Positions 1 to 64,000 of a stretch of DNA of 64,000 bases are shown here, one piece after another (position 1 is the stretch's first letter; every line of letters starts with the position of its first letter). Origin of the DNA: a virus; IMG/VR virus record IMGVR_UViG_3300044712_000083, positions 1 to 64,000 of that record; one strand, 5' to 3'. A program made the translations under genes and the position numbers. The notes under the pieces are model-generated. The model worked only from the letters and a program-made list of their open reading frames with translations, did not search any database and was not told where the DNA came from.

Positions 1-9
1 CACACACAC

Positions 10-270
10 ATGAAAAAGTTATTATTATCTGTAGCTATTGCTACTACATTGTTTTCTTGCTCTCCAAGAGATAGAGCTGTTAAATTAGCTAATGGTTCTA
101 TTGTTAGAGCTGAAGTCACTAATGATGTGCCATATAGTGTTGGTGCTAAGGTATGTATTAGAAGATTTCCTGGTCGTCCGTGGCAAATATGTAATGATGG
201 AGAGATGTTAGATACAACTATCTCATCTATTACACATAAAGTAGGATATGTTTCATCTTATTTAGATTAA
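10..270 (+). CDS. putative lipoprotein, early gene
   Basis: MKK, hydrophobic stretch and LFSC lipobox; CA-rich leader. Confidence 0.7.
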   Translation: MKKLLLSVAIATTLFSCSPRDRAVKLANGSIVRAEVTNDVPYSVGAKVCIRRFPGRPWQICNDGEMLDTTISSITHKVGYVSSYLD

Positions 271-275
271 TCATT

Positions 276-310
276 TAACAGAGTGTCATTCGTGATGCTC
301 TGTTATTTAA
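276..310 (+). terminator. hairpin / intrinsic terminator
   Basis: TAACAGAGTGTCA-TTCG-TGATGCTCTGTTA stem-loop directly after a stop codon. Confidence 0.6.
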
Positions 311-324
311 ACCTTTTATATATT

Positions 325-645
325 ATGAATGCAAAAGAAGAGTTTATTTACCACACAGCTGGTAATGTAGTTAAATGTGCCAGTATTACAATTGGTGATA
401 ATTGGTGGAAAGAAGATGAAGAAACAATAATATATAATCTTCCTGTTGGTTATACACAAGAAGAATATGATGCGTTTCTTCAGTCTATAGATACAGAATA
501 TGATTCTGGCTATGGTGGACAAGAGTTATATGGTACTATATGGTATACAAATGGTACATGGTCTGATAGAGGAGAATATGATGGCTCAGAATGGTGGGAA
601 TATCATATATGTCCAAGTATTCCAGAGAGTTTAATTAAATGCTAA
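325..645 (+). CDS. conserved phage hypothetical protein (YDSGYGGQELYGTIW type)
   Basis: ORF 283..645; ATG at 325 is the likelier start; acidic, aromatic-rich. Confidence 0.75.
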   Translation: MNAKEEFIYHTAGNVVKCASITIGDNWWKEDEETIIYNLPVGYTQEEYDAFLQSIDTEYDSGYGGQELYGTIWYTNGTWSDRGEYDGSEWWEYHICPSIPESLIKC

Positions 646-659
646 TAATATAGCATTAT

Positions 660-754
660 AGTCAGGTAATGTAATGGTAACATAACGAAATGGGAGCACC
701 GAAAGGCAGTACCAATCGCTTGCGTTTATACAGGTTCGATTCCTGTCCTGACTA
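660..754 (+). ncRNA. tRNA-like RNA with non-canonical, expanded anticodon arm
   Basis: Acceptor AGTCAGG/CCTGACT, T8A9, D-arm ATGT-AATGGTA-ACAT and T-arm ACAGG-TTCGATT-CCTGT are all perfect; 46 nt lie between the D and T arms with no 5-bp/7-nt anticodon hairpin. Confidence 0.8.
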
Positions 755-789
755 CTAAAATTATTTATTTACAATCAAATCATACACAC

Positions 790-1017
790 ATGTCAAATTA
801 CATTACACTATATTCTTCCTTATTAGATAAGAGAGGATATGCAAGAAAGTCAGATTGGTTAGAATTTGTATTCAATGACCAATGCACACACATTGAATTT
901 ATTGTTCAAGGTGTTAATTACCGTTTTTCAGATGTCAGCCATTTGCATTTAGAAGAAAGTCTAATGCATGATGAGATATTTGATGATAATTGTTTGTTAG
1001 TCCCTGTAAACATTTAA
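790..1017 (+). CDS. hypothetical protein
   Basis: 75-aa ORF with CATACACAC leader. Confidence 0.65.
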   Translation: MSNYITLYSSLLDKRGYARKSDWLEFVFNDQCTHIEFIVQGVNYRFSDVSHLHLEESLMHDEIFDDNCLLVPVNI

Positions 1018-1021
1018 AAAG

Positions 1022-1192
1022 ATGAATGAGAAATTAATTAATAGAATATTTGTAATAGGAATTACAGTATTGTTATCATTAGCATTTGTACAACTCACTG
1101 TAAGAGGATTTCCTTTTGCAGGAATGGGTTGTCTTATGGCTGCTGTAGCTGTGTTATTTGTAGCTAAAGCAGAAGAGAAAAGGAGTAAATAG
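1022..1192 (+). CDS. small two-TM membrane protein (not in ORF track)
   Basis: MNEKLINRIFVIGITVLLSLAFVQLTVRGFPFAGMGCLMAAVAVLFVAKAEEKRSK*, collinear with neighbours, followed by a terminator. Confidence 0.65.
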   Translation: MNEKLINRIFVIGITVLLSLAFVQLTVRGFPFAGMGCLMAAVAVLFVAKAEEKRSK

Positions 1193-1212
1193 TTTTTCAT
1201 AGTGTATGTTGT

Positions 1213-1250
1213 AAAAAGGGCTAGTCTTATAGATTAGTCCTTTTTTTATT
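1213..1250 (+). terminator. intrinsic terminator
   Basis: AAAAAGGGCTAGTCT-TAT-AGATTAGTCCTTTTTTT. Confidence 0.8.
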
Positions 1251-1272
1251 TCATACACATAATTATTACATT

Positions 1273-1572
1273 ATGGAAACATTAAAATTTGATGATAAGG
1301 TTATATTCAGAGTTGGAAATGAAGTGTTACACTATCAAGTAAAACATAATCATTTAGTTTATCAAGATGAAGATAAATACAATCATAGAGTATTTACTCT
1401 TTTAGAAATGATTACACAAAAAGAAAGATGGGAGTTTGCAAGTAAAATCTATGGTTATCAAGTAGTAGCAGGTGATTGGCCTTGTTTTAGAGTTGATGAT
1501 TACGCAGCAGCTACAGAATTAGTTAAAGCTCTGCATGATTTATGTAATCTACATAATATTAAACTATTGTAA
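1273..1572 (+). CDS. hypothetical protein, paralogue of the C-terminal half of the next gene
   Basis: Shared HNHL...NH..F...IYGY...TE.VKALHD.CN pattern. Confidence 0.8.
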   Translation: METLKFDDKVIFRVGNEVLHYQVKHNHLVYQDEDKYNHRVFTLLEMITQKERWEFASKIYGYQVVAGDWPCFRVDDYAAATELVKALHDLCNLHNIKLL

Positions 1573-1573
1573 G

Positions 1574-2077
1574 ATGGAAGATATAGAGAAATTAAAACTA
1601 GCAAAAGCAACATATTCTGCTGGTACAAAATATCGTTGTGCAGATAATGGTACATCCGAGTTTACAGTAGAAAATCCTGAAAAGTTTAGCATACCAGAAC
1701 CAAGAGTTATTTATGGTGAGGTTGGTAAAGGTTGTATATTCTATAAAGGTAAATGGGCTGAAATCGTAGGTCATGCTCCTTATTTACTTAAGCGTGGTGA
1801 TATAGTTAAGTTCAAGGTCAGAGATCAATCATTCAGATATAAAGTGCTTCATAATCATTTAGAAAATGCAGATGAAACTGGTGCTAATCATGAAATATTT
1901 CAAGCGTTAGGTATGGATTCTGAAGATAAGATGAGATTCTGTGATGATATTTATGGATATGACGCAGAATATGGTGGATTTCCTGAATGCAAAGATGATG
2001 ACTTTGAAGCTTTGACAGAAGTAGTTAAGGCATTGCACGATAAGTGCAATAAGATTAATGTTTATTATGAGGTTTAG
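1574..2077 (+). CDS. two-domain hypothetical protein
   Basis: ORF 1535..2077, likely start MEDIEK at 1574. Confidence 0.8.
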   Translation: MEDIEKLKLAKATYSAGTKYRCADNGTSEFTVENPEKFSIPEPRVIYGEVGKGCIFYKGKWAEIVGHAPYLLKRGDIVKFKVRDQSFRYKVLHNHLENADETGANHEIFQALGMDSEDKMRFCDDIYGYDAEYGGFPECKDDDFEALTEVVKALHDKCNKINVYYEV

Positions 2078-2086
2078 GTTAGGAGT

Positions 2087-2125
2087 AATGGGGAGAGATT
2101 ATATTTCTCCTCATTTTTGTTTGTT
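2087..2125 (+). terminator. intrinsic terminator
   Basis: AATGGGGAGA...TCTCCTCATT followed by a T-rich tail. Confidence 0.65.
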
Positions 2126-2225
2126 TCACTTTTTAAAAAATAAAAATGCAAGAATTTCTATTACAACTAACATGCTTTTTACTGGGAGTAGTAACAGGTA
2201 TGAGAATTCATAGCTTATTAGACAA

Positions 2226-2585
2226 ATGAGAGCTATATTAATTGATGCGTACAACAAAGATGTAAGGGAGGTTACACTTGTTGAAGAGGCTAGTACACTG
2301 GAACAAATGTATGAGCTATTGGACTGTTCAGCTGTAGAATGCGTAGCGTTACCTGGAGGTAATGACCTTTGGGTGAATGAAGAAGGATTATTCTATCTTA
2401 CAAGAGATAGTATGTTCTTTACATACAAAGACACTATGCCTATACATGGGAAAGGTTTGATTTTAGGGTTAGATCGTAATACAGGAGAATGTAAGAGCAC
2501 AAAGCTGAAACTGGAAGATGTTACAGATAGTGTTGACTTTTATTCTATAGATGAAGTACGAGAACTAGTTAAAACAGAGTATTAA
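2226..2585 (+). CDS. DUF3846-like protein
   Basis: LEQMYELL..VE.V.L...DLWVNEEG...P.HG..LILG motif. Confidence 0.65.
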   Translation: MRAILIDAYNKDVREVTLVEEASTLEQMYELLDCSAVECVALPGGNDLWVNEEGLFYLTRDSMFFTYKDTMPIHGKGLILGLDRNTGECKSTKLKLEDVTDSVDFYSIDEVRELVKTEY

Positions 2586-2605
2586 TTTTTTAAATAACAC
2601 ACAAA

Positions 2606-3196
2606 ATGGAGATTACATTCAATCATGAAGGCGTGAAGATTCACGATTCATTCAATTTGACAGAACAACAAGGTAATAGATTAGATTCTGTTATTATGTT
2701 CGAAACTATCGTAGCAGATAGAATTTTAGATGTGCATTACGAGGGAGTTCGTGAAGATGCACCGCGTGAAATCAAGACTAAAACTGGTGTCTTGTCTCGT
2801 TGTATGAAATATGCAACCAATGACCAAGAAGCATTTTACTTGGCTTATGCATTTGTGAACAAACACAATGCTACATTATCTGCATTAGCAGGTTATGAGG
2901 CATTCTCACGAATTTCAGACAAAGATAGTGCATTACACACAGCTTTAATTGAAGGTGCAAAAGAACACTTTGGAGATAAATTCTCTGATGAGCAATTGCA
3001 AGAGAAGCTTGAGGACATGCTTGGTAGCAAAACCAGACCATTTAAGCCTATGAGAAAGCTTATTCGTCAAATAGATGCTTCTAACTATGATTATTCATTG
3101 TTTAAAGCTATGCTAGATGAGGAAGATGGTGACGCATACATTCCTGAACTTATAGAAGACATTATAGAAAATGTCAAGGGAATGAAGGAAGATTAA
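2606..3196 (+). CDS. hypothetical protein
   Basis: 196-aa ORF with ACACACAAA leader. Confidence 0.75.
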   Translation: MEITFNHEGVKIHDSFNLTEQQGNRLDSVIMFETIVADRILDVHYEGVREDAPREIKTKTGVLSRCMKYATNDQEAFYLAYAFVNKHNATLSALAGYEAFSRISDKDSALHTALIEGAKEHFGDKFSDEQLQEKLEDMLGSKTRPFKPMRKLIRQIDASNYDYSLFKAMLDEEDGDAYIPELIEDIIENVKGMKED

Positions 3197-3221
3197 TTTG
3201 TGTGTGTAAAAATGAGGATAA

Positions 3222-3258
3222 GAGAGCAGCATAAACCTAAATGTTGCTCTCATTCTCT
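3222..3258 (+). terminator. hairpin / terminator
   Basis: GAGAGCAGCAT...ATGTTGCTCTC. Confidence 0.55.
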
Positions 3259-3306
3259 AATTAAGCACGTTATAGTTTAATAATTAAGTTAATTAATAAC
3301 AAAGAA

Positions 3307-5265
3307 ATGGAAAAAGTTAAATATTATATACCTGGAATCAAGGTAAAATGCATAAGTGCATATTGTAGAGATGGTGAAATTGCTACTACAGTACGCAAAT
3401 CAGAACTAGGTTCTGGTGTAGTTATCAAATATGATGATGGCTCTGAAGATATAGCTCGTATTGGTCTAGATGATAATTATGATATAGAGTTTATCAATCC
3501 ATCTGATGAACTATTGCAAGAAGCAATGGAGCGTTATCCTGCAGGTTGTTCATTCACATCATTAGGAGGTACAATAATCACTGATTTCAAGCCTCTTTAT
3601 CCACATTACACATTTCGTGACATTTTCATTCAATATACTCTTAGTAATGGTGAAACCAATGATGTTCATGTATATGAGGATGGTAATTGGGCTAATGTAC
3701 AATTACCAAAAACTGATATCAAGGTAGGTGATATGATTCAGATTATATCTCAAACACAGCGTACACATACATCATTTTGTAATGTTAGACCTGACCGAGA
3801 AGGTTTTACATATCATAATGGTTGGAATGCAGATGGTGGTCAGGTTTACAAAGTGTTAGATATTGTTTTCTCAAAAGACACAGGTAAATGGTTCTATCAA
3901 GTTTTAGAAGACCATTGGTATGCTGATGATTCTGTTATTCTTCATAAAGCTCCTGTACCACAATCATCACAAGACGAAGATTGGGAATTCAAAGGAGAGT
4001 TTCCTGAAGAGGGACAATGTAAGATGATATCTATTCCACTTATGGAATATTTACGCAAGACTAGAACTCCAGAAGGAGACCAATCCTTGAAAGACCGTGC
4101 AAAAGCTATTTGCTGGAATCATAAAGGATATTGGTTTGTTTCTCGTAGTTCACAGAAGAAAGAGTACCCACTCGCTTATTTAGAAAGATTTTTCACACAA
4201 CAACCAAAAGAACAACCTATGGAGCCACAAGCCCAACAATTTGATTACACACCACAAGGTGGTTTTCAACTAACTCTTCCTCCTGAAATTGTAGGAACAG
4301 CTTTGAAACAAGCTACAGAAACACATTTCAGAGAGTCTGAGAAAAAGTTTGAGAAGCATCGTGAGGATGTTGCAGCTCTCGTAGAGAAGAAGAAACAAAT
4401 GATTGAGACAGAATTGTATCAAAAGTTTGAGAAAACTATCTCTTGTGAGTTTGTAGAGTTCAAACAGCGTGTTGTAGAAGACTATTTGACTTCTAAGCAA
4501 GTTGTTATTGAGCTAGGACAAGAGAAGAAATATGAATTCTCTCTTGAGGACAAGCATGCAGAATTACCAAAGATGGTAACATTTCTACAGTTGTTTAAGC
4601 AAGCTATGATTGTAGGTCCGTCAGGATCAGGTAAATCAACTATGGCTAAGCAAGCAGCTGAAGTTATGGGACTACGCTATGGTGCATTCTCTTGTAATCT
4701 AGAAGCATCTAAGTCAGAGTTAGTAGGTTTTGCTAACATTGATGGTTATGTAGAATCCTCATTCTTGGATTTCTATGAGAACGGTGGTGTATTCTTGATT
4801 GACGAGTATGATTCTATGTCTCCTTCTATTGCTGTAGTATTAAATGCTGCATTCGATAGAACTGGTATGATTGCTGTACCAAATCGTAAGGGTAAAACTA
4901 TAGCTAAGAAGCACAAAGATTTCTATTGTATTCTAGCTGGTAATACCTGGGGTTCTGGTTCTGTAGAATATCAAGGTCGTGAGATGCAGGATGCTGCATT
5001 CCTAGATCGTTTCAAGATGTGTCGTATCTTCATTGATTATGATGAGAAGCTTGAGAAGAGTATTGCTGGTAAGCATTATCCATTCTTCAAGAAGATTCGT
5101 AATTATGTGAAGAAGAAGGTAGATGGTGAGAACTTCTCAACTCGTTCTATCTATGATGCTTCTGTATTGTTGGAGAATGGCTTTACACAACAAGACATTC
5201 TAACAATGATTTCAGAACATTGGGATGAAGCATTGCGTAAGGACCTTATAACAGCTGTAGCATAA
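3307..5265 (+). CDS. MoxR/CobS-like AAA+ ATPase with long variable N-terminus
   Basis: Walker A GPSGSGKS, Walker B FLIDEYD, AGNTWG, DAAFLDRF arginine finger, STR sensor II. Confidence 0.85.
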   Translation: MEKVKYYIPGIKVKCISAYCRDGEIATTVRKSELGSGVVIKYDDGSEDIARIGLDDNYDIEFINPSDELLQEAMERYPAGCSFTSLGGTIITDFKPLYPHYTFRDIFIQYTLSNGETNDVHVYEDGNWANVQLPKTDIKVGDMIQIISQTQRTHTSFCNVRPDREGFTYHNGWNADGGQVYKVLDIVFSKDTGKWFYQVLEDHWYADDSVILHKAPVPQSSQDEDWEFKGEFPEEGQCKMISIPLMEYLRKTRTPEGDQSLKDRAKAICWNHKGYWFVSRSSQKKEYPLAYLERFFTQQPKEQPMEPQAQQFDYTPQGGFQLTLPPEIVGTALKQATETHFRESEKKFEKHREDVAALVEKKKQMIETELYQKFEKTISCEFVEFKQRVVEDYLTSKQVVIELGQEKKYEFSLEDKHAELPKMVTFLQLFKQAMIVGPSGSGKSTMAKQAAEVMGLRYGAFSCNLEASKSELVGFANIDGYVESSFLDFYENGGVFLIDEYDSMSPSIAVVLNAAFDRTGMIAVPNRKGKTIAKKHKDFYCILAGNTWGSGSVEYQGREMQDAAFLDRFKMCRIFIDYDEKLEKSIAGKHYPFFKKIRNYVKKKVDGENFSTRSIYDASVLLENGFTQQDILTMISEHWDEALRKDLITAVA

Positions 5266-6128
5266 TGCGTATAGTCAAAGAGAATACCAAGATTCTTCAC
5301 ATGTATTTTGATTCTGTTGATGATTTCTTTCAACATAGTGATGCGAAATTACTACAGGAAAAAGGTGTAAGCCATTTACCTAGTAGTAATCAGCGTCACA
5401 TTAGAGAAATCGCTAGAGGAGATGATAAAAGTTGGAGATATGCAGAAGAGAAGAGCAAGGATACTTTTGAGAAGACTAGATTCGATCCTACAAAGGGTAA
5501 AACAATGTGTGCAGATGCTGTCAAGAAAACTATGGCTGATAAGAGCTATAAGAAATTGATGGCTAACGCTATGACATATCGTAGAAAGCCCAAGTTTCAG
5601 GATGTAGGATCTAGACTCTCTGTCCCACGAGCTATAGCTGGTGAGGATAAATACTTTGTTAGTCTCAAAGCTGCAAGAAAACCAACAGTGAAGATTGCAA
5701 TTAACATTTGTGGGAGTGCAAGTGTTAATGCAGCAGCGTTTGCAAGAGTGGCACAAACAGCTATTCCAACCATTTATGCGTTGGAACAAGCTGGTATCAC
5801 CACTGAAGTTTATTATTGTGCGTTTTCTACAAGAACTCACAAAGGCTATACTCACAGTCAACTATCTGTAAAAGTTAAATCAGCCCAACAACGATTCTCC
5901 TGGACATTATTTGCTCCAGTGTTTTGTGTTGGTAGTTATAGAGATAACATCTTTACAGCATGGAGTAATTGTGATATAGATACAGACAGCGGATTAGGTT
6001 GTCCAATGAATGAATCAGATATTCAAAGTAATAATAACTTTGGATATGATTCTGTGATTGGTCTTAATGCTGTAGGTCCTGTAGAGAATGTAGGTTCTAT
6101 CTTTAATAAGATAAAACTAACGAAATAA
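5265..6128 (+). CDS. VWA/CobT-like partner of the AAA+ ATPase
   Basis: TAATG-coupled to the ATPase; KIAINICGSAS MIDAS-like strand; ALEQAGITTEV. Confidence 0.6.
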   Translation: MRIVKENTKILHMYFDSVDDFFQHSDAKLLQEKGVSHLPSSNQRHIREIARGDDKSWRYAEEKSKDTFEKTRFDPTKGKTMCADAVKKTMADKSYKKLMANAMTYRRKPKFQDVGSRLSVPRAIAGEDKYFVSLKAARKPTVKIAINICGSASVNAAAFARVAQTAIPTIYALEQAGITTEVYYCAFSTRTHKGYTHSQLSVKVKSAQQRFSWTLFAPVFCVGSYRDNIFTAWSNCDIDTDSGLGCPMNESDIQSNNNFGYDSVIGLNAVGPVENVGSIFNKIKLTK

Positions 6129-6207
6129 GGTTCAAAAATGGTTAATTTAGAGCTCTTAGACTTTGTTTTTGAGCTCTTTTATTTTTTCACACTTTAAATT
6201 CTACAAA

Positions 6208-6504
6208 ATGAGAATTGTTATTGAAAGATCAGGAAGATCGTTTATTACACACATGGCACACATTGCTATGGCTGGCTTGATGATTTATGGTGCACTTACA
6301 CGAGAAGATCCTATTGGATATATTATATCTACCATGTGGATTATTGTGTCTTATGTACGCTATAACATGAATGTTACTTTAGAATCTGAGCTACAGCATG
6401 TGAAAATGCACATGATGGAAGGTGTACGTAAAGATTTGAAGAAGTTCTTGAAAGAGAATAAAGAGTACTTGATTAATAAAATCAAAGAGCAGGAAGAAGA
6501 ATAA
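6208..6504 (+). CDS. membrane protein
   Basis: Two hydrophobic segments; start reassigned to MRIV. Confidence 0.65.
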   Translation: MRIVIERSGRSFITHMAHIAMAGLMIYGALTREDPIGYIISTMWIIVSYVRYNMNVTLESELQHVKMHMMEGVRKDLKKFLKENKEYLINKIKEQEEE

Positions 6505-6989
6505 TGAGCTATCAACCAGTTAAGTTAATCTACAACTCATACGTACCAGATGAATTACATGTTGGTATGTTGTTTGCTGTGAGTGTTACAGTTAATGAGC
6601 ACTCCTACTTGCATGTTCATGAGCTTGAGAAGCTCCCACGAAATATTGAGAAATATATCGAAGAGAATGGTTATCCAGTCAAGCCCTATTTAGTTAGAGC
6701 TATAGATTCCAATCCTGATATGCCTCCACAACTTGTGGCATTTCCTAATCAACTTGCATACTATGAGCAAGACGGTCAGCTATATGATTTTACAATAGAT
6801 GACATGAACTACATCAGTATGAATGATGATGGATACATTGCATTATACTTTGATGATGAAACAGACCAACCAGTATTGGAGGATAATCTTGTAGTAGTCA
6901 CATCAATGGATAATGTATGGGATGAAGAGGAAGAGGAAGATTTCTCTGATTGGGATGCCACATTACAAGATGGTCTAGATGACCTATAG
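6504..6989 (+). CDS. acidic hypothetical protein
   Basis: ORF with C-terminal DWDATLQDGL tail. Confidence 0.75.
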   Translation: MSYQPVKLIYNSYVPDELHVGMLFAVSVTVNEHSYLHVHELEKLPRNIEKYIEENGYPVKPYLVRAIDSNPDMPPQLVAFPNQLAYYEQDGQLYDFTIDDMNYISMNDDGYIALYFDDETDQPVLEDNLVVVTSMDNVWDEEEEEDFSDWDATLQDGLDDL

Positions 6990-7041
6990 TACACAACAAA
7001 GTTTAATTATTAACAACAAAGTTTTAAAAAACAACAAAGTC

Positions 7042-7800
7042 ATGAAAAAGTCAACATTAGTTACAGGATTTACAAAAGAGAATTTCAAGCAGTGGTTAGG
7101 TAAGAAACCAGTTAGTTTCTTAGCAGGTATCAATAGACCAATTGATCCAGCACAAGTCACCAAATTAGCACAGTCTATAGATGCTATTGGTGTACAGCGT
7201 ACATTAGTTGTAGCAGAATTTGCATTCATTACAGGTAAAAAAGAAATGTATGTAATTGATGGACAACACTTGTACCATGCATTGATGCGTAATGGTTTAG
7301 ATATCCCATATGTAACGGTAGAAATCAAGGACAAGGCTGATCTTGTAGAAAAGATTGCATTGTTGAATGCATCATCAAAGAGCTGGTGTACACAGGATTA
7401 TATCACTGCATGGAGCTGTTTGAAAACAGATTATGTAAAGCTGAATGAGTACTTGAATCGTTATGATATTGAGAAAGCATTAACAGCTAGCATTCTAATG
7501 AATAATGGAACAGATGGTAGTAATACAATCAGAACCATTAAAAAAGGTGAGTTCCAAATCATTAATGAAGAAGGTAATGTTAAGATTCTTGATTATATAA
7601 CTGATTTATTAAAAGTTATTCCTCGTCAGAATCGTGTACAAAACAAATATGTTTGTCGTGAGTTCTTGAGTTTTGTTAGAAGCTGCCCAGATTACAATCA
7701 TGAGCGTTTCATGAATAACATCAAGAAAGTTAAAGATGATTTTAAGTTTGCTACACAGCAAGAGGGACGTTTATCAGATTTCTTTTATAAACTAAAATAA
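7042..7800 (+). CDS. ParB/DndB-like N-terminal domain protein
   Basis: NR.ID...V.KLA.SI...VIDGQHL; start MKKS at 7042. Confidence 0.7.
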   Translation: MKKSTLVTGFTKENFKQWLGKKPVSFLAGINRPIDPAQVTKLAQSIDAIGVQRTLVVAEFAFITGKKEMYVIDGQHLYHALMRNGLDIPYVTVEIKDKADLVEKIALLNASSKSWCTQDYITAWSCLKTDYVKLNEYLNRYDIEKALTASILMNNGTDGSNTIRTIKKGEFQIINEEGNVKILDYITDLLKVIPRQNRVQNKYVCREFLSFVRSCPDYNHERFMNNIKKVKDDFKFATQQEGRLSDFFYKLK

Positions 7801-7808
7801 TTACAATT

Positions 7809-8027
7809 ATGTCTATTAAAACACGCGTAGGAAGAGTGGTTGAAGTTATCAACCAAAACAAAAAGAAAGGTGCAGCTGATACATATGAAGCTGTATTGTT
7901 AAAGAATGATGCAGGGGTGCATGAATTCTTATTCACAAAGGTTGAGTTAGATGTGGCATATTCTCGTGCTCGTAAGAACATTGAGGATACGTTAGAGCAA
8001 AGCTTAATTTCCAAAATTCTAGATTAA
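7809..8027 (+). CDS. hypothetical protein
   Basis: ORF in operon. Confidence 0.7.
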   Translation: MSIKTRVGRVVEVINQNKKKGAADTYEAVLLKNDAGVHEFLFTKVELDVAYSRARKNIEDTLEQSLISKILD

Positions 8028-8260
8028 TGAAGAAGGTTATTCTAATCTTAAGCACTATGGGACTGATGTCCTGTAGTGCTTATAAAATTGAGGTGCGTAA
8101 TAATTACTACACCCCTATGGAAAGAACTGGTCTTACATGGAGAAAACATTGGTTTTCTTTTGAGACAGAACAACCAGCAAGGAATTATGTAGAACAATTA
8201 CGCCAAGAAGCTCGCATTCGTAGAGCAGCACGCAAGAAACATTATATTAGAATCAAATGA
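8027..8260 (+). CDS. putative lipoprotein
   Basis: MKKVILILSTMGLMSC lipobox. Confidence 0.65.
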   Translation: MKKVILILSTMGLMSCSAYKIEVRNNYYTPMERTGLTWRKHWFSFETEQPARNYVEQLRQEARIRRAARKKHYIRIK

Positions 8261-8448
8261 AAAAACACATTGTAGAAGTTACTATAATCATAATGATTTT
8301 ATTTATGATTTTCTGGGCTTATTTGAAGTTTACAGTAACAGAAGAAGTTAAAGTTGAACCGTATCAACCTTATCAACCATTTGCTATTGTTGTACAAGAA
8401 ACAGATTGGGATGGTTACAAAGAGGTCACTAAAATTGTAAGAAAATGA
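8257..8448 (+). CDS. single-TM membrane protein
   Basis: Hydrophobic N-terminus, ATGA overlap. Confidence 0.6.
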   Translation: MKKHIVEVTIIIMILFMIFWAYLKFTVTEEVKVEPYQPYQPFAIVVQETDWDGYKEVTKIVRK

Positions 8449-8879
8449 GAAGAAATCGAATTAAAGAACATCTCACAAATTGTGTGCACTGCGGACATCA
8501 TCATGATCCACAACCTATTATAGAACAATATGATGCTCATGGAAAAACATCCATGAGTTATTATTGTGACAGTTGTAACAAATACAATCGCGTTAAACAA
8601 ACCAAAGAAGGATTGATTAGTTTCAATAGAATTGTAAAGGTAGGAGTGGGTAAGAATAACATGATCCGTGAGCACAGAATGGAGTGTGCATATTGTCAAC
8701 ATCCGATGGAAAAACAAGACTTTCAGTTTCTATTGAAGAAAAGAAATGTTCGCAGAACTGTATGTTCTAAATGTCATAAGCCATTAATAGCTAGACGAAC
8801 ATCTCTTGGATTCTATAGTACAACAAAAGCAGAGTACAAAAAACCATCAGTTAAATCAAAAGAATTATGTCAGAAGTAG
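8445..8879 (+). CDS. double zinc-ribbon protein
   Basis: Four CxxC motifs in two similar halves (EHLTNCVHC..CDSC / EHRMECAYC..CSKC). Confidence 0.7.
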   Translation: MRRNRIKEHLTNCVHCGHHHDPQPIIEQYDAHGKTSMSYYCDSCNKYNRVKQTKEGLISFNRIVKVGVGKNNMIREHRMECAYCQHPMEKQDFQFLLKKRNVRRTVCSKCHKPLIARRTSLGFYSTTKAEYKKPSVKSKELCQK

Positions 8880-9031
8880 AAAAAGCTGAGGAGCTAATGA
8901 ATACCTTCTTTGAGCTTGCCTATGATGCAGCTCAACTTGCACAGGATCAACATGATGAAGATCATGATCCTGCTGGTTTTTTATTTTGGCACAGAGTTAA
9001 AATCTATATTAGAAATCATGAAAGAAAATAA
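8867..9031 (+). CDS. small hypothetical protein (not in ORF track)
   Basis: MSEVEKAEELMNTFFELAY...RNHERK*, fills the gap with overlapping start and stop. Confidence 0.55.
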   Translation: MSEVEKAEELMNTFFELAYDAAQLAQDQHDEDHDPAGFLFWHRVKIYIRNHERK

Positions 9032-9182
9032 GACAGTAACCGTACAATCAGCCTTTCAACATATTGATAATGAGCTGAAAAAAGAGTATATTCGTGATAA
9101 ACAACGATATATGGAGAAATGGGGCTTACGCTCTATTAAAACTAGCACACCTAAAACAGCATTAGAATCATGGCAATGTTAA
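9018..9182 (+). CDS. small hypothetical protein
   Basis: Likely start MKENK within ORF 8910..9182. Confidence 0.5.
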   Translation: MKENKTVTVQSAFQHIDNELKKEYIRDKQRYMEKWGLRSIKTSTPKTALESWQC

Positions 9183-9454
9183 GATATTCTCCACTGATAT
9201 TAAGTGGAATGATAATTGGTTTAGCTTGGGGTTTGTCAAATAACAAAACTCAAAAAGAAACTGAAGCACCTGTTATGTCTAAATGTGATAGTTTAGTTTT
9301 GGCTAATGATTCGTTGTCTAGAAAATTGGAAGTAGCAAACAGACGTGTACAACAATATAAAATAGGCTTATGGTTCTTACGTGATAAGAACAGACAAGCT
9401 TATGACTATGTGATTAATGCTGGTAATCTAAACTTTCAAAACGAATGGCAATAG
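9170..9454 (+). CDS. membrane-anchored coiled-coil protein
   Basis: N-terminal TM; DSL motifs resemble Bacteroidota O-glycosylation sites. Confidence 0.6.
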   Translation: MAMLRYSPLILSGMIIGLAWGLSNNKTQKETEAPVMSKCDSLVLANDSLSRKLEVANRRVQQYKIGLWFLRDKNRQAYDYVINAGNLNFQNEWQ

Positions 9455-9594
9455 TAATAGCAATTGTTCTACTCATCTCTGGGCTTATAGCCTGGAGATG
9501 GGTTGTAGGTATAGCCTACATGCATGAGAATCATCCTGATTATAAGGGTGAAGATTTATTTGGTGAAGATAAACAACAAAATGATGTTAAATAA
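9445..9594 (+). CDS. small membrane protein (HPDYKGEDL type; not in ORF track)
   Basis: MAIVIAIVLLISGLIAWRWVVGIAYMHENHPDYKGEDLFG... Confidence 0.6.
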   Translation: MAIVIAIVLLISGLIAWRWVVGIAYMHENHPDYKGEDLFGEDKQQNDVK

Positions 9595-9757
9595 ACTAAT
9601 TGTAGTAGCACTACTTTGCGCATCTTGTGAAGCACAAGAGCCACCAAAACCAATAAGCGTAGAGAAGCTTACGAAGTCTTATTCTATTAATCATCAACCA
9701 CATACTGGAGTATTTAATCCACAATATTTACCAAACTTAAAATACAATGGAAAATGA
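9581..9757 (+). CDS. putative small lipoprotein
   Basis: MMLNKLIVVALLCASC. Confidence 0.5.
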   Translation: MMLNKLIVVALLCASCEAQEPPKPISVEKLTKSYSINHQPHTGVFNPQYLPNLKYNGK

Positions 9758-10115
9758 ATTTGTAACATACGAGCAAGCATTAGCCTTAAAGGAATTAGGG
9801 TTTGATTGGGGAACTTATGAGCATTATGATTCGCATACAAAAGAAATATGTGACATAATGAAACACGTTCGTGCTCCACTTAAACAACAAGTATTTAGAT
9901 GGTTTAGGGATAGAAGAATATTAGGAGAAGTTAGGCCAATAGATGATTGGAATCATTGGGGGTTCTTAATAAGTGAAAAAGATTGTCAGTCTCCATTCTA
10001 TATTTCTTATTCAACAGATATGGACTTTAAGGAATATTATATCTACGAAGAAGCAGAGAATGCTTGTATAGATAAACTTATAGAAATAGCTAAACAACAA
10101 GACAATGGAAAGTAA
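9747..10115 (+). CDS. conserved Bacteroidota-phage hypothetical protein
   Basis: EFVTYEQALALKELGFD...APLKQQVFRWFR...YEEAE pattern. Confidence 0.75.
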   Translation: MENEFVTYEQALALKELGFDWGTYEHYDSHTKEICDIMKHVRAPLKQQVFRWFRDRRILGEVRPIDDWNHWGFLISEKDCQSPFYISYSTDMDFKEYYIYEEAENACIDKLIEIAKQQDNGK

Positions 10116-10314
10116 ACAAACTGCAGTAGAGTGGCTAATAGACAAAGTAGAAGACCATTTCTGTTTATTACCAGTAGATTTAATTGAACAAGCACAAGAA
10201 ATGGAGAAAAAGCAAAAATATCAAGCCCAAAGAGAAAGTTATGACGAAGGTTGGTTAGAAGCTACACAATACATTTTTAAAAAATATAAAGAACAAGAGG
10301 ATGGAAATTTATAA
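10105..10314 (+). CDS. hypothetical protein (QTAVEWL type)
   Basis: KQTAVEWL...EQAQEMEK motif. Confidence 0.7.
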   Translation: MESKQTAVEWLIDKVEDHFCLLPVDLIEQAQEMEKKQKYQAQRESYDEGWLEATQYIFKKYKEQEDGNL

Positions 10315-10495
10315 CTTTGTATTCCATTATAATCATTACGATGATTTGTGGTATGCCATCCATAGGGATAGGTGGACAGATTATTGGAATGGTGAAAGAG
10401 AAAATAAAGATGGAAAGCCCATCTATTTCTCTACAAGAATGAAAGATTTAGTATATCTAATACAAGAAGATGCAGGTACTCATATACGACATTGA
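10301..10495 (+). CDS. hypothetical protein
   Basis: ORF overlapping the polymerase start. Confidence 0.65.
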   Translation: MEIYNFVFHYNHYDDLWYAIHRDRWTDYWNGERENKDGKPIYFSTRMKDLVYLIQEDAGTHIRH

Positions 10496-12419
10496 AACGA
10501 TGCAGGAGTTCTTCCTGATGAATGTCTGCGAACCTGAAACAAAGGAATGTCACGAGTTTATGGTTAGCAAATGGCATAATAATCTTGATGCAATGGTTAA
10601 GTTCATTGATGATCACAAAGATTTCTATTTTGTTGGCTACAATAACTTACGATTTGACTCACAAGTTGTAGAATGGATTCTTCGTAACTACGATAACTGG
10701 CACCACAAGGACAATCTAGAGATTGCAGCTATGATTGCCCAGAAAGCACAAGATGTTATCCATGATGCAAACTTTGAGGTGTTTCCTGAATACAGAGAAC
10801 AAGATTTGTCATTCAAACAAATAGATCTTTTCAAGGTGAATCACTACGATAATAAGAATCGTATGGTTTCCTTGAAGAGACTAGAGTTTGAGATGGATCT
10901 TGAGAACATCGAAGAGATGCCTATTCACCATAGTAAGGTGAATATGACTCAGGAAGAAATCGAGATCACTCGTGACTATTGCAAGAATGACGTGTTTGCT
11001 ACTTATGAATTCTATAAGATAACTACAGGTCAATGTGATCATCCATTATACAAAGGAAACGATCAGCTACAATTGAGACAGGATATACAAGAAGAGTTTG
11101 GTATTCCTTGTCTTAACTATTCTGATAGTAAGATTGGTGATGAGATGATTAAGAAATACTATTGCCAGGAGAAGAAAATACAATACACAGACTTACCCAA
11201 GAAAGGTTTCTTCAGAAAAGAAATCAAGGTGAAGAACTGTATTGCTCCATATGTTACATTTAAAACTACACAGCTACAGACATTCCTAAAGAAAATGAAA
11301 GGAACTACGCTTGGGCTGCAAGATGATTTTAAAGAGCATATAGATTTCTATGGTAATACTTACTCGTTTATGAAAGGTGGTTTGCACACAGAAAACAAAC
11401 CAGAAATATTTGAAGCAAATGAAGAATATGAGATTATTGACTGGGATGTTTCTAGTTACTATCCTGCTATCATTATCAATAATGGTAAGTATCCCGCTCA
11501 TCTTGGTAAGGAGTTTCTTGAAGGTTATAAACAGATGTTTAATAAGCGTTTGGAACTCAAACCGCAAGCGAAGAAGGATAGAAAGATAGCTGGTATTGTA
11601 GGAGCACTGAAGTTAGCTGTAAACTCTGTCTATGGTAAAAGTTCTGATATGCAGAGCTGGATCTATGACAGACAACTAACTATGTTCACTACTATCACTG
11701 GTGAATTGTCTTTGATGATGCTTATAGAAGCATATGAGTTAGCTGGCATACATGCTATATCTGCTAATACAGATGGTGTAACAATTAGAATTAAGAAAAC
11801 CGACATACCAAAAATGCATGAGATTAATGCTTGGTGGTCACAACTAACAAAATATGAACTTGAACGAACCGACTACGCAAAAATTATCTTCTCAACTGTC
11901 AATGACTATTTGGCGATTAAAACTGATGGAGGAATCAAGAAGAAAGGAGATTTTCTTACTGATTTCGAGTTGCATAAGAATAAGTCTGCTCGTATCGTGC
12001 CTCTTGCTCTTGAACAATTCTTCATCAACGGTACGAGTGTCGCTGATACTATTAACAGTCATAGACATGTGTATGATTTTTGTATGCGTCAAAGAGCTAA
12101 TCGAGATTTCCATTTTGAGGGAAAATCTGAAAAGGGAACGACAATCTATAACAAACTTATTAGGTTTTACGTTTCTAGAACTGGAGAAAAGCTTCTAAAA
12201 GTAAAAAATGCAGATTCTACATCTGGTGCACCACCAGTCTCACAAGTGGAGGCAGGTGAATGGGTAATGACCGTATGTAATAAACTATCTAAAGATCATC
12301 CTATGGATAATATCAATAGAGAGTATTATATAGAACGTGCACAGAAGATGGTGGATAAGATTCTGCTCGGAGGTAGAAAGCCTATCTTCGTAGATCCAAA
12401 TCAATTATCATTATTTTAA
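10470..12419 (+). CDS. polB: family B DNA polymerase with 3'-5' exonuclease
   Basis: Exo motifs YDIET, YNNLRFD, YCKND; polymerase motifs DVSSYYP, KLAVNSVYGK, SANTDG. Confidence 0.93.
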   Translation: MQVLIYDIETMQEFFLMNVCEPETKECHEFMVSKWHNNLDAMVKFIDDHKDFYFVGYNNLRFDSQVVEWILRNYDNWHHKDNLEIAAMIAQKAQDVIHDANFEVFPEYREQDLSFKQIDLFKVNHYDNKNRMVSLKRLEFEMDLENIEEMPIHHSKVNMTQEEIEITRDYCKNDVFATYEFYKITTGQCDHPLYKGNDQLQLRQDIQEEFGIPCLNYSDSKIGDEMIKKYYCQEKKIQYTDLPKKGFFRKEIKVKNCIAPYVTFKTTQLQTFLKKMKGTTLGLQDDFKEHIDFYGNTYSFMKGGLHTENKPEIFEANEEYEIIDWDVSSYYPAIIINNGKYPAHLGKEFLEGYKQMFNKRLELKPQAKKDRKIAGIVGALKLAVNSVYGKSSDMQSWIYDRQLTMFTTITGELSLMMLIEAYELAGIHAISANTDGVTIRIKKTDIPKMHEINAWWSQLTKYELERTDYAKIIFSTVNDYLAIKTDGGIKKKGDFLTDFELHKNKSARIVPLALEQFFINGTSVADTINSHRHVYDFCMRQRANRDFHFEGKSEKGTTIYNKLIRFYVSRTGEKLLKVKNADSTSGAPPVSQVEAGEWVMTVCNKLSKDHPMDNINREYYIERAQKMVDKILLGGRKPIFVDPNQLSLF

Positions 12420-12805
12420 TGGCAGGAACAGAAAAACAACGCGAAGAGATCAACAGGAAGTTGGTCTCTATGCAAATGGAGATGATTGGTCTCACGTATG
12501 AAGATGCTATGAATACACCAGAGTTTTGGCGTGTCTATACATTAACTACAGAACAGAATGAACAATGGCGTAAGAAAGCTTTGTTATTAATCAAGAAGAC
12601 ATTCAAGATTAATTCAACTAAAGCACGTTCTATTATGGATTTCTTTGAGTTGACTTTAGGATTAAGAGTTTATGATCCTGTAAAACCAGTAGAAATGGAG
12701 GATACAACATTTAATACAGTTCCTCCCCCACCAGATTTGTTTTGGACAGTAAAAGAACCTACGTTGTGGGAAAAAATCAAAAACTTTTTTAAATCATGGC
12801 AGTAA
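12419..12805 (+). CDS. hypothetical protein
   Basis: TAATG-coupled ORF. Confidence 0.7.
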   Translation: MAGTEKQREEINRKLVSMQMEMIGLTYEDAMNTPEFWRVYTLTTEQNEQWRKKALLLIKKTFKINSTKARSIMDFFELTLGLRVYDPVKPVEMEDTTFNTVPPPPDLFWTVKEPTLWEKIKNFFKSWQ

Positions 12806-12999
12806 CTTCAACAAAAACAGTTCCTAGTGAATACATGTATGTAGTCAAAGAGCTTAAAGATGGTAAAGAAAGGTTTAGATTACACATGACTGGTGTAGCT
12901 GCAAAGAGATATAAAACAGAGCGTGAAGCTGCACTAGCAGCAGACATGCAACTCCTCAAACAAGGAAAAGAACCTGTTAATATACTCAAACGTAAATAA
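12796..12999 (+). CDS. AP2-like DNA-binding protein
   Basis: YMYV...RFR.....KRYKTEREAALAAD resembles the AP2 beta-beta-beta-alpha consensus. Confidence 0.55.
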   Translation: MAVTSTKTVPSEYMYVVKELKDGKERFRLHMTGVAAKRYKTEREAALAADMQLLKQGKEPVNILKRK

Positions 13000-13059
13000 T
13001 ACCCAAAAGGGTATAAAGTTGCACTATAGTGAAACTTTTATACCTAAAAGGGTATAAAA
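12999..13059. repeat. compound palindrome: two ATACC(C/T)AAAAGGGTAT boxes around a central inverted repeat
   Basis: ATACCCAAAAGGGTAT + AAAGTTGCACTATAGTGAAACTTT + TATACCTAAAAGGGTATA. Confidence 0.75.
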
Positions 13060-13091
13060 AAAGCCTCAGAGAGATCTGGGGCTTTTCTTTT
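13056..13091. terminator. bidirectional terminator
   Basis: AAAAAAAGCCTCAGA-GAGA-TCTGGGGCTTTTCTTTT. Confidence 0.75.
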
Positions 13092-13224
13092 ACACTTCCT
13101 TATCAAGTACCAAAGGCTTCATGTGTTTTCGTTCAGAACGAATGATTGTAGACTTTGAGAACTTAGAGAGTGTAGCTCCTAATGAAGAGCAAATTAGCAT
13201 AACAGCAATTAATAGATGTATCAT
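13090..13224 (-). CDS. counter-oriented 44-aa membrane peptide (not in ORF track)
   Basis: MIHLLIAVMLICSSLGATLSKFSKSTIIRSERKHMKPLVLDKEV*, with an upstream TATCTTTG and a downstream terminator. Confidence 0.6.
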   Translation of the reverse strand: MIHLLIAVMLICSSLGATLSKFSKSTIIRSERKHMKPLVLDKEV

Positions 13225-13241
13225 AGTGTATATTATTTCAA

Positions 13242-13249
13242 CAAAGATA
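13242..13249 (-). promoter_or_regulatory. Bacteroidota sigma-A -7 element
   Basis: TATCTTTG fits TAnnTTTG, 17 nt upstream of the ATG; no clear -33 element. Confidence 0.5.
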
Positions 13250-13343
13250 TGTCAAATAATTGTATTATGCTAATAAGAATTGCATTTTACCAAGAACTTG
13301 ATAAAAGTTCTTTATTTATTCACATTTTAACACAAACACAATT

Positions 13344-13643
13344 ATGGGAGCATCAACCGCAATAGCAATTGCAACAATGGCAGCAGCAAATTCTGCAAAC
13401 AATTATCATCACCACCATCAACCCAGTGCTGATGAGAACGCACAAGCATTAGCTGTAGGATTAGCATTGGTTGCATTACCAATACTATGGATTCTATTTA
13501 CATCTATTAGACAACTGTTTAAAAGAGATAAATACTATAACTTCTTTGACGAAAATGATTTTGCACTAATTTCATTAGCTGTACTTGGAGGATTCGGACT
13601 ATTCATAGCACTTGTAGAAGTAATTTACACATTAATTAAATAA
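13344..13643 (+). CDS. two-TM membrane protein with His tract
   Basis: HHHHH followed by two hydrophobic helices. Confidence 0.7.
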   Translation: MGASTAIAIATMAAANSANNYHHHHQPSADENAQALAVGLALVALPILWILFTSIRQLFKRDKYYNFFDENDFALISLAVLGGFGLFIALVEVIYTLIK

Positions 13644-13647
13644 TACC

Positions 13648-13908
13648 TTGGCAGATATCGCAATGTGTATGGACATGCAATGTCCTATGAAGTTTAGCTG
13701 TTATAGACACACAGCACCATGGAATCCGTTTAGACAAACCATCTTATCGGAATCATCTCGTGAAGAGGGTAAGTTTTATTGTAAAGATTTCTGGGATAAC
13801 ACAGGAAGAACATTAGATGTTAAATTTAAAGAATATCAAACAGATGGCACAGTTCACAAAACACTCCCTAGAAAGAAGGAGAGCAAGAAGAAAGAAGCAA
13901 GCAAGTAG
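13648..13908 (+). CDS. Cys-rich hypothetical protein (DIxMC..CP...CYR)
   Basis: Cys pattern common in phage small proteins; TTG start. Confidence 0.65.
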   Translation: MADIAMCMDMQCPMKFSCYRHTAPWNPFRQTILSESSREEGKFYCKDFWDNTGRTLDVKFKEYQTDGTVHKTLPRKKESKKKEASK

Positions 13909-14095
13909 AAACATGCAAACAGGTGATCAAGCTATTCAAAATGCTTTGGAAAAAGGATACATCACCCAAGAACAAGTGAAGGAGTATTATCAAATGAAAA
14001 AGAAGAAAGAAGCTGATAAACAGAAGCTTAAGAAAGATCTTAAGTTCAAGCGTCCAGCTAGAATATTCACAGGTTTAAACACAAATTCAATGTAA
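13844..14095 (+). CDS. basic hypothetical protein
   Basis: ORF; overlaps the previous gene. Confidence 0.45.
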   Translation: MAQFTKHSLERRRARRKKQASRNMQTGDQAIQNALEKGYITQEQVKEYYQMKKKKEADKQKLKKDLKFKRPARIFTGLNTNSM

Positions 14096-14096
14096 C

Positions 14097-14303
14097 ATGA
14101 ATGCACAAATCAAACAGTCAATAGAGAATATATTAATGTATTCCTTGATAGAAGAACGCAATAGTTTAGAAGAGTTAATCTTCACAAACTTTGATGTAGA
14201 TGTATCTAAATGGTCAGATGAACGTTTATACAATTACTGTATAAATCAAGGCATAGACCACATATGGACAGATTTTCATAACTTAACTTTATTACTAAAA
14301 TAA
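14097..14303 (+). CDS. hypothetical protein
   Basis: ORF in operon. Confidence 0.6.
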   Translation: MNAQIKQSIENILMYSLIEERNSLEELIFTNFDVDVSKWSDERLYNYCINQGIDHIWTDFHNLTLLLK

Positions 14304-14527
14304 TGTACTTAGAAGAAGATTTTGAACACGCAGCAGCCAAAGATTTCGTATATTTGTTGGCTGATGAGATGCTAGATGAGCACCTCCCAAAAATAGAAGT
14401 TGTAGATAAAGATAAAGTATTTAAAGATGAAGATAGACATAAGCGTAGAACAGTTCGAAGATATGATTTCAAAGGGATATACGATGGACATGGTATTCCT
14501 GCTGATGATGATACACGAACAGTATGA
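14303..14527 (+). CDS. hypothetical protein
   Basis: TAATG-coupled ORF. Confidence 0.55.
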   Translation: MYLEEDFEHAAAKDFVYLLADEMLDEHLPKIEVVDKDKVFKDEDRHKRRTVRRYDFKGIYDGHGIPADDDTRTV

Positions 14528-15050
14528 TGTCAAATTAATATCTGAAGACAATCCTAAATTACAAATCTTATGTCAATCCATTCATAGAAAGGGATTGATT
14601 ACAGCAGAGTATAGAATAACAGAAACAGGAACCAAGCTGCTAGAATATCTGAAAGCTAAAACTCGACAGAAGTTCGTGAAGCCTAAGATTTCTGCACAAG
14701 AGTTTGATGACTGGTGGGAAGCTTATCCTGGAACTGATTCCTTCGAGCATGCAGGAAGAAAGTTTCAGGGAAGCCGCTCCCTACGTTCTGGTAAGGAAGA
14801 CTGTAGAGTTAAATTTAATGTCATCTTATCAGAGAAAGAGTATACAGCACAAGAATTGATAGATGCAATGAAACATGATGTTCTATTGAAGAAAGAAGCA
14901 TCTGTTAAAGAGGGAAGAAATAAACTATCGTTTATGCAGAACTCTCTAACATATCTTAATCAAAGAAGTTATGAACCATTCATTGAATTGATTAGAGCTG
15001 GAGTAGAAGTTAAACAATCAACTAAACCCGTAGGAGGAACGGATATATAA
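14427..15050 (+). CDS. putative replication initiator / replisome organiser
   Basis: wHTH-like GLI..Y.ITE.G, FDDWWEAYP and TYLNQ motifs; lies before the helicase. Confidence 0.6.
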   Translation: MKIDISVEQFEDMISKGYTMDMVFLLMMIHEQYDVKLISEDNPKLQILCQSIHRKGLITAEYRITETGTKLLEYLKAKTRQKFVKPKISAQEFDDWWEAYPGTDSFEHAGRKFQGSRSLRSGKEDCRVKFNVILSEKEYTAQELIDAMKHDVLLKKEASVKEGRNKLSFMQNSLTYLNQRSYEPFIELIRAGVEVKQSTKPVGGTDI

Positions 15051-15235
15051 TGGAAGCACAAAGAAGAGCTGATGAATTATTATGGTATGCTGAACAGTAT
15101 GGCTATGATAAAAGAACATCCATAGACATGGTGTTATTTGCTGTGGATAAGATTATTAATTATGGAAACATAGATCGTACAGAAGAAAGTTTCTATTGCG
15201 ATGTTATGGATCAATTAGAAAGGATGAGATCATGA
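15050..15235 (+). CDS. hypothetical protein
   Basis: Coupled ORF. Confidence 0.6.
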   Translation: MEAQRRADELLWYAEQYGYDKRTSIDMVLFAVDKIINYGNIDRTEESFYCDVMDQLERMRS

Positions 15236-16308
15236 GTTTTCAAGATTTAAAAGTAGCAGTTGAAGATGGCTTGAGTGGTAAGAACGGTGGTATTCCTATG
15301 GGGTTCGATAGATTGAACAGATACATTGGTATCAGGAAGTCTATGTATACTCTTGTAGGTGGACTAACTGGTTCTGGTAAAACTTCATTCATCGATGATG
15401 CGTATGTACTAAATCCATTTGATTGGTCTATTAGCCCAGAGGGACAAACCTCTGGGATTAATCTAAAGATCATCTATAGATCAATGGAGCGTAGTAGAAC
15501 CTACAAGTATGCTAAATGGATTAGTAGGAAAATATTCCTAGATCACGGTGTGATCATTCCTGTAAGCAAGATGCTAGGTTGGACTGATAAGATGACTCAT
15601 GATGAACATGATTTGTTCTTACAGTATGAAGAGTATGGTGAGTTGATGAAAGAAAAAATTACTATCATCGATGGACCAGAGAATCCTGTAGGTATAGCAA
15701 AAGAACTCAAAGACTATGCTTTAGAACGTGGTGAAGTTATTCAGATGGATAAATGGAATAAGAAATATGTTCCTAATGATCCTAGTGAAATAACTCTTGT
15801 AGTGATTGACCATATTGGTTTGTTAAAACTAACAAAGGATCATCCTACAAAGAAACAATCTATAGATAAGATGTCTGATGAATTGCGTTATGCCCGTGAC
15901 TTCTATGGTTATTCACCAGTGGTAGTTAGTCAGTTCAATCGTGACATTGCTAATCCAATGCGTATTAAGAATGGTGATGTTGAACCACAATTGGAGGATT
16001 TCAAAGAGTCAAGTTCTACACAAGATGACGCTGATGTAGTGTTAGCATTATTTGATCCTATGCGTTATAAGGTTGAAGATCCAAGTGGATATCAACTAGA
16101 TAGACTAAAGGATGAATATGGTGCAAAGTATTTCAGATCACTACGACTAATTAAGAATAGTTATGGTGAAGATGATGTACGAATAGGCTTAGGCTTTCTT
16201 GGTCAAATTGGTATGTTCAAAGAGCTACCAAGGAAAAAAGATATGACTGAGTCTGATTATGAATCTGTAGTAAATAAAACATTTTTCTTACAACATGGGA
16301 GATATTAG
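15232..16308 (+). CDS. dnaB: DnaB-like replicative helicase
   Basis: GIPMGF, GGLTGSGKT, VVIDHIGLL, SQFNR, QDDADVV. Confidence 0.9.
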   Translation: MSFQDLKVAVEDGLSGKNGGIPMGFDRLNRYIGIRKSMYTLVGGLTGSGKTSFIDDAYVLNPFDWSISPEGQTSGINLKIIYRSMERSRTYKYAKWISRKIFLDHGVIIPVSKMLGWTDKMTHDEHDLFLQYEEYGELMKEKITIIDGPENPVGIAKELKDYALERGEVIQMDKWNKKYVPNDPSEITLVVIDHIGLLKLTKDHPTKKQSIDKMSDELRYARDFYGYSPVVVSQFNRDIANPMRIKNGDVEPQLEDFKESSSTQDDADVVLALFDPMRYKVEDPSGYQLDRLKDEYGAKYFRSLRLIKNSYGEDDVRIGLGFLGQIGMFKELPRKKDMTESDYESVVNKTFFLQHGRY

Positions 16309-17389
16309 AGATCAACTACAGCTAGAAGCTACAGAAGCATATCTAGCTGGTAATCCCAAAACTTGCTTTAATATTAGTGTTAGGTTTGGTAAAACCAGAC
16401 TTGGCATTATGATTATGCAAGCTTTGAAGTCAAAGCGTGTTCTCATTCTTTATCCTGAAGTAAATATTAAAAAAGCTTGGGAGGATGAGTTTGAGAAAAT
16501 GGGATGGAGACCTGAAGAGGTTGTCTATTCTACATACATATCACTAATTAAACAGAGTGATGAAGTGTATGATTTTATAGTTGGTGACGAGATACACAAG
16601 GCATCAGAGAATGCGTTGTTTAATCTAGATAACCTGTTACATAGCAATAGAAGATTCTTGGGCTTGTCTGGTACATACTCAGATAAGACAAAGTATGAGC
16701 TATGGGAGTATTGTAGATTGAGAATCAGTCATGAATACAATACAGAAGCAGCTATCGAAGATAACATCGTAGCTAACTATGAAGTAAATGTAGTTACATT
16801 TAATGTAGATGCACACAATCAGTATCTCAAGAAAACAAAGACTAAACAGTGGATGACCACAGAGGTGAAAGAGCTTGCTTATTTGACCAAAGTGCTAGAC
16901 ACTGCTAAAGCTAGTGGTAGAGATATGAAGTTCCCTGCATTAAACAGGATGCGATTTATTAATAAACTACCATCTCTTAAAAGAAATACACAAATCCTAA
17001 TGCATCATTTAAAAGATAAGCGTTATCTATTATATGGAGCAGATACAGATTTTGTAGATGGGCTGGGAATTCCTACACATCATTCCAAGAATATCAAGGA
17101 AGACAATCTTAAGAAGTTTCAAGATGGTGAGATTAATCAGCTCGGTTTAGTACAACTTGCTTCACAAGGAGTAACTTTCAAAAATTTAGACACAGTTATA
17201 ATCACAAATATTAACTCTAATTCAGAAAATTTATTCCAGAAGTTAGGTCGTACTTTACTTCAAGAAGCATCCAAAGTCTCTCAAATATACATCCTTTGCA
17301 CAGAAGAAGAGTTCCAAAAAAAGTGGCTTTTCAAAGCGTTACAGGACATTCCGAGAGAAAAAATTACGTTTAAGAATTTTAATTATTGA
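16295..17389 (+). CDS. superfamily 2 helicase
   Basis: RFGKT, DEIH, LSGT, QKLGR motifs. Confidence 0.85.
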   Translation: MGDIRDQLQLEATEAYLAGNPKTCFNISVRFGKTRLGIMIMQALKSKRVLILYPEVNIKKAWEDEFEKMGWRPEEVVYSTYISLIKQSDEVYDFIVGDEIHKASENALFNLDNLLHSNRRFLGLSGTYSDKTKYELWEYCRLRISHEYNTEAAIEDNIVANYEVNVVTFNVDAHNQYLKKTKTKQWMTTEVKELAYLTKVLDTAKASGRDMKFPALNRMRFINKLPSLKRNTQILMHHLKDKRYLLYGADTDFVDGLGIPTHHSKNIKEDNLKKFQDGEINQLGLVQLASQGVTFKNLDTVIITNINSNSENLFQKLGRTLLQEASKVSQIYILCTEEEFQKKWLFKALQDIPREKITFKNFNY

Positions 17390-17438
17390 AATTAATTACG
17401 TAAATTAGATGTATTAAATAACAACAAAATAACTAAAT

Positions 17439-18110
17439 ATGAGCTCAAAGTTAATCGGGGTTGTAGGGCCTACAGGAACGGGAAAATCCACATCCATCAA
17501 GCACCTAGATCCAAAGGAAACGTACATCATCAATGTAGCAAAGAAAGAACTACCTTTCAAAGGTTCTGAAAAACTGTACAACACAGAGAATAAGAACTAT
17601 GCAGAATTAGATGACGCAGTTGATATCTCACGTAGATTACGTGCTATATCAGACAAGGCACCACACATTAAGAATATCGTGATTGAGGATTCAAACTACA
17701 TCATGGGTTTCAATATGGTTGCACGTGCTACAGAAAAAGGTTACGAAAAGTTTACAATTATGGCGAGAGACATGGTAGATTTATTCCGTGAAGCTCGTAA
17801 CTTGCGTGACGATTTGAAAGTGTTCTACTTTACACATCCAGAAACTGTTGAAGACGCTGGTGAGATTGTAGGATACAAAATCAAAACTGCTGGTAAGTTG
17901 ATTGACAATCAAATTGTATTAGAGGGATTGCTTACAATCTGTTTATATACAAACATTGAAGAATCAAAAGATGGTACCGTTACTTATAGCTTTGTAACTA
18001 ATCGCTATAGAAAGTATCCAGCAAAGAGTCCTGATGGAATGTTTCCTGAAATCTTGATTCCTAACAATTTGCAACAAGTTGCAGATATTATTGATGAGTA
18101 TTACAAATAA
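17439..18110 (+). CDS. AAA_24 / Sak4-like P-loop ATPase
   Basis: GPTGTGKS, IVIED, THPE, AKSP. Confidence 0.8.
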   Translation: MSSKLIGVVGPTGTGKSTSIKHLDPKETYIINVAKKELPFKGSEKLYNTENKNYAELDDAVDISRRLRAISDKAPHIKNIVIEDSNYIMGFNMVARATEKGYEKFTIMARDMVDLFREARNLRDDLKVFYFTHPETVEDAGEIVGYKIKTAGKLIDNQIVLEGLLTICLYTNIEESKDGTVTYSFVTNRYRKYPAKSPDGMFPEILIPNNLQQVADIIDEYYK

Positions 18111-18138
18111 ATTATAAACAAATAAACAAAAACAAAGT

Positions 18139-18999
18139 ATGGCTATTACAGGTTCAAAAAGAGAGTCTCTAGAGACAAAAGAGTTTGCTAAGAAGGTAGG
18201 TTTATTCGAAGCAAAGGTTATTGCAATCAACCCTGATGCAGAGTGGTACAATGATGTGTTGGGTATGCAATTGAAAGAAGATAGTAAGGCTACTGTCTAT
18301 CTAGGAGTAACAGATGAGGGAGTTAAAACTCTACGTGTTGATGTGTGGTTACAAGACATCAAGACTTCTGACAAGTTCAAGGTAGCGTTCTATCTAAAAG
18401 ACAAACCTGTTATCAGTAAGTCTGGCAAGACACAATTTATCACAGACCAATGTTCTACAACTTATGCAGACAGTGAAGATTATTTACCAACTTGGTTCAC
18501 AAAACGTGAATATCACGTGTGTAGAGAAGGCGAAGCTGAATTATGTTCTTTCTTGGCAACATGGACTAACATCAACTTCTATGAAGACTCTGAAGCTCAA
18601 ATATTATTAGAGTGGAAAGACTTGATGAAGGGAAATGTTTCTGAATTGCGTGATCAGATTGATGAATGCACTAAAGAAACAGTTGTAGCAATGGCTACAG
18701 TTAAGACTGTTGAGACAGCAGATGGTGTTAAAGAATATCAATCTGTATTTAACAAGGCATTCATGCCAGGTTATGGATTACGTCAAATCAGACAGATTAA
18801 TGTAGATAAGATGTACATTGATCGCATTACTAGAAAACCATCTAAAGAATTGAAGATGTATGACAGATTCATTCTTAAGATTGCAGGAGAGTATGGTTGC
18901 AAAGAATTCTATACATTCAATGAATTAAAAGAATACAATGCAGCTGATAACTTCGTAGCATCTGATAAAGTTATTTCAGATGATGGAGATGATTTTTAA
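18139..18999 (+). CDS. putative ssDNA-binding/replication protein
   Basis: KVIAINP motif, acidic DDGDDF tail, position between ATPase and primase. Confidence 0.55.
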   Translation: MAITGSKRESLETKEFAKKVGLFEAKVIAINPDAEWYNDVLGMQLKEDSKATVYLGVTDEGVKTLRVDVWLQDIKTSDKFKVAFYLKDKPVISKSGKTQFITDQCSTTYADSEDYLPTWFTKREYHVCREGEAELCSFLATWTNINFYEDSEAQILLEWKDLMKGNVSELRDQIDECTKETVVAMATVKTVETADGVKEYQSVFNKAFMPGYGLRQIRQINVDKMYIDRITRKPSKELKMYDRFILKIAGEYGCKEFYTFNELKEYNAADNFVASDKVISDDGDDF

Positions 19000-19024
19000 A
19001 TCAAGCGTTTATACACTGACAGCA

Positions 19025-19062
19025 GAGCCCATTCTATTTTAGTTTGGGCTCTCTTTTTCTTA
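19025..19062 (+). terminator. intrinsic terminator
   Basis: GAGCCCA...TGGGCTC followed by TCTTTTT. Confidence 0.7.
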
Positions 19063-19076
19063 AACCAAACAAAGTT

Positions 19077-20081
19077 ATGATAAAAGGAGAAAAAAGAGTC
19101 AGTTTATCAAAGGAGGCTATACTTAGTAAGATAACACCATATGACATATTCAGGTATTATATGCCTAATACTAAATGGAGTTTGAATGTTACAACACATT
19201 CACCGTTCAGACAAGATAAGAGACCATCATTTGTTATAGGTAACAGAGATAGTACAATTCTTTTCATAGATTTCGCAGATTCTACGAAGAAAGGTGATTG
19301 CTTTAAGTTTGTACAGCTATTGTATAATATTCCTTTGTCAGAAGCAATGAGACTCATTGACAGAGATTTCGGTCTTGGTATTGTACACAAGACAAATGTA
19401 GGAGAGTATCAACGTATTATTTCTGAATACAAAGCTCCAGAGATTATTGTAGAAAAGAAATATGCCAAGATACAGGTAGTAACCAGGAACTTTACAAACG
19501 CAGAGTTAGAATATTGGAATCAGTATCATCAGGATATAGATGATTTGAGAGCCAATAATGTTTATGCTGTTAAGAAAGTATATCTTAATAGAGAACAAGT
19601 AATTCTGCGAGAGAAAGAGATGGTGTTTGGCTATCTATACGGTGATAGATGGAAGATCTATAAACCATATGCAGATAAACAGTTTAAGTGGGTACCAAAT
19701 AACGTACCTATCACTGCTATGGATGGACTAGAAAACATCAAAGACTGTAAGGTAGCATTCATTAACAAGTCAAAGAAGGATTACATGGTGATGAAGAAGT
19801 TGTTTCCATGTAGTTGTGCAGTTCAGAATGAGGGTATAGGATGTTTCTCTGATGAGAATGTTCAGTATCTAAAAGACAACTCTAGATTCCAAGTGCTATC
19901 GTTTGATGCAGATGGACCAGGAGTTAAGAATTCTAAACTAATCACAAAGAAGTTTGGATTTGACTATTGTAATGTACCCAGAAAGTATTTAATAGAAGGT
20001 ATCAAGGATTGGGCTGACTTAGCAAAAGCCCATGGTATGGAACCAATAGAACAGTATTTACAAAAGAGAAAATTAATTTAA
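19077..20081 (+). CDS. dnaG: DNA primase (TOPRIM)
   Basis: SPFRQDKRPSF, GDCF, KSKKD, FDADGPG, KDWAD. Confidence 0.85.
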   Translation: MIKGEKRVSLSKEAILSKITPYDIFRYYMPNTKWSLNVTTHSPFRQDKRPSFVIGNRDSTILFIDFADSTKKGDCFKFVQLLYNIPLSEAMRLIDRDFGLGIVHKTNVGEYQRIISEYKAPEIIVEKKYAKIQVVTRNFTNAELEYWNQYHQDIDDLRANNVYAVKKVYLNREQVILREKEMVFGYLYGDRWKIYKPYADKQFKWVPNNVPITAMDGLENIKDCKVAFINKSKKDYMVMKKLFPCSCAVQNEGIGCFSDENVQYLKDNSRFQVLSFDADGPGVKNSKLITKKFGFDYCNVPRKYLIEGIKDWADLAKAHGMEPIEQYLQKRKLI

Positions 20082-20093
20082 ACAATCACAATT

Positions 20094-20453
20094 ATGGGAA
20101 GATATTATTCAGGAGATATAGAAGGTAAGTTTTGGTTTGCAGTGCAAAGCTCTACAGTAGGAGAACGCTTTGGCTGTGTAGAACAAGATCCAGGTACAAT
20201 TGACTATTACATTGGTGAGGAGGATAAAGATCAAATCATCGATGAGCTCAAAGCAATTGAAGAAAAGCTTGGAGATGAATTAAAGAAGTTTCATGATTTC
20301 TTTAATAAGCACGGTAGTTACAATGACGAGAAGCTAAAGGAAGCAGGCTTAGATATTAGTTTACTACAAGACTATGCAGACTATGGTTTTGGTCAGAAGT
20401 TATTGAAGTGTGTAGAAGAAAATGGTGAATGTAATTTTACAGCAGAATTATAA
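20094..20453 (+). CDS. conserved aquatic-phage hypothetical protein
   Basis: MGRYYSGDIEGKFWFAVQSS N-terminus. Confidence 0.75.
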   Translation: MGRYYSGDIEGKFWFAVQSSTVGERFGCVEQDPGTIDYYIGEEDKDQIIDELKAIEEKLGDELKKFHDFFNKHGSYNDEKLKEAGLDISLLQDYADYGFGQKLLKCVEENGECNFTAEL

Positions 20454-21172
20454 TGGATTTTGAAAAGTTTAAAGACAAGCTCCACGAGAGCTGGCATGAG
20501 AAACTTCGACCATTTATAGAGAGCGAAGAATGTGATAAGATTTATGCATTCTTAAAGTCAGAGAGTAAGAGGGGCAAGATGATTGTCCCTCAATCTCATG
20601 ACGTGTGGAGATGTTTCAAAGAAACTCCACTGCCTGAAGTAAAGGTAGTTATTGTAGGTATGTGTCCATATCATACAATGACTAGAAAGGGAGAAGTTAT
20701 TGCAGATGGATTATTGATGGGTTGTAGCTATACAGGTTATATGCAGCCTACACTTGATCAATTCTATGGAGGTATAGAAAGAGAACTATATCAGGGATTA
20801 GCATTAGATAGACACAAGAACCCCGATGTTAGCTTTTTAGCTCATCAAGGCGTGTTAATGTTTAACGCAGCCCTAACTACAGAATTGAACAAGGCTGGTG
20901 CTCACCAAGAGTTGTGGGAACCATTTGTTAAATACCTATTTGAGAATGTATTTCAGTTTTCTGGAATACCATTTGTATTCTTGGGTAAAGATGCAGGTAA
21001 GACAGCTAAATATCTTACAGGTTTTGATTGGCAGTTTCCTGTTAGTCATCCAGCCTCCGCATCATACAAGAATGCAGAATGGGATACAGAGGGTACATTT
21101 GGTAAAGTGAACACACTAATTAAACAAAACAACGGTTTTGAAATAGACTGGTTAGAAAAAATAGAGATATGA
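20453..21172 (+). CDS. ung: uracil-DNA glycosylase family 1-like
   Basis: VKVVIVGMCPYH, ADGL, QGVLMFN.ALT, SHPA. Confidence 0.85.
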   Translation: MDFEKFKDKLHESWHEKLRPFIESEECDKIYAFLKSESKRGKMIVPQSHDVWRCFKETPLPEVKVVIVGMCPYHTMTRKGEVIADGLLMGCSYTGYMQPTLDQFYGGIERELYQGLALDRHKNPDVSFLAHQGVLMFNAALTTELNKAGAHQELWEPFVKYLFENVFQFSGIPFVFLGKDAGKTAKYLTGFDWQFPVSHPASASYKNAEWDTEGTFGKVNTLIKQNNGFEIDWLEKIEI

Positions 21173-21441
21173 CAAAGTTTAAAGAATTTGATTTCTACTC
21201 AGATGAGAAGAAAACTATATGGTATCGCGTGCATTTTACAGTGAGAGCTGAAACAGAAGAAGAAGCTATGCATATTGCTAAAGAAATGTTTGATAAACAA
21301 GACTACGGTGATGCAGATTATGAACAACTGACAGACACTGTAGAAGATATGTCTGTTGGTGATAACGGTATGGAAACTAGAGAATTGTTTAAATACCCAA
21401 ATGGTGATTATGTTAAGAACAATTTAGACTTAAAGTGGTAA
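21169..21441 (+). CDS. hypothetical protein
   Basis: V.AETEEEA motif ORF. Confidence 0.7.
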   Translation: MTKFKEFDFYSDEKKTIWYRVHFTVRAETEEEAMHIAKEMFDKQDYGDADYEQLTDTVEDMSVGDNGMETRELFKYPNGDYVKNNLDLKW

Positions 21442-21448
21442 TTCTTTG

Positions 21449-21456
21449 TATATTTG
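21449..21456 (+). promoter_or_regulatory. Bacteroidota -7 promoter element
   Basis: TATATTTG upstream of the HNH gene. Confidence 0.55.
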
Positions 21457-21474
21457 TGACATATATAACACATT

Positions 21475-21879
21475 ATGGCTAAGCGTGCAACAACTCCTAA
21501 GACTAGAAACTCTGGAACAATGACAGAATCAGCGTTCTGGAGTTTCATTAGGAGTGCTTTAAGACAGAAGTCTAGATGGTGGAAACCTATAACAGAATGT
21601 AAAGCGAAAGCTAAACGTGTGTATAAAGGACCATTGAAGAGACAGAAGTTTGAATATCAGTGTAACCAATGTAAAGGTTGGTTTCCAGAGAAGAAAATAA
21701 ATGTAGACCACATTGTGCCAGCAGGTACACTAACTTGTGCTCAAGATCTTCCAGCTTTTGTAGAACGATTGTTCTGCGAAGTGGATAATCTACAAGTGTT
21801 GTGTGAACCCTGTCACGATATTAAAACCCAAAATGAAAATGGACGGAGAAAAAGAAGTCGCAAGAATCTCGATAAATAA
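21475..21879 (+). CDS. HNH endonuclease
   Basis: CNQC...VDHIVP...NLQVLCEPCH. Confidence 0.85.
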   Translation: MAKRATTPKTRNSGTMTESAFWSFIRSALRQKSRWWKPITECKAKAKRVYKGPLKRQKFEYQCNQCKGWFPEKKINVDHIVPAGTLTCAQDLPAFVERLFCEVDNLQVLCEPCHDIKTQNENGRRKRSRKNLDK

Positions 21880-22099
21880 GACACAATCTTTTACAGAGAT
21901 TTGGTATGAAGGAAGTGTAACTTTTGAAGGAAAGGAACACAGTTTCTGGCTTGTAGATCCTAGAGGAAAGGATCCAGAAGGTAGAGAGTATGGTATAGAG
22001 GTAAGATGGTGGTTCAAACAAGTACCACGTGAGGTGCGAGCAATGCACGATACAATTGTAGAAGCTTATAAAGAAATGAAAGATGATAACAAGAAGTGA
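21833..22099 (+). CDS. hypothetical protein
   Basis: ORF 21803..22099; ATG at 21833 or 21839. Confidence 0.65.
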   Translation: MKMDGEKEVARISINKTQSFTEIWYEGSVTFEGKEHSFWLVDPRGKDPEGREYGIEVRWWFKQVPREVRAMHDTIVEAYKEMKDDNKK

Positions 22100-23120
22100 G
22101 AAAGAGTATAGAGCTGTCCAAATGGATAGCTCTTCTAGTCTAAAGGAGTTTTCTGTAGACAGAAAGAAATATCACAAGAAGTATATTCTTGGTGAGAAGG
22201 TAGAAGATGATGAGAACAAAGCTGCTGTTATGGGCAGAGTTGTAGAAACATTGTTGTTAGAACCAGAATTGTTTGAGAGTAGATTTCATATGTCTACTTG
22301 TGAAGGTGCACCAACAGGATTGATGAATGATTTTGTGGAAGCACTGTACAAAAGAACGCTAGAAGCTACAGATGTATTTGGTAAAGTTGCTAGAACATTT
22401 GAAGACATTTCTAAAGATGCTTATACAGATTCAGGATTCAAAATCAAATATGAGGCTGTAATGAACAAGTTTATTGGTTCTGAGGCTGAGACATATTATG
22501 ATGAGATAAGAGTTGTCAGAGCTAAAGGATTAACTGTTGTAACAGCTAATGACATGAACAACGCTGAGCGTATTGTTAATGAGCTTAGAAACAACTTTGT
22601 CACTAAGGATATTGTCAATCAAAACAAGAGCTCTCGTTATGATGTATACAATCAGTATCAGATAGAAGGATTTAATCTTATGGGTTTAGAGTGTAAAGGC
22701 ATGATGGATAAGATTATTGTAGATCACCAAGAGAAAACTTTACAAATCTACGATCTGAAATGTACTTGGTCTGTTGAAAATTTCTACGAAGAATATTATC
22801 TTTATAGAAGAGCTTACATTCAGGCATATGTATATTGGGTAGCAGGATTAGATATTGTAAAACATCTTGAACTAAGTGGTTATACAGTATTAGCTCCTAA
22901 ATTTATTGTTTGCGATAGTACAAACTATATGAACCCACTCATCTATACATTAAACACAGAAGATCTAGAAGAGGCTGTAATGGGATTCACGCATAAGGGT
23001 AGAACATATCCAGGTGTGGCACAGATTATAGCAGATTTAATTTGGGCTAAAAAGACAGACACATGGAATATTTCCAAGAGTCGTTATGAGTTAGGAGGAG
23101 TTGTAAACATTAAACAGTAA
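22083..23120 (+). CDS. PD-(D/E)XK exonuclease (RecE/Exo VIII-like)
   Basis: SSSLK, G..VE..LLEP, CKGMMD, YDLK, YIQAYVY. Confidence 0.8.
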   Translation: MITRSEKEYRAVQMDSSSSLKEFSVDRKKYHKKYILGEKVEDDENKAAVMGRVVETLLLEPELFESRFHMSTCEGAPTGLMNDFVEALYKRTLEATDVFGKVARTFEDISKDAYTDSGFKIKYEAVMNKFIGSEAETYYDEIRVVRAKGLTVVTANDMNNAERIVNELRNNFVTKDIVNQNKSSRYDVYNQYQIEGFNLMGLECKGMMDKIIVDHQEKTLQIYDLKCTWSVENFYEEYYLYRRAYIQAYVYWVAGLDIVKHLELSGYTVLAPKFIVCDSTNYMNPLIYTLNTEDLEEAVMGFTHKGRTYPGVAQIIADLIWAKKTDTWNISKSRYELGGVVNIKQ

Positions 23121-23126
23121 AGAGTT

Positions 23127-23684
23127 ATGAACATTGATAAAACAATCACTAGCATTTTTATAGTGCCAACCTTGAAAATAGATAAGGAAGAGTTAAAGAA
23201 ACAAGGGTTTATCAATGGTTTTAGTATTGATGGAGAGCGAGATGTACAGTATAAAGATGCTGTATATCTCCTTTTCAAACCTACTGACCTAGATAAGTTT
23301 AGAGTATTTCTAGAGGAGCAACAACAAAGTAGGAAAGATATACTAGATGACTATGATTATCCAGATAAACATGTCGTAGTAGTATATCAATTAGATAAGA
23401 AATGGAAGAAAGATTTTGCATTGATCAAAGAAGGTTCGTATTCTAAAACTTCTAAGAAATTTCAAGAACTTTTTCCAAAGACCATTAAGCTTGTAAGACA
23501 CGGTATTACCATCGAAAGAACATCTGTCCAGTATAGAATATTCAATAAGACAGAAGATCTTCGAGACTATTGGGAAGATAGATTAGATGTAATATTTACA
23601 GACGATATGGAAATGTGGGATGGTTTTCATCCAGAGAATGAAACATTAACGTTAGAAAAATTAAAACAAGAAGAAACAGTATGA
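23127..23684 (+). CDS. conserved crAss-like hypothetical protein
   Basis: T.TS.FI.P, YLLF, G.YSK.S motifs. Confidence 0.7.
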   Translation: MNIDKTITSIFIVPTLKIDKEELKKQGFINGFSIDGERDVQYKDAVYLLFKPTDLDKFRVFLEEQQQSRKDILDDYDYPDKHVVVVYQLDKKWKKDFALIKEGSYSKTSKKFQELFPKTIKLVRHGITIERTSVQYRIFNKTEDLRDYWEDRLDVIFTDDMEMWDGFHPENETLTLEKLKQEETV

Positions 23685-24088
23685 CAGGTAAAGAAATCTT
23701 AGATGCTAATCCAAAAGCAGCATCTTTAATCCACGATTATTATTTGAATAGAATGCTTGATGCATTAGAAGATGATAAGTTTCCAAAAAACTTTAAAGAC
23801 TTTGCAAGAGAAAGAGGTCTTCCTTTCGATAACATTATAGCAATGGTAGAAACCAATCCAAGACAGCTAATAGATTTCTTTGATGATGAAGATATCTATA
23901 TTAATGTTACACGCTATGTAGCATCGATAGATGGTAAGCCATATTGTATTCTAGATCACAACTCTACAGTTAAGTCAAAGAATGTATTTGAGACTAGAAA
24001 AGAGGCTGAATTAGAAGGTGTAAAACTAGCTATTGAGTTGCTAGAAAAGAAACTAAATTCGTTAGAGGAAACTAACGAAGAAAGTTAA
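23681..24088 (+). CDS. hypothetical protein
   Basis: LIDFFD..IYI, TRKEAE motifs. Confidence 0.7.
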   Translation: MTGKEILDANPKAASLIHDYYLNRMLDALEDDKFPKNFKDFARERGLPFDNIIAMVETNPRQLIDFFDDEDIYINVTRYVASIDGKPYCILDHNSTVKSKNVFETRKEAELEGVKLAIELLEKKLNSLEETNEES

Positions 24089-24115
24089 TCTGAATTTTAA
24101 AAATTGTTTGTTTAT

Positions 24116-24152
24116 AAGGGTTTGCATTGGTAATTTGCAAACCCTTTCTTTT
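24116..24152 (+). terminator. intrinsic terminator
   Basis: AAGGGTTTGCA...TGCAAACCCTT followed by TCTTTT. Confidence 0.7.
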
Positions 24153-24174
24153 AAAATTTAAACATAAAAAACAT

Positions 24175-26073
24175 ATGGACTTAGGCTTAGAAGCTCTATC
24201 AAAAATCACTACTTTTAGTAAGTATGCCAAGTATATTCCTAGCAAGCAACGAAGAGAAACTTGGGATGAAATTGTCAATCGTTATGAGGACATGATGATT
24301 GCAAAATACCCACTGATGACACAAGCAATTGTAGAAACAGCAAAGATGATCCGTGAGAAAAAGATCTTACCATCTATGCGTGCTCTACAGTTTGCAGGTC
24401 CAGCAGCTGAGGTGAACAACGCCAGAATCTACAACTGTTGTTATCTTCCTATCGATAGTATTCATAGCTTCTCAGAGTCTATGTTTCTATTATTAGGTGG
24501 TACAGGTGTAGGTTATTCAGTACAAACACACCACGTTAATCAACTACCAGAGATCAAGCGTCCTACAAAGTCTCGCAACTATCTTATAGAAGATTCTATT
24601 ATGGGATGGGCTGATGCTGTTAAGATGTTAATGAAAGCTTATTTAGCTGGAGGAACGATGCCTAAGTTTGACTTCCGTGCTATTCGTGAGAAAGGTGCTA
24701 CATTGGTAACAGCAGGTGGTAAAGCACCAGGTCCTGAGCCATTAAAGCTATGCCTAGCACACGTTCAAGCTATCCTTGATAGAAAGCATGATGGAGAGAA
24801 ATTAACAAGCTTAGAATGCCACGACATCATGTGTCACATTGCTAACTCTGTGTTAGCTGGTGGTATCCGTAGAAGTGCTATGATTTGTTTGTTTGATCAT
24901 GACGATGAGTCTATGATTACATCTAAGTATGGTAACTGGTGGGAAACTAATGAGCAACGTGGACGTGCTAATAACTCTGCTGTATTAAAGCGTGGAGAGA
25001 TTAGTGAAGAACAATTCAAAGCTCTATGGAAACGTGTAGAAGCATCAGGATCAGGAGAACCAGGATTGTATTGGACTAACAACTTAGACTGGGGAACTAA
25101 CCCATGTTGTGAGATTGCTCTACGTCCTTATCAGTTCTGTAATCTATGTGAAGTAAATGTATCTGATGTTGTAGACCAAGAAGATTTGAATGCTCGTGTA
25201 GCAGCAGCTGCTTTCTTTGGTACTCTACAAGCTGGGTTCTTTGACTTCCATTACTTACGTCCTATTTGGGCTAAGACTACACAGAAAGATGCTCTATTGG
25301 GTATTGGTATGACAGGTATTGGATCAGGAGAAATATTGAAGTATGACTTGGAGATTGCTGCTGAGGTAGCAAAGAATGTCAATAGACTTATCTCTGCTAA
25401 GATTGGTACAAACGAAGCAGCTCGTATCAATTGTATCAAACCTTCAGGTACTACAAGTCTTGTGTTAGGTACAGCTTCTGGTATCCATGCTTGGCACAAT
25501 GATTTCTATTTACGTACAATGCGATTCAACAAAAATGAAGATATTGCTGTATATTTGATGGAGAATCATCCAGAGTTATGTGAAGATGATGTGTTACGTC
25601 CTAATGATACAGTTTGTGTACGTATTCCAGTGAAAGCACCAGAAGGTTCTATCTTACGTACTGAGACAGCTATAGATACGCTTGAGCGTGTTAAGCATTT
25701 CTCTGACAAGTGGATCAAGGCAGGACACGTTAATGGTGATAACACTCACAACGTATCAGCTACTATCTCTATTGATAGCAATAGAACATATGACACTATT
25801 CTTCCTAACAAAGGAGCTGGTACATATGATGAGTGGGAAGTTGTAGGTGAATGGATGTGGTTGAATCGTGATTCTTATAATGGTCTATCTGTACTACCTT
25901 ATTGGGGTGGAACATATCAACAAGCACCGTTTGAAGATATTACAGAAGAAGAATATAATAAACGTATTGTTACACTTAAAGAATTAGATTTGACCAATGT
26001 CACAGAAGCAAACGACAATGTTGAATTCGGACAAGTTGCCGCCTGTGCAGGAGGAGCTTGTGCCACAGAATAA
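24175..26073 (+). CDS. nrdJ: class II (B12-dependent, monomeric) ribonucleotide reductase
   Basis: YNCC, GGTGVG, GGIRRSA, TNPCCEI, KPSGT, C-terminal ACAGGAC; no beta-subunit gene nearby. Confidence 0.9.
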   Translation: MDLGLEALSKITTFSKYAKYIPSKQRRETWDEIVNRYEDMMIAKYPLMTQAIVETAKMIREKKILPSMRALQFAGPAAEVNNARIYNCCYLPIDSIHSFSESMFLLLGGTGVGYSVQTHHVNQLPEIKRPTKSRNYLIEDSIMGWADAVKMLMKAYLAGGTMPKFDFRAIREKGATLVTAGGKAPGPEPLKLCLAHVQAILDRKHDGEKLTSLECHDIMCHIANSVLAGGIRRSAMICLFDHDDESMITSKYGNWWETNEQRGRANNSAVLKRGEISEEQFKALWKRVEASGSGEPGLYWTNNLDWGTNPCCEIALRPYQFCNLCEVNVSDVVDQEDLNARVAAAAFFGTLQAGFFDFHYLRPIWAKTTQKDALLGIGMTGIGSGEILKYDLEIAAEVAKNVNRLISAKIGTNEAARINCIKPSGTTSLVLGTASGIHAWHNDFYLRTMRFNKNEDIAVYLMENHPELCEDDVLRPNDTVCVRIPVKAPEGSILRTETAIDTLERVKHFSDKWIKAGHVNGDNTHNVSATISIDSNRTYDTILPNKGAGTYDEWEVVGEWMWLNRDSYNGLSVLPYWGGTYQQAPFEDITEEEYNKRIVTLKELDLTNVTEANDNVEFGQVAACAGGACATE

Positions 26074-26080
26074 GGTTGTG

Positions 26081-26194
26081 ATGTCACGTGAGTTCCTCTC
26101 TAGTAGAGGGACTTGCTGTGGCAACATGTGTAGAGAATGTCCATACTATCCGAGACACACTGCGGGGACAACTCAAAAATATTATTTTCCATAG
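26081..26194 (+). CDS. DUF5522-like Cys-rich peptide
   Basis: FLSSRGTCCGNMCRECPY. Confidence 0.6.
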   Translation: MSREFLSSRGTCCGNMCRECPYYPRHTAGTTQKYYFP

Positions 26195-26223
26195 TGAATT
26201 TAATTTGATTGTGAAAGGAGTAC

Positions 26224-26263
26224 AAATAGCCTAGGTGTTTTACGTCTAGGCTATTTCTTTTTT
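26224..26263 (+). terminator. intrinsic terminator
   Basis: AAATAGCCTAGG...CTAGGCTATTT followed by a T-tract. Confidence 0.8.
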
Positions 26264-26308
26264 AATGAATATTTCGTAAATTTACATATAACAAAAAAGA
26301 ACTAAATC

Positions 26309-27379
26309 ATGGCTAAAAAGCAAACAGGAGAGCCTTCGGGCAAATCGAAGTTAGAGGATGCATTGGAATCCTTAAACAAGAAGTATGGTGTAGGAACGGT
26401 ACTTACATTAAACACAAAAGCGTATGGAGAATACGATTTAATTTCAACAGGATCTATAGGATTTGATCATGTTGTGTTAGGTGTAGGAGGTTTTGTCAAA
26501 GGCAAACTCTACGAACTTATGGGATGGGAGGGTTCAGGTAAGTCTACAATCTGTGGACATGCTGTAGCTAACTGTCAAAAGAATGGAGGTAAAGTATTAT
26601 ACATCGATGGCGAGCATGCTGTAGATAAGAAATACTTTCAAGCATTAGGGGTAGATGTAGATGCAATGTTACTAGCTCAGCCATCTTGTGGTGAGGAAGG
26701 TTTCAATATTGCTCTAGAGTTAATCAACACAGGAGAGATTGATCTTGTTATCATTGACTCAGATTCATCATTGATTCCTAAGAAAATCTTAGATGGTGAT
26801 GTAGGTGATTCTAATATTGGTCGTAAGGCTAAGTTGAATAGCGATACATATCCTAAGATGAAAACTGCACTAGCTAGAAACAACACGTGTGCTATCGTAG
26901 TTAGTCAGTATCGTGAGAAGATTGGTGTAATGTTTGGTAATCCTACTACAACTCAAGGCGGTCATGCATTAAAGTATGGTGCTGATGTTCGTATAGAAGT
27001 TACCAAGTCAGCAGCTAAGGATGGTGATTTCCAATATGGTAATGTTACTAAACTTAAGTCTGTAAAGAATAAGATGTCTCCTCCTTATAGACTAGCTCAG
27101 TTCGAGGTGGTGTATGGTGAAGGTATTGATCGCATTGGTGAAATCTTAGTATTATCTAATGAGTTTGAAATCTTACGCAAGTATGGTAAGACTATCACTT
27201 ATAACGAAACAAAGTATGACATTGATGAATTCAGAACTTTGCTAGAAGACAACGAAGAATTCTTTGACAAATTACGTCAAGATATTATTAACAAAATTAA
27301 TCAAACAGAAATCCCTGCAGAGGAAGAACAACAAGAAGAAGAAACTACAGAGGATAACACTTTAACTTTATTTGAATAA
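26309..27379 (+). CDS. recA: RecA recombinase
   Basis: ISTGS, GWEGSGKS, IDGEHA, QYREKIGVMFGNPTTTQGGHALK, KNK. Confidence 0.95.
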   Translation: MAKKQTGEPSGKSKLEDALESLNKKYGVGTVLTLNTKAYGEYDLISTGSIGFDHVVLGVGGFVKGKLYELMGWEGSGKSTICGHAVANCQKNGGKVLYIDGEHAVDKKYFQALGVDVDAMLLAQPSCGEEGFNIALELINTGEIDLVIIDSDSSLIPKKILDGDVGDSNIGRKAKLNSDTYPKMKTALARNNTCAIVVSQYREKIGVMFGNPTTTQGGHALKYGADVRIEVTKSAAKDGDFQYGNVTKLKSVKNKMSPPYRLAQFEVVYGEGIDRIGEILVLSNEFEILRKYGKTITYNETKYDIDEFRTLLEDNEEFFDKLRQDIINKINQTEIPAEEEQQEEETTEDNTLTLFE

Positions 27380-27810
27380 TGAAAGTAAACTTTAAAAAAC
27401 TAAATGACAAGGCTGTAAAGCCTAAGTTTGGTAAGCCAGGAGATGCAGGTGCAGATCTTGTAGCTACATCAGTGGAATGGATATCATTGTATCAAGTTGT
27501 ATATGGTACAGGATTAGCTGTAGAAATACCAGAAGGAATGGTGGGATTAATTTTCCCACGTTCCTCTATACGCAACTACGATTTAAGAATGAGTAACTCT
27601 GTTGGAGTAATTGACTCAGGTTATAGAGGAGAAATAATGGTAACATTCAATGCTGACCAACTTGATCCTGTATTTGCTAGAAAGTATGAAGTGGGTGATC
27701 GTATTGCTCAGTTAGTAATTGTACCTGTACCATTGATACAGTATGTAGAAGTAGATGAACTATCAGAAACTCAAAGAGGAGAAGGAGGACATGGAAGCAC
27801 AGGTAAATAA
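27379..27810 (+). CDS. dut: trimeric dUTPase
   Basis: AGADL, PRSS, GVIDSGYRGEI, RIAQL, RGEGGHGSTG. Confidence 0.95.
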   Translation: MKVNFKKLNDKAVKPKFGKPGDAGADLVATSVEWISLYQVVYGTGLAVEIPEGMVGLIFPRSSIRNYDLRMSNSVGVIDSGYRGEIMVTFNADQLDPVFARKYEVGDRIAQLVIVPVPLIQYVEVDELSETQRGEGGHGSTGK

Positions 27811-28009
27811 GGAAATGGTTAACCATCCTGATCATTATCAGGGTGCTAAGACAGAAGTTATAGACATCATAGAAGACTATAACTTAGGGTTTTCATTAGG
27901 CAATGCTATTAAATACATCCTTAGAGCTGATAAGAAAGGTAATAAGAAACAAGATCTTGAGAAAGCCTTGTGGTACATTAATAGAGAACTATCTAAATTT
28001 AAAGGATGA
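27791..28009 (+). CDS. DUF3310 (T7 gp1.7-like nucleotide kinase family)
   Basis: VNHPDHY, GNAIKYILRA.KK, DLEKALWY. Confidence 0.85.
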   Translation: MEAQVNKEMVNHPDHYQGAKTEVIDIIEDYNLGFSLGNAIKYILRADKKGNKKQDLEKALWYINRELSKFKG

Positions 28010-28419
28010 AAACATGCAGCGTAGAAGGCTGTGAGAATAAAGTTTGGTCAAAGGGTTTATGTCTTAATCATATTAAGCGTAAACCCTTACCTGCTTCTAG
28101 ACAGCTTGGTATTAATACAAGAGTTAAATCTTTTGCAGACAAGGAAAAGATTAATATAATGCGTGCGTTCTTTGTAGAAATATGGAAAAAGAGAAGACAT
28201 TATTCAGAGGTGAGTGATACTTACTTAGGTTCTGAACCAATGTCAACTTACTTTCATCATATACTACCGAAAGAAAAGTATCCTGAAGCTTGCTTGGATG
28301 AGGAAAATATTATACTTTTGACATTAGAGGAACACTCTAACGTAGAAGCAGATATGTATCGCTACGAAGAGGTAAATAAAAGAAGGGAGTTATTAAAACA
28401 AACTTATGACAGAGCCTAA
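28006..28419 (+). CDS. HNH-like nuclease with N-terminal zinc finger
   Basis: CSVEGC...GLC..H; HHILPK...ENIILL..EEH. Confidence 0.7.
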   Translation: MKTCSVEGCENKVWSKGLCLNHIKRKPLPASRQLGINTRVKSFADKEKINIMRAFFVEIWKKRRHYSEVSDTYLGSEPMSTYFHHILPKEKYPEACLDEENIILLTLEEHSNVEADMYRYEEVNKRRELLKQTYDRA

Positions 28420-29056
28420 CAGAGTAAGAAAACAGGAAATTAAGTATAGCGTAACTCTAAATGAAGAACAGAAAGTCGCTAAACAACTAATTATAGACAA
28501 TCAAATTGTGATTGTAACAGGTAGAGCTGGTTCAGGAAAGAGTCTAGTGTGTGCACAAGCTGCACTAGACTTCTTAATGAAGAAACAATGTGATCATCTA
28601 TACGTAACACGTGCAACTATAGAAGTGGGTAACTCCCTGGGATATCTTCCAGGATCTCTAGATGAGAAGTTTAATCCTTATTTAGAAGCATTCCAAGAAA
28701 ACTTAGTTAAGTGTTACGATAAAGTGAAGATTCAGTCTTTAGTTAAAGATGAAAAGATTGTAGCCTACCCAGTGCAGTTCATTCGTGGTAAGACCATCGA
28801 TGATATATTAGTTGTAGAGGAAGCACAAAACCTTACAAAGGCAGAGATGCTTGCCATTCTAACCAGACTTGGTAAAACAGGAAAGATTATTGTGAATGGT
28901 GACAATGAGCAAAAGGACATTAAGGATAGCTATAACGGACTTAGTTATGCTATTGATCTCTCTAAGAAGATTAATGGTATTAAATGGATTAAACTAAAAG
29001 AGAACCATCGTAGTGATCTTGTAGGACAGATTTTAGATTATGAATATAACAATTAA
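28406..29056 (+). CDS. phoH: PhoH-like ATPase
   Basis: GRAGSGKS, LGYLPG, FIRG.T, EEAQN, TRLG, GD..QKD, HRS. Confidence 0.92.
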   Translation: MTEPNRVRKQEIKYSVTLNEEQKVAKQLIIDNQIVIVTGRAGSGKSLVCAQAALDFLMKKQCDHLYVTRATIEVGNSLGYLPGSLDEKFNPYLEAFQENLVKCYDKVKIQSLVKDEKIVAYPVQFIRGKTIDDILVVEEAQNLTKAEMLAILTRLGKTGKIIVNGDNEQKDIKDSYNGLSYAIDLSKKINGIKWIKLKENHRSDLVGQILDYEYNN

Positions 29057-29067
29057 ACAATAAACCA

Positions 29068-29400
29068 ATGACACAACAAGTTTATACAGACTTAGAGAGT
29101 CACAAAACCAAACCAACAATGATGACAAATCAATTCTTCTACACTCGTAAAGAGGGTGACAAAGAGTTTACAGACTCTTTTAATGTAAACAAAGTAATTC
29201 GTACAGTACAATTAGCTGAAGATGATCTATTAGTATTGATGGATGACATGCATGAGCGTACTATGGAACAACCTAACATCGATCTTAAGACTAACAAAGT
29301 AAAAGGTGTTATTCGTAAGCGTGATGTTTACCAATCAGAGATTCACTTATCAGGTGATGATATTGCAAACTTTAAAAAACTAACAAACATTTCATTCTAA
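29068..29400 (+). CDS. hypothetical protein
   Basis: ORF in operon. Confidence 0.7.
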   Translation: MTQQVYTDLESHKTKPTMMTNQFFYTRKEGDKEFTDSFNVNKVIRTVQLAEDDLLVLMDDMHERTMEQPNIDLKTNKVKGVIRKRDVYQSEIHLSGDDIANFKKLTNISF

Positions 29401-29687
29401 TGGCAGATTTTAAACAACTTCGTGGTAACAGATTGTTACTAGACCTTCCTAAAAAAGAAGAAGGTAAACTTATTGTAGACGAGAATACAAAAGAAGCTCT
29501 TGAGAAAGAGATGATGCAGAAGCTTAACAAGCTTGTAGTGTATGCTGTAGGTGATCTTGTACAAGACATCAAACCAGGTGATGAGATTTTAGTAGATCCA
29601 TCATCATTAAGCAAGTCACCAGTGATTCCTATCAATGGAGAAAATAAATTATTAGTATCTCCATTCGATGTAATTCTCGTTTGGTAA
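29400..29687 (+). CDS. groES: GroES-like co-chaperonin
   Basis: LRGNRLLL..., VYAVG..V.DIKPGDEILV, DVIL. Confidence 0.7.
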   Translation: MADFKQLRGNRLLLDLPKKEEGKLIVDENTKEALEKEMMQKLNKLVVYAVGDLVQDIKPGDEILVDPSSLSKSPVIPINGENKLLVSPFDVILVW

Positions 29688-29698
29688 AATTTAATAAA

Positions 29699-30274
29699 AT
29701 GTCAAACAGTTTTTCTGATTTCTTTTTCAAAGATCTTGCACTGCATAACTCAGGAGAAAGAAAATACATGACTGACAAAGGTGATACTCACAATTATATA
29801 AGAGGGTATTACAATGACGAGTTTAGTAATCTACAATATGCTCCTATTAAATTATTAGAAATAGGTTTAGCATATTGTGGATCTGCTAAGCTATGGCGTG
29901 ATTGGTTTGTCAATGCTGAAATTAGTGTTATAGAATATGATGCTGGTTTAATTAAAGAAATAGAAGGAGTTAATATAACACTTGCTAGTGCGTATGAACA
30001 GCAAACATTAGATATGTATGCTGATAATCACTTTGATTATATCATTGATGATGGTCCTCACACCTTAGAGTCACAGATTTATTCTGTTGAAAACTGGATA
30101 CATAAAGTAAAAGATGGCGGTAAACTAATTATAGAAGACATAGCCTCCACAGAAGCATTACAAGAACTGATTAAACATACAAACTATCCTTATAAGATTG
30201 TAGACTTAAGACAATCAGCACCAAATAGATTTGATGATTTGATTCTTGAGATTACTAAAATAAAAACAGAATGA
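29699..30274 (+). CDS. class I SAM-dependent (sugar O-)methyltransferase
   Basis: TDK..H.Y...Y, LLEIG, FDYIIDDGPH, GGKLIIED. Confidence 0.85.
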   Translation: MSNSFSDFFFKDLALHNSGERKYMTDKGDTHNYIRGYYNDEFSNLQYAPIKLLEIGLAYCGSAKLWRDWFVNAEISVIEYDAGLIKEIEGVNITLASAYEQQTLDMYADNHFDYIIDDGPHTLESQIYSVENWIHKVKDGGKLIIEDIASTEALQELIKHTNYPYKIVDLRQSAPNRFDDLILEITKIKTE

Positions 30275-31275
30275 TTAAGGTTATAAAAGCTATCTATGGA
30301 GGAAAAGATGTAAAAGATATTATCGAGAGTAGGTATATTCAAGATGACACTATACGAATTTCTATAAATAATGAATCTTTTGATGGAGATCCAATGGTTG
30401 GTGTTGTAAAAACATTAGAAATTGAACTAGATCACGATGGTCAAACAATCGTCTATTCGGCTAATGAAGGAGAAAATTATATCTATCCTATGCAAAAGCA
30501 TACGCAGGTAAATACACTTGTATTAACTAGTTGTAATAGAATAGACCAAATATTATTTGCTATTGCTGTTAATAAAGAGATTATTAAAGAAGATTTTAAT
30601 CTTGTTGTCGCAGATTGTTCTACACCTCATTTAGATCCTTATAGTGGAATTAATATGCACAAAAGTGATGATCCCTATAATCTAATCAATGATCAAAACT
30701 ATAATCCAAATTGGACTATGGTTGAGGAATACGTTAGAACTATTCCTAAGATTAAAGAATTTAAAATCATTCACGTTGATCCTAGAATGAGTAAACAAAT
30801 AGGAGAAGCTCATCTAGTAGGCTTAGGACTTACTGCAGCAGCATTGATGGGTAGTAAATATGCTATCAAACTTACAGGTGTATGTCATTTAAAATATGAC
30901 ATCTTTCAAAAGTTTGGTGAGTATATTGGAGATGCAGGAGTAGCTACATGGAGAAGATCAGGTTTTGGTAATCAGAAATCAACTAGAGTATTTATGGGAA
31001 AACCAGATGAGTTAACTATAGCGTTAATGAAAGCTGGTTACTATGGATGGGTTTATGAATACGATTTTATAGAACGTAAATTAGAAAAGGTGGTTAACAC
31101 ATATATTGACAAGTGTAACCACATGAATCTAGATGAACGAGATATTATAGTAGATGAGGGAATTGCTAGAACAGATCATAGAGAAGTTTTAACTAAGAAC
31201 TTAGAGAAACATGGCTTGTTAGATAGTCAAGACCCTTGGATTAGAAAATTTTTAGAAGGAAATATTTGGTACTAA
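30271..31275 (+). CDS. putative glycosyltransferase with N-terminal lectin-like domain
   Basis: N-terminal AIYG..DV...GDP..GVVKTL; then LTSCNR, VVADCS, KYAIKLTG (GT-A-like). Confidence 0.55.
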   Translation: MIKVIKAIYGGKDVKDIIESRYIQDDTIRISINNESFDGDPMVGVVKTLEIELDHDGQTIVYSANEGENYIYPMQKHTQVNTLVLTSCNRIDQILFAIAVNKEIIKEDFNLVVADCSTPHLDPYSGINMHKSDDPYNLINDQNYNPNWTMVEEYVRTIPKIKEFKIIHVDPRMSKQIGEAHLVGLGLTAAALMGSKYAIKLTGVCHLKYDIFQKFGEYIGDAGVATWRRSGFGNQKSTRVFMGKPDELTIALMKAGYYGWVYEYDFIERKLEKVVNTYIDKCNHMNLDERDIIVDEGIARTDHREVLTKNLEKHGLLDSQDPWIRKFLEGNIWY

Positions 31276-31276
31276 T

Positions 31277-32065
31277 ATGAAAAAAGTAAGCTTTGTATGC
31301 ACATCATACAGAAGATTCTATTGCGTAAGAAGAATCTTATCACAATTCTACGCACAAACATACCCTAATGTTGAATTAATATTGTTTAATACAGATGTAG
31401 AACATCCATTTGTACTAGAGCATGAAAATCCTAACATTATTGTTGTAAATAATGCAACTGATTATATCACAAGAGAACCATATAAGAACAGAGGACAAAT
31501 CTGTAGAGATGCTGTTACACACGCCACAGGTGATTATTTCATGTTAGCTGATGATGATGACGTGTATTTACCTTGGCATATACAGCAAGCTGTAGAAGGT
31601 ATAGAAGAACTGGGAACAGATGCTTGGAAACCAGAGTATAGTTTCTTTGCTGCTCCAGGTAAAGTGGAGTTAGTAATGAATACTATGGAAGCTGCAGTGA
31701 TTGTAAAGATGGAAAGAATTCGTGAGATTGGATTTCGCAGTGATCTTACAGGATATGAGGGATTATCATGGTATACACAGCTTCGTGACGAAGGGCAGTT
31801 AGATGAACACAACAAGAACTATCTACCATCTTATTGTTTTAACTGGAGTGATCCTAGCGAAGTAGCAGGACATAAACAATCAGGTGATATCAACAATCCT
31901 GATAACTTTGAGAATCATAAAAAATCATCAGGTGATTACGCCAAAGGTCCATTAGAAACTATTAGTTATGATGAACTACACAGCTTCTATAAACCTTATT
32001 ATGATTTCATTAGGAATAATCCAGATAAGATTAATCAAGAGTACAAAGAACGTTACTTTCAATAA
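31277..32065 (+). CDS. GT2-family glycosyltransferase
   Basis: VSFVC.SY.R, QTYPNVELI, ATGDYF..ADDDD. Confidence 0.85.
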   Translation: MKKVSFVCTSYRRFYCVRRILSQFYAQTYPNVELILFNTDVEHPFVLEHENPNIIVVNNATDYITREPYKNRGQICRDAVTHATGDYFMLADDDDVYLPWHIQQAVEGIEELGTDAWKPEYSFFAAPGKVELVMNTMEAAVIVKMERIREIGFRSDLTGYEGLSWYTQLRDEGQLDEHNKNYLPSYCFNWSDPSEVAGHKQSGDINNPDNFENHKKSSGDYAKGPLETISYDELHSFYKPYYDFIRNNPDKINQEYKERYFQ

Positions 32066-32068
32066 AAG

Positions 32069-32096
32069 AAAAAGGGAGCCAAATGGTTCCCTTTTT
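32069..32096. terminator. bidirectional terminator at the convergence of the two arms
   Basis: AAAAAGGGAGCC-AAAT-GGTTCCCTTTTT. Confidence 0.85.
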
Positions 32097-32131
32097 ACTT
32101 ACCAAAACACACAAAAATGAAAAACAAAAAT

Positions 32132-32287
32132 CTATTTAGATAGTCTTTTCTGCTTCATAGGAAGCATAGGACTCTTTAATCTTTTAGGAGTGTCTGCTTC
32201 TCTCATGAAGTTATTCTTAGGAGAAGGATTAGGTACTTTAGGTGCCTTACGTGGTTTACCTGATTTCTTAGCGTTACCTGATGTCAT
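32132..32287 (-). CDS. 51-aa basic peptide (not in ORF track)
   Basis: MTSGNAKKSGKPRKAPKVPNPSPKNNFMREADTPKRLKSPMLPMKQKRLSK*. Confidence 0.65.
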   Translation of the reverse strand: MTSGNAKKSGKPRKAPKVPNPSPKNNFMREADTPKRLKSPMLPMKQKRLSK

Positions 32288-32288
32288 A

Positions 32289-32978
32289 TTATCTATTGTT
32301 TAAAATAAAGTTAAGCACTTCTGGTGATATAAACCAACTATCGTGCATTGATATTTCAGGAATTACATGGATGTATCCTTTGCTCTTTAATAAATCAATC
32401 ACTGGTTGTTTAGTGTGAGTATCATTATGTTCTATTGTCAATACATTAAACTTACGAGAGAAATCATAAGCTTCTAAAATCAATTGCTCTGTCCCCTCAG
32501 TGTCAATAGATAAATAATCTATAATAGCGGGACAATTGTGTTTATCTAACAGATCATTAAGTGAAATAGTTTTAACTGTATAAGTTTCACCATGTGTTTT
32601 TCTATGATCACTCCAGTAATCTCCAACAGAATGCTCAGTTATTCCTGATATACATGGCATGTTGGCAACTTGTGTAAATTCTATTTCATCTCCTGTTATA
32701 TCAGATACACATAATGTATCAATTGTAGATGTTCTTATTCGTTTGAGATGCTTATTATAATACTCAAGAGGCTCAACTAATAAACCATTCCAATTATAAT
32801 ATGTTTCAAGAAGAAATGTATTACTTAACATCACTCCATCACAAGCTCCAAATTCTAAGAAGTATTTAGGAGATTCTCCCAAACAAAACAAAGCAAAAAC
32901 ATCTTGTTTCAATTGAGAATATGATTCATAGTTTTTACTAAATGCTAAAAACTTATCACCAATTACCTTATCAATCAT
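32289..32978 (-). CDS. FkbM-family methyltransferase
   Basis: SQ..QD, FLEFGACDG..SNT, W.GLLVEP, IDYLSIDTEG.E, TIEHN. Confidence 0.88.
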   Translation of the reverse strand: MIDKVIGDKFLAFSKNYESYSQLKQDVFALFCLGESPKYFLEFGACDGVMLSNTFLLETYYNWNGLLVEPLEYYNKHLKRIRTSTIDTLCVSDITGDEIEFTQVANMPCISGITEHSVGDYWSDHRKTHGETYTVKTISLNDLLDKHNCPAIIDYLSIDTEGTEQLILEAYDFSRKFNVLTIEHNDTHTKQPVIDLLKSKGYIHVIPEISMHDSWFISPEVLNFILNNR

Positions 32979-34225
32979 ATCTTTTTGGTATTATCTGTAG
33001 TCCAAACTCTACTAAGTAGATGATTAGTGAAACAGTTGTTCATTTTCTCTAGCAACATTAGTAAAAGCTGTTTATTAGGTTGAATGTTAAAATACTTTAA
33101 CAAATCAATGGCAACTTCTATTGCCTCTTGTTGAACTTTTACAATCTGTAAATCGTGTTCACAAGATAATCTTTTTATTCCTGAATCATCCCAGCTACTT
33201 ATAGCACCTACATCCAATAGATTTAGTTTCTCACAAGCATCTGTTTTAACATTCAGCCATTCTTCAAAACCAGATGCATTTCTAGCAATAGAACTATAGT
33301 TCATCGATACTGGTCCAGTTAGATAGATCATTCCAGGAGTTGGTAAGTTTGTTCTTATTAAGAATGATTCTAAAGACTTACCACTTCCTTGAACATCAAC
33401 TATTGTTCTGCAACCATCTATGATTTGTTCTTGAAAGTATTTTACAAATGCATCGCTTGCATCTGCATAACATTGTCTAGATGTTTGATACTCTATAGCA
33501 TCTCCTCCAACAACAGCTTTATATATAGTTAGCCAGTTTGCAGAAGTTCTATATGTAAAAGCAAGAGGTTCATCAGGAAGTTCCAACGATGCTAGTGCTA
33601 AAGTTGGAATGTTTAAACCAGCTTGATCATTCCAAATTAGTTTATTAGAATCTCTATAAGGACAACTAAGTCTAGTCATTCTCATCCAACAAGCTAGTTC
33701 TACATCTAGTTTAGATGTTTCTAATTCTACATCATTGAATGCGTGATCTGTATAAAACTCAACATTAATTCCCTTTTCTCTAGGAACTAACACATCTGAT
33801 CTAAGATTATCACCTACATGTAAGTCAGGACGTTCTATCTTATCCCAAATCCAACCATCCCATTTACCTCCCCAAGTTACATAAACTTTAACATCTTTAG
33901 TTAAACCACAAGATCTAAGTAAATCTGTTACTTGTTCTACAGAAAGATACATATCAGATACAATGATGTCTCCATCATTGACTCTATTCATGTTTTCTAC
34001 TATAGGAAATAGATGTTCTTTCTCAATCTGTAGTTCAATGTTCTTATCAATCCCTGGAAGACGATTGTAAATATCATCATATGTACCATTGGATTGTTTT
34101 TCTGCCTCTATTCTAAGCTCTGTAAAGTCTGAAATACCTAATTGTTTTCCTACTTCATTGAATACACTGTGAGGATGTACATATCTTCTAGCAATTAATG
34201 TATCAAAACAATCCCAAGATGTCAT
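32975..34225 (-). CDS. HAD-superfamily hydrolase of glycan-locus type
   Basis: SWDCFDTLIAR, VSDMYL, HVGDN..SD. Confidence 0.8.
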   Translation of the reverse strand: MTSWDCFDTLIARRYVHPHSVFNEVGKQLGISDFTELRIEAEKQSNGTYDDIYNRLPGIDKNIELQIEKEHLFPIVENMNRVNDGDIIVSDMYLSVEQVTDLLRSCGLTKDVKVYVTWGGKWDGWIWDKIERPDLHVGDNLRSDVLVPREKGINVEFYTDHAFNDVELETSKLDVELACWMRMTRLSCPYRDSNKLIWNDQAGLNIPTLALASLELPDEPLAFTYRTSANWLTIYKAVVGGDAIEYQTSRQCYADASDAFVKYFQEQIIDGCRTIVDVQGSGKSLESFLIRTNLPTPGMIYLTGPVSMNYSSIARNASGFEEWLNVKTDACEKLNLLDVGAISSWDDSGIKRLSCEHDLQIVKVQQEAIEVAIDLLKYFNIQPNKQLLLMLLEKMNNCFTNHLLSRVWTTDNTKKI

Positions 34226-34857
34226 AATAGTTTTTTAATTATATCATTTAGATACATGTTATCCTCATGATTTGAATAATCGCCACCTTCATCCTGCGTA
34301 ACTGTTGTAAGATTTACAAACATTAGGTTTCTACCATTAATTAATCTATGTGATCGATAACCTGTTACGTAATGATGTACTGCAATTATTTTAAAATTGG
34401 TTGTATGTTTTTCAAAAAACTGAGATAACAATAAAGCATCCTTAATAGATGCAGTTATATCAGAGTCTTTATTTGGGTAGATTATTAAAAATGTTTTTTG
34501 TTCATCAGAAGAAAGTAGATCTCTGAATCTTTCTACACATCTTTTATAATAATTATAGGCATCATCATCCATCATTGGATCACGATGCCTAAATATTATA
34601 TGCTTTTCAGGCTTTGGATTATCCTGTAATAACGGAGCATAGAAATCATGTTGACAACACTCGTGGTCATCCCAATGATTATCTATTTTACAATATTGTT
34701 CTCTATTAAGAAAGGTTTTAAAGTCATCCTCTATACAATGTTTGATCATTTCAGATCTACTATTCATCCAATCAAAGGGAAAAGATTCAACTTTTAGTCC
34801 TTGATATTTAAATATTGCAGCAGAATGGCAACCTTGTCCTAAAGAACAATACCTCAT
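34222..34857 (-). CDS. DUF1796 papain-like protein
   Basis: SLGQGC, SFPFDW, F.H, Y.RCVERF. Confidence 0.8.
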   Translation of the reverse strand: MRYCSLGQGCHSAAIFKYQGLKVESFPFDWMNSRSEMIKHCIEDDFKTFLNREQYCKIDNHWDDHECCQHDFYAPLLQDNPKPEKHIIFRHRDPMMDDDAYNYYKRCVERFRDLLSSDEQKTFLIIYPNKDSDITASIKDALLLSQFFEKHTTNFKIIAVHHYVTGYRSHRLINGRNLMFVNLTTVTQDEGGDYSNHEDNMYLNDIIKKLL

Positions 34858-35078
34858 TAGTTACAACCGTACTTACATTTCCCCATTTTAGCACCATTCT
34901 TAGCCATCTTAGTAGCACCTAGTTGCTTATCTTTTGTAAGAGAAGCTTTGCCTTTAGAACCAGCTAATGCATTCTTTTGTACTTTAGTGTACGCACCTTT
35001 AGGATCTACAGGTCCAACACGTTTTGTAGAGGCTGTCATTCCTTTAAGACTACCTCCTGATTTCTTTGCTGTTGCCAT
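34857..35078 (-). CDS. small basic protein
   Basis: Lys/Gly-rich; coupled stops and starts. Confidence 0.65.
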   Translation of the reverse strand: MATAKKSGGSLKGMTASTKRVGPVDPKGAYTKVQKNALAGSKGKASLTKDKQLGATKMAKNGAKMGKCKYGCN

Positions 35079-35084
35079 GATTAT

Positions 35085-35459
35085 TTATTTTTTAACTTTA
35101 CCACCATTCTTTTGGAAACCCATCTTGTTTCTTACAGGTGTAGGAAGTTTCTTTAAACCTGGTTTACCAGCAGGAACAGGCTTTAAAGAAGCACCATTTG
35201 CAGCTTTCTTAATCATTCCACCTTTTTTCATTGGTGATTTTTTAACTGCAACTTTGCTAACATTATCTCTTTTAGCATCTCTTGCTTTTTGTTCTTTTTC
35301 CATTTGAATAGTGGTTTCATAATTATCTCCACCACCTGGTGTACGAGGAAAACGTTTTTCATAAGACTCTGGATAAAAGTCTGCAGGAGTTTGGTAACGT
35401 TTAGCAGGTTTACTTTTAACTACAGTACCTGTTTGAGCTTTTTTAATTGCTTTTGCCAT
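35085..35459 (-). CDS. basic protein with KxGG/AxxG repeats
   Basis: AQTG, MKKGG, AANG, QKNGG. Confidence 0.7.
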   Translation of the reverse strand: MAKAIKKAQTGTVVKSKPAKRYQTPADFYPESYEKRFPRTPGGGDNYETTIQMEKEQKARDAKRDNVSKVAVKKSPMKKGGMIKKAANGASLKPVPAGKPGLKKLPTPVRNKMGFQKNGGKVKK

Positions 35460-35463
35460 TGTA

Positions 35464-35610
35464 TTATTTCTTTTTAGATTGAGCTTTAATTTTCTTTTCC
35501 TGCTTTAACATAGCAGCTGTAGGTTTCTTACCAGATCCCTTATTAGCACGGATGTTATCCCATAGTCCTCTACGAGATGTTGATCCGTCCTTACGTTTTA
35601 ACATTTCCAT
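35464..35610 (-). CDS. 48-aa basic peptide, GLWDNIRA type (not in ORF track)
   Basis: MEMLKRKDGSTSRRGLWDNIRANKGSGKKPTAAMLKQEKKIKAQSKKK*. Confidence 0.65.
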   Translation of the reverse strand: MEMLKRKDGSTSRRGLWDNIRANKGSGKKPTAAMLKQEKKIKAQSKKK

Positions 35611-35852
35611 TTGCGTAAAGATTTATTGATACGAGAATTAGGATCGTTAGCTGTCTTAGCAGACGTTAGTTTCTTTTTCATACCTGACATCCTAGCACAG
35701 AATGATTTCTTGCGAGGACCACCTTCAGGTTGTGGAGCTTTTAAACCAGGCTTACCTGGATTAGCTTTATTGTAGGATGCTCTACCTTTTGCGTTGAGGC
35801 CACCAGAAGGATTCTTACCTTCTTTTCTTTGCCATGCTGGACTTTTTGCCAT
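35598..35852 (-). CDS. DUF6321-like basic protein
   Basis: MAKSPAWQRKEGKNPSGGLN...RKKSFCARM...SLRKWKC. Confidence 0.75.
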   Translation of the reverse strand: MAKSPAWQRKEGKNPSGGLNAKGRASYNKANPGKPGLKAPQPEGGPRKKSFCARMSGMKKKLTSAKTANDPNSRINKSLRKWKC

Positions 35853-36150
35853 AGTTAGGATTTTCTCTGTGCCACTTCTTGACTGAAGCAACACCTTGTT
35901 TAACAGTTTTAGCTTTAGCTTTGTTAGTGAGATTGATTTTATCCCACTTACCTGCAGGAATACCAGCTGTATGATCTACAACTATATCTCCTTTATCACC
36001 TATCCCTCTATCGGTGGTCTTTTTAAATACTTTATGTGTTTGTCCGCCAACTTTAACAATAGCTTTACCACCGTTCTTTAGTGTAGAACCTTTAAACTGT
36101 CCTTTCTTTTTAATTAAAGGACCATCAGGAACGGGTGTAAACTTTTTCAT
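35815..36150 (-). CDS. basic hypothetical protein
   Basis: ORF containing LKNGG and IVVDH. Confidence 0.65.
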   Translation of the reverse strand: MKKFTPVPDGPLIKKKGQFKGSTLKNGGKAIVKVGGQTHKVFKKTTDRGIGDKGDIVVDHTAGIPAGKWDKINLTNKAKAKTVKQGVASVKKWHRENPNYGKKSSMAKKRR

Positions 36151-36308
36151 TATTTACCAGCTTTACGAGCTCTGCCCATTGCTTTAAATGTCTTAGCTAA
36201 AGCTTTACGTTTTGGTGTACACGTAGCTTTAGTCATAGGAGTGCAGTATCCTTTATGTTTAGGATTGACTGCTCCTTGAATCCAGTTCTTCTTTGATGCT
36301 TTTGCCAT
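36150..36308 (-). CDS. 52-aa basic peptide (not in ORF track)
   Basis: MAKASKKNWIQGAVNPKHKGYCTPMTKATCTPKRKALAKTFKAMGRARKAGK*, TAATG overlap. Confidence 0.65.
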   Translation of the reverse strand: MAKASKKNWIQGAVNPKHKGYCTPMTKATCTPKRKALAKTFKAMGRARKAGK

Positions 36309-36495
36309 ACCTATGATAGGTTAAATTGGGTTTTACTATAATATCTTTATGAGTAAATTGCCAGAGCTCCCCAGTGGCATTGATGATTATCGTATAGATA
36401 GTGTCAGTCTCATGACCATAATCTAAAACCAACCAAACGATTCCATCACCTTTAGGTGTAGTGACTTCTAATCGATTGGCTGGTTCATAGATCAT
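36259..36495 (-). CDS. conserved hypothetical protein
   Basis: V.TPKGDG...LDYG.E......TGE.W motif. Confidence 0.7.
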   Translation of the reverse strand: MIYEPANRLEVTTPKGDGIVWLVLDYGHETDTIYTIIINATGELWQFTHKDIIVKPNLTYHRYGKSIKEELDSRSSQS

Positions 36496-36542
36496 ATAGT
36501 TTGTTTTTAAAGTGCAGTTCTATGTCTGAGCATAGTTGGGCA

Positions 36543-36800
36543 CTATTGTTCTGGAACTTCTACAACAGAACCGTTTTCAACAGCTTCTGCTAATGTAGCT
36601 TCCATGATTTGACTAGCTTTTTCAGCTAATAAGATACGTTGTGCTTCTTCTGTAGACAAAATTGCACGTAATGAGTTTAAAAGAATACCAAAATCATTTC
36701 CTGATAATACAAATTCTGAGTCAATTGCCCAAGTGTATTTCTTATTTGGATCAAATGTTGGTGTTTCTTGAACTTCTGGTTCGTCTTTTACAATCTCCAT
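36543..36800 (-). CDS. acidic hypothetical protein
   Basis: ORF with A-rich leader. Confidence 0.7.
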   Translation of the reverse strand: MEIVKDEPEVQETPTFDPNKKYTWAIDSEFVLSGNDFGILLNSLRAILSTEEAQRILLAEKASQIMEATLAEAVENGSVVEVPEQ

Positions 36801-36857
36801 GTTTGTTATTTATTTTGGTTTGTGTAAAAGTAAATGGAATATTTTAGAATTGCAAGA

Positions 36858-38216
36858 TTATTTAAAAACTTTTCTTTCATGCCACAACTGACCATAATGA
36901 GGCATGTTTCTATTATGGTATATAATACTAAAGTGATTATTTAATTTTTTTACAATCAGGGGTTTTTTACGTTTATCAACAATAAACATACCCATCATCT
37001 CAATATTATCCAATGTTTTAGTTTTACCAGATACACCGATGTAGATAGGAGATTTAGGATTATTATAAACAACCTCACAAAATGCACGTCCTAAAACACG
37101 AGGACCTGTTACATCTAATGTATTGAATCCATATAACTTATTATCAATATTATGTTTAGAAAGTTCTATAGCTCGTTTTACAATAACGTCTCCTGCTTTA
37201 CTACACATAAATGCATTATATAAAGCATTAGGAGCTTCAGGTGTATCCACTGCAAACACCCTATCCATGTCTTCAATAATCTCATCAAATGGTACTAATA
37301 TTACTTGAGAGAAATCATTGTAACATCCTCCATGTCTATGTAGAATCAAGTATCTCCAGAAATCAGCTTTGTATGCTGTAGGAACAAGACTATTATAAGT
37401 TGCTAAATATTCTTCACCATAGTAATCTCTGATGTAATTTTCACAATCTGCATCAGAGAAATAGAACAACTGATATCCAGGATTTTTTTCCATCATATCA
37501 TAATAGATGAGCTTCATCACATTAGGAAGAGCATCTTCAGACATAGGACCTGTTCTAAATATCCATTTAGGAATACCATCCTCTCTCCACTCTTTGCCTT
37601 TGAAATCTTGATATGTTCTTATAGGATTATACCATTGATTAGGTTTGTAGTATTGATTCATGTTAGTAAACTTTGGATAGATTCCATTGTTCTCTAATAT
37701 GTTAGCAACCATTACATCTTCTAATGGATACTGTTTACCATCTGCTTGAGCTATACATTCTATAGCTTTTCTAGAAACAATATAACTTAGTCCACCCTCA
37801 CACCAGTCAGAGATTTCACCTTCATAAGGTTTGTCATTCCAATAATGACCTTCACATCTTCCTATATGGTGATTACGATTAATCATGTGCTTACCAGCAA
37901 TCATTCCCATATAGTCTGTGAGTTCGAAATCAATCTCTTTAATAAGAGTCATATCCTCATCCAATTTATGGAAGTGAGTATATGAATCAAATACAGAGTT
38001 CTCACTGATAAACTTAAACATAGATGCTACCTTATCAGGAAGTCCGCAATAAGAGTCATCACAATTTAGTTTAATTACATCACCCTCATAAGAGTTATCT
38101 TCATATCCACCAACTACAACAACATAGTCAGTAAATGAGCTACTAACTTTATCTAGTGTAGCTTGTAGATTATCTTGGTGTGTGATAAATACTTTTAATA
38201 TCTTGTTGGTTTGCAT
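36858..38216 (-). CDS. bifunctional glycosyltransferase (GT31-like N-terminus + GT32/OCH1-like C-terminus)
   Basis: DSY.GLPDK, KLDED, GG.SY..S, EDVMV; then IPKWI, AYKADFWRY.IL...GG.Y.D, TGP..L. Confidence 0.85.
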   Translation of the reverse strand: MQTNKILKVFITHQDNLQATLDKVSSSFTDYVVVVGGYEDNSYEGDVIKLNCDDSYCGLPDKVASMFKFISENSVFDSYTHFHKLDEDMTLIKEIDFELTDYMGMIAGKHMINRNHHIGRCEGHYWNDKPYEGEISDWCEGGLSYIVSRKAIECIAQADGKQYPLEDVMVANILENNGIYPKFTNMNQYYKPNQWYNPIRTYQDFKGKEWREDGIPKWIFRTGPMSEDALPNVMKLIYYDMMEKNPGYQLFYFSDADCENYIRDYYGEEYLATYNSLVPTAYKADFWRYLILHRHGGCYNDFSQVILVPFDEIIEDMDRVFAVDTPEAPNALYNAFMCSKAGDVIVKRAIELSKHNIDNKLYGFNTLDVTGPRVLGRAFCEVVYNNPKSPIYIGVSGKTKTLDNIEMMGMFIVDKRKKPLIVKKLNNHFSIIYHNRNMPHYGQLWHERKVFK

Positions 38217-38221
38217 ATAGT

Positions 38222-38503
38222 TTATAATGTTATCTCAAAAGAAATAACAGCATTGGTTTTAATACTCTTACTCATGTTCAACTTAATCTGAAACTGATTA
38301 TGAAACTTAAACAGCTCCTCTATCAAAGCATTTGTATACTTTGGTAGAGAAGGTGCAAGTCTAAACGTATAAGATTTAGGATGTTTAGTTATTTCCATAG
38401 TTGATAACTCATCTACAGAATCGATAACACCTTCTAGATGTGCAAAGTATAGCTCATCATTATGGGGCATTATCTTTGGAAAAAACTTTTTACTAATTTG
38501 CAT
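38222..38503 (-). CDS. hypothetical protein
   Basis: Coupled ORF. Confidence 0.65.
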   Translation of the reverse strand: MQISKKFFPKIMPHNDELYFAHLEGVIDSVDELSTMEITKHPKSYTFRLAPSLPKYTNALIEELFKFHNQFQIKLNMSKSIKTNAVISFEITL

Positions 38504-38925
38504 TAGCTCAATGTTAGTAGGTATTTAGTTGTAGCTGCTTTTCCAGACAAGCTTTGAGCAACATTTTCAATGTCAGGCATATTGTTTGTAGCTCCGTAGT
38601 TCTGCAGTTGCTTAGCAAACGCCATTAACTCAGACACCACTTGCTCAGATACACCTGGAGCATAATCTTTCAATTGTCCTGGATTACCAATCTTAGCACG
38701 AGTACCTGAGTAGCCCATGATCTTCTCAATAATCTCATCTTTGAAATCAAAGACAGCATCGTACAATCCACCTAAAGCCTGGTGCTCTGCATAAGAACGT
38801 GTGGCCCAGTGCAAGTTATGTAGTTGTAGTTCAAAGTATGTTAGCTTTGTAGCAATAACATCAGGAGAAAGATCTCCTGACGCACTGCTTAGCATTTCTT
38901 GTGGGAATAATGATTTTAATGCCAT
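38503..38925 (-). CDS. Dps/ferritin-like (DUF5856-type) protein
   Basis: LHNLHW.T.SYAEHQAL..LYD.....D...E; YLLTL end. Confidence 0.8.
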   Translation of the reverse strand: MALKSLFPQEMLSSASGDLSPDVIATKLTYFELQLHNLHWATRSYAEHQALGGLYDAVFDFKDEIIEKIMGYSGTRAKIGNPGQLKDYAPGVSEQVVSELMAFAKQLQNYGATNNMPDIENVAQSLSGKAATTKYLLTLS

Positions 38926-38937
38926 GTTGTTTAAATA

Positions 38938-39402
38938 TTAGAAGCACTGAGTACAGCTGTAAATGTATGTAGCAGTTCCTCCAGTTGTATTCCAGTAGCA
39001 GTTAGAGTACTGCGGAGATTCCGAAAACAAAAGAGAAAAACCATAGACATTTATATTAAATGGAATAGTTAATGCAGCATCTTCCCAAAGAGTTGTCCAA
39101 TCTGCAAGAGTGCTACTTTGTGTATATCCAATAGAAGTCTGTGGGTTAATGTTATTACATGCATCTGAACTATTTGCATAACTTGTTATTACCCATGCTG
39201 TAGGTTGATTTCCACCACCACCACTGTGACTAGTTGATGTAGTTGTTGTACTAGGATTAGATCCTCTATAGTACATAGGAATTTCTCTCCAGTTACCATT
39301 CTTTGGTTTGGAGGTTCTAAACACAGGTGATCCTGATACTACACGACCTGTACCGTCAGTTTGCACATATGCTTTTAATTTTGGTGTTATATTATTTGCC
39401 AT
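38938..39402 (-). CDS. modular Thr-rich virion-associated protein, family A
   Basis: LKAYVQTDGTGRVVSGS...WREIP head, STTTTSTS linker, variable tail. Confidence 0.75.
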   Translation of the reverse strand: MANNITPKLKAYVQTDGTGRVVSGSPVFRTSKPKNGNWREIPMYYRGSNPSTTTTSTSHSGGGGNQPTAWVITSYANSSDACNNINPQTSIGYTQSSTLADWTTLWEDAALTIPFNINVYGFSLLFSESPQYSNCYWNTTGGTATYIYSCTQCF

Positions 39403-39423
39403 TTTCTATATCTTATTTAATTA

Positions 39424-39825
39424 TTATACACAGTTATAAACACTTAATACACCACCAGCATTAACTAAATACTTGGTCATAAGATCAGAAATAACCAATC
39501 CTGTTGTAACAGGTGTAGTTAGTGCACTATCAGTAAATACACTAATTCCTGCAGCTAATGTTGACGAAGATGAATAGAATGTTATGTTAGCTGAAATTGT
39601 AGTATTACATGCATCAGTTACATTATCCCAGTAGCCTTTAGTAAATGATGTAGGGGCTGCTGTGGTAGTTGTTGATGTAGTATCATTACAACAGTTATAA
39701 GTAGGAATTTCAAACCAACGTCCAACACGTGGTCTGTTCTTTCTCAGAATCAGGCTGCCTGCAACAACCCTTCCGCTACCATCGTAGCGAACAAATGCTT
39801 TTAATTTCTTCTGATTATTAGCCAT
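39424..39825 (-). CDS. modular Thr-rich virion-associated protein, family A
   Basis: LKAFVRYDGSGRVVAGS...WFEIP head and TTSTTTT linker. Confidence 0.75.
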   Translation of the reverse strand: MANNQKKLKAFVRYDGSGRVVAGSLILRKNRPRVGRWFEIPTYNCCNDTTSTTTTAAPTSFTKGYWDNVTDACNTTISANITFYSSSSTLAAGISVFTDSALTTPVTTGLVISDLMTKYLVNAGGVLSVYNCV

Positions 39826-39830
39826 TTTGA

Positions 39831-40850
39831 TTAATAGTTTAAATTGTATTTTTCTTTAAGTTCTATAAGTTTAGATACGTAGAAATGAGTACCAAGTCTC
39901 TTGCTACGCTCATCAGTATATACTGTCATCATATGAGGATCTGTAAAAGGATCTGTTCCACCGTGGTATTTACCTTTATAGAATGTTGGAACATCACCCA
40001 TGTAATCACCAACCATTCCAGCATTATGAAATATACCTAACTTATCAACTTTTTCTATAGAATCAGAAGCCCAAGAGAATTCCATTTCAGGAATCACCTT
40101 TGTATCATCTCCTCTACGCCATAAGTTCCATAGAACTGCCCACATATCTGCACACCAACTTTGAAAACCTTTATCTTCACTTTCAAAGAATTCTCGATTA
40201 ATACTCATTAAATAAACTCTAATAGAAATACAATCTTCCATTACATGTTTCCAGAAGTCTGCATCAATATTCTTTAATAGATATTGAGCTCCTCCTGAAT
40301 CATCATTAGATTTTTCAGCAATGAAACGTGTAATACCACAAAGATTTGTTGTCTCTTCTAGAATATCACGTTGTTTGTATTCTTCTAGTTTATCAGGTAG
40401 AACATCTCTTTCTTTACTATCAAAGTAACGAGCGTTGATGTAGCTATTAGTATCTGATAAATAGTGTACATCATCATCTACATACTGATCAATGTTGAAC
40501 TTCTCTGTAAAGTATACATCACAATCACAATAGAACAATGCTTTTTCTTTCATCTCAGGATGATCCTGGAAGTAACGCATTAATGTGTATGGACGTAAGA
40601 CAGAAACGTAGATTCCTAACATCTCACTGATTGTATTATCTTCATCCTTATAGAAAGCAAACTCTGCTTCTGGATATAAGTCTACAATCTTTTGCCATTT
40701 GTCATTAGGCTCTCTGAAATGTGGAGTAAAGACTAGCACAATTGCTTTGTCTGAATGTCCTAGCTTTCTTAATGATTCTAGCCATAAATGCACTTGCCAT
40801 GTAAAATATACATCGTCTGGCTGTGCACAGATAAATTTAAGATCCCTCAT
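39831..40850 (-). CDS. GT-A glycosyltransferase resembling peptidyl-serine galactosyltransferase / HPAT (GT96/GT95)
   Basis: YFTWQ (cf. YFDWQ), LRP (cf. NKP), DCD DxD motif, WCADMW (cf. WxxEMY), late His. Confidence 0.65.
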   Translation of the reverse strand: MRDLKFICAQPDDVYFTWQVHLWLESLRKLGHSDKAIVLVFTPHFREPNDKWQKIVDLYPEAEFAFYKDEDNTISEMLGIYVSVLRPYTLMRYFQDHPEMKEKALFYCDCDVYFTEKFNIDQYVDDDVHYLSDTNSYINARYFDSKERDVLPDKLEEYKQRDILEETTNLCGITRFIAEKSNDDSGGAQYLLKNIDADFWKHVMEDCISIRVYLMSINREFFESEDKGFQSWCADMWAVLWNLWRRGDDTKVIPEMEFSWASDSIEKVDKLGIFHNAGMVGDYMGDVPTFYKGKYHGGTDPFTDPHMMTVYTDERSKRLGTHFYVSKLIELKEKYNLNY

Positions 40851-40876
40851 GTAGTTAGTTGTTTTATTTTTTAATT

Positions 40877-41680
40877 TTATACAGATCCTACTTGTAATGA
40901 TCCTTCATATCCTACAAATGGATTAAGTGTAGAGTAATTAGCTCCGCTGTTTGTAGCATTATGACCATTACCACTATTGTCAGTTAATTCTGCAGTGATG
41001 TTTGTTCCTTGGAAGATTAATAATTTAGTAGTAGGTAGAGCAGCTAACGGTGCAGTTGGTACAGATCCACTAAATGGTGCTGTATACACTGCAGAATCTG
41101 TCCATCTAAAATTGCTTAGATATCCATTTATGTAAGAGTCTGGCTCATTACCATATCCAATGGTTAATGGTAAGCCTGAGCTAGATATAGATGTAGACCA
41201 TGATGATGTAGCTAATTCATAACCATCAATATACATATACACTAAACTACCATTACCTACAATAGCAATGTGATGCCAACCTCCTACTAAGTTGATTCCT
41301 AAGCTACCAGGAGTTCCTGCTATTAGTGGACTACCGTTGCCCCAGAAGTAAATAACAGAGGCACCACCTTCAATAGAAATAGCGTTAGGAGCAGGATATG
41401 CACCAAAGCTGTAGACACGTGGAAATCCATTTGGATTAGCCATGTTCAAGAAGAACTCAATTGTAAAGTCTCCTGAAATATCAAAGTCCGTACTAGCAGC
41501 GATGCCTATATTGCCAGGAGGCGTTGGAGCAATTGTAGTAGTTGTAGTAGTAGTAGGATTTACATACACAGGATTATTATACATCACACGTGTAAGACTC
41601 TCCAATTGCTTAGAGATGTCCCAAAGCAATGCTGCCTTAGTGCTAGATGGTTGTCCTATCTGTTTTGAAGGTATTGCCAT
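40877..41680 (-). CDS. modular Thr-rich protein, family B, with LamG/ConA-like domain
   Basis: MAIPSKQIG..LLW.ISKQLE head, TTTTTTT linker, DFTIEFF...WHHIAIV...YIDG...L.IG. Confidence 0.8.
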   Translation of the reverse strand: MAIPSKQIGQPSSTKAALLWDISKQLESLTRVMYNNPVYVNPTTTTTTTIAPTPPGNIGIAASTDFDISGDFTIEFFLNMANPNGFPRVYSFGAYPAPNAISIEGGASVIYFWGNGSPLIAGTPGSLGINLVGGWHHIAIVGNGSLVYMYIDGYELATSSWSTSISSSGLPLTIGYGNEPDSYINGYLSNFRWTDSAVYTAPFSGSVPTAPLAALPTTKLLIFQGTNITAELTDNSGNGHNATNSGANYSTLNPFVGYEGSLQVGSV

Positions 41681-41684
41681 GATC

Positions 41685-42182
41685 TTAAGGAGTATATGAT
41701 GGTAATGTAAATAACTTTACTGTATATAACACTTGAAGTTGAGTAACGTCAATGTCTTCACCAAATGAAAAAGATACCAATTGATCTGTTACTGAAGTTT
41801 GAATACCAGCTGCTGATTCATTAGATCTATTATTCTCACCCTGTAAATTTTTCGAAAAAATTCCAGAGTTTGCACCAAACCACAAAGTGCCTGTAGAATT
41901 ACCAAATACAGGATTAGAAGTATTAGCAATCATTGAATATTCAATAATTCCTCCTGATGATTGAGATAAGTCTACTGTAAGAAATGGAGATCCATCCTGT
42001 AACCCAATCCAAGCTCCTGAGAATGTCTCAATCTTAGCACCAGCGTTATCACCACTTGATACGTTTAATAATGTCTTCTTACTATTATAAGTGACGCTTG
42101 TCAAACTCTCTAACTGCTTAGAGATTTGCCACAACAGATTTTCTTCTGTTCCCCAACCTACTTGTTTAGATGGTATAGCCAT
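41685..42182 (-). CDS. modular protein, family B
   Basis: MAIPSKQVG..LLWQISKQLESLT head with an unrelated C-terminal domain. Confidence 0.75.
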   Translation of the reverse strand: MAIPSKQVGWGTEENLLWQISKQLESLTSVTYNSKKTLLNVSSGDNAGAKIETFSGAWIGLQDGSPFLTVDLSQSSGGIIEYSMIANTSNPVFGNSTGTLWFGANSGIFSKNLQGENNRSNESAAGIQTSVTDQLVSFSFGEDIDVTQLQVLYTVKLFTLPSYTP

Positions 42183-42201
42183 GATAAATTTATTTTATAT
42201 T

Positions 42202-43419
42202 TTAATTTGTAGTTATAAGTGCTCCTCTTGCTTGAAGAGTTGCTTTGTCTATTAATCCTTGTCCTGTTGGAGCTGCGTTTGTTCCACCATCTAGTACTAC
42301 ACTATGACTTGGTCCAAATAACGTTGTACCATTTGTACCATCTAAGCTTACAAGTAATGCAAGTATACCATTTACAGATGCCTCATCTAACGCATTAGAT
42401 GAAAAAACAATTTGAATATCGTCTATTCTTTTAATTGTACCAATTACACCTAGTGATAGTGATGTCAATAATGAATTATATGCTATTGAAATACCGCCAT
42501 AAATATTAACAACTGTTGGTGGAACTGTAATACTTGTTACTAATGTATTTTCTATTATAAATGAATTAATAGCAGTTACATTAGGAAGATCAATTGTTAA
42601 TGTTGAAATCTCATAATTTAGCTCAACACCAAAAGTAGTTACTAGAGGGAAAGATAAAGTTGTTCCTTTATATCCTATAAGTGTTAAATTAGTAACATTA
42701 GGAAAATTAGTTGAGGTTAAATCTGTAATAGGTACATTACTATTATCCATAACTAATCTAACTGTAGAAGCATCTGATGATACTGTTGTGAACAAAGGTG
42801 CATTAGCAATATCAAGATCAAATACTGTATCAGATAAAACAACACTTGTTAATGCTGGTGCATCAGTAATTACAAGAAGTGAGGTATATGATGGTAATGA
42901 TAAAGATTGTAGACTAGTAGCACCTTGAATAATACGATTTTGACCTCCTGCACTAACCAAATTAGGAGCACTAATTGTAGTGAGAGAAGTTAAATTATAA
43001 AATTCAAAATTACTAGCAATTGTAACAACTGATGGTAAATTTATTGTAGTTAAATTTAAATAATCAGTAAGAGAAATACTTCCTAATAAAGTTATTCCTG
43101 GGAATGTAATAGAACTTACGGTTTCTGCAGCACCATTACCAAGACTACCAGCATCTCCAGTAATATATGGAAGTGTACGACTCTGAGCAATTTTAGTTCC
43201 TCCTGTTGAAGCAGAATCTGCTGCAGTAATCTGAGTTAGAATATCTACAGTTAATGTATTGATAGCCCCCACTGTACTAAACGTAACTGTAGGATCCGCA
43301 GCAGGAATACCAGAAGAAATTATAGTGTCAACTACAGAATCAAGACTAAGCTCACCCTTTACAGGTTTGTCAGTGTTCTTCCATAAACCACTCTTAATAT
43401 AAATATTAGACTTAGCCAT
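42202..43419 (-). CDS. LRR / receptor-L-like solenoid fibre protein
   Basis: Repeated LTTI.LP.(L/V)..I units. Confidence 0.7.
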   Translation of the reverse strand: MAKSNIYIKSGLWKNTDKPVKGELSLDSVVDTIISSGIPAADPTVTFSTVGAINTLTVDILTQITAADSASTGGTKIAQSRTLPYITGDAGSLGNGAAETVSSITFPGITLLGSISLTDYLNLTTINLPSVVTIASNFEFYNLTSLTTISAPNLVSAGGQNRIIQGATSLQSLSLPSYTSLLVITDAPALTSVVLSDTVFDLDIANAPLFTTVSSDASTVRLVMDNSNVPITDLTSTNFPNVTNLTLIGYKGTTLSFPLVTTFGVELNYEISTLTIDLPNVTAINSFIIENTLVTSITVPPTVVNIYGGISIAYNSLLTSLSLGVIGTIKRIDDIQIVFSSNALDEASVNGILALLVSLDGTNGTTLFGPSHSVVLDGGTNAAPTGQGLIDKATLQARGALITTN

Positions 43420-43441
43420 GATAAATTTTTGTTAAATATTA

Positions 43442-43449
43442 CAAATATA
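43442..43449 (-). promoter_or_regulatory. Bacteroidota -7 promoter element
   Basis: TATATTTG upstream of 43419, with TTG about 17 nt further upstream. Confidence 0.55.
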
Positions 43450-43528
43450 TGTTACTTTAAATGATATGCAATAGAATACTATAAATTCAGATTAACGTAT
43501 TTGATTACACCATCTCTAATTAAATTAG

Positions 43529-44719
43529 TTATAGATTGATCTTGGTACCGATCATACTCATGAATGTTACTGGTACGCTTGTGTTTGTACTCAAACTAAC
43601 CTTCAATCCACAGTTGAATCTAAACCTTTTACTCAATGCTACATCAAATCCAGAGCCTGTTAATATACCCACATCCTTTGTCAGTGAGTTAGAAACATAG
43701 ATATCTGGAGACATAGATAAGTATTTATTCACTTTGAATGGTCTAGTGTAAAATGCCATCAAGCCATTACCAAACTCTCCTGTGTATGTTAATGCGTAGT
43801 TGAAACCTGTAACTCCTTTACCTATTGGTTTAATAACAGCTGCTGTAGCAAACGCTATTGTGTTACCTTGTAGATAAACTCCTGTTAAACCGTAGTTGAA
43901 AATAGCCTTACCCATCTTTGTGTATCTTGCAGACAGAGCAAACTGGTTAAAGCTACTCCATATCATAGATGTAAGTCCGTAAGACACGTTACCAAGCAGT
44001 GAGGACTGTGATGCCCCCAGTGATATGATAGCACTAAAAGGACTATCAGGTCCGCCAAGCATAGTAAGGTCAGAGCTGTAAACAATAGGATTAAGCTTAG
44101 CAGCAGCTTTGTTGGAAGCCTTAGAAGACTTCTTATCATCACTCTTTTTCTCTTTAGACTCACTTTTACTTTCTGATTTCTCTTCAGATTTAGATGAACT
44201 TTCTTCACTTTTAGACGAACTTTCACTAGAACTACTTGATTCTGAGCTACTTGAGCTTGAAGAATTAGACGAACTATTAGACGAACTAGTAGTAGGTGCA
44301 GGAGTAGAAGCTACTGCTGATGAAGTGGCAGCACTTGTAGCAGATGCTGTAGCACTACTAGTTGCAGCAGCTGTGGCAGCTTGTGTTGCTTGGGCAGTTG
44401 CTTGCTGTGTAGCTTGTTGTGTTGCCTGAGCAACAGCTTGGGTTACAGCCTGAGTAATTATTACGGTTGTAGTTGTAGTTTGTGGACAAGGCGTAGAGTT
44501 AATCATATTAATCCACGCTGTTAAAGCTCCTGTTGTTATGTCATCAGCTGTAACAACTCTAGCTTGTCCTCTATAAACTATAGTAACTGTCCCATTATTT
44601 AGTGGAACAGTTACTGTTAGTACTTGCCCAGAACACGGATCTACATACACTTGTGTTAGAACTTGAGCACTCGCTAAGTTAAAACACAATAACAGTATGA
44701 AGGTCCATATCCATTTCAC
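43529..44719 (-). CDS. signal-peptide protein with S/T/A/Q-rich stalk and C-terminal beta-barrel-like domain
   Basis: Sec signal (ASA-Q), Cys pair, low-complexity linker, alternating amphipathic beta-strands. Confidence 0.7.
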   Translation of the reverse strand: MKWIWTFILLLCFNLASAQVLTQVYVDPCSGQVLTVTVPLNNGTVTIVYRGQARVVTADDITTGALTAWINMINSTPCPQTTTTTVIITQAVTQAVAQATQQATQQATAQATQAATAAATSSATASATSAATSSAVASTPAPTTSSSNSSSNSSSSSSSESSSSSESSSKSEESSSKSEEKSESKSESKEKKSDDKKSSKASNKAAAKLNPIVYSSDLTMLGGPDSPFSAIISLGASQSSLLGNVSYGLTSMIWSSFNQFALSARYTKMGKAIFNYGLTGVYLQGNTIAFATAAVIKPIGKGVTGFNYALTYTGEFGNGLMAFYTRPFKVNKYLSMSPDIYVSNSLTKDVGILTGSGFDVALSKRFRFNCGLKVSLSTNTSVPVTFMSMIGTKINL

Positions 44720-45057
44720 TATTTAGGATCAATCTTAATAGTAGAGTCGATAGCTACCTGAGAACGTTTCAATTGTAACATCTCTTCTTGGTAGTCCCAC
44801 TTAGCTTCAAGAGCTTTGATTTTTTGGCGAGCCTTAATCTTAGCACGCATCTTGAAAATCTTTCCTTCAATCTTGGAAATCTTTACATAACGTGCAGCAG
44901 GATCTTCTTCTGTCAACTTAACAATCTCCAACTTGTGTTCTAAGTTAGAGATACGAGTTTGATACATAGGAATCTTAGCTCCTTGGTAGATTCTGTATGC
45001 AGGATATGCACTCATCACTAGTGCAATAGAACCTGCAATAATTAATTTTTCTAACAT
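44719..45057 (-). CDS. membrane-anchored coiled-coil protein
   Basis: N-terminal TM, basic helix. Confidence 0.65.
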   Translation of the reverse strand: MLEKLIIAGSIALVMSAYPAYRIYQGAKIPMYQTRISNLEHKLEIVKLTEEDPAARYVKISKIEGKIFKMRAKIKARQKIKALEAKWDYQEEMLQLKRSQVAIDSTIKIDPK

Positions 45058-45065
45058 GGTATTGG

Positions 45066-45791
45066 TTATTTAGTGAAAATCTTTTTCTTAATCATGCGTA
45101 CCACAATTTTACTAGTAGCATCTTCAAGTGCTTTCTTAGTCGTTGTACCAATTGTGGATTGATTAAACTTAACATCAGTAAAGTTAGCATCGTTCATTAA
45201 AGTTGCTTCTCTGGTAGTCTGAGCTGTACCCAAACCTGAACCAGTGAAGTACGCTCCAGTCTCAGCGTCTACAAATCTAACTTGTAAACCTAGACGAGTT
45301 ACTACAGTTTGTTTAACTCCGTTCTTCAAAGATACGGATTCATCTTCAGAAACGGAAAAATCATACACCTCAATATATACAAAATATTTTGCAAGTCTGA
45401 TTTTACCTCTTCCATCAAGTTTGTCTTCAGTGATCCCCTTTTGAGATGCCTGAAACTGCTTGACCATTCGGTTCTTGATCTCAGCTTTATCTTCAGTAAA
45501 TATAAATCGGTTGGTTTCTTCTAGGTATTCTACAACTATATTAGTGACACCAAGACCCACTCTTTTGTCTTTGAGTTCTGGATAAGAAGCATAGACATCT
45601 TCATTGATACCAAGAGATAAGAGTTGAATAGGAATGGTTGGGCCGTCATAATCCATCAATGAGTCTATGTTAATCTTCTTTTCAAAGGAAGCTGTGTAGC
45701 TTTCTGTCTTAGTTGTAGCAATCTGACCACTAACTTTGTACGTTAGTGATAAGCTCAATAATAAACTGAATAATAAGCTTAATCTCTTCAT
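45066..45791 (-). CDS. CsgG-family (curli transport/TolB_N-like) protein
   Basis: Signal peptide; GVTNIVVEYL..TNRF.F.E, VYDFSV, LGLQVRFVDAETG....GSG.G, KKALEDA. Confidence 0.7.
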   Translation of the reverse strand: MKRLSLLFSLLLSLSLTYKVSGQIATTKTESYTASFEKKINIDSLMDYDGPTIPIQLLSLGINEDVYASYPELKDKRVGLGVTNIVVEYLEETNRFIFTEDKAEIKNRMVKQFQASQKGITEDKLDGRGKIRLAKYFVYIEVYDFSVSEDESVSLKNGVKQTVVTRLGLQVRFVDAETGAYFTGSGLGTAQTTREATLMNDANFTDVKFNQSTIGTTTKKALEDATSKIVVRMIKKKIFTK

Positions 45792-45819
45792 ATAGTTTTC
45801 TCATTAAGAGGGGGTTTCG

Positions 45820-46131
45820 TTACCACTGTGGCTCCTCTTTCAGAGCCTCTTTTTCTGTTTTCTTTTTAGGAGCAGCCTCCTTTTCTTTAATAATAACTGT
45901 CTTACCAGCAGGAGCTGCTGATTGTTGTTGAGAGTTATTAGTAGTGATATTGATTACAGGAGCAGGTGCTGATACAGCAGCAGGTTGAGCAGCCTCAGCA
46001 GCTTTCTCTTCTCCACCACCAAATAACTGTGAACCTAAATAAGCTCCACCAGCTGTTACAATTGTTCCTACAGTTCCTACTATAGTCTTGACCAATCCTG
46101 ACCAAGTACCATCATTGTGTTCGTCTGACAT
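45820..46131 (-). CDS. small membrane protein with Ala/Pro/Gln linker
   Basis: Gly-rich TM segment, PVINIT, NSQQQ. Confidence 0.65.
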   Translation of the reverse strand: MSDEHNDGTWSGLVKTIVGTVGTIVTAGGAYLGSQLFGGGEEKAAEAAQPAAVSAPAPVINITTNNSQQQSAAPAGKTVIIKEKEAAPKKKTEKEALKEEPQW

Positions 46132-46487
46132 TATCGTTTAATAATTAAAGGTTTTTTAATAGATACACCAGCTACATCAGTTAATGTGATGTCATATAAT
46201 CCATCAGGTAGATCTGCAAGATCGTACACTCTGGTTACAATCTCTTCCTCAGCTGTCAAAGGAAGAGTTTTAGTTGGATCAGATTGACCAAACTCATATA
46301 CTTGTACAGAATACTTTGCTCCTGTAGTTACATTATACATGACTGTAATTTTTGTTCCTTGTGCCATTACACTAAGGATATTTGTTTTATTTGTAGGATT
46401 AGCACCTAGGTTTATCTCAGGTGCAGGCAATTCTACATCAGCACACGCTGTGAGAAACAGCGATGCGATCATTATTAATTTTTTCAT
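46131..46487 (-). CDS. lipoprotein with T9SS-CTD-like Ig fold
   Basis: LTAC lipobox; DLADLPDGLYDITL....KKPLIIK. Confidence 0.65.
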   Translation of the reverse strand: MKKLIMIASLFLTACADVELPAPEINLGANPTNKTNILSVMAQGTKITVMYNVTTGAKYSVQVYEFGQSDPTKTLPLTAEEEIVTRVYDLADLPDGLYDITLTDVAGVSIKKPLIIKR

Positions 46488-46499
46488 TATAGAACTAAG

Positions 46500-48230
46500 T
46501 TAGAAGTTGTTGTATCCTGTAAGTTTAATCTTGTCTGTATTCAGGCTAATAGATAACTGTACACCTTTAGAGTCAGCAGCATCCATGATAGGGCTAACCT
46601 TGATGAATGTATTGATGTCCAATCCATTCTGTAATGCTGTAAAGCGTAACTTGAATGGAATAATATCACCTTCTACAGGAGCATTCAATTGCTGATCTAA
46701 TGCACCAAACTTGATATAACCTGTACCTTTGTTAGCAAACACATACCATTTGTTAGGTAGCTCATTCTTTAACTCTTCAAACTTAATCTTGCTCTCATCA
46801 TAAGAGAACTGGAACTGTAGAGCACCTACCTTGTTTCCATTTGTGGAAACTTTTACAGGGATCTCAATAGAGTTAGATGTCACTACAGTGTTTGTTAAGT
46901 TAACTGTAATAGGAGCTACAGCAATTGTTCTATTAACTACACCTGCACCAGCTTGTGTAACAGATGATGAGTGTGACTTATTGATGTCACCAAACAATAG
47001 ATAACTAATGTTGATAGTCTCAGGATTACCCATTTGAGGTAATGTAGTATATGAATAGAATGTAGGTCCTACAGGAAAGTTTGTAATCCAATCAGCTGGT
47101 GTAGCATTATTGTAAGAAGACTTCTTGAATGTCATCATGCTCATCCAACCATTAGATCCTACAGTGTAACCTGCTGGTAGTACAGTGAGCTGATCTACGT
47201 TTACAACTTGTGCAAACAAACGAGTCAAGTCACCACCATCTAATGCACCACTTCTATTAACATCAGCAGCTTTATATCCCGCACCACTAGTGATAACTGT
47301 GTTCTTGAATGTACCATCTAAGTTCTGTGAAATGAATTCAGACTGAGCAGCTGTGTAGTCAGAGGTTGTAATAGCAGAGTTGTATAAGTTTTGGATATGA
47401 TCCATGTTATACATAGCCAAGATCTTGTACTGTGTACTAGGAGTTAATAAACTATCAATAACATTTACAGTTCCTGTAGCTGTTACATCAAACAAAGGTC
47501 CTTGGTTAGTTGTAGCATTAATGAACGCTACCTTCATTTTAGTAGGATCAATGTTAGGACTCAAGTCAACAGTAGCCTTTACATACTTAGTAGCATCAGG
47601 ATTCTGTGTAATAACTGTAGTTAGAGGAATCTCCATCAATGTAGAACCAGAAGAACCATTCTGATTGAATGACGCAGCAAAGTTCATCTTGATAGGATCC
47701 CACGAGTTACCTACAGCTGTAGGCTTTAATCTAAATCGTAGAACTAATAAACGATCATAGTTACCGTAAGGTAGAGGATTAGGAGATGCCCAGTTTAAAT
47801 ACGCACGAACAATAGTCTTAGGTCCCCCTTGTGTAAATGTGTAGTTAGAATACTGATAGTTAATATTACCATTAGTAGTTGTGTTCTGTTGCGTAGAGTT
47901 CCAATTATAACCAGGATATTGATAGAATGTAAAATCAATTGCGGAACCTGCAGGAAGAACGCCACCATTACCACCAGTGCCAGTGTGGTTAATAGAAATT
48001 AATTCAAACGCAGCATTGTTGTATTCAAAATCAAAGTAGAGTGCACGTGATGTTGTGTTACCATTTCCGTTCATTTGAACAATAACATCAAACTCATCAC
48101 CTTTGTCAATCACACCACCACCAATATCAAATTTAGTAGAATCAGAAGCAAGCTTTAATTTAACATCTTGAGCATAAGAATGTCCAGTTAATAGCGCAAA
48201 AAACTGGACAATTAGGAGGAGTTTTTTCAT
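46500..48230 (-). CDS. secreted protein with cohesin-like and dockerin-like domains
   Basis: Signal peptide; KGDEF.V...FDFEY cohesin-like, AADVNRSGALDGGD EF-hand, GDIN, second cohesin-like IPV.V...ALQFQFSYD. Confidence 0.7.
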   Translation of the reverse strand: MKKLLLIVQFFALLTGHSYAQDVKLKLASDSTKFDIGGGVIDKGDEFDVIVQMNGNGNTTSRALYFDFEYNNAAFELISINHTGTGGNGGVLPAGSAIDFTFYQYPGYNWNSTQQNTTTNGNINYQYSNYTFTQGGPKTIVRAYLNWASPNPLPYGNYDRLLVLRFRLKPTAVGNSWDPIKMNFAASFNQNGSSGSTLMEIPLTTVITQNPDATKYVKATVDLSPNIDPTKMKVAFINATTNQGPLFDVTATGTVNVIDSLLTPSTQYKILAMYNMDHIQNLYNSAITTSDYTAAQSEFISQNLDGTFKNTVITSGAGYKAADVNRSGALDGGDLTRLFAQVVNVDQLTVLPAGYTVGSNGWMSMMTFKKSSYNNATPADWITNFPVGPTFYSYTTLPQMGNPETINISYLLFGDINKSHSSSVTQAGAGVVNRTIAVAPITVNLTNTVVTSNSIEIPVKVSTNGNKVGALQFQFSYDESKIKFEELKNELPNKWYVFANKGTGYIKFGALDQQLNAPVEGDIIPFKLRFTALQNGLDINTFIKVSPIMDAADSKGVQLSISLNTDKIKLTGYNNF

Positions 48231-48745
48231 TATAAGAGTTTATTAATCAGGGTGTTACAAGACTTTTTCAAAGCGGCACTTAGGTTGGTTTGATTAAATT
48301 TGCCTCCATCATCAATGACCAGTGCAGCCATTGATACTTCTTCAGCAGACTCTTCTACTATTACTGTCTTTTTTACTTTATTATCTTCAATCAACTGACC
48401 TCTCATACGTATTACTACAGCATCAGAGTTGCGATGGAATACAGATAAATTAGTTTGCGTTTTGAGAACATCTAAGTACAGTAGTTCAATCTTTATTTCT
48501 TTACTAGCATCATCAGAGATATCATATCCTTCTTCTTGTAAGAACTCCTCCATAATGTTCTTAACTCCAAACGCTAAGTTTCTATTACCAGCCATCTGTC
48601 CCATTACAATTCTATTGTTAACAGGTGCAACCTTAATAGGATTGTCTGGTTTAGTGAAGTGTTTAAATATGTATACAGCCTGGATAGCCAGTGATGATCC
48701 TACAATCATGGATACGATAGCGTAGGTAATAGTAAATAGTTTCAT
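48230..48745 (-). CDS. membrane-anchored CsgG/LptE-like protein
   Basis: N-terminal TM; FGVKNIMEEFL...FNQT..SAALKK parallels the CsgG-like gene. Confidence 0.55.
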   Translation of the reverse strand: MKLFTITYAIVSMIVGSSLAIQAVYIFKHFTKPDNPIKVAPVNNRIVMGQMAGNRNLAFGVKNIMEEFLQEEGYDISDDASKEIKIELLYLDVLKTQTNLSVFHRNSDAVVIRMRGQLIEDNKVKKTVIVEESAEEVSMAALVIDDGGKFNQTNLSAALKKSCNTLINKLL

Positions 48746-48759
48746 GAGATTGGTTGTTT

Positions 48760-48787
48760 AAAAAAAGCAGGATATTATCTACCCTGC
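48760..48787 (-). terminator. intrinsic terminator after the lysis cassette
   Basis: GCAGG...CCTGC followed by T7 on the minus strand. Confidence 0.7.
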
Positions 48788-48906
48788 CCTCTGTATTTCT
48801 TCTTCACTGATTTATCTTTCGGTCCTGCAGACTTAGCATGTTTGCCCTTACGTCTTACACCAAAGATAATCTTCTTAGATTCTGAAGATCCTTTTGCTTT
48901 TGCCAT
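48775..48906 (-). CDS. 43-aa basic peptide, KKYRGQG type (not in ORF track)
   Basis: MAKAKGSSESKKIIFGVRRKGKHAKSAGPKDKSVKKKYRGQGR*, TAATG overlap with the lysin. Confidence 0.7.
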   Translation of the reverse strand: MAKAKGSSESKKIIFGVRRKGKHAKSAGPKDKSVKKKYRGQGR

Positions 48907-49769
48907 TATTTTAGAAGGTTATAGTATTCAATAAAATGTTTCTGTCTGTCAGCTAATCCAATAGTTCCACCGTTAACACGTTTAGTTACAGAAGTAACTG
49001 TAGCGTTATCAGCTCCTTTGTCACAAATAGCCCATAGCTTATTACTGTTAAAGAAGAATGCTGCGGAGGCTAAAGGATATTTAGTTGCTACTAAATCTGG
49101 ATCAGCTAGAATATTCTCAGGAACTGTAGCATCAAACTTAGTGTAGTTGTCTTTACCAGTTAACTGAATATATCCTCTTCCTCTAAATTTATATCCATCT
49201 CCTGAAGATTCAGGCCCATTACCCATACGACTAGCGTAAACACGGTTAGCAATTTTTTCAGGTTTACGTTCATAAGCATTTGCAAGTGCTGCAGTTGGGA
49301 AGTATTTTTTAAATATACCTAATAGTCCTTTGGCAGAATAGTTTAAGTTCTCACGAACAGCTTTCCAGTTACCACTCTCATGTCCACATTGTGACAAGAA
49401 GTGAGCAAGACGTAAGTTGTTTGTAATACCAAAACGTGCAGCTGTATCAGGAATCTGTGCAATAACTGCATCAGGTATATGTCCTTTTAATTTATCTAAT
49501 TTGAATCCAGAGTTGTTAGGGATAACTACAGGTGCTGGTGCTGGTGCAGCTTGCACAGGAGCAGGGGCTGCTTGAGGAAGAGCCTCAATACCAAGCTTAG
49601 CTAATGTAAATGGACCAGCGATACCATCAGCCTGTAAGCCATTAGCTTTTTGCCATGCAATTAAAGCAGCTTCAGTCTTAGGACCAAACTTACCAATAGC
49701 TTCTACACCAAGCTTCTCTTGTAACTTAACAACTAATGGACCTTCGTCACCTCTACGTAATGTTGCCAT
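48906..49769 (-). CDS. endolysin: PG_binding_1 + GH19 catalytic domain
   Basis: LRRGDEG..V..LQ, ADGIAGP.T; AHFLSQCGHES, ENLNYS, FRGRGYIQLTGKDNY, VNGG..GL.DR. Confidence 0.92.
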   Translation of the reverse strand: MATLRRGDEGPLVVKLQEKLGVEAIGKFGPKTEAALIAWQKANGLQADGIAGPFTLAKLGIEALPQAAPAPVQAAPAPAPVVIPNNSGFKLDKLKGHIPDAVIAQIPDTAARFGITNNLRLAHFLSQCGHESGNWKAVRENLNYSAKGLLGIFKKYFPTAALANAYERKPEKIANRVYASRMGNGPESSGDGYKFRGRGYIQLTGKDNYTKFDATVPENILADPDLVATKYPLASAAFFFNSNKLWAICDKGADNATVTSVTKRVNGGTIGLADRQKHFIEYYNLLK

Positions 49770-50001
49770 TGTATTTCTTTTTCTTAGATGGTTTCTTTTT
49801 CTTAGGAGTAACAACCACTGCTTCACCAGCAATCTTTTCTGCAACAGCTTCAGGAATTTCTACAATTGGAGCTTTCTCAGGCTCTACAATTGGTTCTAAT
49901 TTTGATTCATCCACAGCTAAGTTAGCTTTATATGCAGGAGCAATTGGAGTTTGTTCTTTCTTTCCAAAAAGTAAAGAACGTAAAAAGTTTAAAAATTTCA
50001 T
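49753..50001 (-). CDS. small lysis-cassette protein
   Basis: Amphipathic N-terminus, basic tail. Confidence 0.6.
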   Translation of the reverse strand: MKFLNFLRSLLFGKKEQTPIAPAYKANLAVDESKLEPIVEPEKAPIVEIPEAVAEKIAGEAVVVTPKKKKPSKKKKYNGNIT

Positions 50002-50618
50002 TATTTTTTTAGTTTGATTTTAAAATAAGATTGGATACCATAGGTAATCGATCCATCAACATTCACGCCAACTTTTGCACCGATTATCTGATCCTTTTTG
50101 GTTTTGTATAGAAGACCACCTTCTACACCACTGAAAGAAGACATACTTCGCATGTTAATTCCACCCCCTACATAAACCTGTCTTTGAGGTTCTGCATATT
50201 TAGTTATGGTCATTGTTTCCTTAACTATAGGAATCTTGAAGTTATCTTTGGTAGTACGTTTGCCAAGTTTGTTTTCAGACACAGTGTCTGTAACTTGAAT
50301 GTATCCGTGTGTACCAACTTTAATAGAGTCTTTATAAACACGTTTAGATGCATAGTTCTTAACCAATGCATCATATTGTTTCTTCAACCCATTGTAATTT
50401 GTATCAGGTTGATATTTTGTAACCAACACTTCGTGGTTTACAGGAATCTCATGTACAATAGGAACCTCTTTAACAATAGTTTTTTCGTGCACTTCCCATG
50501 TAGTATCGTGTACAACTAATGTATCTGGACCTTTTACACCTTCATGCTTAGAATTGTTATAGAAATATATAACTAATGTGCCAAGAATGATGATGATTGC
50601 TAATGTTAGTTTTTTCAT
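50001..50618 (-). CDS. putative spanin-like membrane protein
   Basis: N-terminal TM, DT-rich stalk, C-terminal beta-strands; inside the lysis cassette. Confidence 0.5.
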   Translation of the reverse strand: MKKLTLAIIIILGTLVIYFYNNSKHEGVKGPDTLVVHDTTWEVHEKTIVKEVPIVHEIPVNHEVLVTKYQPDTNYNGLKKQYDALVKNYASKRVYKDSIKVGTHGYIQVTDTVSENKLGKRTTKDNFKIPIVKETMTITKYAEPQRQVYVGGGINMRSMSSFSGVEGGLLYKTKKDQIIGAKVGVNVDGSITYGIQSYFKIKLKK

Positions 50619-50626
50619 AAGAGATG

Positions 50627-50932
50627 TTATCCCTCTTCGTAAGGGGCTGGTTGTTCATTCTTATCACCAGCTTCTCCTTTTGTTTTCTTTCCCATGACGT
50701 TCTCAACGCCAGAGATACCAAAACAACCAAGAACAATGATGGTTAAAGAATTAAATACGTAATCGTTAAGAACCAATTCTTTTCCATAGTATCCTGTAAC
50801 TAAATCTACAGTAACTACAATAAGCATAAACAAGAATGCGATAGCTCCAATGATGGACTTCTCATTCCAATCGTTATCATCTTTAAAAATGCTGAAGAAA
50901 GATTCTTTAGGATCTTCAATTAAATGTTTCAT
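50627..50932 (-). CDS. putative holin
   Basis: Two TM segments, upstream of the endolysin. Confidence 0.6.
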   Translation of the reverse strand: MKHLIEDPKESFFSIFKDDNDWNEKSIIGAIAFLFMLIVVTVDLVTGYYGKELVLNDYVFNSLTIIVLGCFGISGVENVMGKKTKGEAGDKNEQPAPYEEG

Positions 50933-51206
50933 ATTTTTTAGGGGTTAGGTCATTATCATTCATCACTGCAACAACCTCATGCATATTTACCTGCTTAGGT
51001 AATTTAGATGGAGGCATTGGTACTTTATACGATGTCTTATATACTTCTCTCTCTAGTCCTTCTATACGTACCACTGTACCAGCAGACACTTCAATTAACT
51101 TATCAACCTTAGTATTCAATGTATTTAATTGATAGCTAAACCAACCAAACACTCCTACAACAGCATAGGATAGAGCATTGTCTTTTAAGTCTTGAAAAGA
51201 GGCCAT
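50916..51206 (-). CDS. single-TM coiled-coil protein (holin/antiholin-like)
   Basis: TM followed by LNTKVDKL...RIEGLE coiled coil. Confidence 0.55.
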   Translation of the reverse strand: MASFQDLKDNALSYAVVGVFGWFSYQLNTLNTKVDKLIEVSAGTVVRIEGLEREVYKTSYKVPMPPSKLPKQVNMHEVVAVMNDNDLTPKKYETFN

Positions 51207-51213
51207 AGGTATA

Positions 51214-51327
51214 GAAAAACCATAGAATCCCCAGCCTTTTCAGGAGGGGATCTATGTAGTTTAACAAAAAGAGAGAATGAAAAATCTTAGGAGGATTCCG
51301 AAGAGTTGAAGTTGGTAGGAAACTTCT
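51214..51327 (-). ncRNA. candidate ~110-nt small RNA / lysis-operon leader
   Basis: Own promoter, 5' hairpin GAAGTT/AACTTC, anti-AUG tract and 3' terminator hairpin with U5; no ORF. Confidence 0.55.
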
Positions 51328-51331
51328 GTAG

Positions 51332-51363
51332 CAAATATATGTAAGCTAAATTAAATAAGCAAG
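51332..51363 (-). promoter_or_regulatory. Bacteroidota sigma-A promoter
   Basis: CTTG-N20-TATATTTG. Confidence 0.65.
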
Positions 51364-51378
51364 TAAATTATATAAAAT

Positions 51379-51807
51379 TTATGAAACTAACTTAAATAAC
51401 ACTACATAATTGTCATTGGTGGTAACGCTTTCTAAATCTGAGATAGATAGAGGAGTGTATTCAATTTCTTTCTTCTCATTTAATAATTCTGTATAGCGTT
51501 GTTGAAGTTCAATAAACTTTGGATTGATTTTAGTTTTAGCTTCATCTTCAAACATCTCAACAGTTATATTACCATCTTCTTTTTCTTCACCGTATTCTTT
51601 AATTAACTCAGTTTTTAATTTATCAAGAATTTCTTTTTCTTTTACTAATTCAGTAGCAATTTTTGATAAACGATACTTAGTTGCAAGATTAAGTTTCTCT
51701 TTGAGGAAACCTTCCACAACTCTTTGATTTGTTTGGGGATCTGTAAATCCGTTCAACTCAGCTTCTAATGTAAGAATCTCAGCTAATGATAATTCAATTT
51801 GTGCCAT
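51379..51807 (-). CDS. putative tail-fibre chaperone
   Basis: Acidic helical protein (KYRL.K...LIKEYG...ELLNE) downstream of the fibre. Confidence 0.55.
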   Translation of the reverse strand: MAQIELSLAEILTLEAELNGFTDPQTNQRVVEGFLKEKLNLATKYRLSKIATELVKEKEILDKLKTELIKEYGEEKEDGNITVEMFEDEAKTKINPKFIELQQRYTELLNEKKEIEYTPLSISDLESVTTNDNYVVLFKLVS

Positions 51808-51829
51808 TTTTATTTAGTTAGTTTATTTG

Positions 51830-51837
51830 CAAATATA
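51830..51837 (-). promoter_or_regulatory. Bacteroidota -7 promoter element
   Basis: TATATTTG upstream of 51807. Confidence 0.5.
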
Positions 51838-51842
51838 TAAAA

Positions 51843-54800
51843 TTAATAATAAGTAAACGAAAGTTGGGAAGCATCTCTCGCAAATATCATAATAGTCGCA
51901 GCAGCTTTAAATCCGCCAGCTCCAGTACCCGTTGTTGCTGTAATTATATATCCGTTTCCATCAGTATTCATTTCTCTTTGATATCCACCAACATTATTAC
52001 CTCCAAACCACTGTAAGTCAAAATATTTATCAACATGAACACCACTTCCATCACTCCATCCTCCAAATTGATATGCTACTCCAGAACCTGTACTTGCTGC
52101 TGAATTTGGAGGATAGTTGTCAAAGTTTAATCCAAAAATAAATCCAGTAAAGTAGTTATTTACCCCTGCGTATATTTTTACAAATTTAGTAGAGCCAACC
52201 TTGTTAACTGAATGGCTAACCATCTTCATACCAGCCACGTTGGTATCTACACCTCTAAATCCAACAGGTCCAAATAAATCTAAACCACCAGTATATCCTG
52301 AGCCATTATTATTCATTCTTACCATCCAATAAGAAGAACTATTTAACATACCAGCATAACCAGGTTCGCTATATAATCCTAATAATGAAGTACCTCCATA
52401 TGCATTTCTTAGCCATAATCTAGGGTATCCACCAGTAGCTCCTATATTCCAATCATTTGAACTTGTTGAATAAAAGTGGTTTGTGGTTGCTTGATTATAT
52501 AGTCCAGTTCCAGAATTGTTATTTCTTAACCATCCATTAGCATAGATATCAAAAAATGTTGGGCTACTACCAGTTGCTAAATTTTGATTAATGGAATATG
52601 CAGTGATATTACTTGCGTTACCAGAAATACTTATTCCCCAAGTCCCTGTAGCACCAGTTCCATTTGTTGGAACATATGTACTATTGTCATAAGAGATAGT
52701 AGTACCCGATGCCTTTACAAATCCTGTACCATTTAAAACAGTTCCAGCAGGTATTGTCCAGCTTCTATCTGCTGATAGATCATAAGCTGTACCATTGATT
52801 GTAAGTGTACGAGAAGTTGGTACTTTATTATTAAATGTAGTCCAGTCAGCAGCAGATAATGCTCCTCTGTTAGATGCACTAGCTGTAGGTACATTTAATG
52901 TAATTACAGGCGTTGTAGTTCCGTTTGCTACAGATGATGATATATCTGTACCTGTAGTTCCAATTGTAAGAGCTGCTACAGATGTAACAGTTCCTGTGTT
53001 AGATGTATAACCGTTAGGGTTAGATGCAGGATAGTAAGCTGTTGTATCTAGTGCAAACGTATTAGGTCCTGTCATCTTTACAAATGATTCAGAAACAAAA
53101 GCTAGTGTTGCTAAAGATGTTAAATTTGCAGAACCTGCCTGTTTACTATTGAAAGTGTTCCAATCAGTTGAACTTAAATAACCATCAGTTGATGTAGTAG
53201 ATTGTGTAATAGAGAATGTTCTATTAGCACTTAGATTACCACCACCTTGTAGAGGAGCTGTAGTGGATATAGTTATAGCTGCATTTGCAGGAGTGTATCC
53301 TAATACACCAGAAATAGATTTATTTACCCACAACTGATTACCTGAAATAGTCTCTAAGAATAATCCTTGACCATCTGTTTTAGGAGCAGTGATTAATACA
53401 TCATGTATTTCATTTAACTCAAAACCATTCTGGATGTTTACAAAGATTTCACCATTGTTAGATTGCTTTCTTGTAACAACACCGATGTAAACCATGTGAG
53501 CAGGAGCTACAGGTTTGTTAGCTAGTCCATATAATAATGTACCATTAGGTCCTAACCATACAGGATCCCCCGCAGCGTTTGCAGCAGATGTATTTAGTCC
53601 TGTAACTAAACCATAAGTTACACATTTAACAATATCATTTAATGCACCACCTGTCTCAAGTAAACCGAATGTTTTAGACGATCCTGCTTCTGTTAAGTTT
53701 GAAGATGCTACAACAATTATATTAGTACCATCTGCGCCAGAAACATACACTGGTGTTCCTTTTGTTAAAGCTGCGCCTAACTTAACTTCATTTTTAACTT
53801 GAGTAGCATAGTTATCAATCCATTGTGTATTGTAGTCTGTAGCATCAATTTTAGCTAAGATTTGTCCAGCAGTACCACCAGTAGGTAATGCACCTCCAGT
53901 AGAAATAGTCCACGTTCTATCTGCTGATAAATCATATGATGTACCATTAATAGTTAATGTGCGAGTTGTTGGTACATATCCAGCTAATGCTGCACTAGTA
54001 ATATAACCAGCAGGGTTTGTAGAATTATATGGTGTATAACCTAACGCACCTGTAATATCTCCTGATGAGAGTGTCACAGCTCCTGTACGCGTATTGAATG
54101 ACGTAACACCACCTTGATATTGAGGAATATTTAATACACCAGTTATATTATCATATGTAGCTGCACCAGATGTTCCAGTTGTTGTAAGAGAGATAGCTGT
54201 ACGAGCACGAGCAGGAGTGTAATATAAGTTAGTTAATCCTTCAGGAATATCAGAAGATGCTAACGATACAGCACCTGTCTGACCATTAACAGATACAACA
54301 GCATCTGTATTATCTACTTGTTGCCAAGCTGTACCATCAAAGATAATCCAGTCACCTAAATTCCAGTCTGAGATACCATCAATAGTTGTAGATCCAGGAA
54401 CAGAAACAATATAATACCATCCTGTTGTACCTACACCAGATGTGATAGTTGGCGTATTTGTAGAAGCATTCCAAGTTCCTTTGTAGATAGAGCCGCCAAT
54501 CAAACCATTGATTTGATTCTGCACTTTACCAAATGCTTCTAGAATGCTATCTGTAGCAACTACAGAACCACCAGTAATATTAATACCTGTCAATACTTTG
54601 CCAGTAACAGCAGAGTTAGATAGAGTGACGTTAGCAGAACCAGGTCCTGATGCAGAAGCTTCTCCTGTTAAATCAGTGATATAATTACCAGCAGCCTGTT
54701 TACTGTTAAACGTATTCCAATCTGTAGAAGAAAGATATCCGTCTGTAGATATACTAGCTTGAGAAATTGTAATATTAGGAGTAGTTCCTCCTGAAGAAGC

Positions 54801-55859
54801 TAATGGAGCAGAAGCTGTAACACCTGTAACAGATCCTGTGTTTGTAGCAGCTACTGTAAAGTTTGGATAGGATCCAGTAACATTAATACCCGTACCAGCA
54901 GCAATAGATACAACTTGATCAGGTGCTGTGTTAGTAATAGTAATGTTAGGAGTTGTAGCAGGATTAGTTACACTAACAGAAATACCTGTACCTGCTGTAG
55001 CAGATACGTTAGTTACACTACCTCCACCAGGAAGTGTCCAAGATCTATCAGCTTGAAGAGTTTGTGTAATACCATTAATAGTGATAGTTCTTGTATTAGG
55101 TACAGGTGTGAATCCTAATGCAGAGTTAATATCAAGACCTGTAACAGGTGTAGCACCTGTAACTAATCCTTTTGCATTAACCTTAAATTTTAAAAAAGTG
55201 TTATTTGTATAAACATTTAGGTTAACATCATTCAATGTTAATGTTGTTGTAGATCCCGTTGATCCACTACCATATACATCTCCTGTGAACGATAGAACAG
55301 AAGACGGTAAGCTAATAGCTGTAGAAGTTACAGCAGTAACTCTACCTTTAGAGTCCACTGTAATACGTGGTACATGTGTACCATCTCCATATATTCCAGG
55401 ATTACTATTTACACTAGCTAACGTAGCAACAGCTGTCCCTGGACCAGATGCAACAACATCTCCAGATAAGTTTGTAATATATGCACCTGCAACTTGATAA
55501 GGTGTAGAGTCTAATGTACCATCTCCTTTTAGAAACTCAGAAGCTGTACCACCAGCTGTAGCAAGTTTAGAACCAATGATTGGACCAACAAACGATAATG
55601 TGAAATTACCACCAATGGTTGTATCTTCAATCAACGAACCACCAAGCTTAACTGGCTGACCAGGAGATAGTTGCACAACACCGTTGGTAAATATATATCC
55701 AACATGAGAATCTCCAAACTTAGCATCTATCTTTTGTAGAGCAGTTTGAATAGAATCATTTTGAGTAATACCAGTGTATGTCAAAGTGTTACCTTCGTAG
55801 AACACGCAGGTAGAGTTCAATATAACTGGGCACATATCAGCCGTGCATAATATATCCAT
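51843..55859 (-). CDS. tail fibre protein
   Basis: G/T/S-rich; repeats RTLTING..YDLSADR.WT (x3) and GYLSSTDWNTFNSKQ (x2); start MDILC. Confidence 0.85.
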   Translation of the reverse strand: MDILCTADMCPVILNSTCVFYEGNTLTYTGITQNDSIQTALQKIDAKFGDSHVGYIFTNGVVQLSPGQPVKLGGSLIEDTTIGGNFTLSFVGPIIGSKLATAGGTASEFLKGDGTLDSTPYQVAGAYITNLSGDVVASGPGTAVATLASVNSNPGIYGDGTHVPRITVDSKGRVTAVTSTAISLPSSVLSFTGDVYGSGSTGSTTTLTLNDVNLNVYTNNTFLKFKVNAKGLVTGATPVTGLDINSALGFTPVPNTRTITINGITQTLQADRSWTLPGGGSVTNVSATAGTGISVSVTNPATTPNITITNTAPDQVVSIAAGTGINVTGSYPNFTVAATNTGSVTGVTASAPLASSGGTTPNITISQASISTDGYLSSTDWNTFNSKQAAGNYITDLTGEASASGPGSANVTLSNSAVTGKVLTGINITGGSVVATDSILEAFGKVQNQINGLIGGSIYKGTWNASTNTPTITSGVGTTGWYYIVSVPGSTTIDGISDWNLGDWIIFDGTAWQQVDNTDAVVSVNGQTGAVSLASSDIPEGLTNLYYTPARARTAISLTTTGTSGAATYDNITGVLNIPQYQGGVTSFNTRTGAVTLSSGDITGALGYTPYNSTNPAGYITSAALAGYVPTTRTLTINGTSYDLSADRTWTISTGGALPTGGTAGQILAKIDATDYNTQWIDNYATQVKNEVKLGAALTKGTPVYVSGADGTNIIVVASSNLTEAGSSKTFGLLETGGALNDIVKCVTYGLVTGLNTSAANAAGDPVWLGPNGTLLYGLANKPVAPAHMVYIGVVTRKQSNNGEIFVNIQNGFELNEIHDVLITAPKTDGQGLFLETISGNQLWVNKSISGVLGYTPANAAITISTTAPLQGGGNLSANRTFSITQSTTSTDGYLSSTDWNTFNSKQAGSANLTSLATLAFVSESFVKMTGPNTFALDTTAYYPASNPNGYTSNTGTVTSVAALTIGTTGTDISSSVANGTTTPVITLNVPTASASNRGALSAADWTTFNNKVPTSRTLTINGTAYDLSADRSWTIPAGTVLNGTGFVKASGTTISYDNSTYVPTNGTGATGTWGISISGNASNITAYSINQNLATGSSPTFFDIYANGWLRNNNSGTGLYNQATTNHFYSTSSNDWNIGATGGYPRLWLRNAYGGTSLLGLYSEPGYAGMLNSSSYWMVRMNNNGSGYTGGLDLFGPVGFRGVDTNVAGMKMVSHSVNKVGSTKFVKIYAGVNNYFTGFIFGLNFDNYPPNSAASTGSGVAYQFGGWSDGSGVHVDKYFDLQWFGGNNVGGYQREMNTDGNGYIITATTGTGAGGFKAAATIMIFARDASQLSFTYY

Positions 55860-55905
55860 GGTATGCAATTAAATTTTAATATAAAAATACGGAATTGTGT
55901 TGAGT

Positions 55906-55935
55906 TGTAGGATAGTTATAGAAAACTATCCTACA
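55906..55935. promoter_or_regulatory. 12-bp inverted repeat between the cargo and fibre genes
   Basis: TGTAGGATAGTT-N6-AACTATCCTACA without a U-tract. Confidence 0.5.
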
Positions 55936-55943
55936 TAATATAG

Positions 55944-58900
55944 CTATCGCATATTGTTCTCTGCCTGAATTGTAATATCAAATTCTTTAGCAAAGTCATT
56001 ACTAAATGATGCACCTAAGTTAATCACTGGTTTGAAACCTGGAGTTAACTTCATCAATGTTTTAATAGGGTAAACTTTCTTTCTAACTTCTTCAGGAGTT
56101 GTTTCTGCATCAAAATCTTGTCCTGTAATTTCTTGACCTAATTGTCCAGCAAACTTAAATACGTCTGCAAACAATCCTAATGCAGGAAGTTTATCTCCAG
56201 AAAGAATACGCTCAATCTCCATAGGGTTATAGAAGAATGAAAGCTCATCTGTAAACTTGTTCAGCATACGTTCTGTGTAACGCTTAGCGTTCTTCGTAGC
56301 TTTATCATCATCATCGTCTGGAGCAATCAAACCAAATCCACCTGTGAACAAGATTGTCATCAATGTAAATAATATACCAAGCTCTTTAATCTGATTACGA
56401 AGGTTGTTTACAATCATATCAGTGAAATCAGCTTTGGACATATTCATCTCTGTTCCTGTACGATCTTTCCACTCTTTCTTATACTTAAGGAATAGCTCAT
56501 CAATGATCGCCATACCCTTCTCATTAGCAGTTAGAATGTTAGTGATGTTAGAGGATAAGTCACGAACACTAGTTACCCATACAGTTGTTAATAATCTAAG
56601 ACGACCTATATCATATCTTTCTCCAGTTACTTTTCCTGTTACAGGATCAATACGTACAGAGAAGTCATCACTTGTTTTCTTGAACTCTGAGAAACGTACA
56701 TCAACAAGACGAGGAATCCAGTTTTGGAATACCATCGCACTTCTTGCCCAGATGTTCATACCTGCTTTATTAATATCACCGTTAGATAAGTTACCCGTGA
56801 TACTTCTAGCAATGTTTCTTGATAGATTAGTTAGACGTTGTGTCTCATCTAAGTTATTCAAGTCTAATCCAGGGATAACAAGCTTACCGTTTTCTAAACG
56901 TTTAGTAACCCACATGGACTTTGTCTTCTTAAGCTCCTCAATCTCTTCATTAATTTTTTTCTTACTTTCTCTGTATAGAGCAGAAGAGTCAGCTCTGTTC
57001 TGATACTTAGCACTCACATACTGTTTGATATTAACAATGTTACCATCAACAACCATGGAGTTCTTCATCAATGTCAAGAACACAGCTTTATCAATAAACT
57101 CTTCGGGCTTTCTCATGAAGAACATTAACATGTCTCCAAGGTTAGCTCTAGTAAGTGCTGAGATACCTGCCTCCTCATATAGCTTCTTAAACGGACTATC
57201 TTTAAGTGGCATGAATGTTTCCATCAATTGAACGAATGTTTCTGCACTTTCTTCATTTTGAAATATACCACTCATTAAATCAGCCTCACTACTTAAGAAC
57301 TCTCTACTTTTAAAGTATGTACCAGCTAATGCAGACATCTGAATGTTTGCACCAAATAAGTTGGCAAGACCAGAGAACGGATCAAGACCTAATGCTTTCA
57401 ACTGATACCACTTATTGATCTTCTCCATTGTCTTAACTGCAGACAAAGGTGTAGGATTCTCTTTGTACACTTCTCTACCAGCAGCCTTGTTAATCAATCG
57501 CTTAATGATATTCATAGGATTACCTATAGCAGTATCTGCATCAGATAAAGGATATCTTTGCTGTAACACTAATGCTTTGTAGAAGTTATCATACGTCTCA
57601 GTGTTTTCTTTATTCTCTGTAGTAATAACTACTGGTGTACCATCTTCTTTAGTAACAACGTCACCAAGTCTAGTTGTTTGTAAGTGTCCTTTGAACTCTT
57701 CAATTGTACTAAGTAGTTTCAACTGACCAGACACTTCTTTCAAATACTTGTACTTCTGTACGTGTTGAATATATAACACCAAGTTTGCAAAGATGTCCTC
57801 ACTAATTTGTGAAAAGTCTGTAGTATCACCAGCTTCTTTCTTTGTAAAGTCTTTGGTGTAGTATTTAGGAATACCGTTCTCAATCTGTTGTGTAAATTGG
57901 TTAATCTCACCAAGTCCAACATCTTTAGATGTAATTCTTAAATCATCTCCAATCTTACCTAAGTTCTCATAGAAATTAGCAATAGCAGAACCCACACCAT
58001 CAAATGCAACCTCCTCAGCCATAGTCTTAGCAACAAATGGTAAGAAGGTTTTCTTAATCATGTTACTAATGTATCCTTCTTCTGCAGCAATATTGTTTAC
58101 TTTCTCAATAAAGTTATAGAGCTTTAATAATCCTGGATCCTGCATAATTCTTTTGTATTCTTCTGAATACCATTTCTCAAGAGGATGACGCTTAACAATA
58201 TAGTTATTCCAACCATCAAAGTCTACACGGTCAATATCATATTTACGTTTCTGTTGTTCAATTAAGAACTTTCTACGTTTGATAGTCTCATCGTCATTAC
58301 CTGGATTGTTTCTTTCTATAGATTTTATTTGTCTATCAAGAACTTCAGCAGCCTCTTTCTTATAAGCTTCTACATCAATATTATTTAGTAACCAGTTCTT
58401 ATCTCCACCTTCTGGATCATTAGCATTCTTATCAACAGCCTCACGGAATTCTTTAGTATAAACATATACTAAGTTATTCATTCTCTTACCCTCATCATCT
58501 TTTTGATAGATGCTTCTAATCTTCTCCATGACGTTACCACCTTCCATCAGTTCTTTTCTGATTTCCAATAGTTCATTAACTAAAGCAATGCCATCTTTAG
58601 AAGCTTTATTTTCTGCAGCTTGTGTAACCTTAAATAAGATTTGTAAAGACTTCGAACCTAAGTCAGATACTCCACGGAACCAAGAGCTAATACCTTTGAT
58701 TACAGCTTCTGGATCCATCAATCCACCAACTAAGTTTCTCCATCCAATATACTTATCACCAAACCCGCCTTTACCTATTAATAACTTCTTAACACTTTGT
58801 TGAGTTCTAGCAATAGCACTTGCTTCTAATGTAAGTTCTTCTAATACACGTTTTCTTTCTGCAACTTGTTTCTTCTCCTCTTTAGTCTTAGCACTTTCTG

Positions 58901-61469
58901 CTAACTCATCTGTATAAATAAGATTACCTAATTTGACAGCAACATCTTTGAATCTATCAGATGTTTTGATAAATAATCTCATTTCATCAGAAAACTCTGA
59001 TAATTGTTTATCAGTTAATGACTTATCAAATACATCTCTGTCTTTGTATAGTAAGTTGTATTCATTGATGATACGCTCACCAGTGTTTCTTATATTACGA
59101 ATAACCTGAACAAGCTCACTTAGATCACCAGCTGTTTGTGTAATACGAATAGCTCTACTAAGAAGTGCAAGTCTTTCTTTTCTTAAGTCACGATCTTCTT
59201 CTTTAACTTCTTCTTGTTCTGTCATTTTATATAACAATACAAGATCCGCTACAACTTCATCAAGATCAGTATCACCTGTAGATTCTAATTCTTCAGATAC
59301 TGGCAATAAGTATAACTCATTCTCAACATCAATTCTACTAGCATCAACATCTCCAATAGAAATACTAGATAAACGTAAATCTGATTCAGGATCTTTTCTA
59401 TCCTTACGCTTGAACTCCATAGCAATTGGAATAGCTCTCACCATACCAAAGTCCTCAACTCCATATTGCTCACGCAAGATTTGACGATATCTACTCAACT
59501 GAATACCAAATGCACCTTGCTTAAACCAAGCAACATCATCTTGATCATTCTTAATGTGCATGAACTTCCAGTCAAGGATGTGTGTCTTACCAGAAGGTTC
59601 TATAGCTAAGAAGTCAATTGTACCAGCCTCATCTGCAATAGGATCATAGATTACAACCTCAGATAAGATTAATGTATCTTTATCAAGTGTATCTATTAAT
59701 TCTAAATAGTAGTTCTCTAGTTCTTCATACATTCCATATGAAGGAAGATTAATCTCTTCTTGACTAGGAGCTTCTAAAGGTTTTGTTCTTCTAGTTCCAT
59801 CTTCATTAAAGTATCTTCTATGGATTTCTTCTAAGTCTAAGTGACCAGCAATACCATAAGTTCTCTTTAATTCATTGAACTTCTTCTCTATGTCTGTAAA
59901 CTCTTTTTTAGGAAACTTCTTATTATACCAAGCTTTAACACGGTCTGTTACACGATTAGCAATTTTCTTAGCACTAGCTTGATTCTCATACCAGTTAGTA
60001 GCTTCTTCTGTATCTAATAGAATAGGATCAGCCTTTTCATCAGAGTATTTCTTTTTAATAAGATTCTTTGTATCCTCGATGTTCTTTATAATTTGCTCTT
60101 GAGCAGCAGTTACTGACTTCTGATAGAATACACCATTTGCTTGTAATTGATCTACAGTACCAATGTCTCCTGTAATAATCTGTTGAGCAGCCTCCTCAAA
60201 CAAAGACATATCTGTCTTACGATATTGTCCATTGATGAAATCCATAATAGCATTCCACCATCTACGAATCATAGACAGGTTCTCTCTTTCAAGAAGCTCT
60301 GGGTATTGTTGTGAGTTGTCTAGGCTATTGATTATAACCTCAGCGATCAATTTATCTACAGCTTCCTTCTTGATCTTACGAATATCAGGTTTACCATTTG
60401 GTAACTGATAGTCTGGATCATTCTTGTAGGCTTCTAGCACTTCTTTATAGATGGCAAAGCGATCAATCTTAGAGATCATTTCTGTTACCATAGAAGGATT
60501 CATGATCTCTATCATTGCTGTAGCAACGTGCACAACCTCTTCTGTTAATGCTTGTCCTTCTTTACCATCAGCAATAGCAATAACACGTCTTACTAAGTCA
60601 GCAAGACCAGTGATATCATTACGCTTAAGTCCAGTTGATTTCATGTAATCAGATAACTTCTGGATAGGTACACCCATCTTCTCAGCTATCTTCTTAAGTT
60701 TTTCTAAAGCTTGCTCAGATGCTACAGACTGACGCATTGGTCCTTTCTTCTGATAGGATGTAGCAGAAGAAGCTGATTTATTAGTTGCTACAAACTTTCT
60801 AAATCCTTCTATATCTTTTGCAGAACCTAGTATATGAATTTGTTCTGGATCAAATACAGTGACATCATTCTTTGTTACCTTCTCACCATTAACATTATAC
60901 TTAATTGGTAGAATTATAGAATCTTTTTTAGCTGCCTTTAATCTTTTTTCATTTGGTGAAGTAGGACTACCAAATTTTTTTTCACGCATTTCATCAAAGC
61001 CTTCTATTGTTGGTACTATAGTATATGGAGATTTAACATCTAAGATTGCTTGATATACTCTTCCTTTTCCATCTTCACCAATATAAGAAGAAGTTATTCT
61101 TTTACTAGGTGTAAAAAATATACCAGATGTAGTTCCATTAGATGGATCACTCATCTCCCAACCTTCTGAAAATGGCTTTTTAAAAACTTCAATATTAGTA
61201 GCTTTACTTCCGTGATATAAAATATCTTTTACTTGACTATCAGGAAAGATAGTATCTAAGTATGCAGAGTATTCTTCTTCATCACCAATCTCAGCTAGTT
61301 CAGGAGTAGATGAGAATACACTAGCTACTCCTGGTTTAACTGTTGGTATATATTCTTCTTGAGGAACTTCTCCTTCATATATATCCCATAGGAAATATGC
61401 TATATCGTTTCCTCTAGCTGCTACTAACTGATTCCAAGAATCTAAATTTTTATTTGGACAAGTTGCCAT
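55944..61469 (-). CDS. large virion cargo/ejection protein with ART-like, zincin-like and PD-(D/E)XK domains
   Basis: LYHGS...GIFFT...VY.AILD; EEVVH; GTIDFLAI...ILDWK; TM segment near the C-terminus. Confidence 0.75.
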   Translation of the reverse strand: MATCPNKNLDSWNQLVAARGNDIAYFLWDIYEGEVPQEEYIPTVKPGVASVFSSTPELAEIGDEEEYSAYLDTIFPDSQVKDILYHGSKATNIEVFKKPFSEGWEMSDPSNGTTSGIFFTPSKRITSSYIGEDGKGRVYQAILDVKSPYTIVPTIEGFDEMREKKFGSPTSPNEKRLKAAKKDSIILPIKYNVNGEKVTKNDVTVFDPEQIHILGSAKDIEGFRKFVATNKSASSATSYQKKGPMRQSVASEQALEKLKKIAEKMGVPIQKLSDYMKSTGLKRNDITGLADLVRRVIAIADGKEGQALTEEVVHVATAMIEIMNPSMVTEMISKIDRFAIYKEVLEAYKNDPDYQLPNGKPDIRKIKKEAVDKLIAEVIINSLDNSQQYPELLERENLSMIRRWWNAIMDFINGQYRKTDMSLFEEAAQQIITGDIGTVDQLQANGVFYQKSVTAAQEQIIKNIEDTKNLIKKKYSDEKADPILLDTEEATNWYENQASAKKIANRVTDRVKAWYNKKFPKKEFTDIEKKFNELKRTYGIAGHLDLEEIHRRYFNEDGTRRTKPLEAPSQEEINLPSYGMYEELENYYLELIDTLDKDTLILSEVVIYDPIADEAGTIDFLAIEPSGKTHILDWKFMHIKNDQDDVAWFKQGAFGIQLSRYRQILREQYGVEDFGMVRAIPIAMEFKRKDRKDPESDLRLSSISIGDVDASRIDVENELYLLPVSEELESTGDTDLDEVVADLVLLYKMTEQEEVKEEDRDLRKERLALLSRAIRITQTAGDLSELVQVIRNIRNTGERIINEYNLLYKDRDVFDKSLTDKQLSEFSDEMRLFIKTSDRFKDVAVKLGNLIYTDELAESAKTKEEKKQVAERKRVLEELTLEASAIARTQQSVKKLLIGKGGFGDKYIGWRNLVGGLMDPEAVIKGISSWFRGVSDLGSKSLQILFKVTQAAENKASKDGIALVNELLEIRKELMEGGNVMEKIRSIYQKDDEGKRMNNLVYVYTKEFREAVDKNANDPEGGDKNWLLNNIDVEAYKKEAAEVLDRQIKSIERNNPGNDDETIKRRKFLIEQQKRKYDIDRVDFDGWNNYIVKRHPLEKWYSEEYKRIMQDPGLLKLYNFIEKVNNIAAEEGYISNMIKKTFLPFVAKTMAEEVAFDGVGSAIANFYENLGKIGDDLRITSKDVGLGEINQFTQQIENGIPKYYTKDFTKKEAGDTTDFSQISEDIFANLVLYIQHVQKYKYLKEVSGQLKLLSTIEEFKGHLQTTRLGDVVTKEDGTPVVITTENKENTETYDNFYKALVLQQRYPLSDADTAIGNPMNIIKRLINKAAGREVYKENPTPLSAVKTMEKINKWYQLKALGLDPFSGLANLFGANIQMSALAGTYFKSREFLSSEADLMSGIFQNEESAETFVQLMETFMPLKDSPFKKLYEEAGISALTRANLGDMLMFFMRKPEEFIDKAVFLTLMKNSMVVDGNIVNIKQYVSAKYQNRADSSALYRESKKKINEEIEELKKTKSMWVTKRLENGKLVIPGLDLNNLDETQRLTNLSRNIARSITGNLSNGDINKAGMNIWARSAMVFQNWIPRLVDVRFSEFKKTSDDFSVRIDPVTGKVTGERYDIGRLRLLTTVWVTSVRDLSSNITNILTANEKGMAIIDELFLKYKKEWKDRTGTEMNMSKADFTDMIVNNLRNQIKELGILFTLMTILFTGGFGLIAPDDDDDKATKNAKRYTERMLNKFTDELSFFYNPMEIERILSGDKLPALGLFADVFKFAGQLGQEITGQDFDAETTPEEVRKKVYPIKTLMKLTPGFKPVINLGASFSNDFAKEFDITIQAENNMR

Positions 61470-61470
61470 A

Positions 61471-64000
61471 TTAACAGATTAAATCATTTAGAATTTTACC
61501 AATTTCCTTTATGGAGAAGCCAGCAGCTAGTAAGTTCTCTGCAGTTACATCAGCTTTATTCCAAGGCTTACCTCTTAATAGAACTGTTTCTTCAGCAGTA
61601 GGATTCTCAACTACAGCATCTCCTTGATCACCGCGTAATTCATCTCTAACTTCCATAATTATTTTTGAGAATCTTCCTTTATCTTGTTCTACACCACCAA
61701 GCTTATGTGTAATTTCCATGTTGCCTGTTTCTAATAACTTCTCTAACTTGTCTGGATTCTGAGTGAATGATTCAGTCATTAACTTCTTCATCACTTTGTT
61801 GTAAGCACCATCCCACTGTTTAGTGTTCAAGTCTTTGATTCCTTCACCAATCTTCTTAGCGTTGTAACCATTTGCTTTAACTAATGAATCTAAAGTCTTT
61901 TGCTGATCAGCAGTTAGTTTACGAGTCTTTAAGTAACTGTTTGTATATAACAATTTAGATGCTTGTAATGCTCCTTCTACAGTTAAGAATACTTTATACT
62001 TTCCTGCAATTAATGTACGGAAACGCTTAAAGGCAAAGTTACTTAAATCTTTGTATTCTCCACTAGTAAACATTACATTTATTTTTTCAACATCTTCTGT
62101 CTGCTCATTCTGTACAGGAGTTCCTAAAGACTTGTCAAAATAGTAAAGTACATTCTCATCTGTAACTTCTGATTTAGAAATACGTTGACCTTTGCTGTTC
62201 TGTGCATTTACAACTTTGATGTATCCATTGTCAATTACAGAAGCTCTATTTGTGTCATAGTATTCATTAGCTCTGAAACCATCACCCAAAGCATTGATCA
62301 TCTTATAGATGTAGCTCTTGTATGTTTTACCATCACTACCAATGTTTGTTCTCATGTAAGGTTTTCCATCTGCATCTTTAACACGTTGGAACAATCCTTT
62401 ATATATAAATGAATAGTCTCCTTTAGCTCTCATTGCAAACTTCTGCTTTGATGTAAGCTTAGGATCTTCCCATGTATATGTAATCACATCACTATTAGAC
62501 TCTTTGCTAAATGCAGAGATCTTAATGATCATTGGTAAGTTCTTGAATGCTACAGCTTGCTTCACTGATTTAGGAAGGATAAGATCAGGATTAAACTTAC
62601 GACCTGTAGCTTCACTAACTTTATACTTACCACGCTTAGTAGGTACAACATCGCTATTGTTCCAGTTGTTTCTTTGGAAAGCATTCATTGTATAGAAATC
62701 ATCCAAGTTTGTCATCTTATCAATCTTAGATAAGGCAGCATTGTAGATATCTGTAAAGTCCTCATAAGGAAGTAAAGATGTAAATGAAATAGGAGATGAT
62801 GTAAGACCTGACTGTAGAACAGCTACGTTAACTAAGTTCTTGTATAGATCTTCGTTCTCTCTTCCTTTCAAATAATTCTTGATCTCTTCAAATGCATAGA
62901 TGATTTGGTTTTGATCGTACACCTTGTTATCCTTATTGATAATCTGAATGTTATATACGTTGCTACCATCTTGATCAATGGAAGTCATACGTAACGAGTT
63001 GATTACCTGATTGTTATAAAGATCATGAGTTGGATTAGCTTTAACTTCATTCACAAAGTTCATCATCTTATTAGCAAAGTTTTCCTTATCGCTAATTAAT
63101 AACTCAGGAATAAACGCTGCCATATTACCATCAACTTGTACAGCCCAGTCAAATAAACTCTTAACTGCCATCTGTGCAACCTTAGTAAAGTCTCTATCTG
63201 ACATATCTACATATGGCTCAAGAACACGGTGCATCAACGGTCTAATGTTTCCTGAATCAGAGATTAGGAACTTAGCAAGACCATCTCTAATTTCTTTGAT
63301 GTAGTCATATAGATTTTTGATGAATGATTCTTCCATCAACATATCTACACCAGGAACAACTGTACCCTCACTGTTTAATGATGAGAACATTGTACCTTGA
63401 GCTTTGTCAAGTTGCATTTGCTTCTTGAATACAATGAATGGATCATTGATTGTAGCTGTGTCAAAGTTAGAACCTTGTGTCACTTGATATAAGTGATTAG
63501 CCATTCTAGCATACTTCAAGAACTCCTTCAACATGTATCTCTGCTCAGCTTTCTCTGATGAAGTAAGTTTAGAAACTTTCTTACCAACTAAACCTGCAAG
63601 AGTATCCGCATCAGGAATCTTTGTAGATTTCTCTGACATAGTAGAAGAGTAATCATTTAGAGTATCTTCTAATACACCATCATTGAACAACCAACTATAT
63701 CCTTGGCTTTCTAACTTACGTAAGAAGTCACGAATGATTGGTTGGTTCATGAACATAGCTACATCACGAATAGGTACACCAGCCTTAACTAAGAACATCC
63801 AAGTGGAGGCTACGTTAGGAGTAGCACCAAGTTCCATAATCCATGGACCTTTTGCAATATCCACATAACCATCAATGAACTGTCCTAAGATGTCAGAGAT
63901 GTATTCTTTAGCTTTGTTCTTAATCATTGACAAAGTAACAACCTTTCCTAATGTAGGATGATCAACTTCATTCTTCATCTCAAAGTTAATCACACCATCT
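61471..64000 (-). CDS. C-terminal part of a crAss-like virion RNA polymerase-type protein with a NADAR-like domain (5' end outside the window)
   Basis: IS..L.QF.D.YVDIAK.PWI..L motif typical of the crAss RNAP C-terminal region; LSNF...TVE.A.Q..K...AKK.G...W...M...F.QN...LL.TG; catalytic DxDxD not in the window. Confidence 0.65.
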   Translation of the reverse strand, partial: DGVINFEMKNEVDHPTLGKVVTLSMIKNKAKEYISDILGQFIDGYVDIAKGPWIMELGATPNVASTWMFLVKAGVPIRDVAMFMNQPIIRDFLRKLESQGYSWLFNDGVLEDTLNDYSSTMSEKSTKIPDADTLAGLVGKKVSKLTSSEKAEQRYMLKEFLKYARMANHLYQVTQGSNFDTATINDPFIVFKKQMQLDKAQGTMFSSLNSEGTVVPGVDMLMEESFIKNLYDYIKEIRDGLAKFLISDSGNIRPLMHRVLEPYVDMSDRDFTKVAQMAVKSLFDWAVQVDGNMAAFIPELLISDKENFANKMMNFVNEVKANPTHDLYNNQVINSLRMTSIDQDGSNVYNIQIINKDNKVYDQNQIIYAFEEIKNYLKGRENEDLYKNLVNVAVLQSGLTSSPISFTSLLPYEDFTDIYNAALSKIDKMTNLDDFYTMNAFQRNNWNNSDVVPTKRGKYKVSEATGRKFNPDLILPKSVKQAVAFKNLPMIIKISAFSKESNSDVITYTWEDPKLTSKQKFAMRAKGDYSFIYKGLFQRVKDADGKPYMRTNIGSDGKTYKSYIYKMINALGDGFRANEYYDTNRASVIDNGYIKVVNAQNSKGQRISKSEVTDENVLYYFDKSLGTPVQNEQTEDVEKINVMFTSGEYKDLSNFAFKRFRTLIAGKYKVFLTVEGALQASKLLYTNSYLKTRKLTADQQKTLDSLVKANGYNAKKIGEGIKDLNTKQWDGAYNKVMKKLMTESFTQNPDKLEKLLETGNMEITHKLGGVEQDKGRFSKIIMEVRDELRGDQGDAVVENPTAEETVLLRGKPWNKADVTAENLLAAGFSIKEIGKILNDLIC

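Follow-up and report, generated by a model that had tools for sequence, protein, structure and literature searches.

A conserved promoter and hairpin-plus-U-run element in front of the lysis module of uncultured Bacteroidota phages: a candidate cis-acting leader terminator

This locus raises the question of what a short stretch without a credible gene, lying between the gene of a 142-aa protein and a set of lysis genes, does for the phage that carries it. The window (the whole stretch of 64,000 nucleotides that was analysed) comes from a complete virus record of 114,191 bp with terminal repeats, and the phage appears to be virulent and large (114 kb). Lysis timing in Bacteroidota phages is largely unexplained, and a conserved unit standing before a lysis module is a concrete handle that can be mutated; for crAss-like phages, a link has been drawn between long-term persistence and lysis that is delayed or gradual (PMC8375218). 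The initial annotation had taken the stretch for a stand-alone small RNA that would cover the start codons of host messages, and had remarked in passing that it might attenuate the holin-lysin operon. It is this side remark that fits the data best and gives the best-supported reading, as set out below. The element lies on the minus strand at 51362-51213 (all features below are on this strand unless stated otherwise) and, by sequence and fold, is composed of a host-type promoter, two small hairpins, an unpaired tract, a strong hairpin and a U-run, an anatomy which had been described correctly except that the second small hairpin was absent from the description.

The protein encoded by the first gene of the lysis module, of 96 aa, has 82 homologues in public metagenomes, and loci for comparison were taken from metagenome, genome and viral collections. 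The element was found in 26 distinct related contigs, and five more instances were obtained with a covariance model built from the 26 copies, which kept 7 of the 80 loci of a looser gapped pattern in IMG/VR (5 of the 7 new; the pattern itself gave mostly chance matches), while an exact-motif scan of IMG/VR matched only in the contig of one relative, L010. The element is single-copy per genome and occurs in phages of about 112-117 kb, and it is absent from related phages of 63-66 kb. In all 31 instances it stands directly upstream of one gene family, with a distance from stem to AUG of 14-18 nt in the 26 that were measured, even though the downstream protein is only 31-95% identical across the carriers. 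Because the gene upstream of the element differs among the relatives, with at least four unrelated C-termini, the element is linked to the downstream gene, and the description as a stand-alone RNA does not hold in this respect. In Rfam there was no match at the gathering threshold (the best E-value in the region, 0.59, was on the opposite strand), and in GenBank phages no match was found either by DNA or by the 96-aa protein; the phage DNA polymerase matched GenBank phages at less than 60% identity, with 33% as the best among the matches listed. Three contigs of metagenome-assembled genomes labelled Sediminibacterium and Bacteroidia provide hints of the host, although one of them, of 112 kb, is probably the phage itself. 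The carriers can be described as uncultured freshwater Bacteroidota phages. A promoter-proximal terminator before late or lysis genes is a known kind of system, whereas the RNA motif itself is not in Rfam or GenBank phages, and the element is set apart by its Bacteroidota type of promoter, by a single copy tied to the lysis module and by an invariant 10-mer.

The promoter (51332..51370) is of the Bacteroidota sigma-A type, for which the pattern is TTG-N19-21-TAnnTTTG. It consists of an A/T-rich upstream box, a -33 TTG (51362-51360), a spacer of 20 nt and a -7 box TATATTTG (51339-51332), and transcription is predicted to start at about 51326 (+/- 3). The form TTG-N17-21-[T/G]AnnTTTG is kept in 26 of 26 relatives, with a consensus of A-C-A-(T/G)-A-T-(A/C)-TTTG after the TTG and spacer and with TTAATTAA upstream of the promoter in most of them. 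When the full promoter pattern was sought over the 114-kb genome, the late (minus) strand had intergenic sites only at 77565, 51362 and 43471, all with the extended form TTG(C/T)ATAT...ATATATTTG; the leaders of the promoters at 43471 and 77565 are short and plain, unlike that at 51362. In the crAss-like phage phi14:2, host RNA polymerase transcribes the middle and late genes from promoters with an extended motif (bioRxiv 10.1101/2020.03.07.982082). From its sequence, we infer that the promoter of the element is a strong one of the phage middle/late class that would be used by host RNA polymerase. In 10 of the 26 relatives, including L010 (3640-3668), L016, L017, L021, L022, L025 and L033-L035, the spacer between the -33 and -7 boxes contains a perfect 9-bp inverted repeat, ATATGTAAT-N4-ATTACATAT, the 4-nt centre of which varies. 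The repeat looks like the operator of a putative dimeric DNA-binding protein, and in the window phage it is degenerate (51359-51332, about 6 of 9 positions). A further promoter-like site outside the window near the genome end, at 112862-112815 on the same strand, is directly followed by two G8 runs (TTTGGGGGGGGAAGGGGGGGGCTATAAT).

A stretch of 141 nt at this locus folds at -31.4 kcal/mol (z = -3.2). The first predicted hairpin, P1 (51308..51326), has the form GAAGUU-loop-AACUUC, and in the relatives of group A its GAAG/CUUC pairs are kept while one pair covaries from U-A to C-G (4 versus 6 sequences). The second, P2 (51285..51304), is UCUUCGGA-AUCC-UCCUAAGA with one mismatch; it was not recovered by the consensus fold, and by inspection the same region in L010 and L034 forms a hairpin of different sequence. 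This 5' part is variable, with two hairpins in group A and different hairpins or an insertion in other groups, and both P1 and P2 are absent in the minimal relatives L028, L029 and L032, in which the leader has only about 95 nt; P1 and P2 are dispensable. Then follows a G-poor, U/C-rich tract, UUUUUCAUUCUCUCUUUUUGUUAAACUA (51257..51284), which includes the stretch UUUUUCAU named in the initial annotation and is unpaired in both the MFE and the centroid folds. Its composition over the 26 sequences is 6% G, 55% U, 19% C and 20% A, and it is near-identical within group A and different in sequence in the other groups. Two ORFs alone overlap the element, one a TTG frame of 43 aa and the other an antisense frame of 32 aa; both are implausible, in agreement with the earlier statement that no ORF is present, and no conserved ATG frame for a leader peptide was seen by inspection of the leaders. 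A structural antiterminator made of the P2 box and the 3' arm of the terminator was tried by hand pairing and rejected, as the 9 bp possible in the window shrink to 5 bp in the L010 group; with L028, L029 and L032 lacking the 5' domain altogether, no alternative antiterminator pairing is conserved.

The strong hairpin (51221..51256) has a two-tier stem of about -20 kcal/mol (z = -3.8 when folded alone) and is directly followed by the U-run GUUUUUCU (51213..51220). It was missed by an E. coli-style terminator scan with a loop limit of 8 nt, and it ranked second among the hairpin-plus-U-run sites of the complete 114-kb genome in a custom scan. Among the 26 relatives, the consensus stem has 12 pairs, of which 5 show compensatory double changes, with 21 double-change cells in total. 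The percentage of cells that can pair was 95.2% in comparison to 36-52% in slid controls, and the covariation score was 0.363 in comparison to 0.236 in shuffles, none of 500 shuffles being as high. The stem energy of the diverged relatives is about -19 to -20.5 kcal/mol, and the 8 nt after the stem contain 5-7 U in 26 of 26 relatives, with a mean of 6. The results showed that the element is well beyond chance, as judged from the 26 relatives and their pairing against slid controls, and the stem and U-run have the sequence features of an intrinsic (Rho-independent) terminator. The strongest hairpin of the genome, at 99803-99750 outside the window (-24 kcal/mol, with a U-run), lies some 25 nt past the stop codon of the gene before it and 13 nt ahead of an ATG, and the layout of hairpin, U-run and ATG recurs in the genome at 99765 and 48766, at gene ends. 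Leaky terminators may be a general means of setting expression levels in these phages. It was also noted that GUUUAACCUAUG precedes the 99803-99750 hairpin and loosely resembles the GUUAAACUACAUAG box of the lysis element.

At the junction between the unpaired tract and the stem lies the 10-mer AACUACAUAG (51252..51261), which runs from the end of the tract into the 5' foot of the terminator stem. It is identical in all 26 aligned relatives and is the sole stretch identical in all, occurring once per locus at the element; the five further instances were found by a pattern requiring it and are therefore not independent support for its invariance. There is a single exact copy in the window, and copies with one mismatch are at chance level (12 in comparison to 8.8 expected). 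Since the 3' partner in the stem varies (CUAUG, CUAUU, CUGUG), the constraint is on the sequence and not on pairing alone. An IHF-like site (WATCAANNNNTTR) spanning the 10-mer was considered and rejected for lack of fit. A second CTACATAG copy in L028, L030 and L032, about 1.3 kb upstream of the element and without its features, was treated as chance.

These features bear first on the proposal of a trans-acting small RNA, by which the RNA of about 110 nt would be functional in its own right and would pair through the U/C-rich tract and AACUACAUAG with host or phage mRNAs, the covering of host AUGs being a special case. In its favour, a promoter and a terminator, both conserved, belong to the element, which lacks a credible ORF; its layout of a variable 5' part, a conserved unpaired stretch and a terminator hairpin is typical of such RNAs, and within group A the tract is near-unchanged while the surrounding hairpins change by compensation, with AACUACAUAG as an invariant part of it. 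There is also a precedent in the Shiga-toxin phages, studied in E. coli, whose short PR'-tR' transcript, StxS, acts as a regulatory sRNA (PMC7547250). Like StxS, the RNA predicted here would be a by-product of termination at a late promoter with a possible role in trans, and the cis and trans readings are not exclusive of each other; different from StxS, the seed proposed here is not conserved and the RNA is a predicted one. StxS is reportedly Hfq-dependent.

The seed is not conserved, which counts against this proposal. The UUUUCAU seed had been claimed as an anti-AUG element, with its lack of conservation in homologous regions set beforehand as the refuting outcome, and TTTTCAT turned out to be present in no more than 3 of the 26 homologous elements, and TTCAT in 13. 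The shorter CAU was present in 16 of 26, at positions that shift, in comparison to an expectation of 12.5 for shuffled tracts (P = 0.12). The complement of the 10-mer, CUAUGUAGUU, contains an AUG followed by an in-frame UAG and does not read as a start region. When 127 phage start regions were considered as targets, the best pairing was -19.9 kcal/mol in comparison to a shuffle mean of -20.1 kcal/mol, and 25 of 60 shuffles were as good. In addition, the tract sequence differs outside group A, and the element always has the same gene next to it while the upstream neighbours vary. Nothing supports host start codons as targets, and we consider a trans-acting role in general unlikely. The base-pairing sRNAs of Bacteroides, such as GibS, are chromosomal stand-alone genes with mapped targets; the element resembles them in the Bacteroidota promoter and in a short structured RNA with an unpaired stretch before the terminator, and differs in being fixed in the leader of one phage gene.

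The gene to which the element is fixed (50916..51206) encodes the 96-aa protein (MASFQD...), which has a weakly hydrophobic N-terminal segment and a start, M1-A-S-F-Q, that is conserved in the 82 homologues, and for which no Pfam or PHROG family was found. Its ATG at 51206 is 6 nt past GUUUUUCU and 14 nt past the stem (15 from the last aligned pair); the operon does adjoin the element as had been stated, but the gap is not exactly the 8 nt given for it. The rest of the module (48775..50932) was assigned from ORFs, hydropathy and domain matches, and it contains a 101-aa protein with two hydrophobic segments by hydropathy (holin-like), a 205-aa protein with an N-terminal anchor and, next in the module, an 82-aa ORF. 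The endolysin is listed at 48906-49844, with a probable start at ATG 49772, and matches phrog_181 at 2.9e-64 and the domains PG_binding_1 and Glyco_hydro_19. The same gene order was found in L010. A second terminator-like hairpin with U7 (48761..48791, -12.7 kcal/mol), identified by the genome-wide scan and by sequence, closes the module, which on sequence criteria is bracketed in the order promoter, terminator, six ORFs, terminator. A very basic 43-aa ORF (MAKAKGSSESKK...KKKYRGQGR) was noted after the endolysin, in the window at 48775-48906 and in L010 at 6044-6175, with the terminator at its end, and in Bacteroides phage crAss001 a similar lysine-rich mini-ORF (MAKTCKSGGKMPPKGGKKPTKK; L180, 26878-26946) occupies the same place after the lysis genes.

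Our preferred reading, to which we give a slightly better than even chance, is that the element is a cis-acting leader with an intrinsic terminator, that is, an attenuator or an antitermination gate on the lysis module, and most likely it limits or times the transcription of the lysis genes. The points in its favour are the covariation of the stem, the U-run, the fixed spacing, the one gene family downstream and the closing terminator. Host RNA polymerase would start at the element promoter, transcribe about 110 nt and meet the hairpin and U-run before the first lysis gene; this would be the end of most transcripts from this promoter and of those that come in from the virion genes upstream, and a short non-coding RNA of about 110 nt would be the terminated product. 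Expression of the 96-aa gene, the holin-like gene and the endolysin would then be left solely to the polymerases that read through, which would continue to the second terminator. No -7 box ([T/G]AnnTTTG) was found inside the leader in any of the 26 relatives, and the 14-18 nt between stem and AUG leave, by inspection, no room for a promoter. Because there is no recognisable promoter box in the leader or between terminator and gene, the module is predicted to depend on read-through. Under one option, the read-through would be a fixed small fraction and the element a simple attenuator that keeps the lysis proteins low relative to the virion proteins; under the other, read-through would be raised late in infection by a factor whose recognition site would be AACUACAUAG at the foot of the stem. 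Termination in vivo, gene expression by read-through and the regulation of this read-through are what we infer from these features. A plain attenuator would be an ordinary though neat setting of expression levels, and it leaves unexplained both the invariance of AACUACAUAG and the placing of a strong promoter just before a strong terminator.

A function in translation or in the stability of the mRNA would agree as well with the tight distance between stem and AUG. According to this alternative, the element would be a 5'-UTR element acting after transcription, with little termination in vivo, and the hairpin would be a 5' stabiliser, a processing signal or a translation element; as a translation element it would stand at the 5' edge of the ribosome footprint of a Bacteroidota start lacking a Shine-Dalgarno sequence. 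Under this alternative, AACUACAUAG would be an RNase or protein site. The constant stem-to-AUG distance, a conserved UAYAC-like box between the U-run and the AUG, and the invariant sequence at the junction between single strand and stem are consistent with this view, and the RNA data lend it a weak point as well. These data consist of contigs only, from two runs in which 6-9% of the sampled words were present, and most of the leader is without coverage. One contig of 151 nt from a freshwater metatranscriptome run, belonging to an L014-like relative, covers the gene start (71 nt) together with the 80 nt before it, across the terminator hairpin; read-through RNA would account for it, and so would DNA. 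It counts as a weak point for the cis-acting leader too. On the other side, a G+C-rich stem abutted by 5-7 U in 8 nt is the canonical signature of a terminator, and a post-transcriptional role would leave the U-run without explanation. Moreover, on inspection, three plain leaders of this phage (those of the ATGs that follow 51837, 43471 and 21456) proved to be rich in A and not in U, and at the gene ends 99765 and 48766, where the same layout is found, termination is the natural role. We regard a purely post-transcriptional element as improbable.

The related phages of 63-66 kb (L001-L009, L040-L051) allow a comparison with loci in which the element is missing. They share the 142-aa gene and have distant homologues of the 96-aa gene, and in the place of the element they carry an ORF of about 45 aa with a transmembrane segment (C-terminus ITYKKILR) and what looks, by inspection, like a plain TAnnTTTG promoter, some 20 nt ahead of the 96-aa homologue. 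A GGGGCGA...TCGCC hairpin before this promoter was considered as a terminator and set aside, as it lies inside the small, seemingly conserved ORF of the transmembrane protein. The comparison suggests an exchange of lysis-module genes among phage groups that each keep a control region of their own. In the window, the 142-aa gene (51379..51837, with the ORF at 51379-51807; phrog_1401, function not assigned) is the upstream neighbour and lies outside the element. With a TATATTTG box of its own (51837-51830) and an A-rich leader of 22 nt, it may form a small independent transcription unit, finishing at the terminator of the element.

The element could also be read as an insulator only, with the terminator ending the upstream virion transcription, the promoter being incidental or leaky, and neither regulation nor a function of the RNA involved. 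Such insulation would be in line with the terminators found directly before start codons at 99765 and 48766 and before the lysis genes of crAss001. However, the order of promoter and terminator, the promoter sequence and the 10-mer are kept while the proteins diverge to about 31% identity, and the related phages of 63-66 kb show the opposite solution, an apparently plain promoter beside the gene. Insulation as the only function thus appears very unlikely to us. The order of promoter, terminator and gene is kept over deep divergence in the carriers, in contrast to the apparently plain promoter of the 63-66-kb phages; with regard to the preferred cis-acting leader, these relatives, which do without the element, count among the points against a plain attenuator. 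In crAss001 (MH675552), the lysis genes gp27-gp30 are preceded, at a distance of about 30 nt, by a hairpin of -19 kcal/mol with U5, which agrees with the preferred reading. The two phages are alike in having a terminator before the first gene of the lysis module and a small basic ORF and a terminator after it; they differ in that crAss001 has no sequence similarity to the element, no visible promoter upstream of the terminator and no AACUACAUAG box, and its terminator is analogous rather than homologous.

The closest known arrangement is that of the lambdoid phages, in which the unit PR'-6S-tR' precedes the lysis genes S-R-Rz and the terminator is read through by Q. Both have a strong promoter followed by an intrinsic terminator within about 100-200 nt, with the lysis genes first behind it, and in both the short terminated RNA is the default product, as predicted for the element. 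The key differences are that no Q-family gene was found in the phage genome, that no repeat of the promoter box which could serve a sigma-dependent pause was found in the 26 leaders, that the promoter is of the Bacteroidota TTG/TAnnTTTG type, and that the cassette heads only a module of about 2.5 kb closed by a second terminator and not a whole late operon. In comparison to the QBE of lambda, there is the 9-bp inverted repeat in the promoter spacer of some relatives, which by analogy hints at a DNA-binding regulator at the position where Q binds in lambda. The phage was also searched for NusG, Sigma70_r2, Sigma70_r4_2, Phage_antitermQ, Antiterm and Phage_AlpA, and none was found; for Phage_antitermQ and Antiterm, a six-frame search of the complete genome gave no match at E <= 1.

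A second comparison is with the nut and put sites (boxA/boxB of lambda with N, and put of HK022), which resemble the element in having a short invariant linear box beside a covarying hairpin in a promoter-proximal leader. Here, however, the hairpin is itself the terminator, the part that would correspond to put (the two 5' hairpins) is dispensable, and no N-like gene is identifiable. The resemblance to boxA is weak. It is conceivable, though we think it doubtful, that AACUACAUAG and the terminator form the recognition site of an undescribed antitermination system, in which the lysis module would be turned on late by a phage protein that belongs to no known family, or else by a host factor that has been hijacked. 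If this were true, it would be a Q- or N-like lysis timer operating on the non-canonical transcription machinery of Bacteroidota, and the terminated RNA, abundant in this case, might have a second role as a regulator, like StxS. Any dependence of the read-through on a factor would in itself indicate antitermination on the unusual RNA polymerase and sigma-A of Bacteroidota.

Elsewhere in the window, a tRNA match was observed on the plus strand at 660-754, with 95 nt for a model of 71 positions and a score of 48.8 bits; it is long for a tRNA and may have a long variable arm or an insertion.
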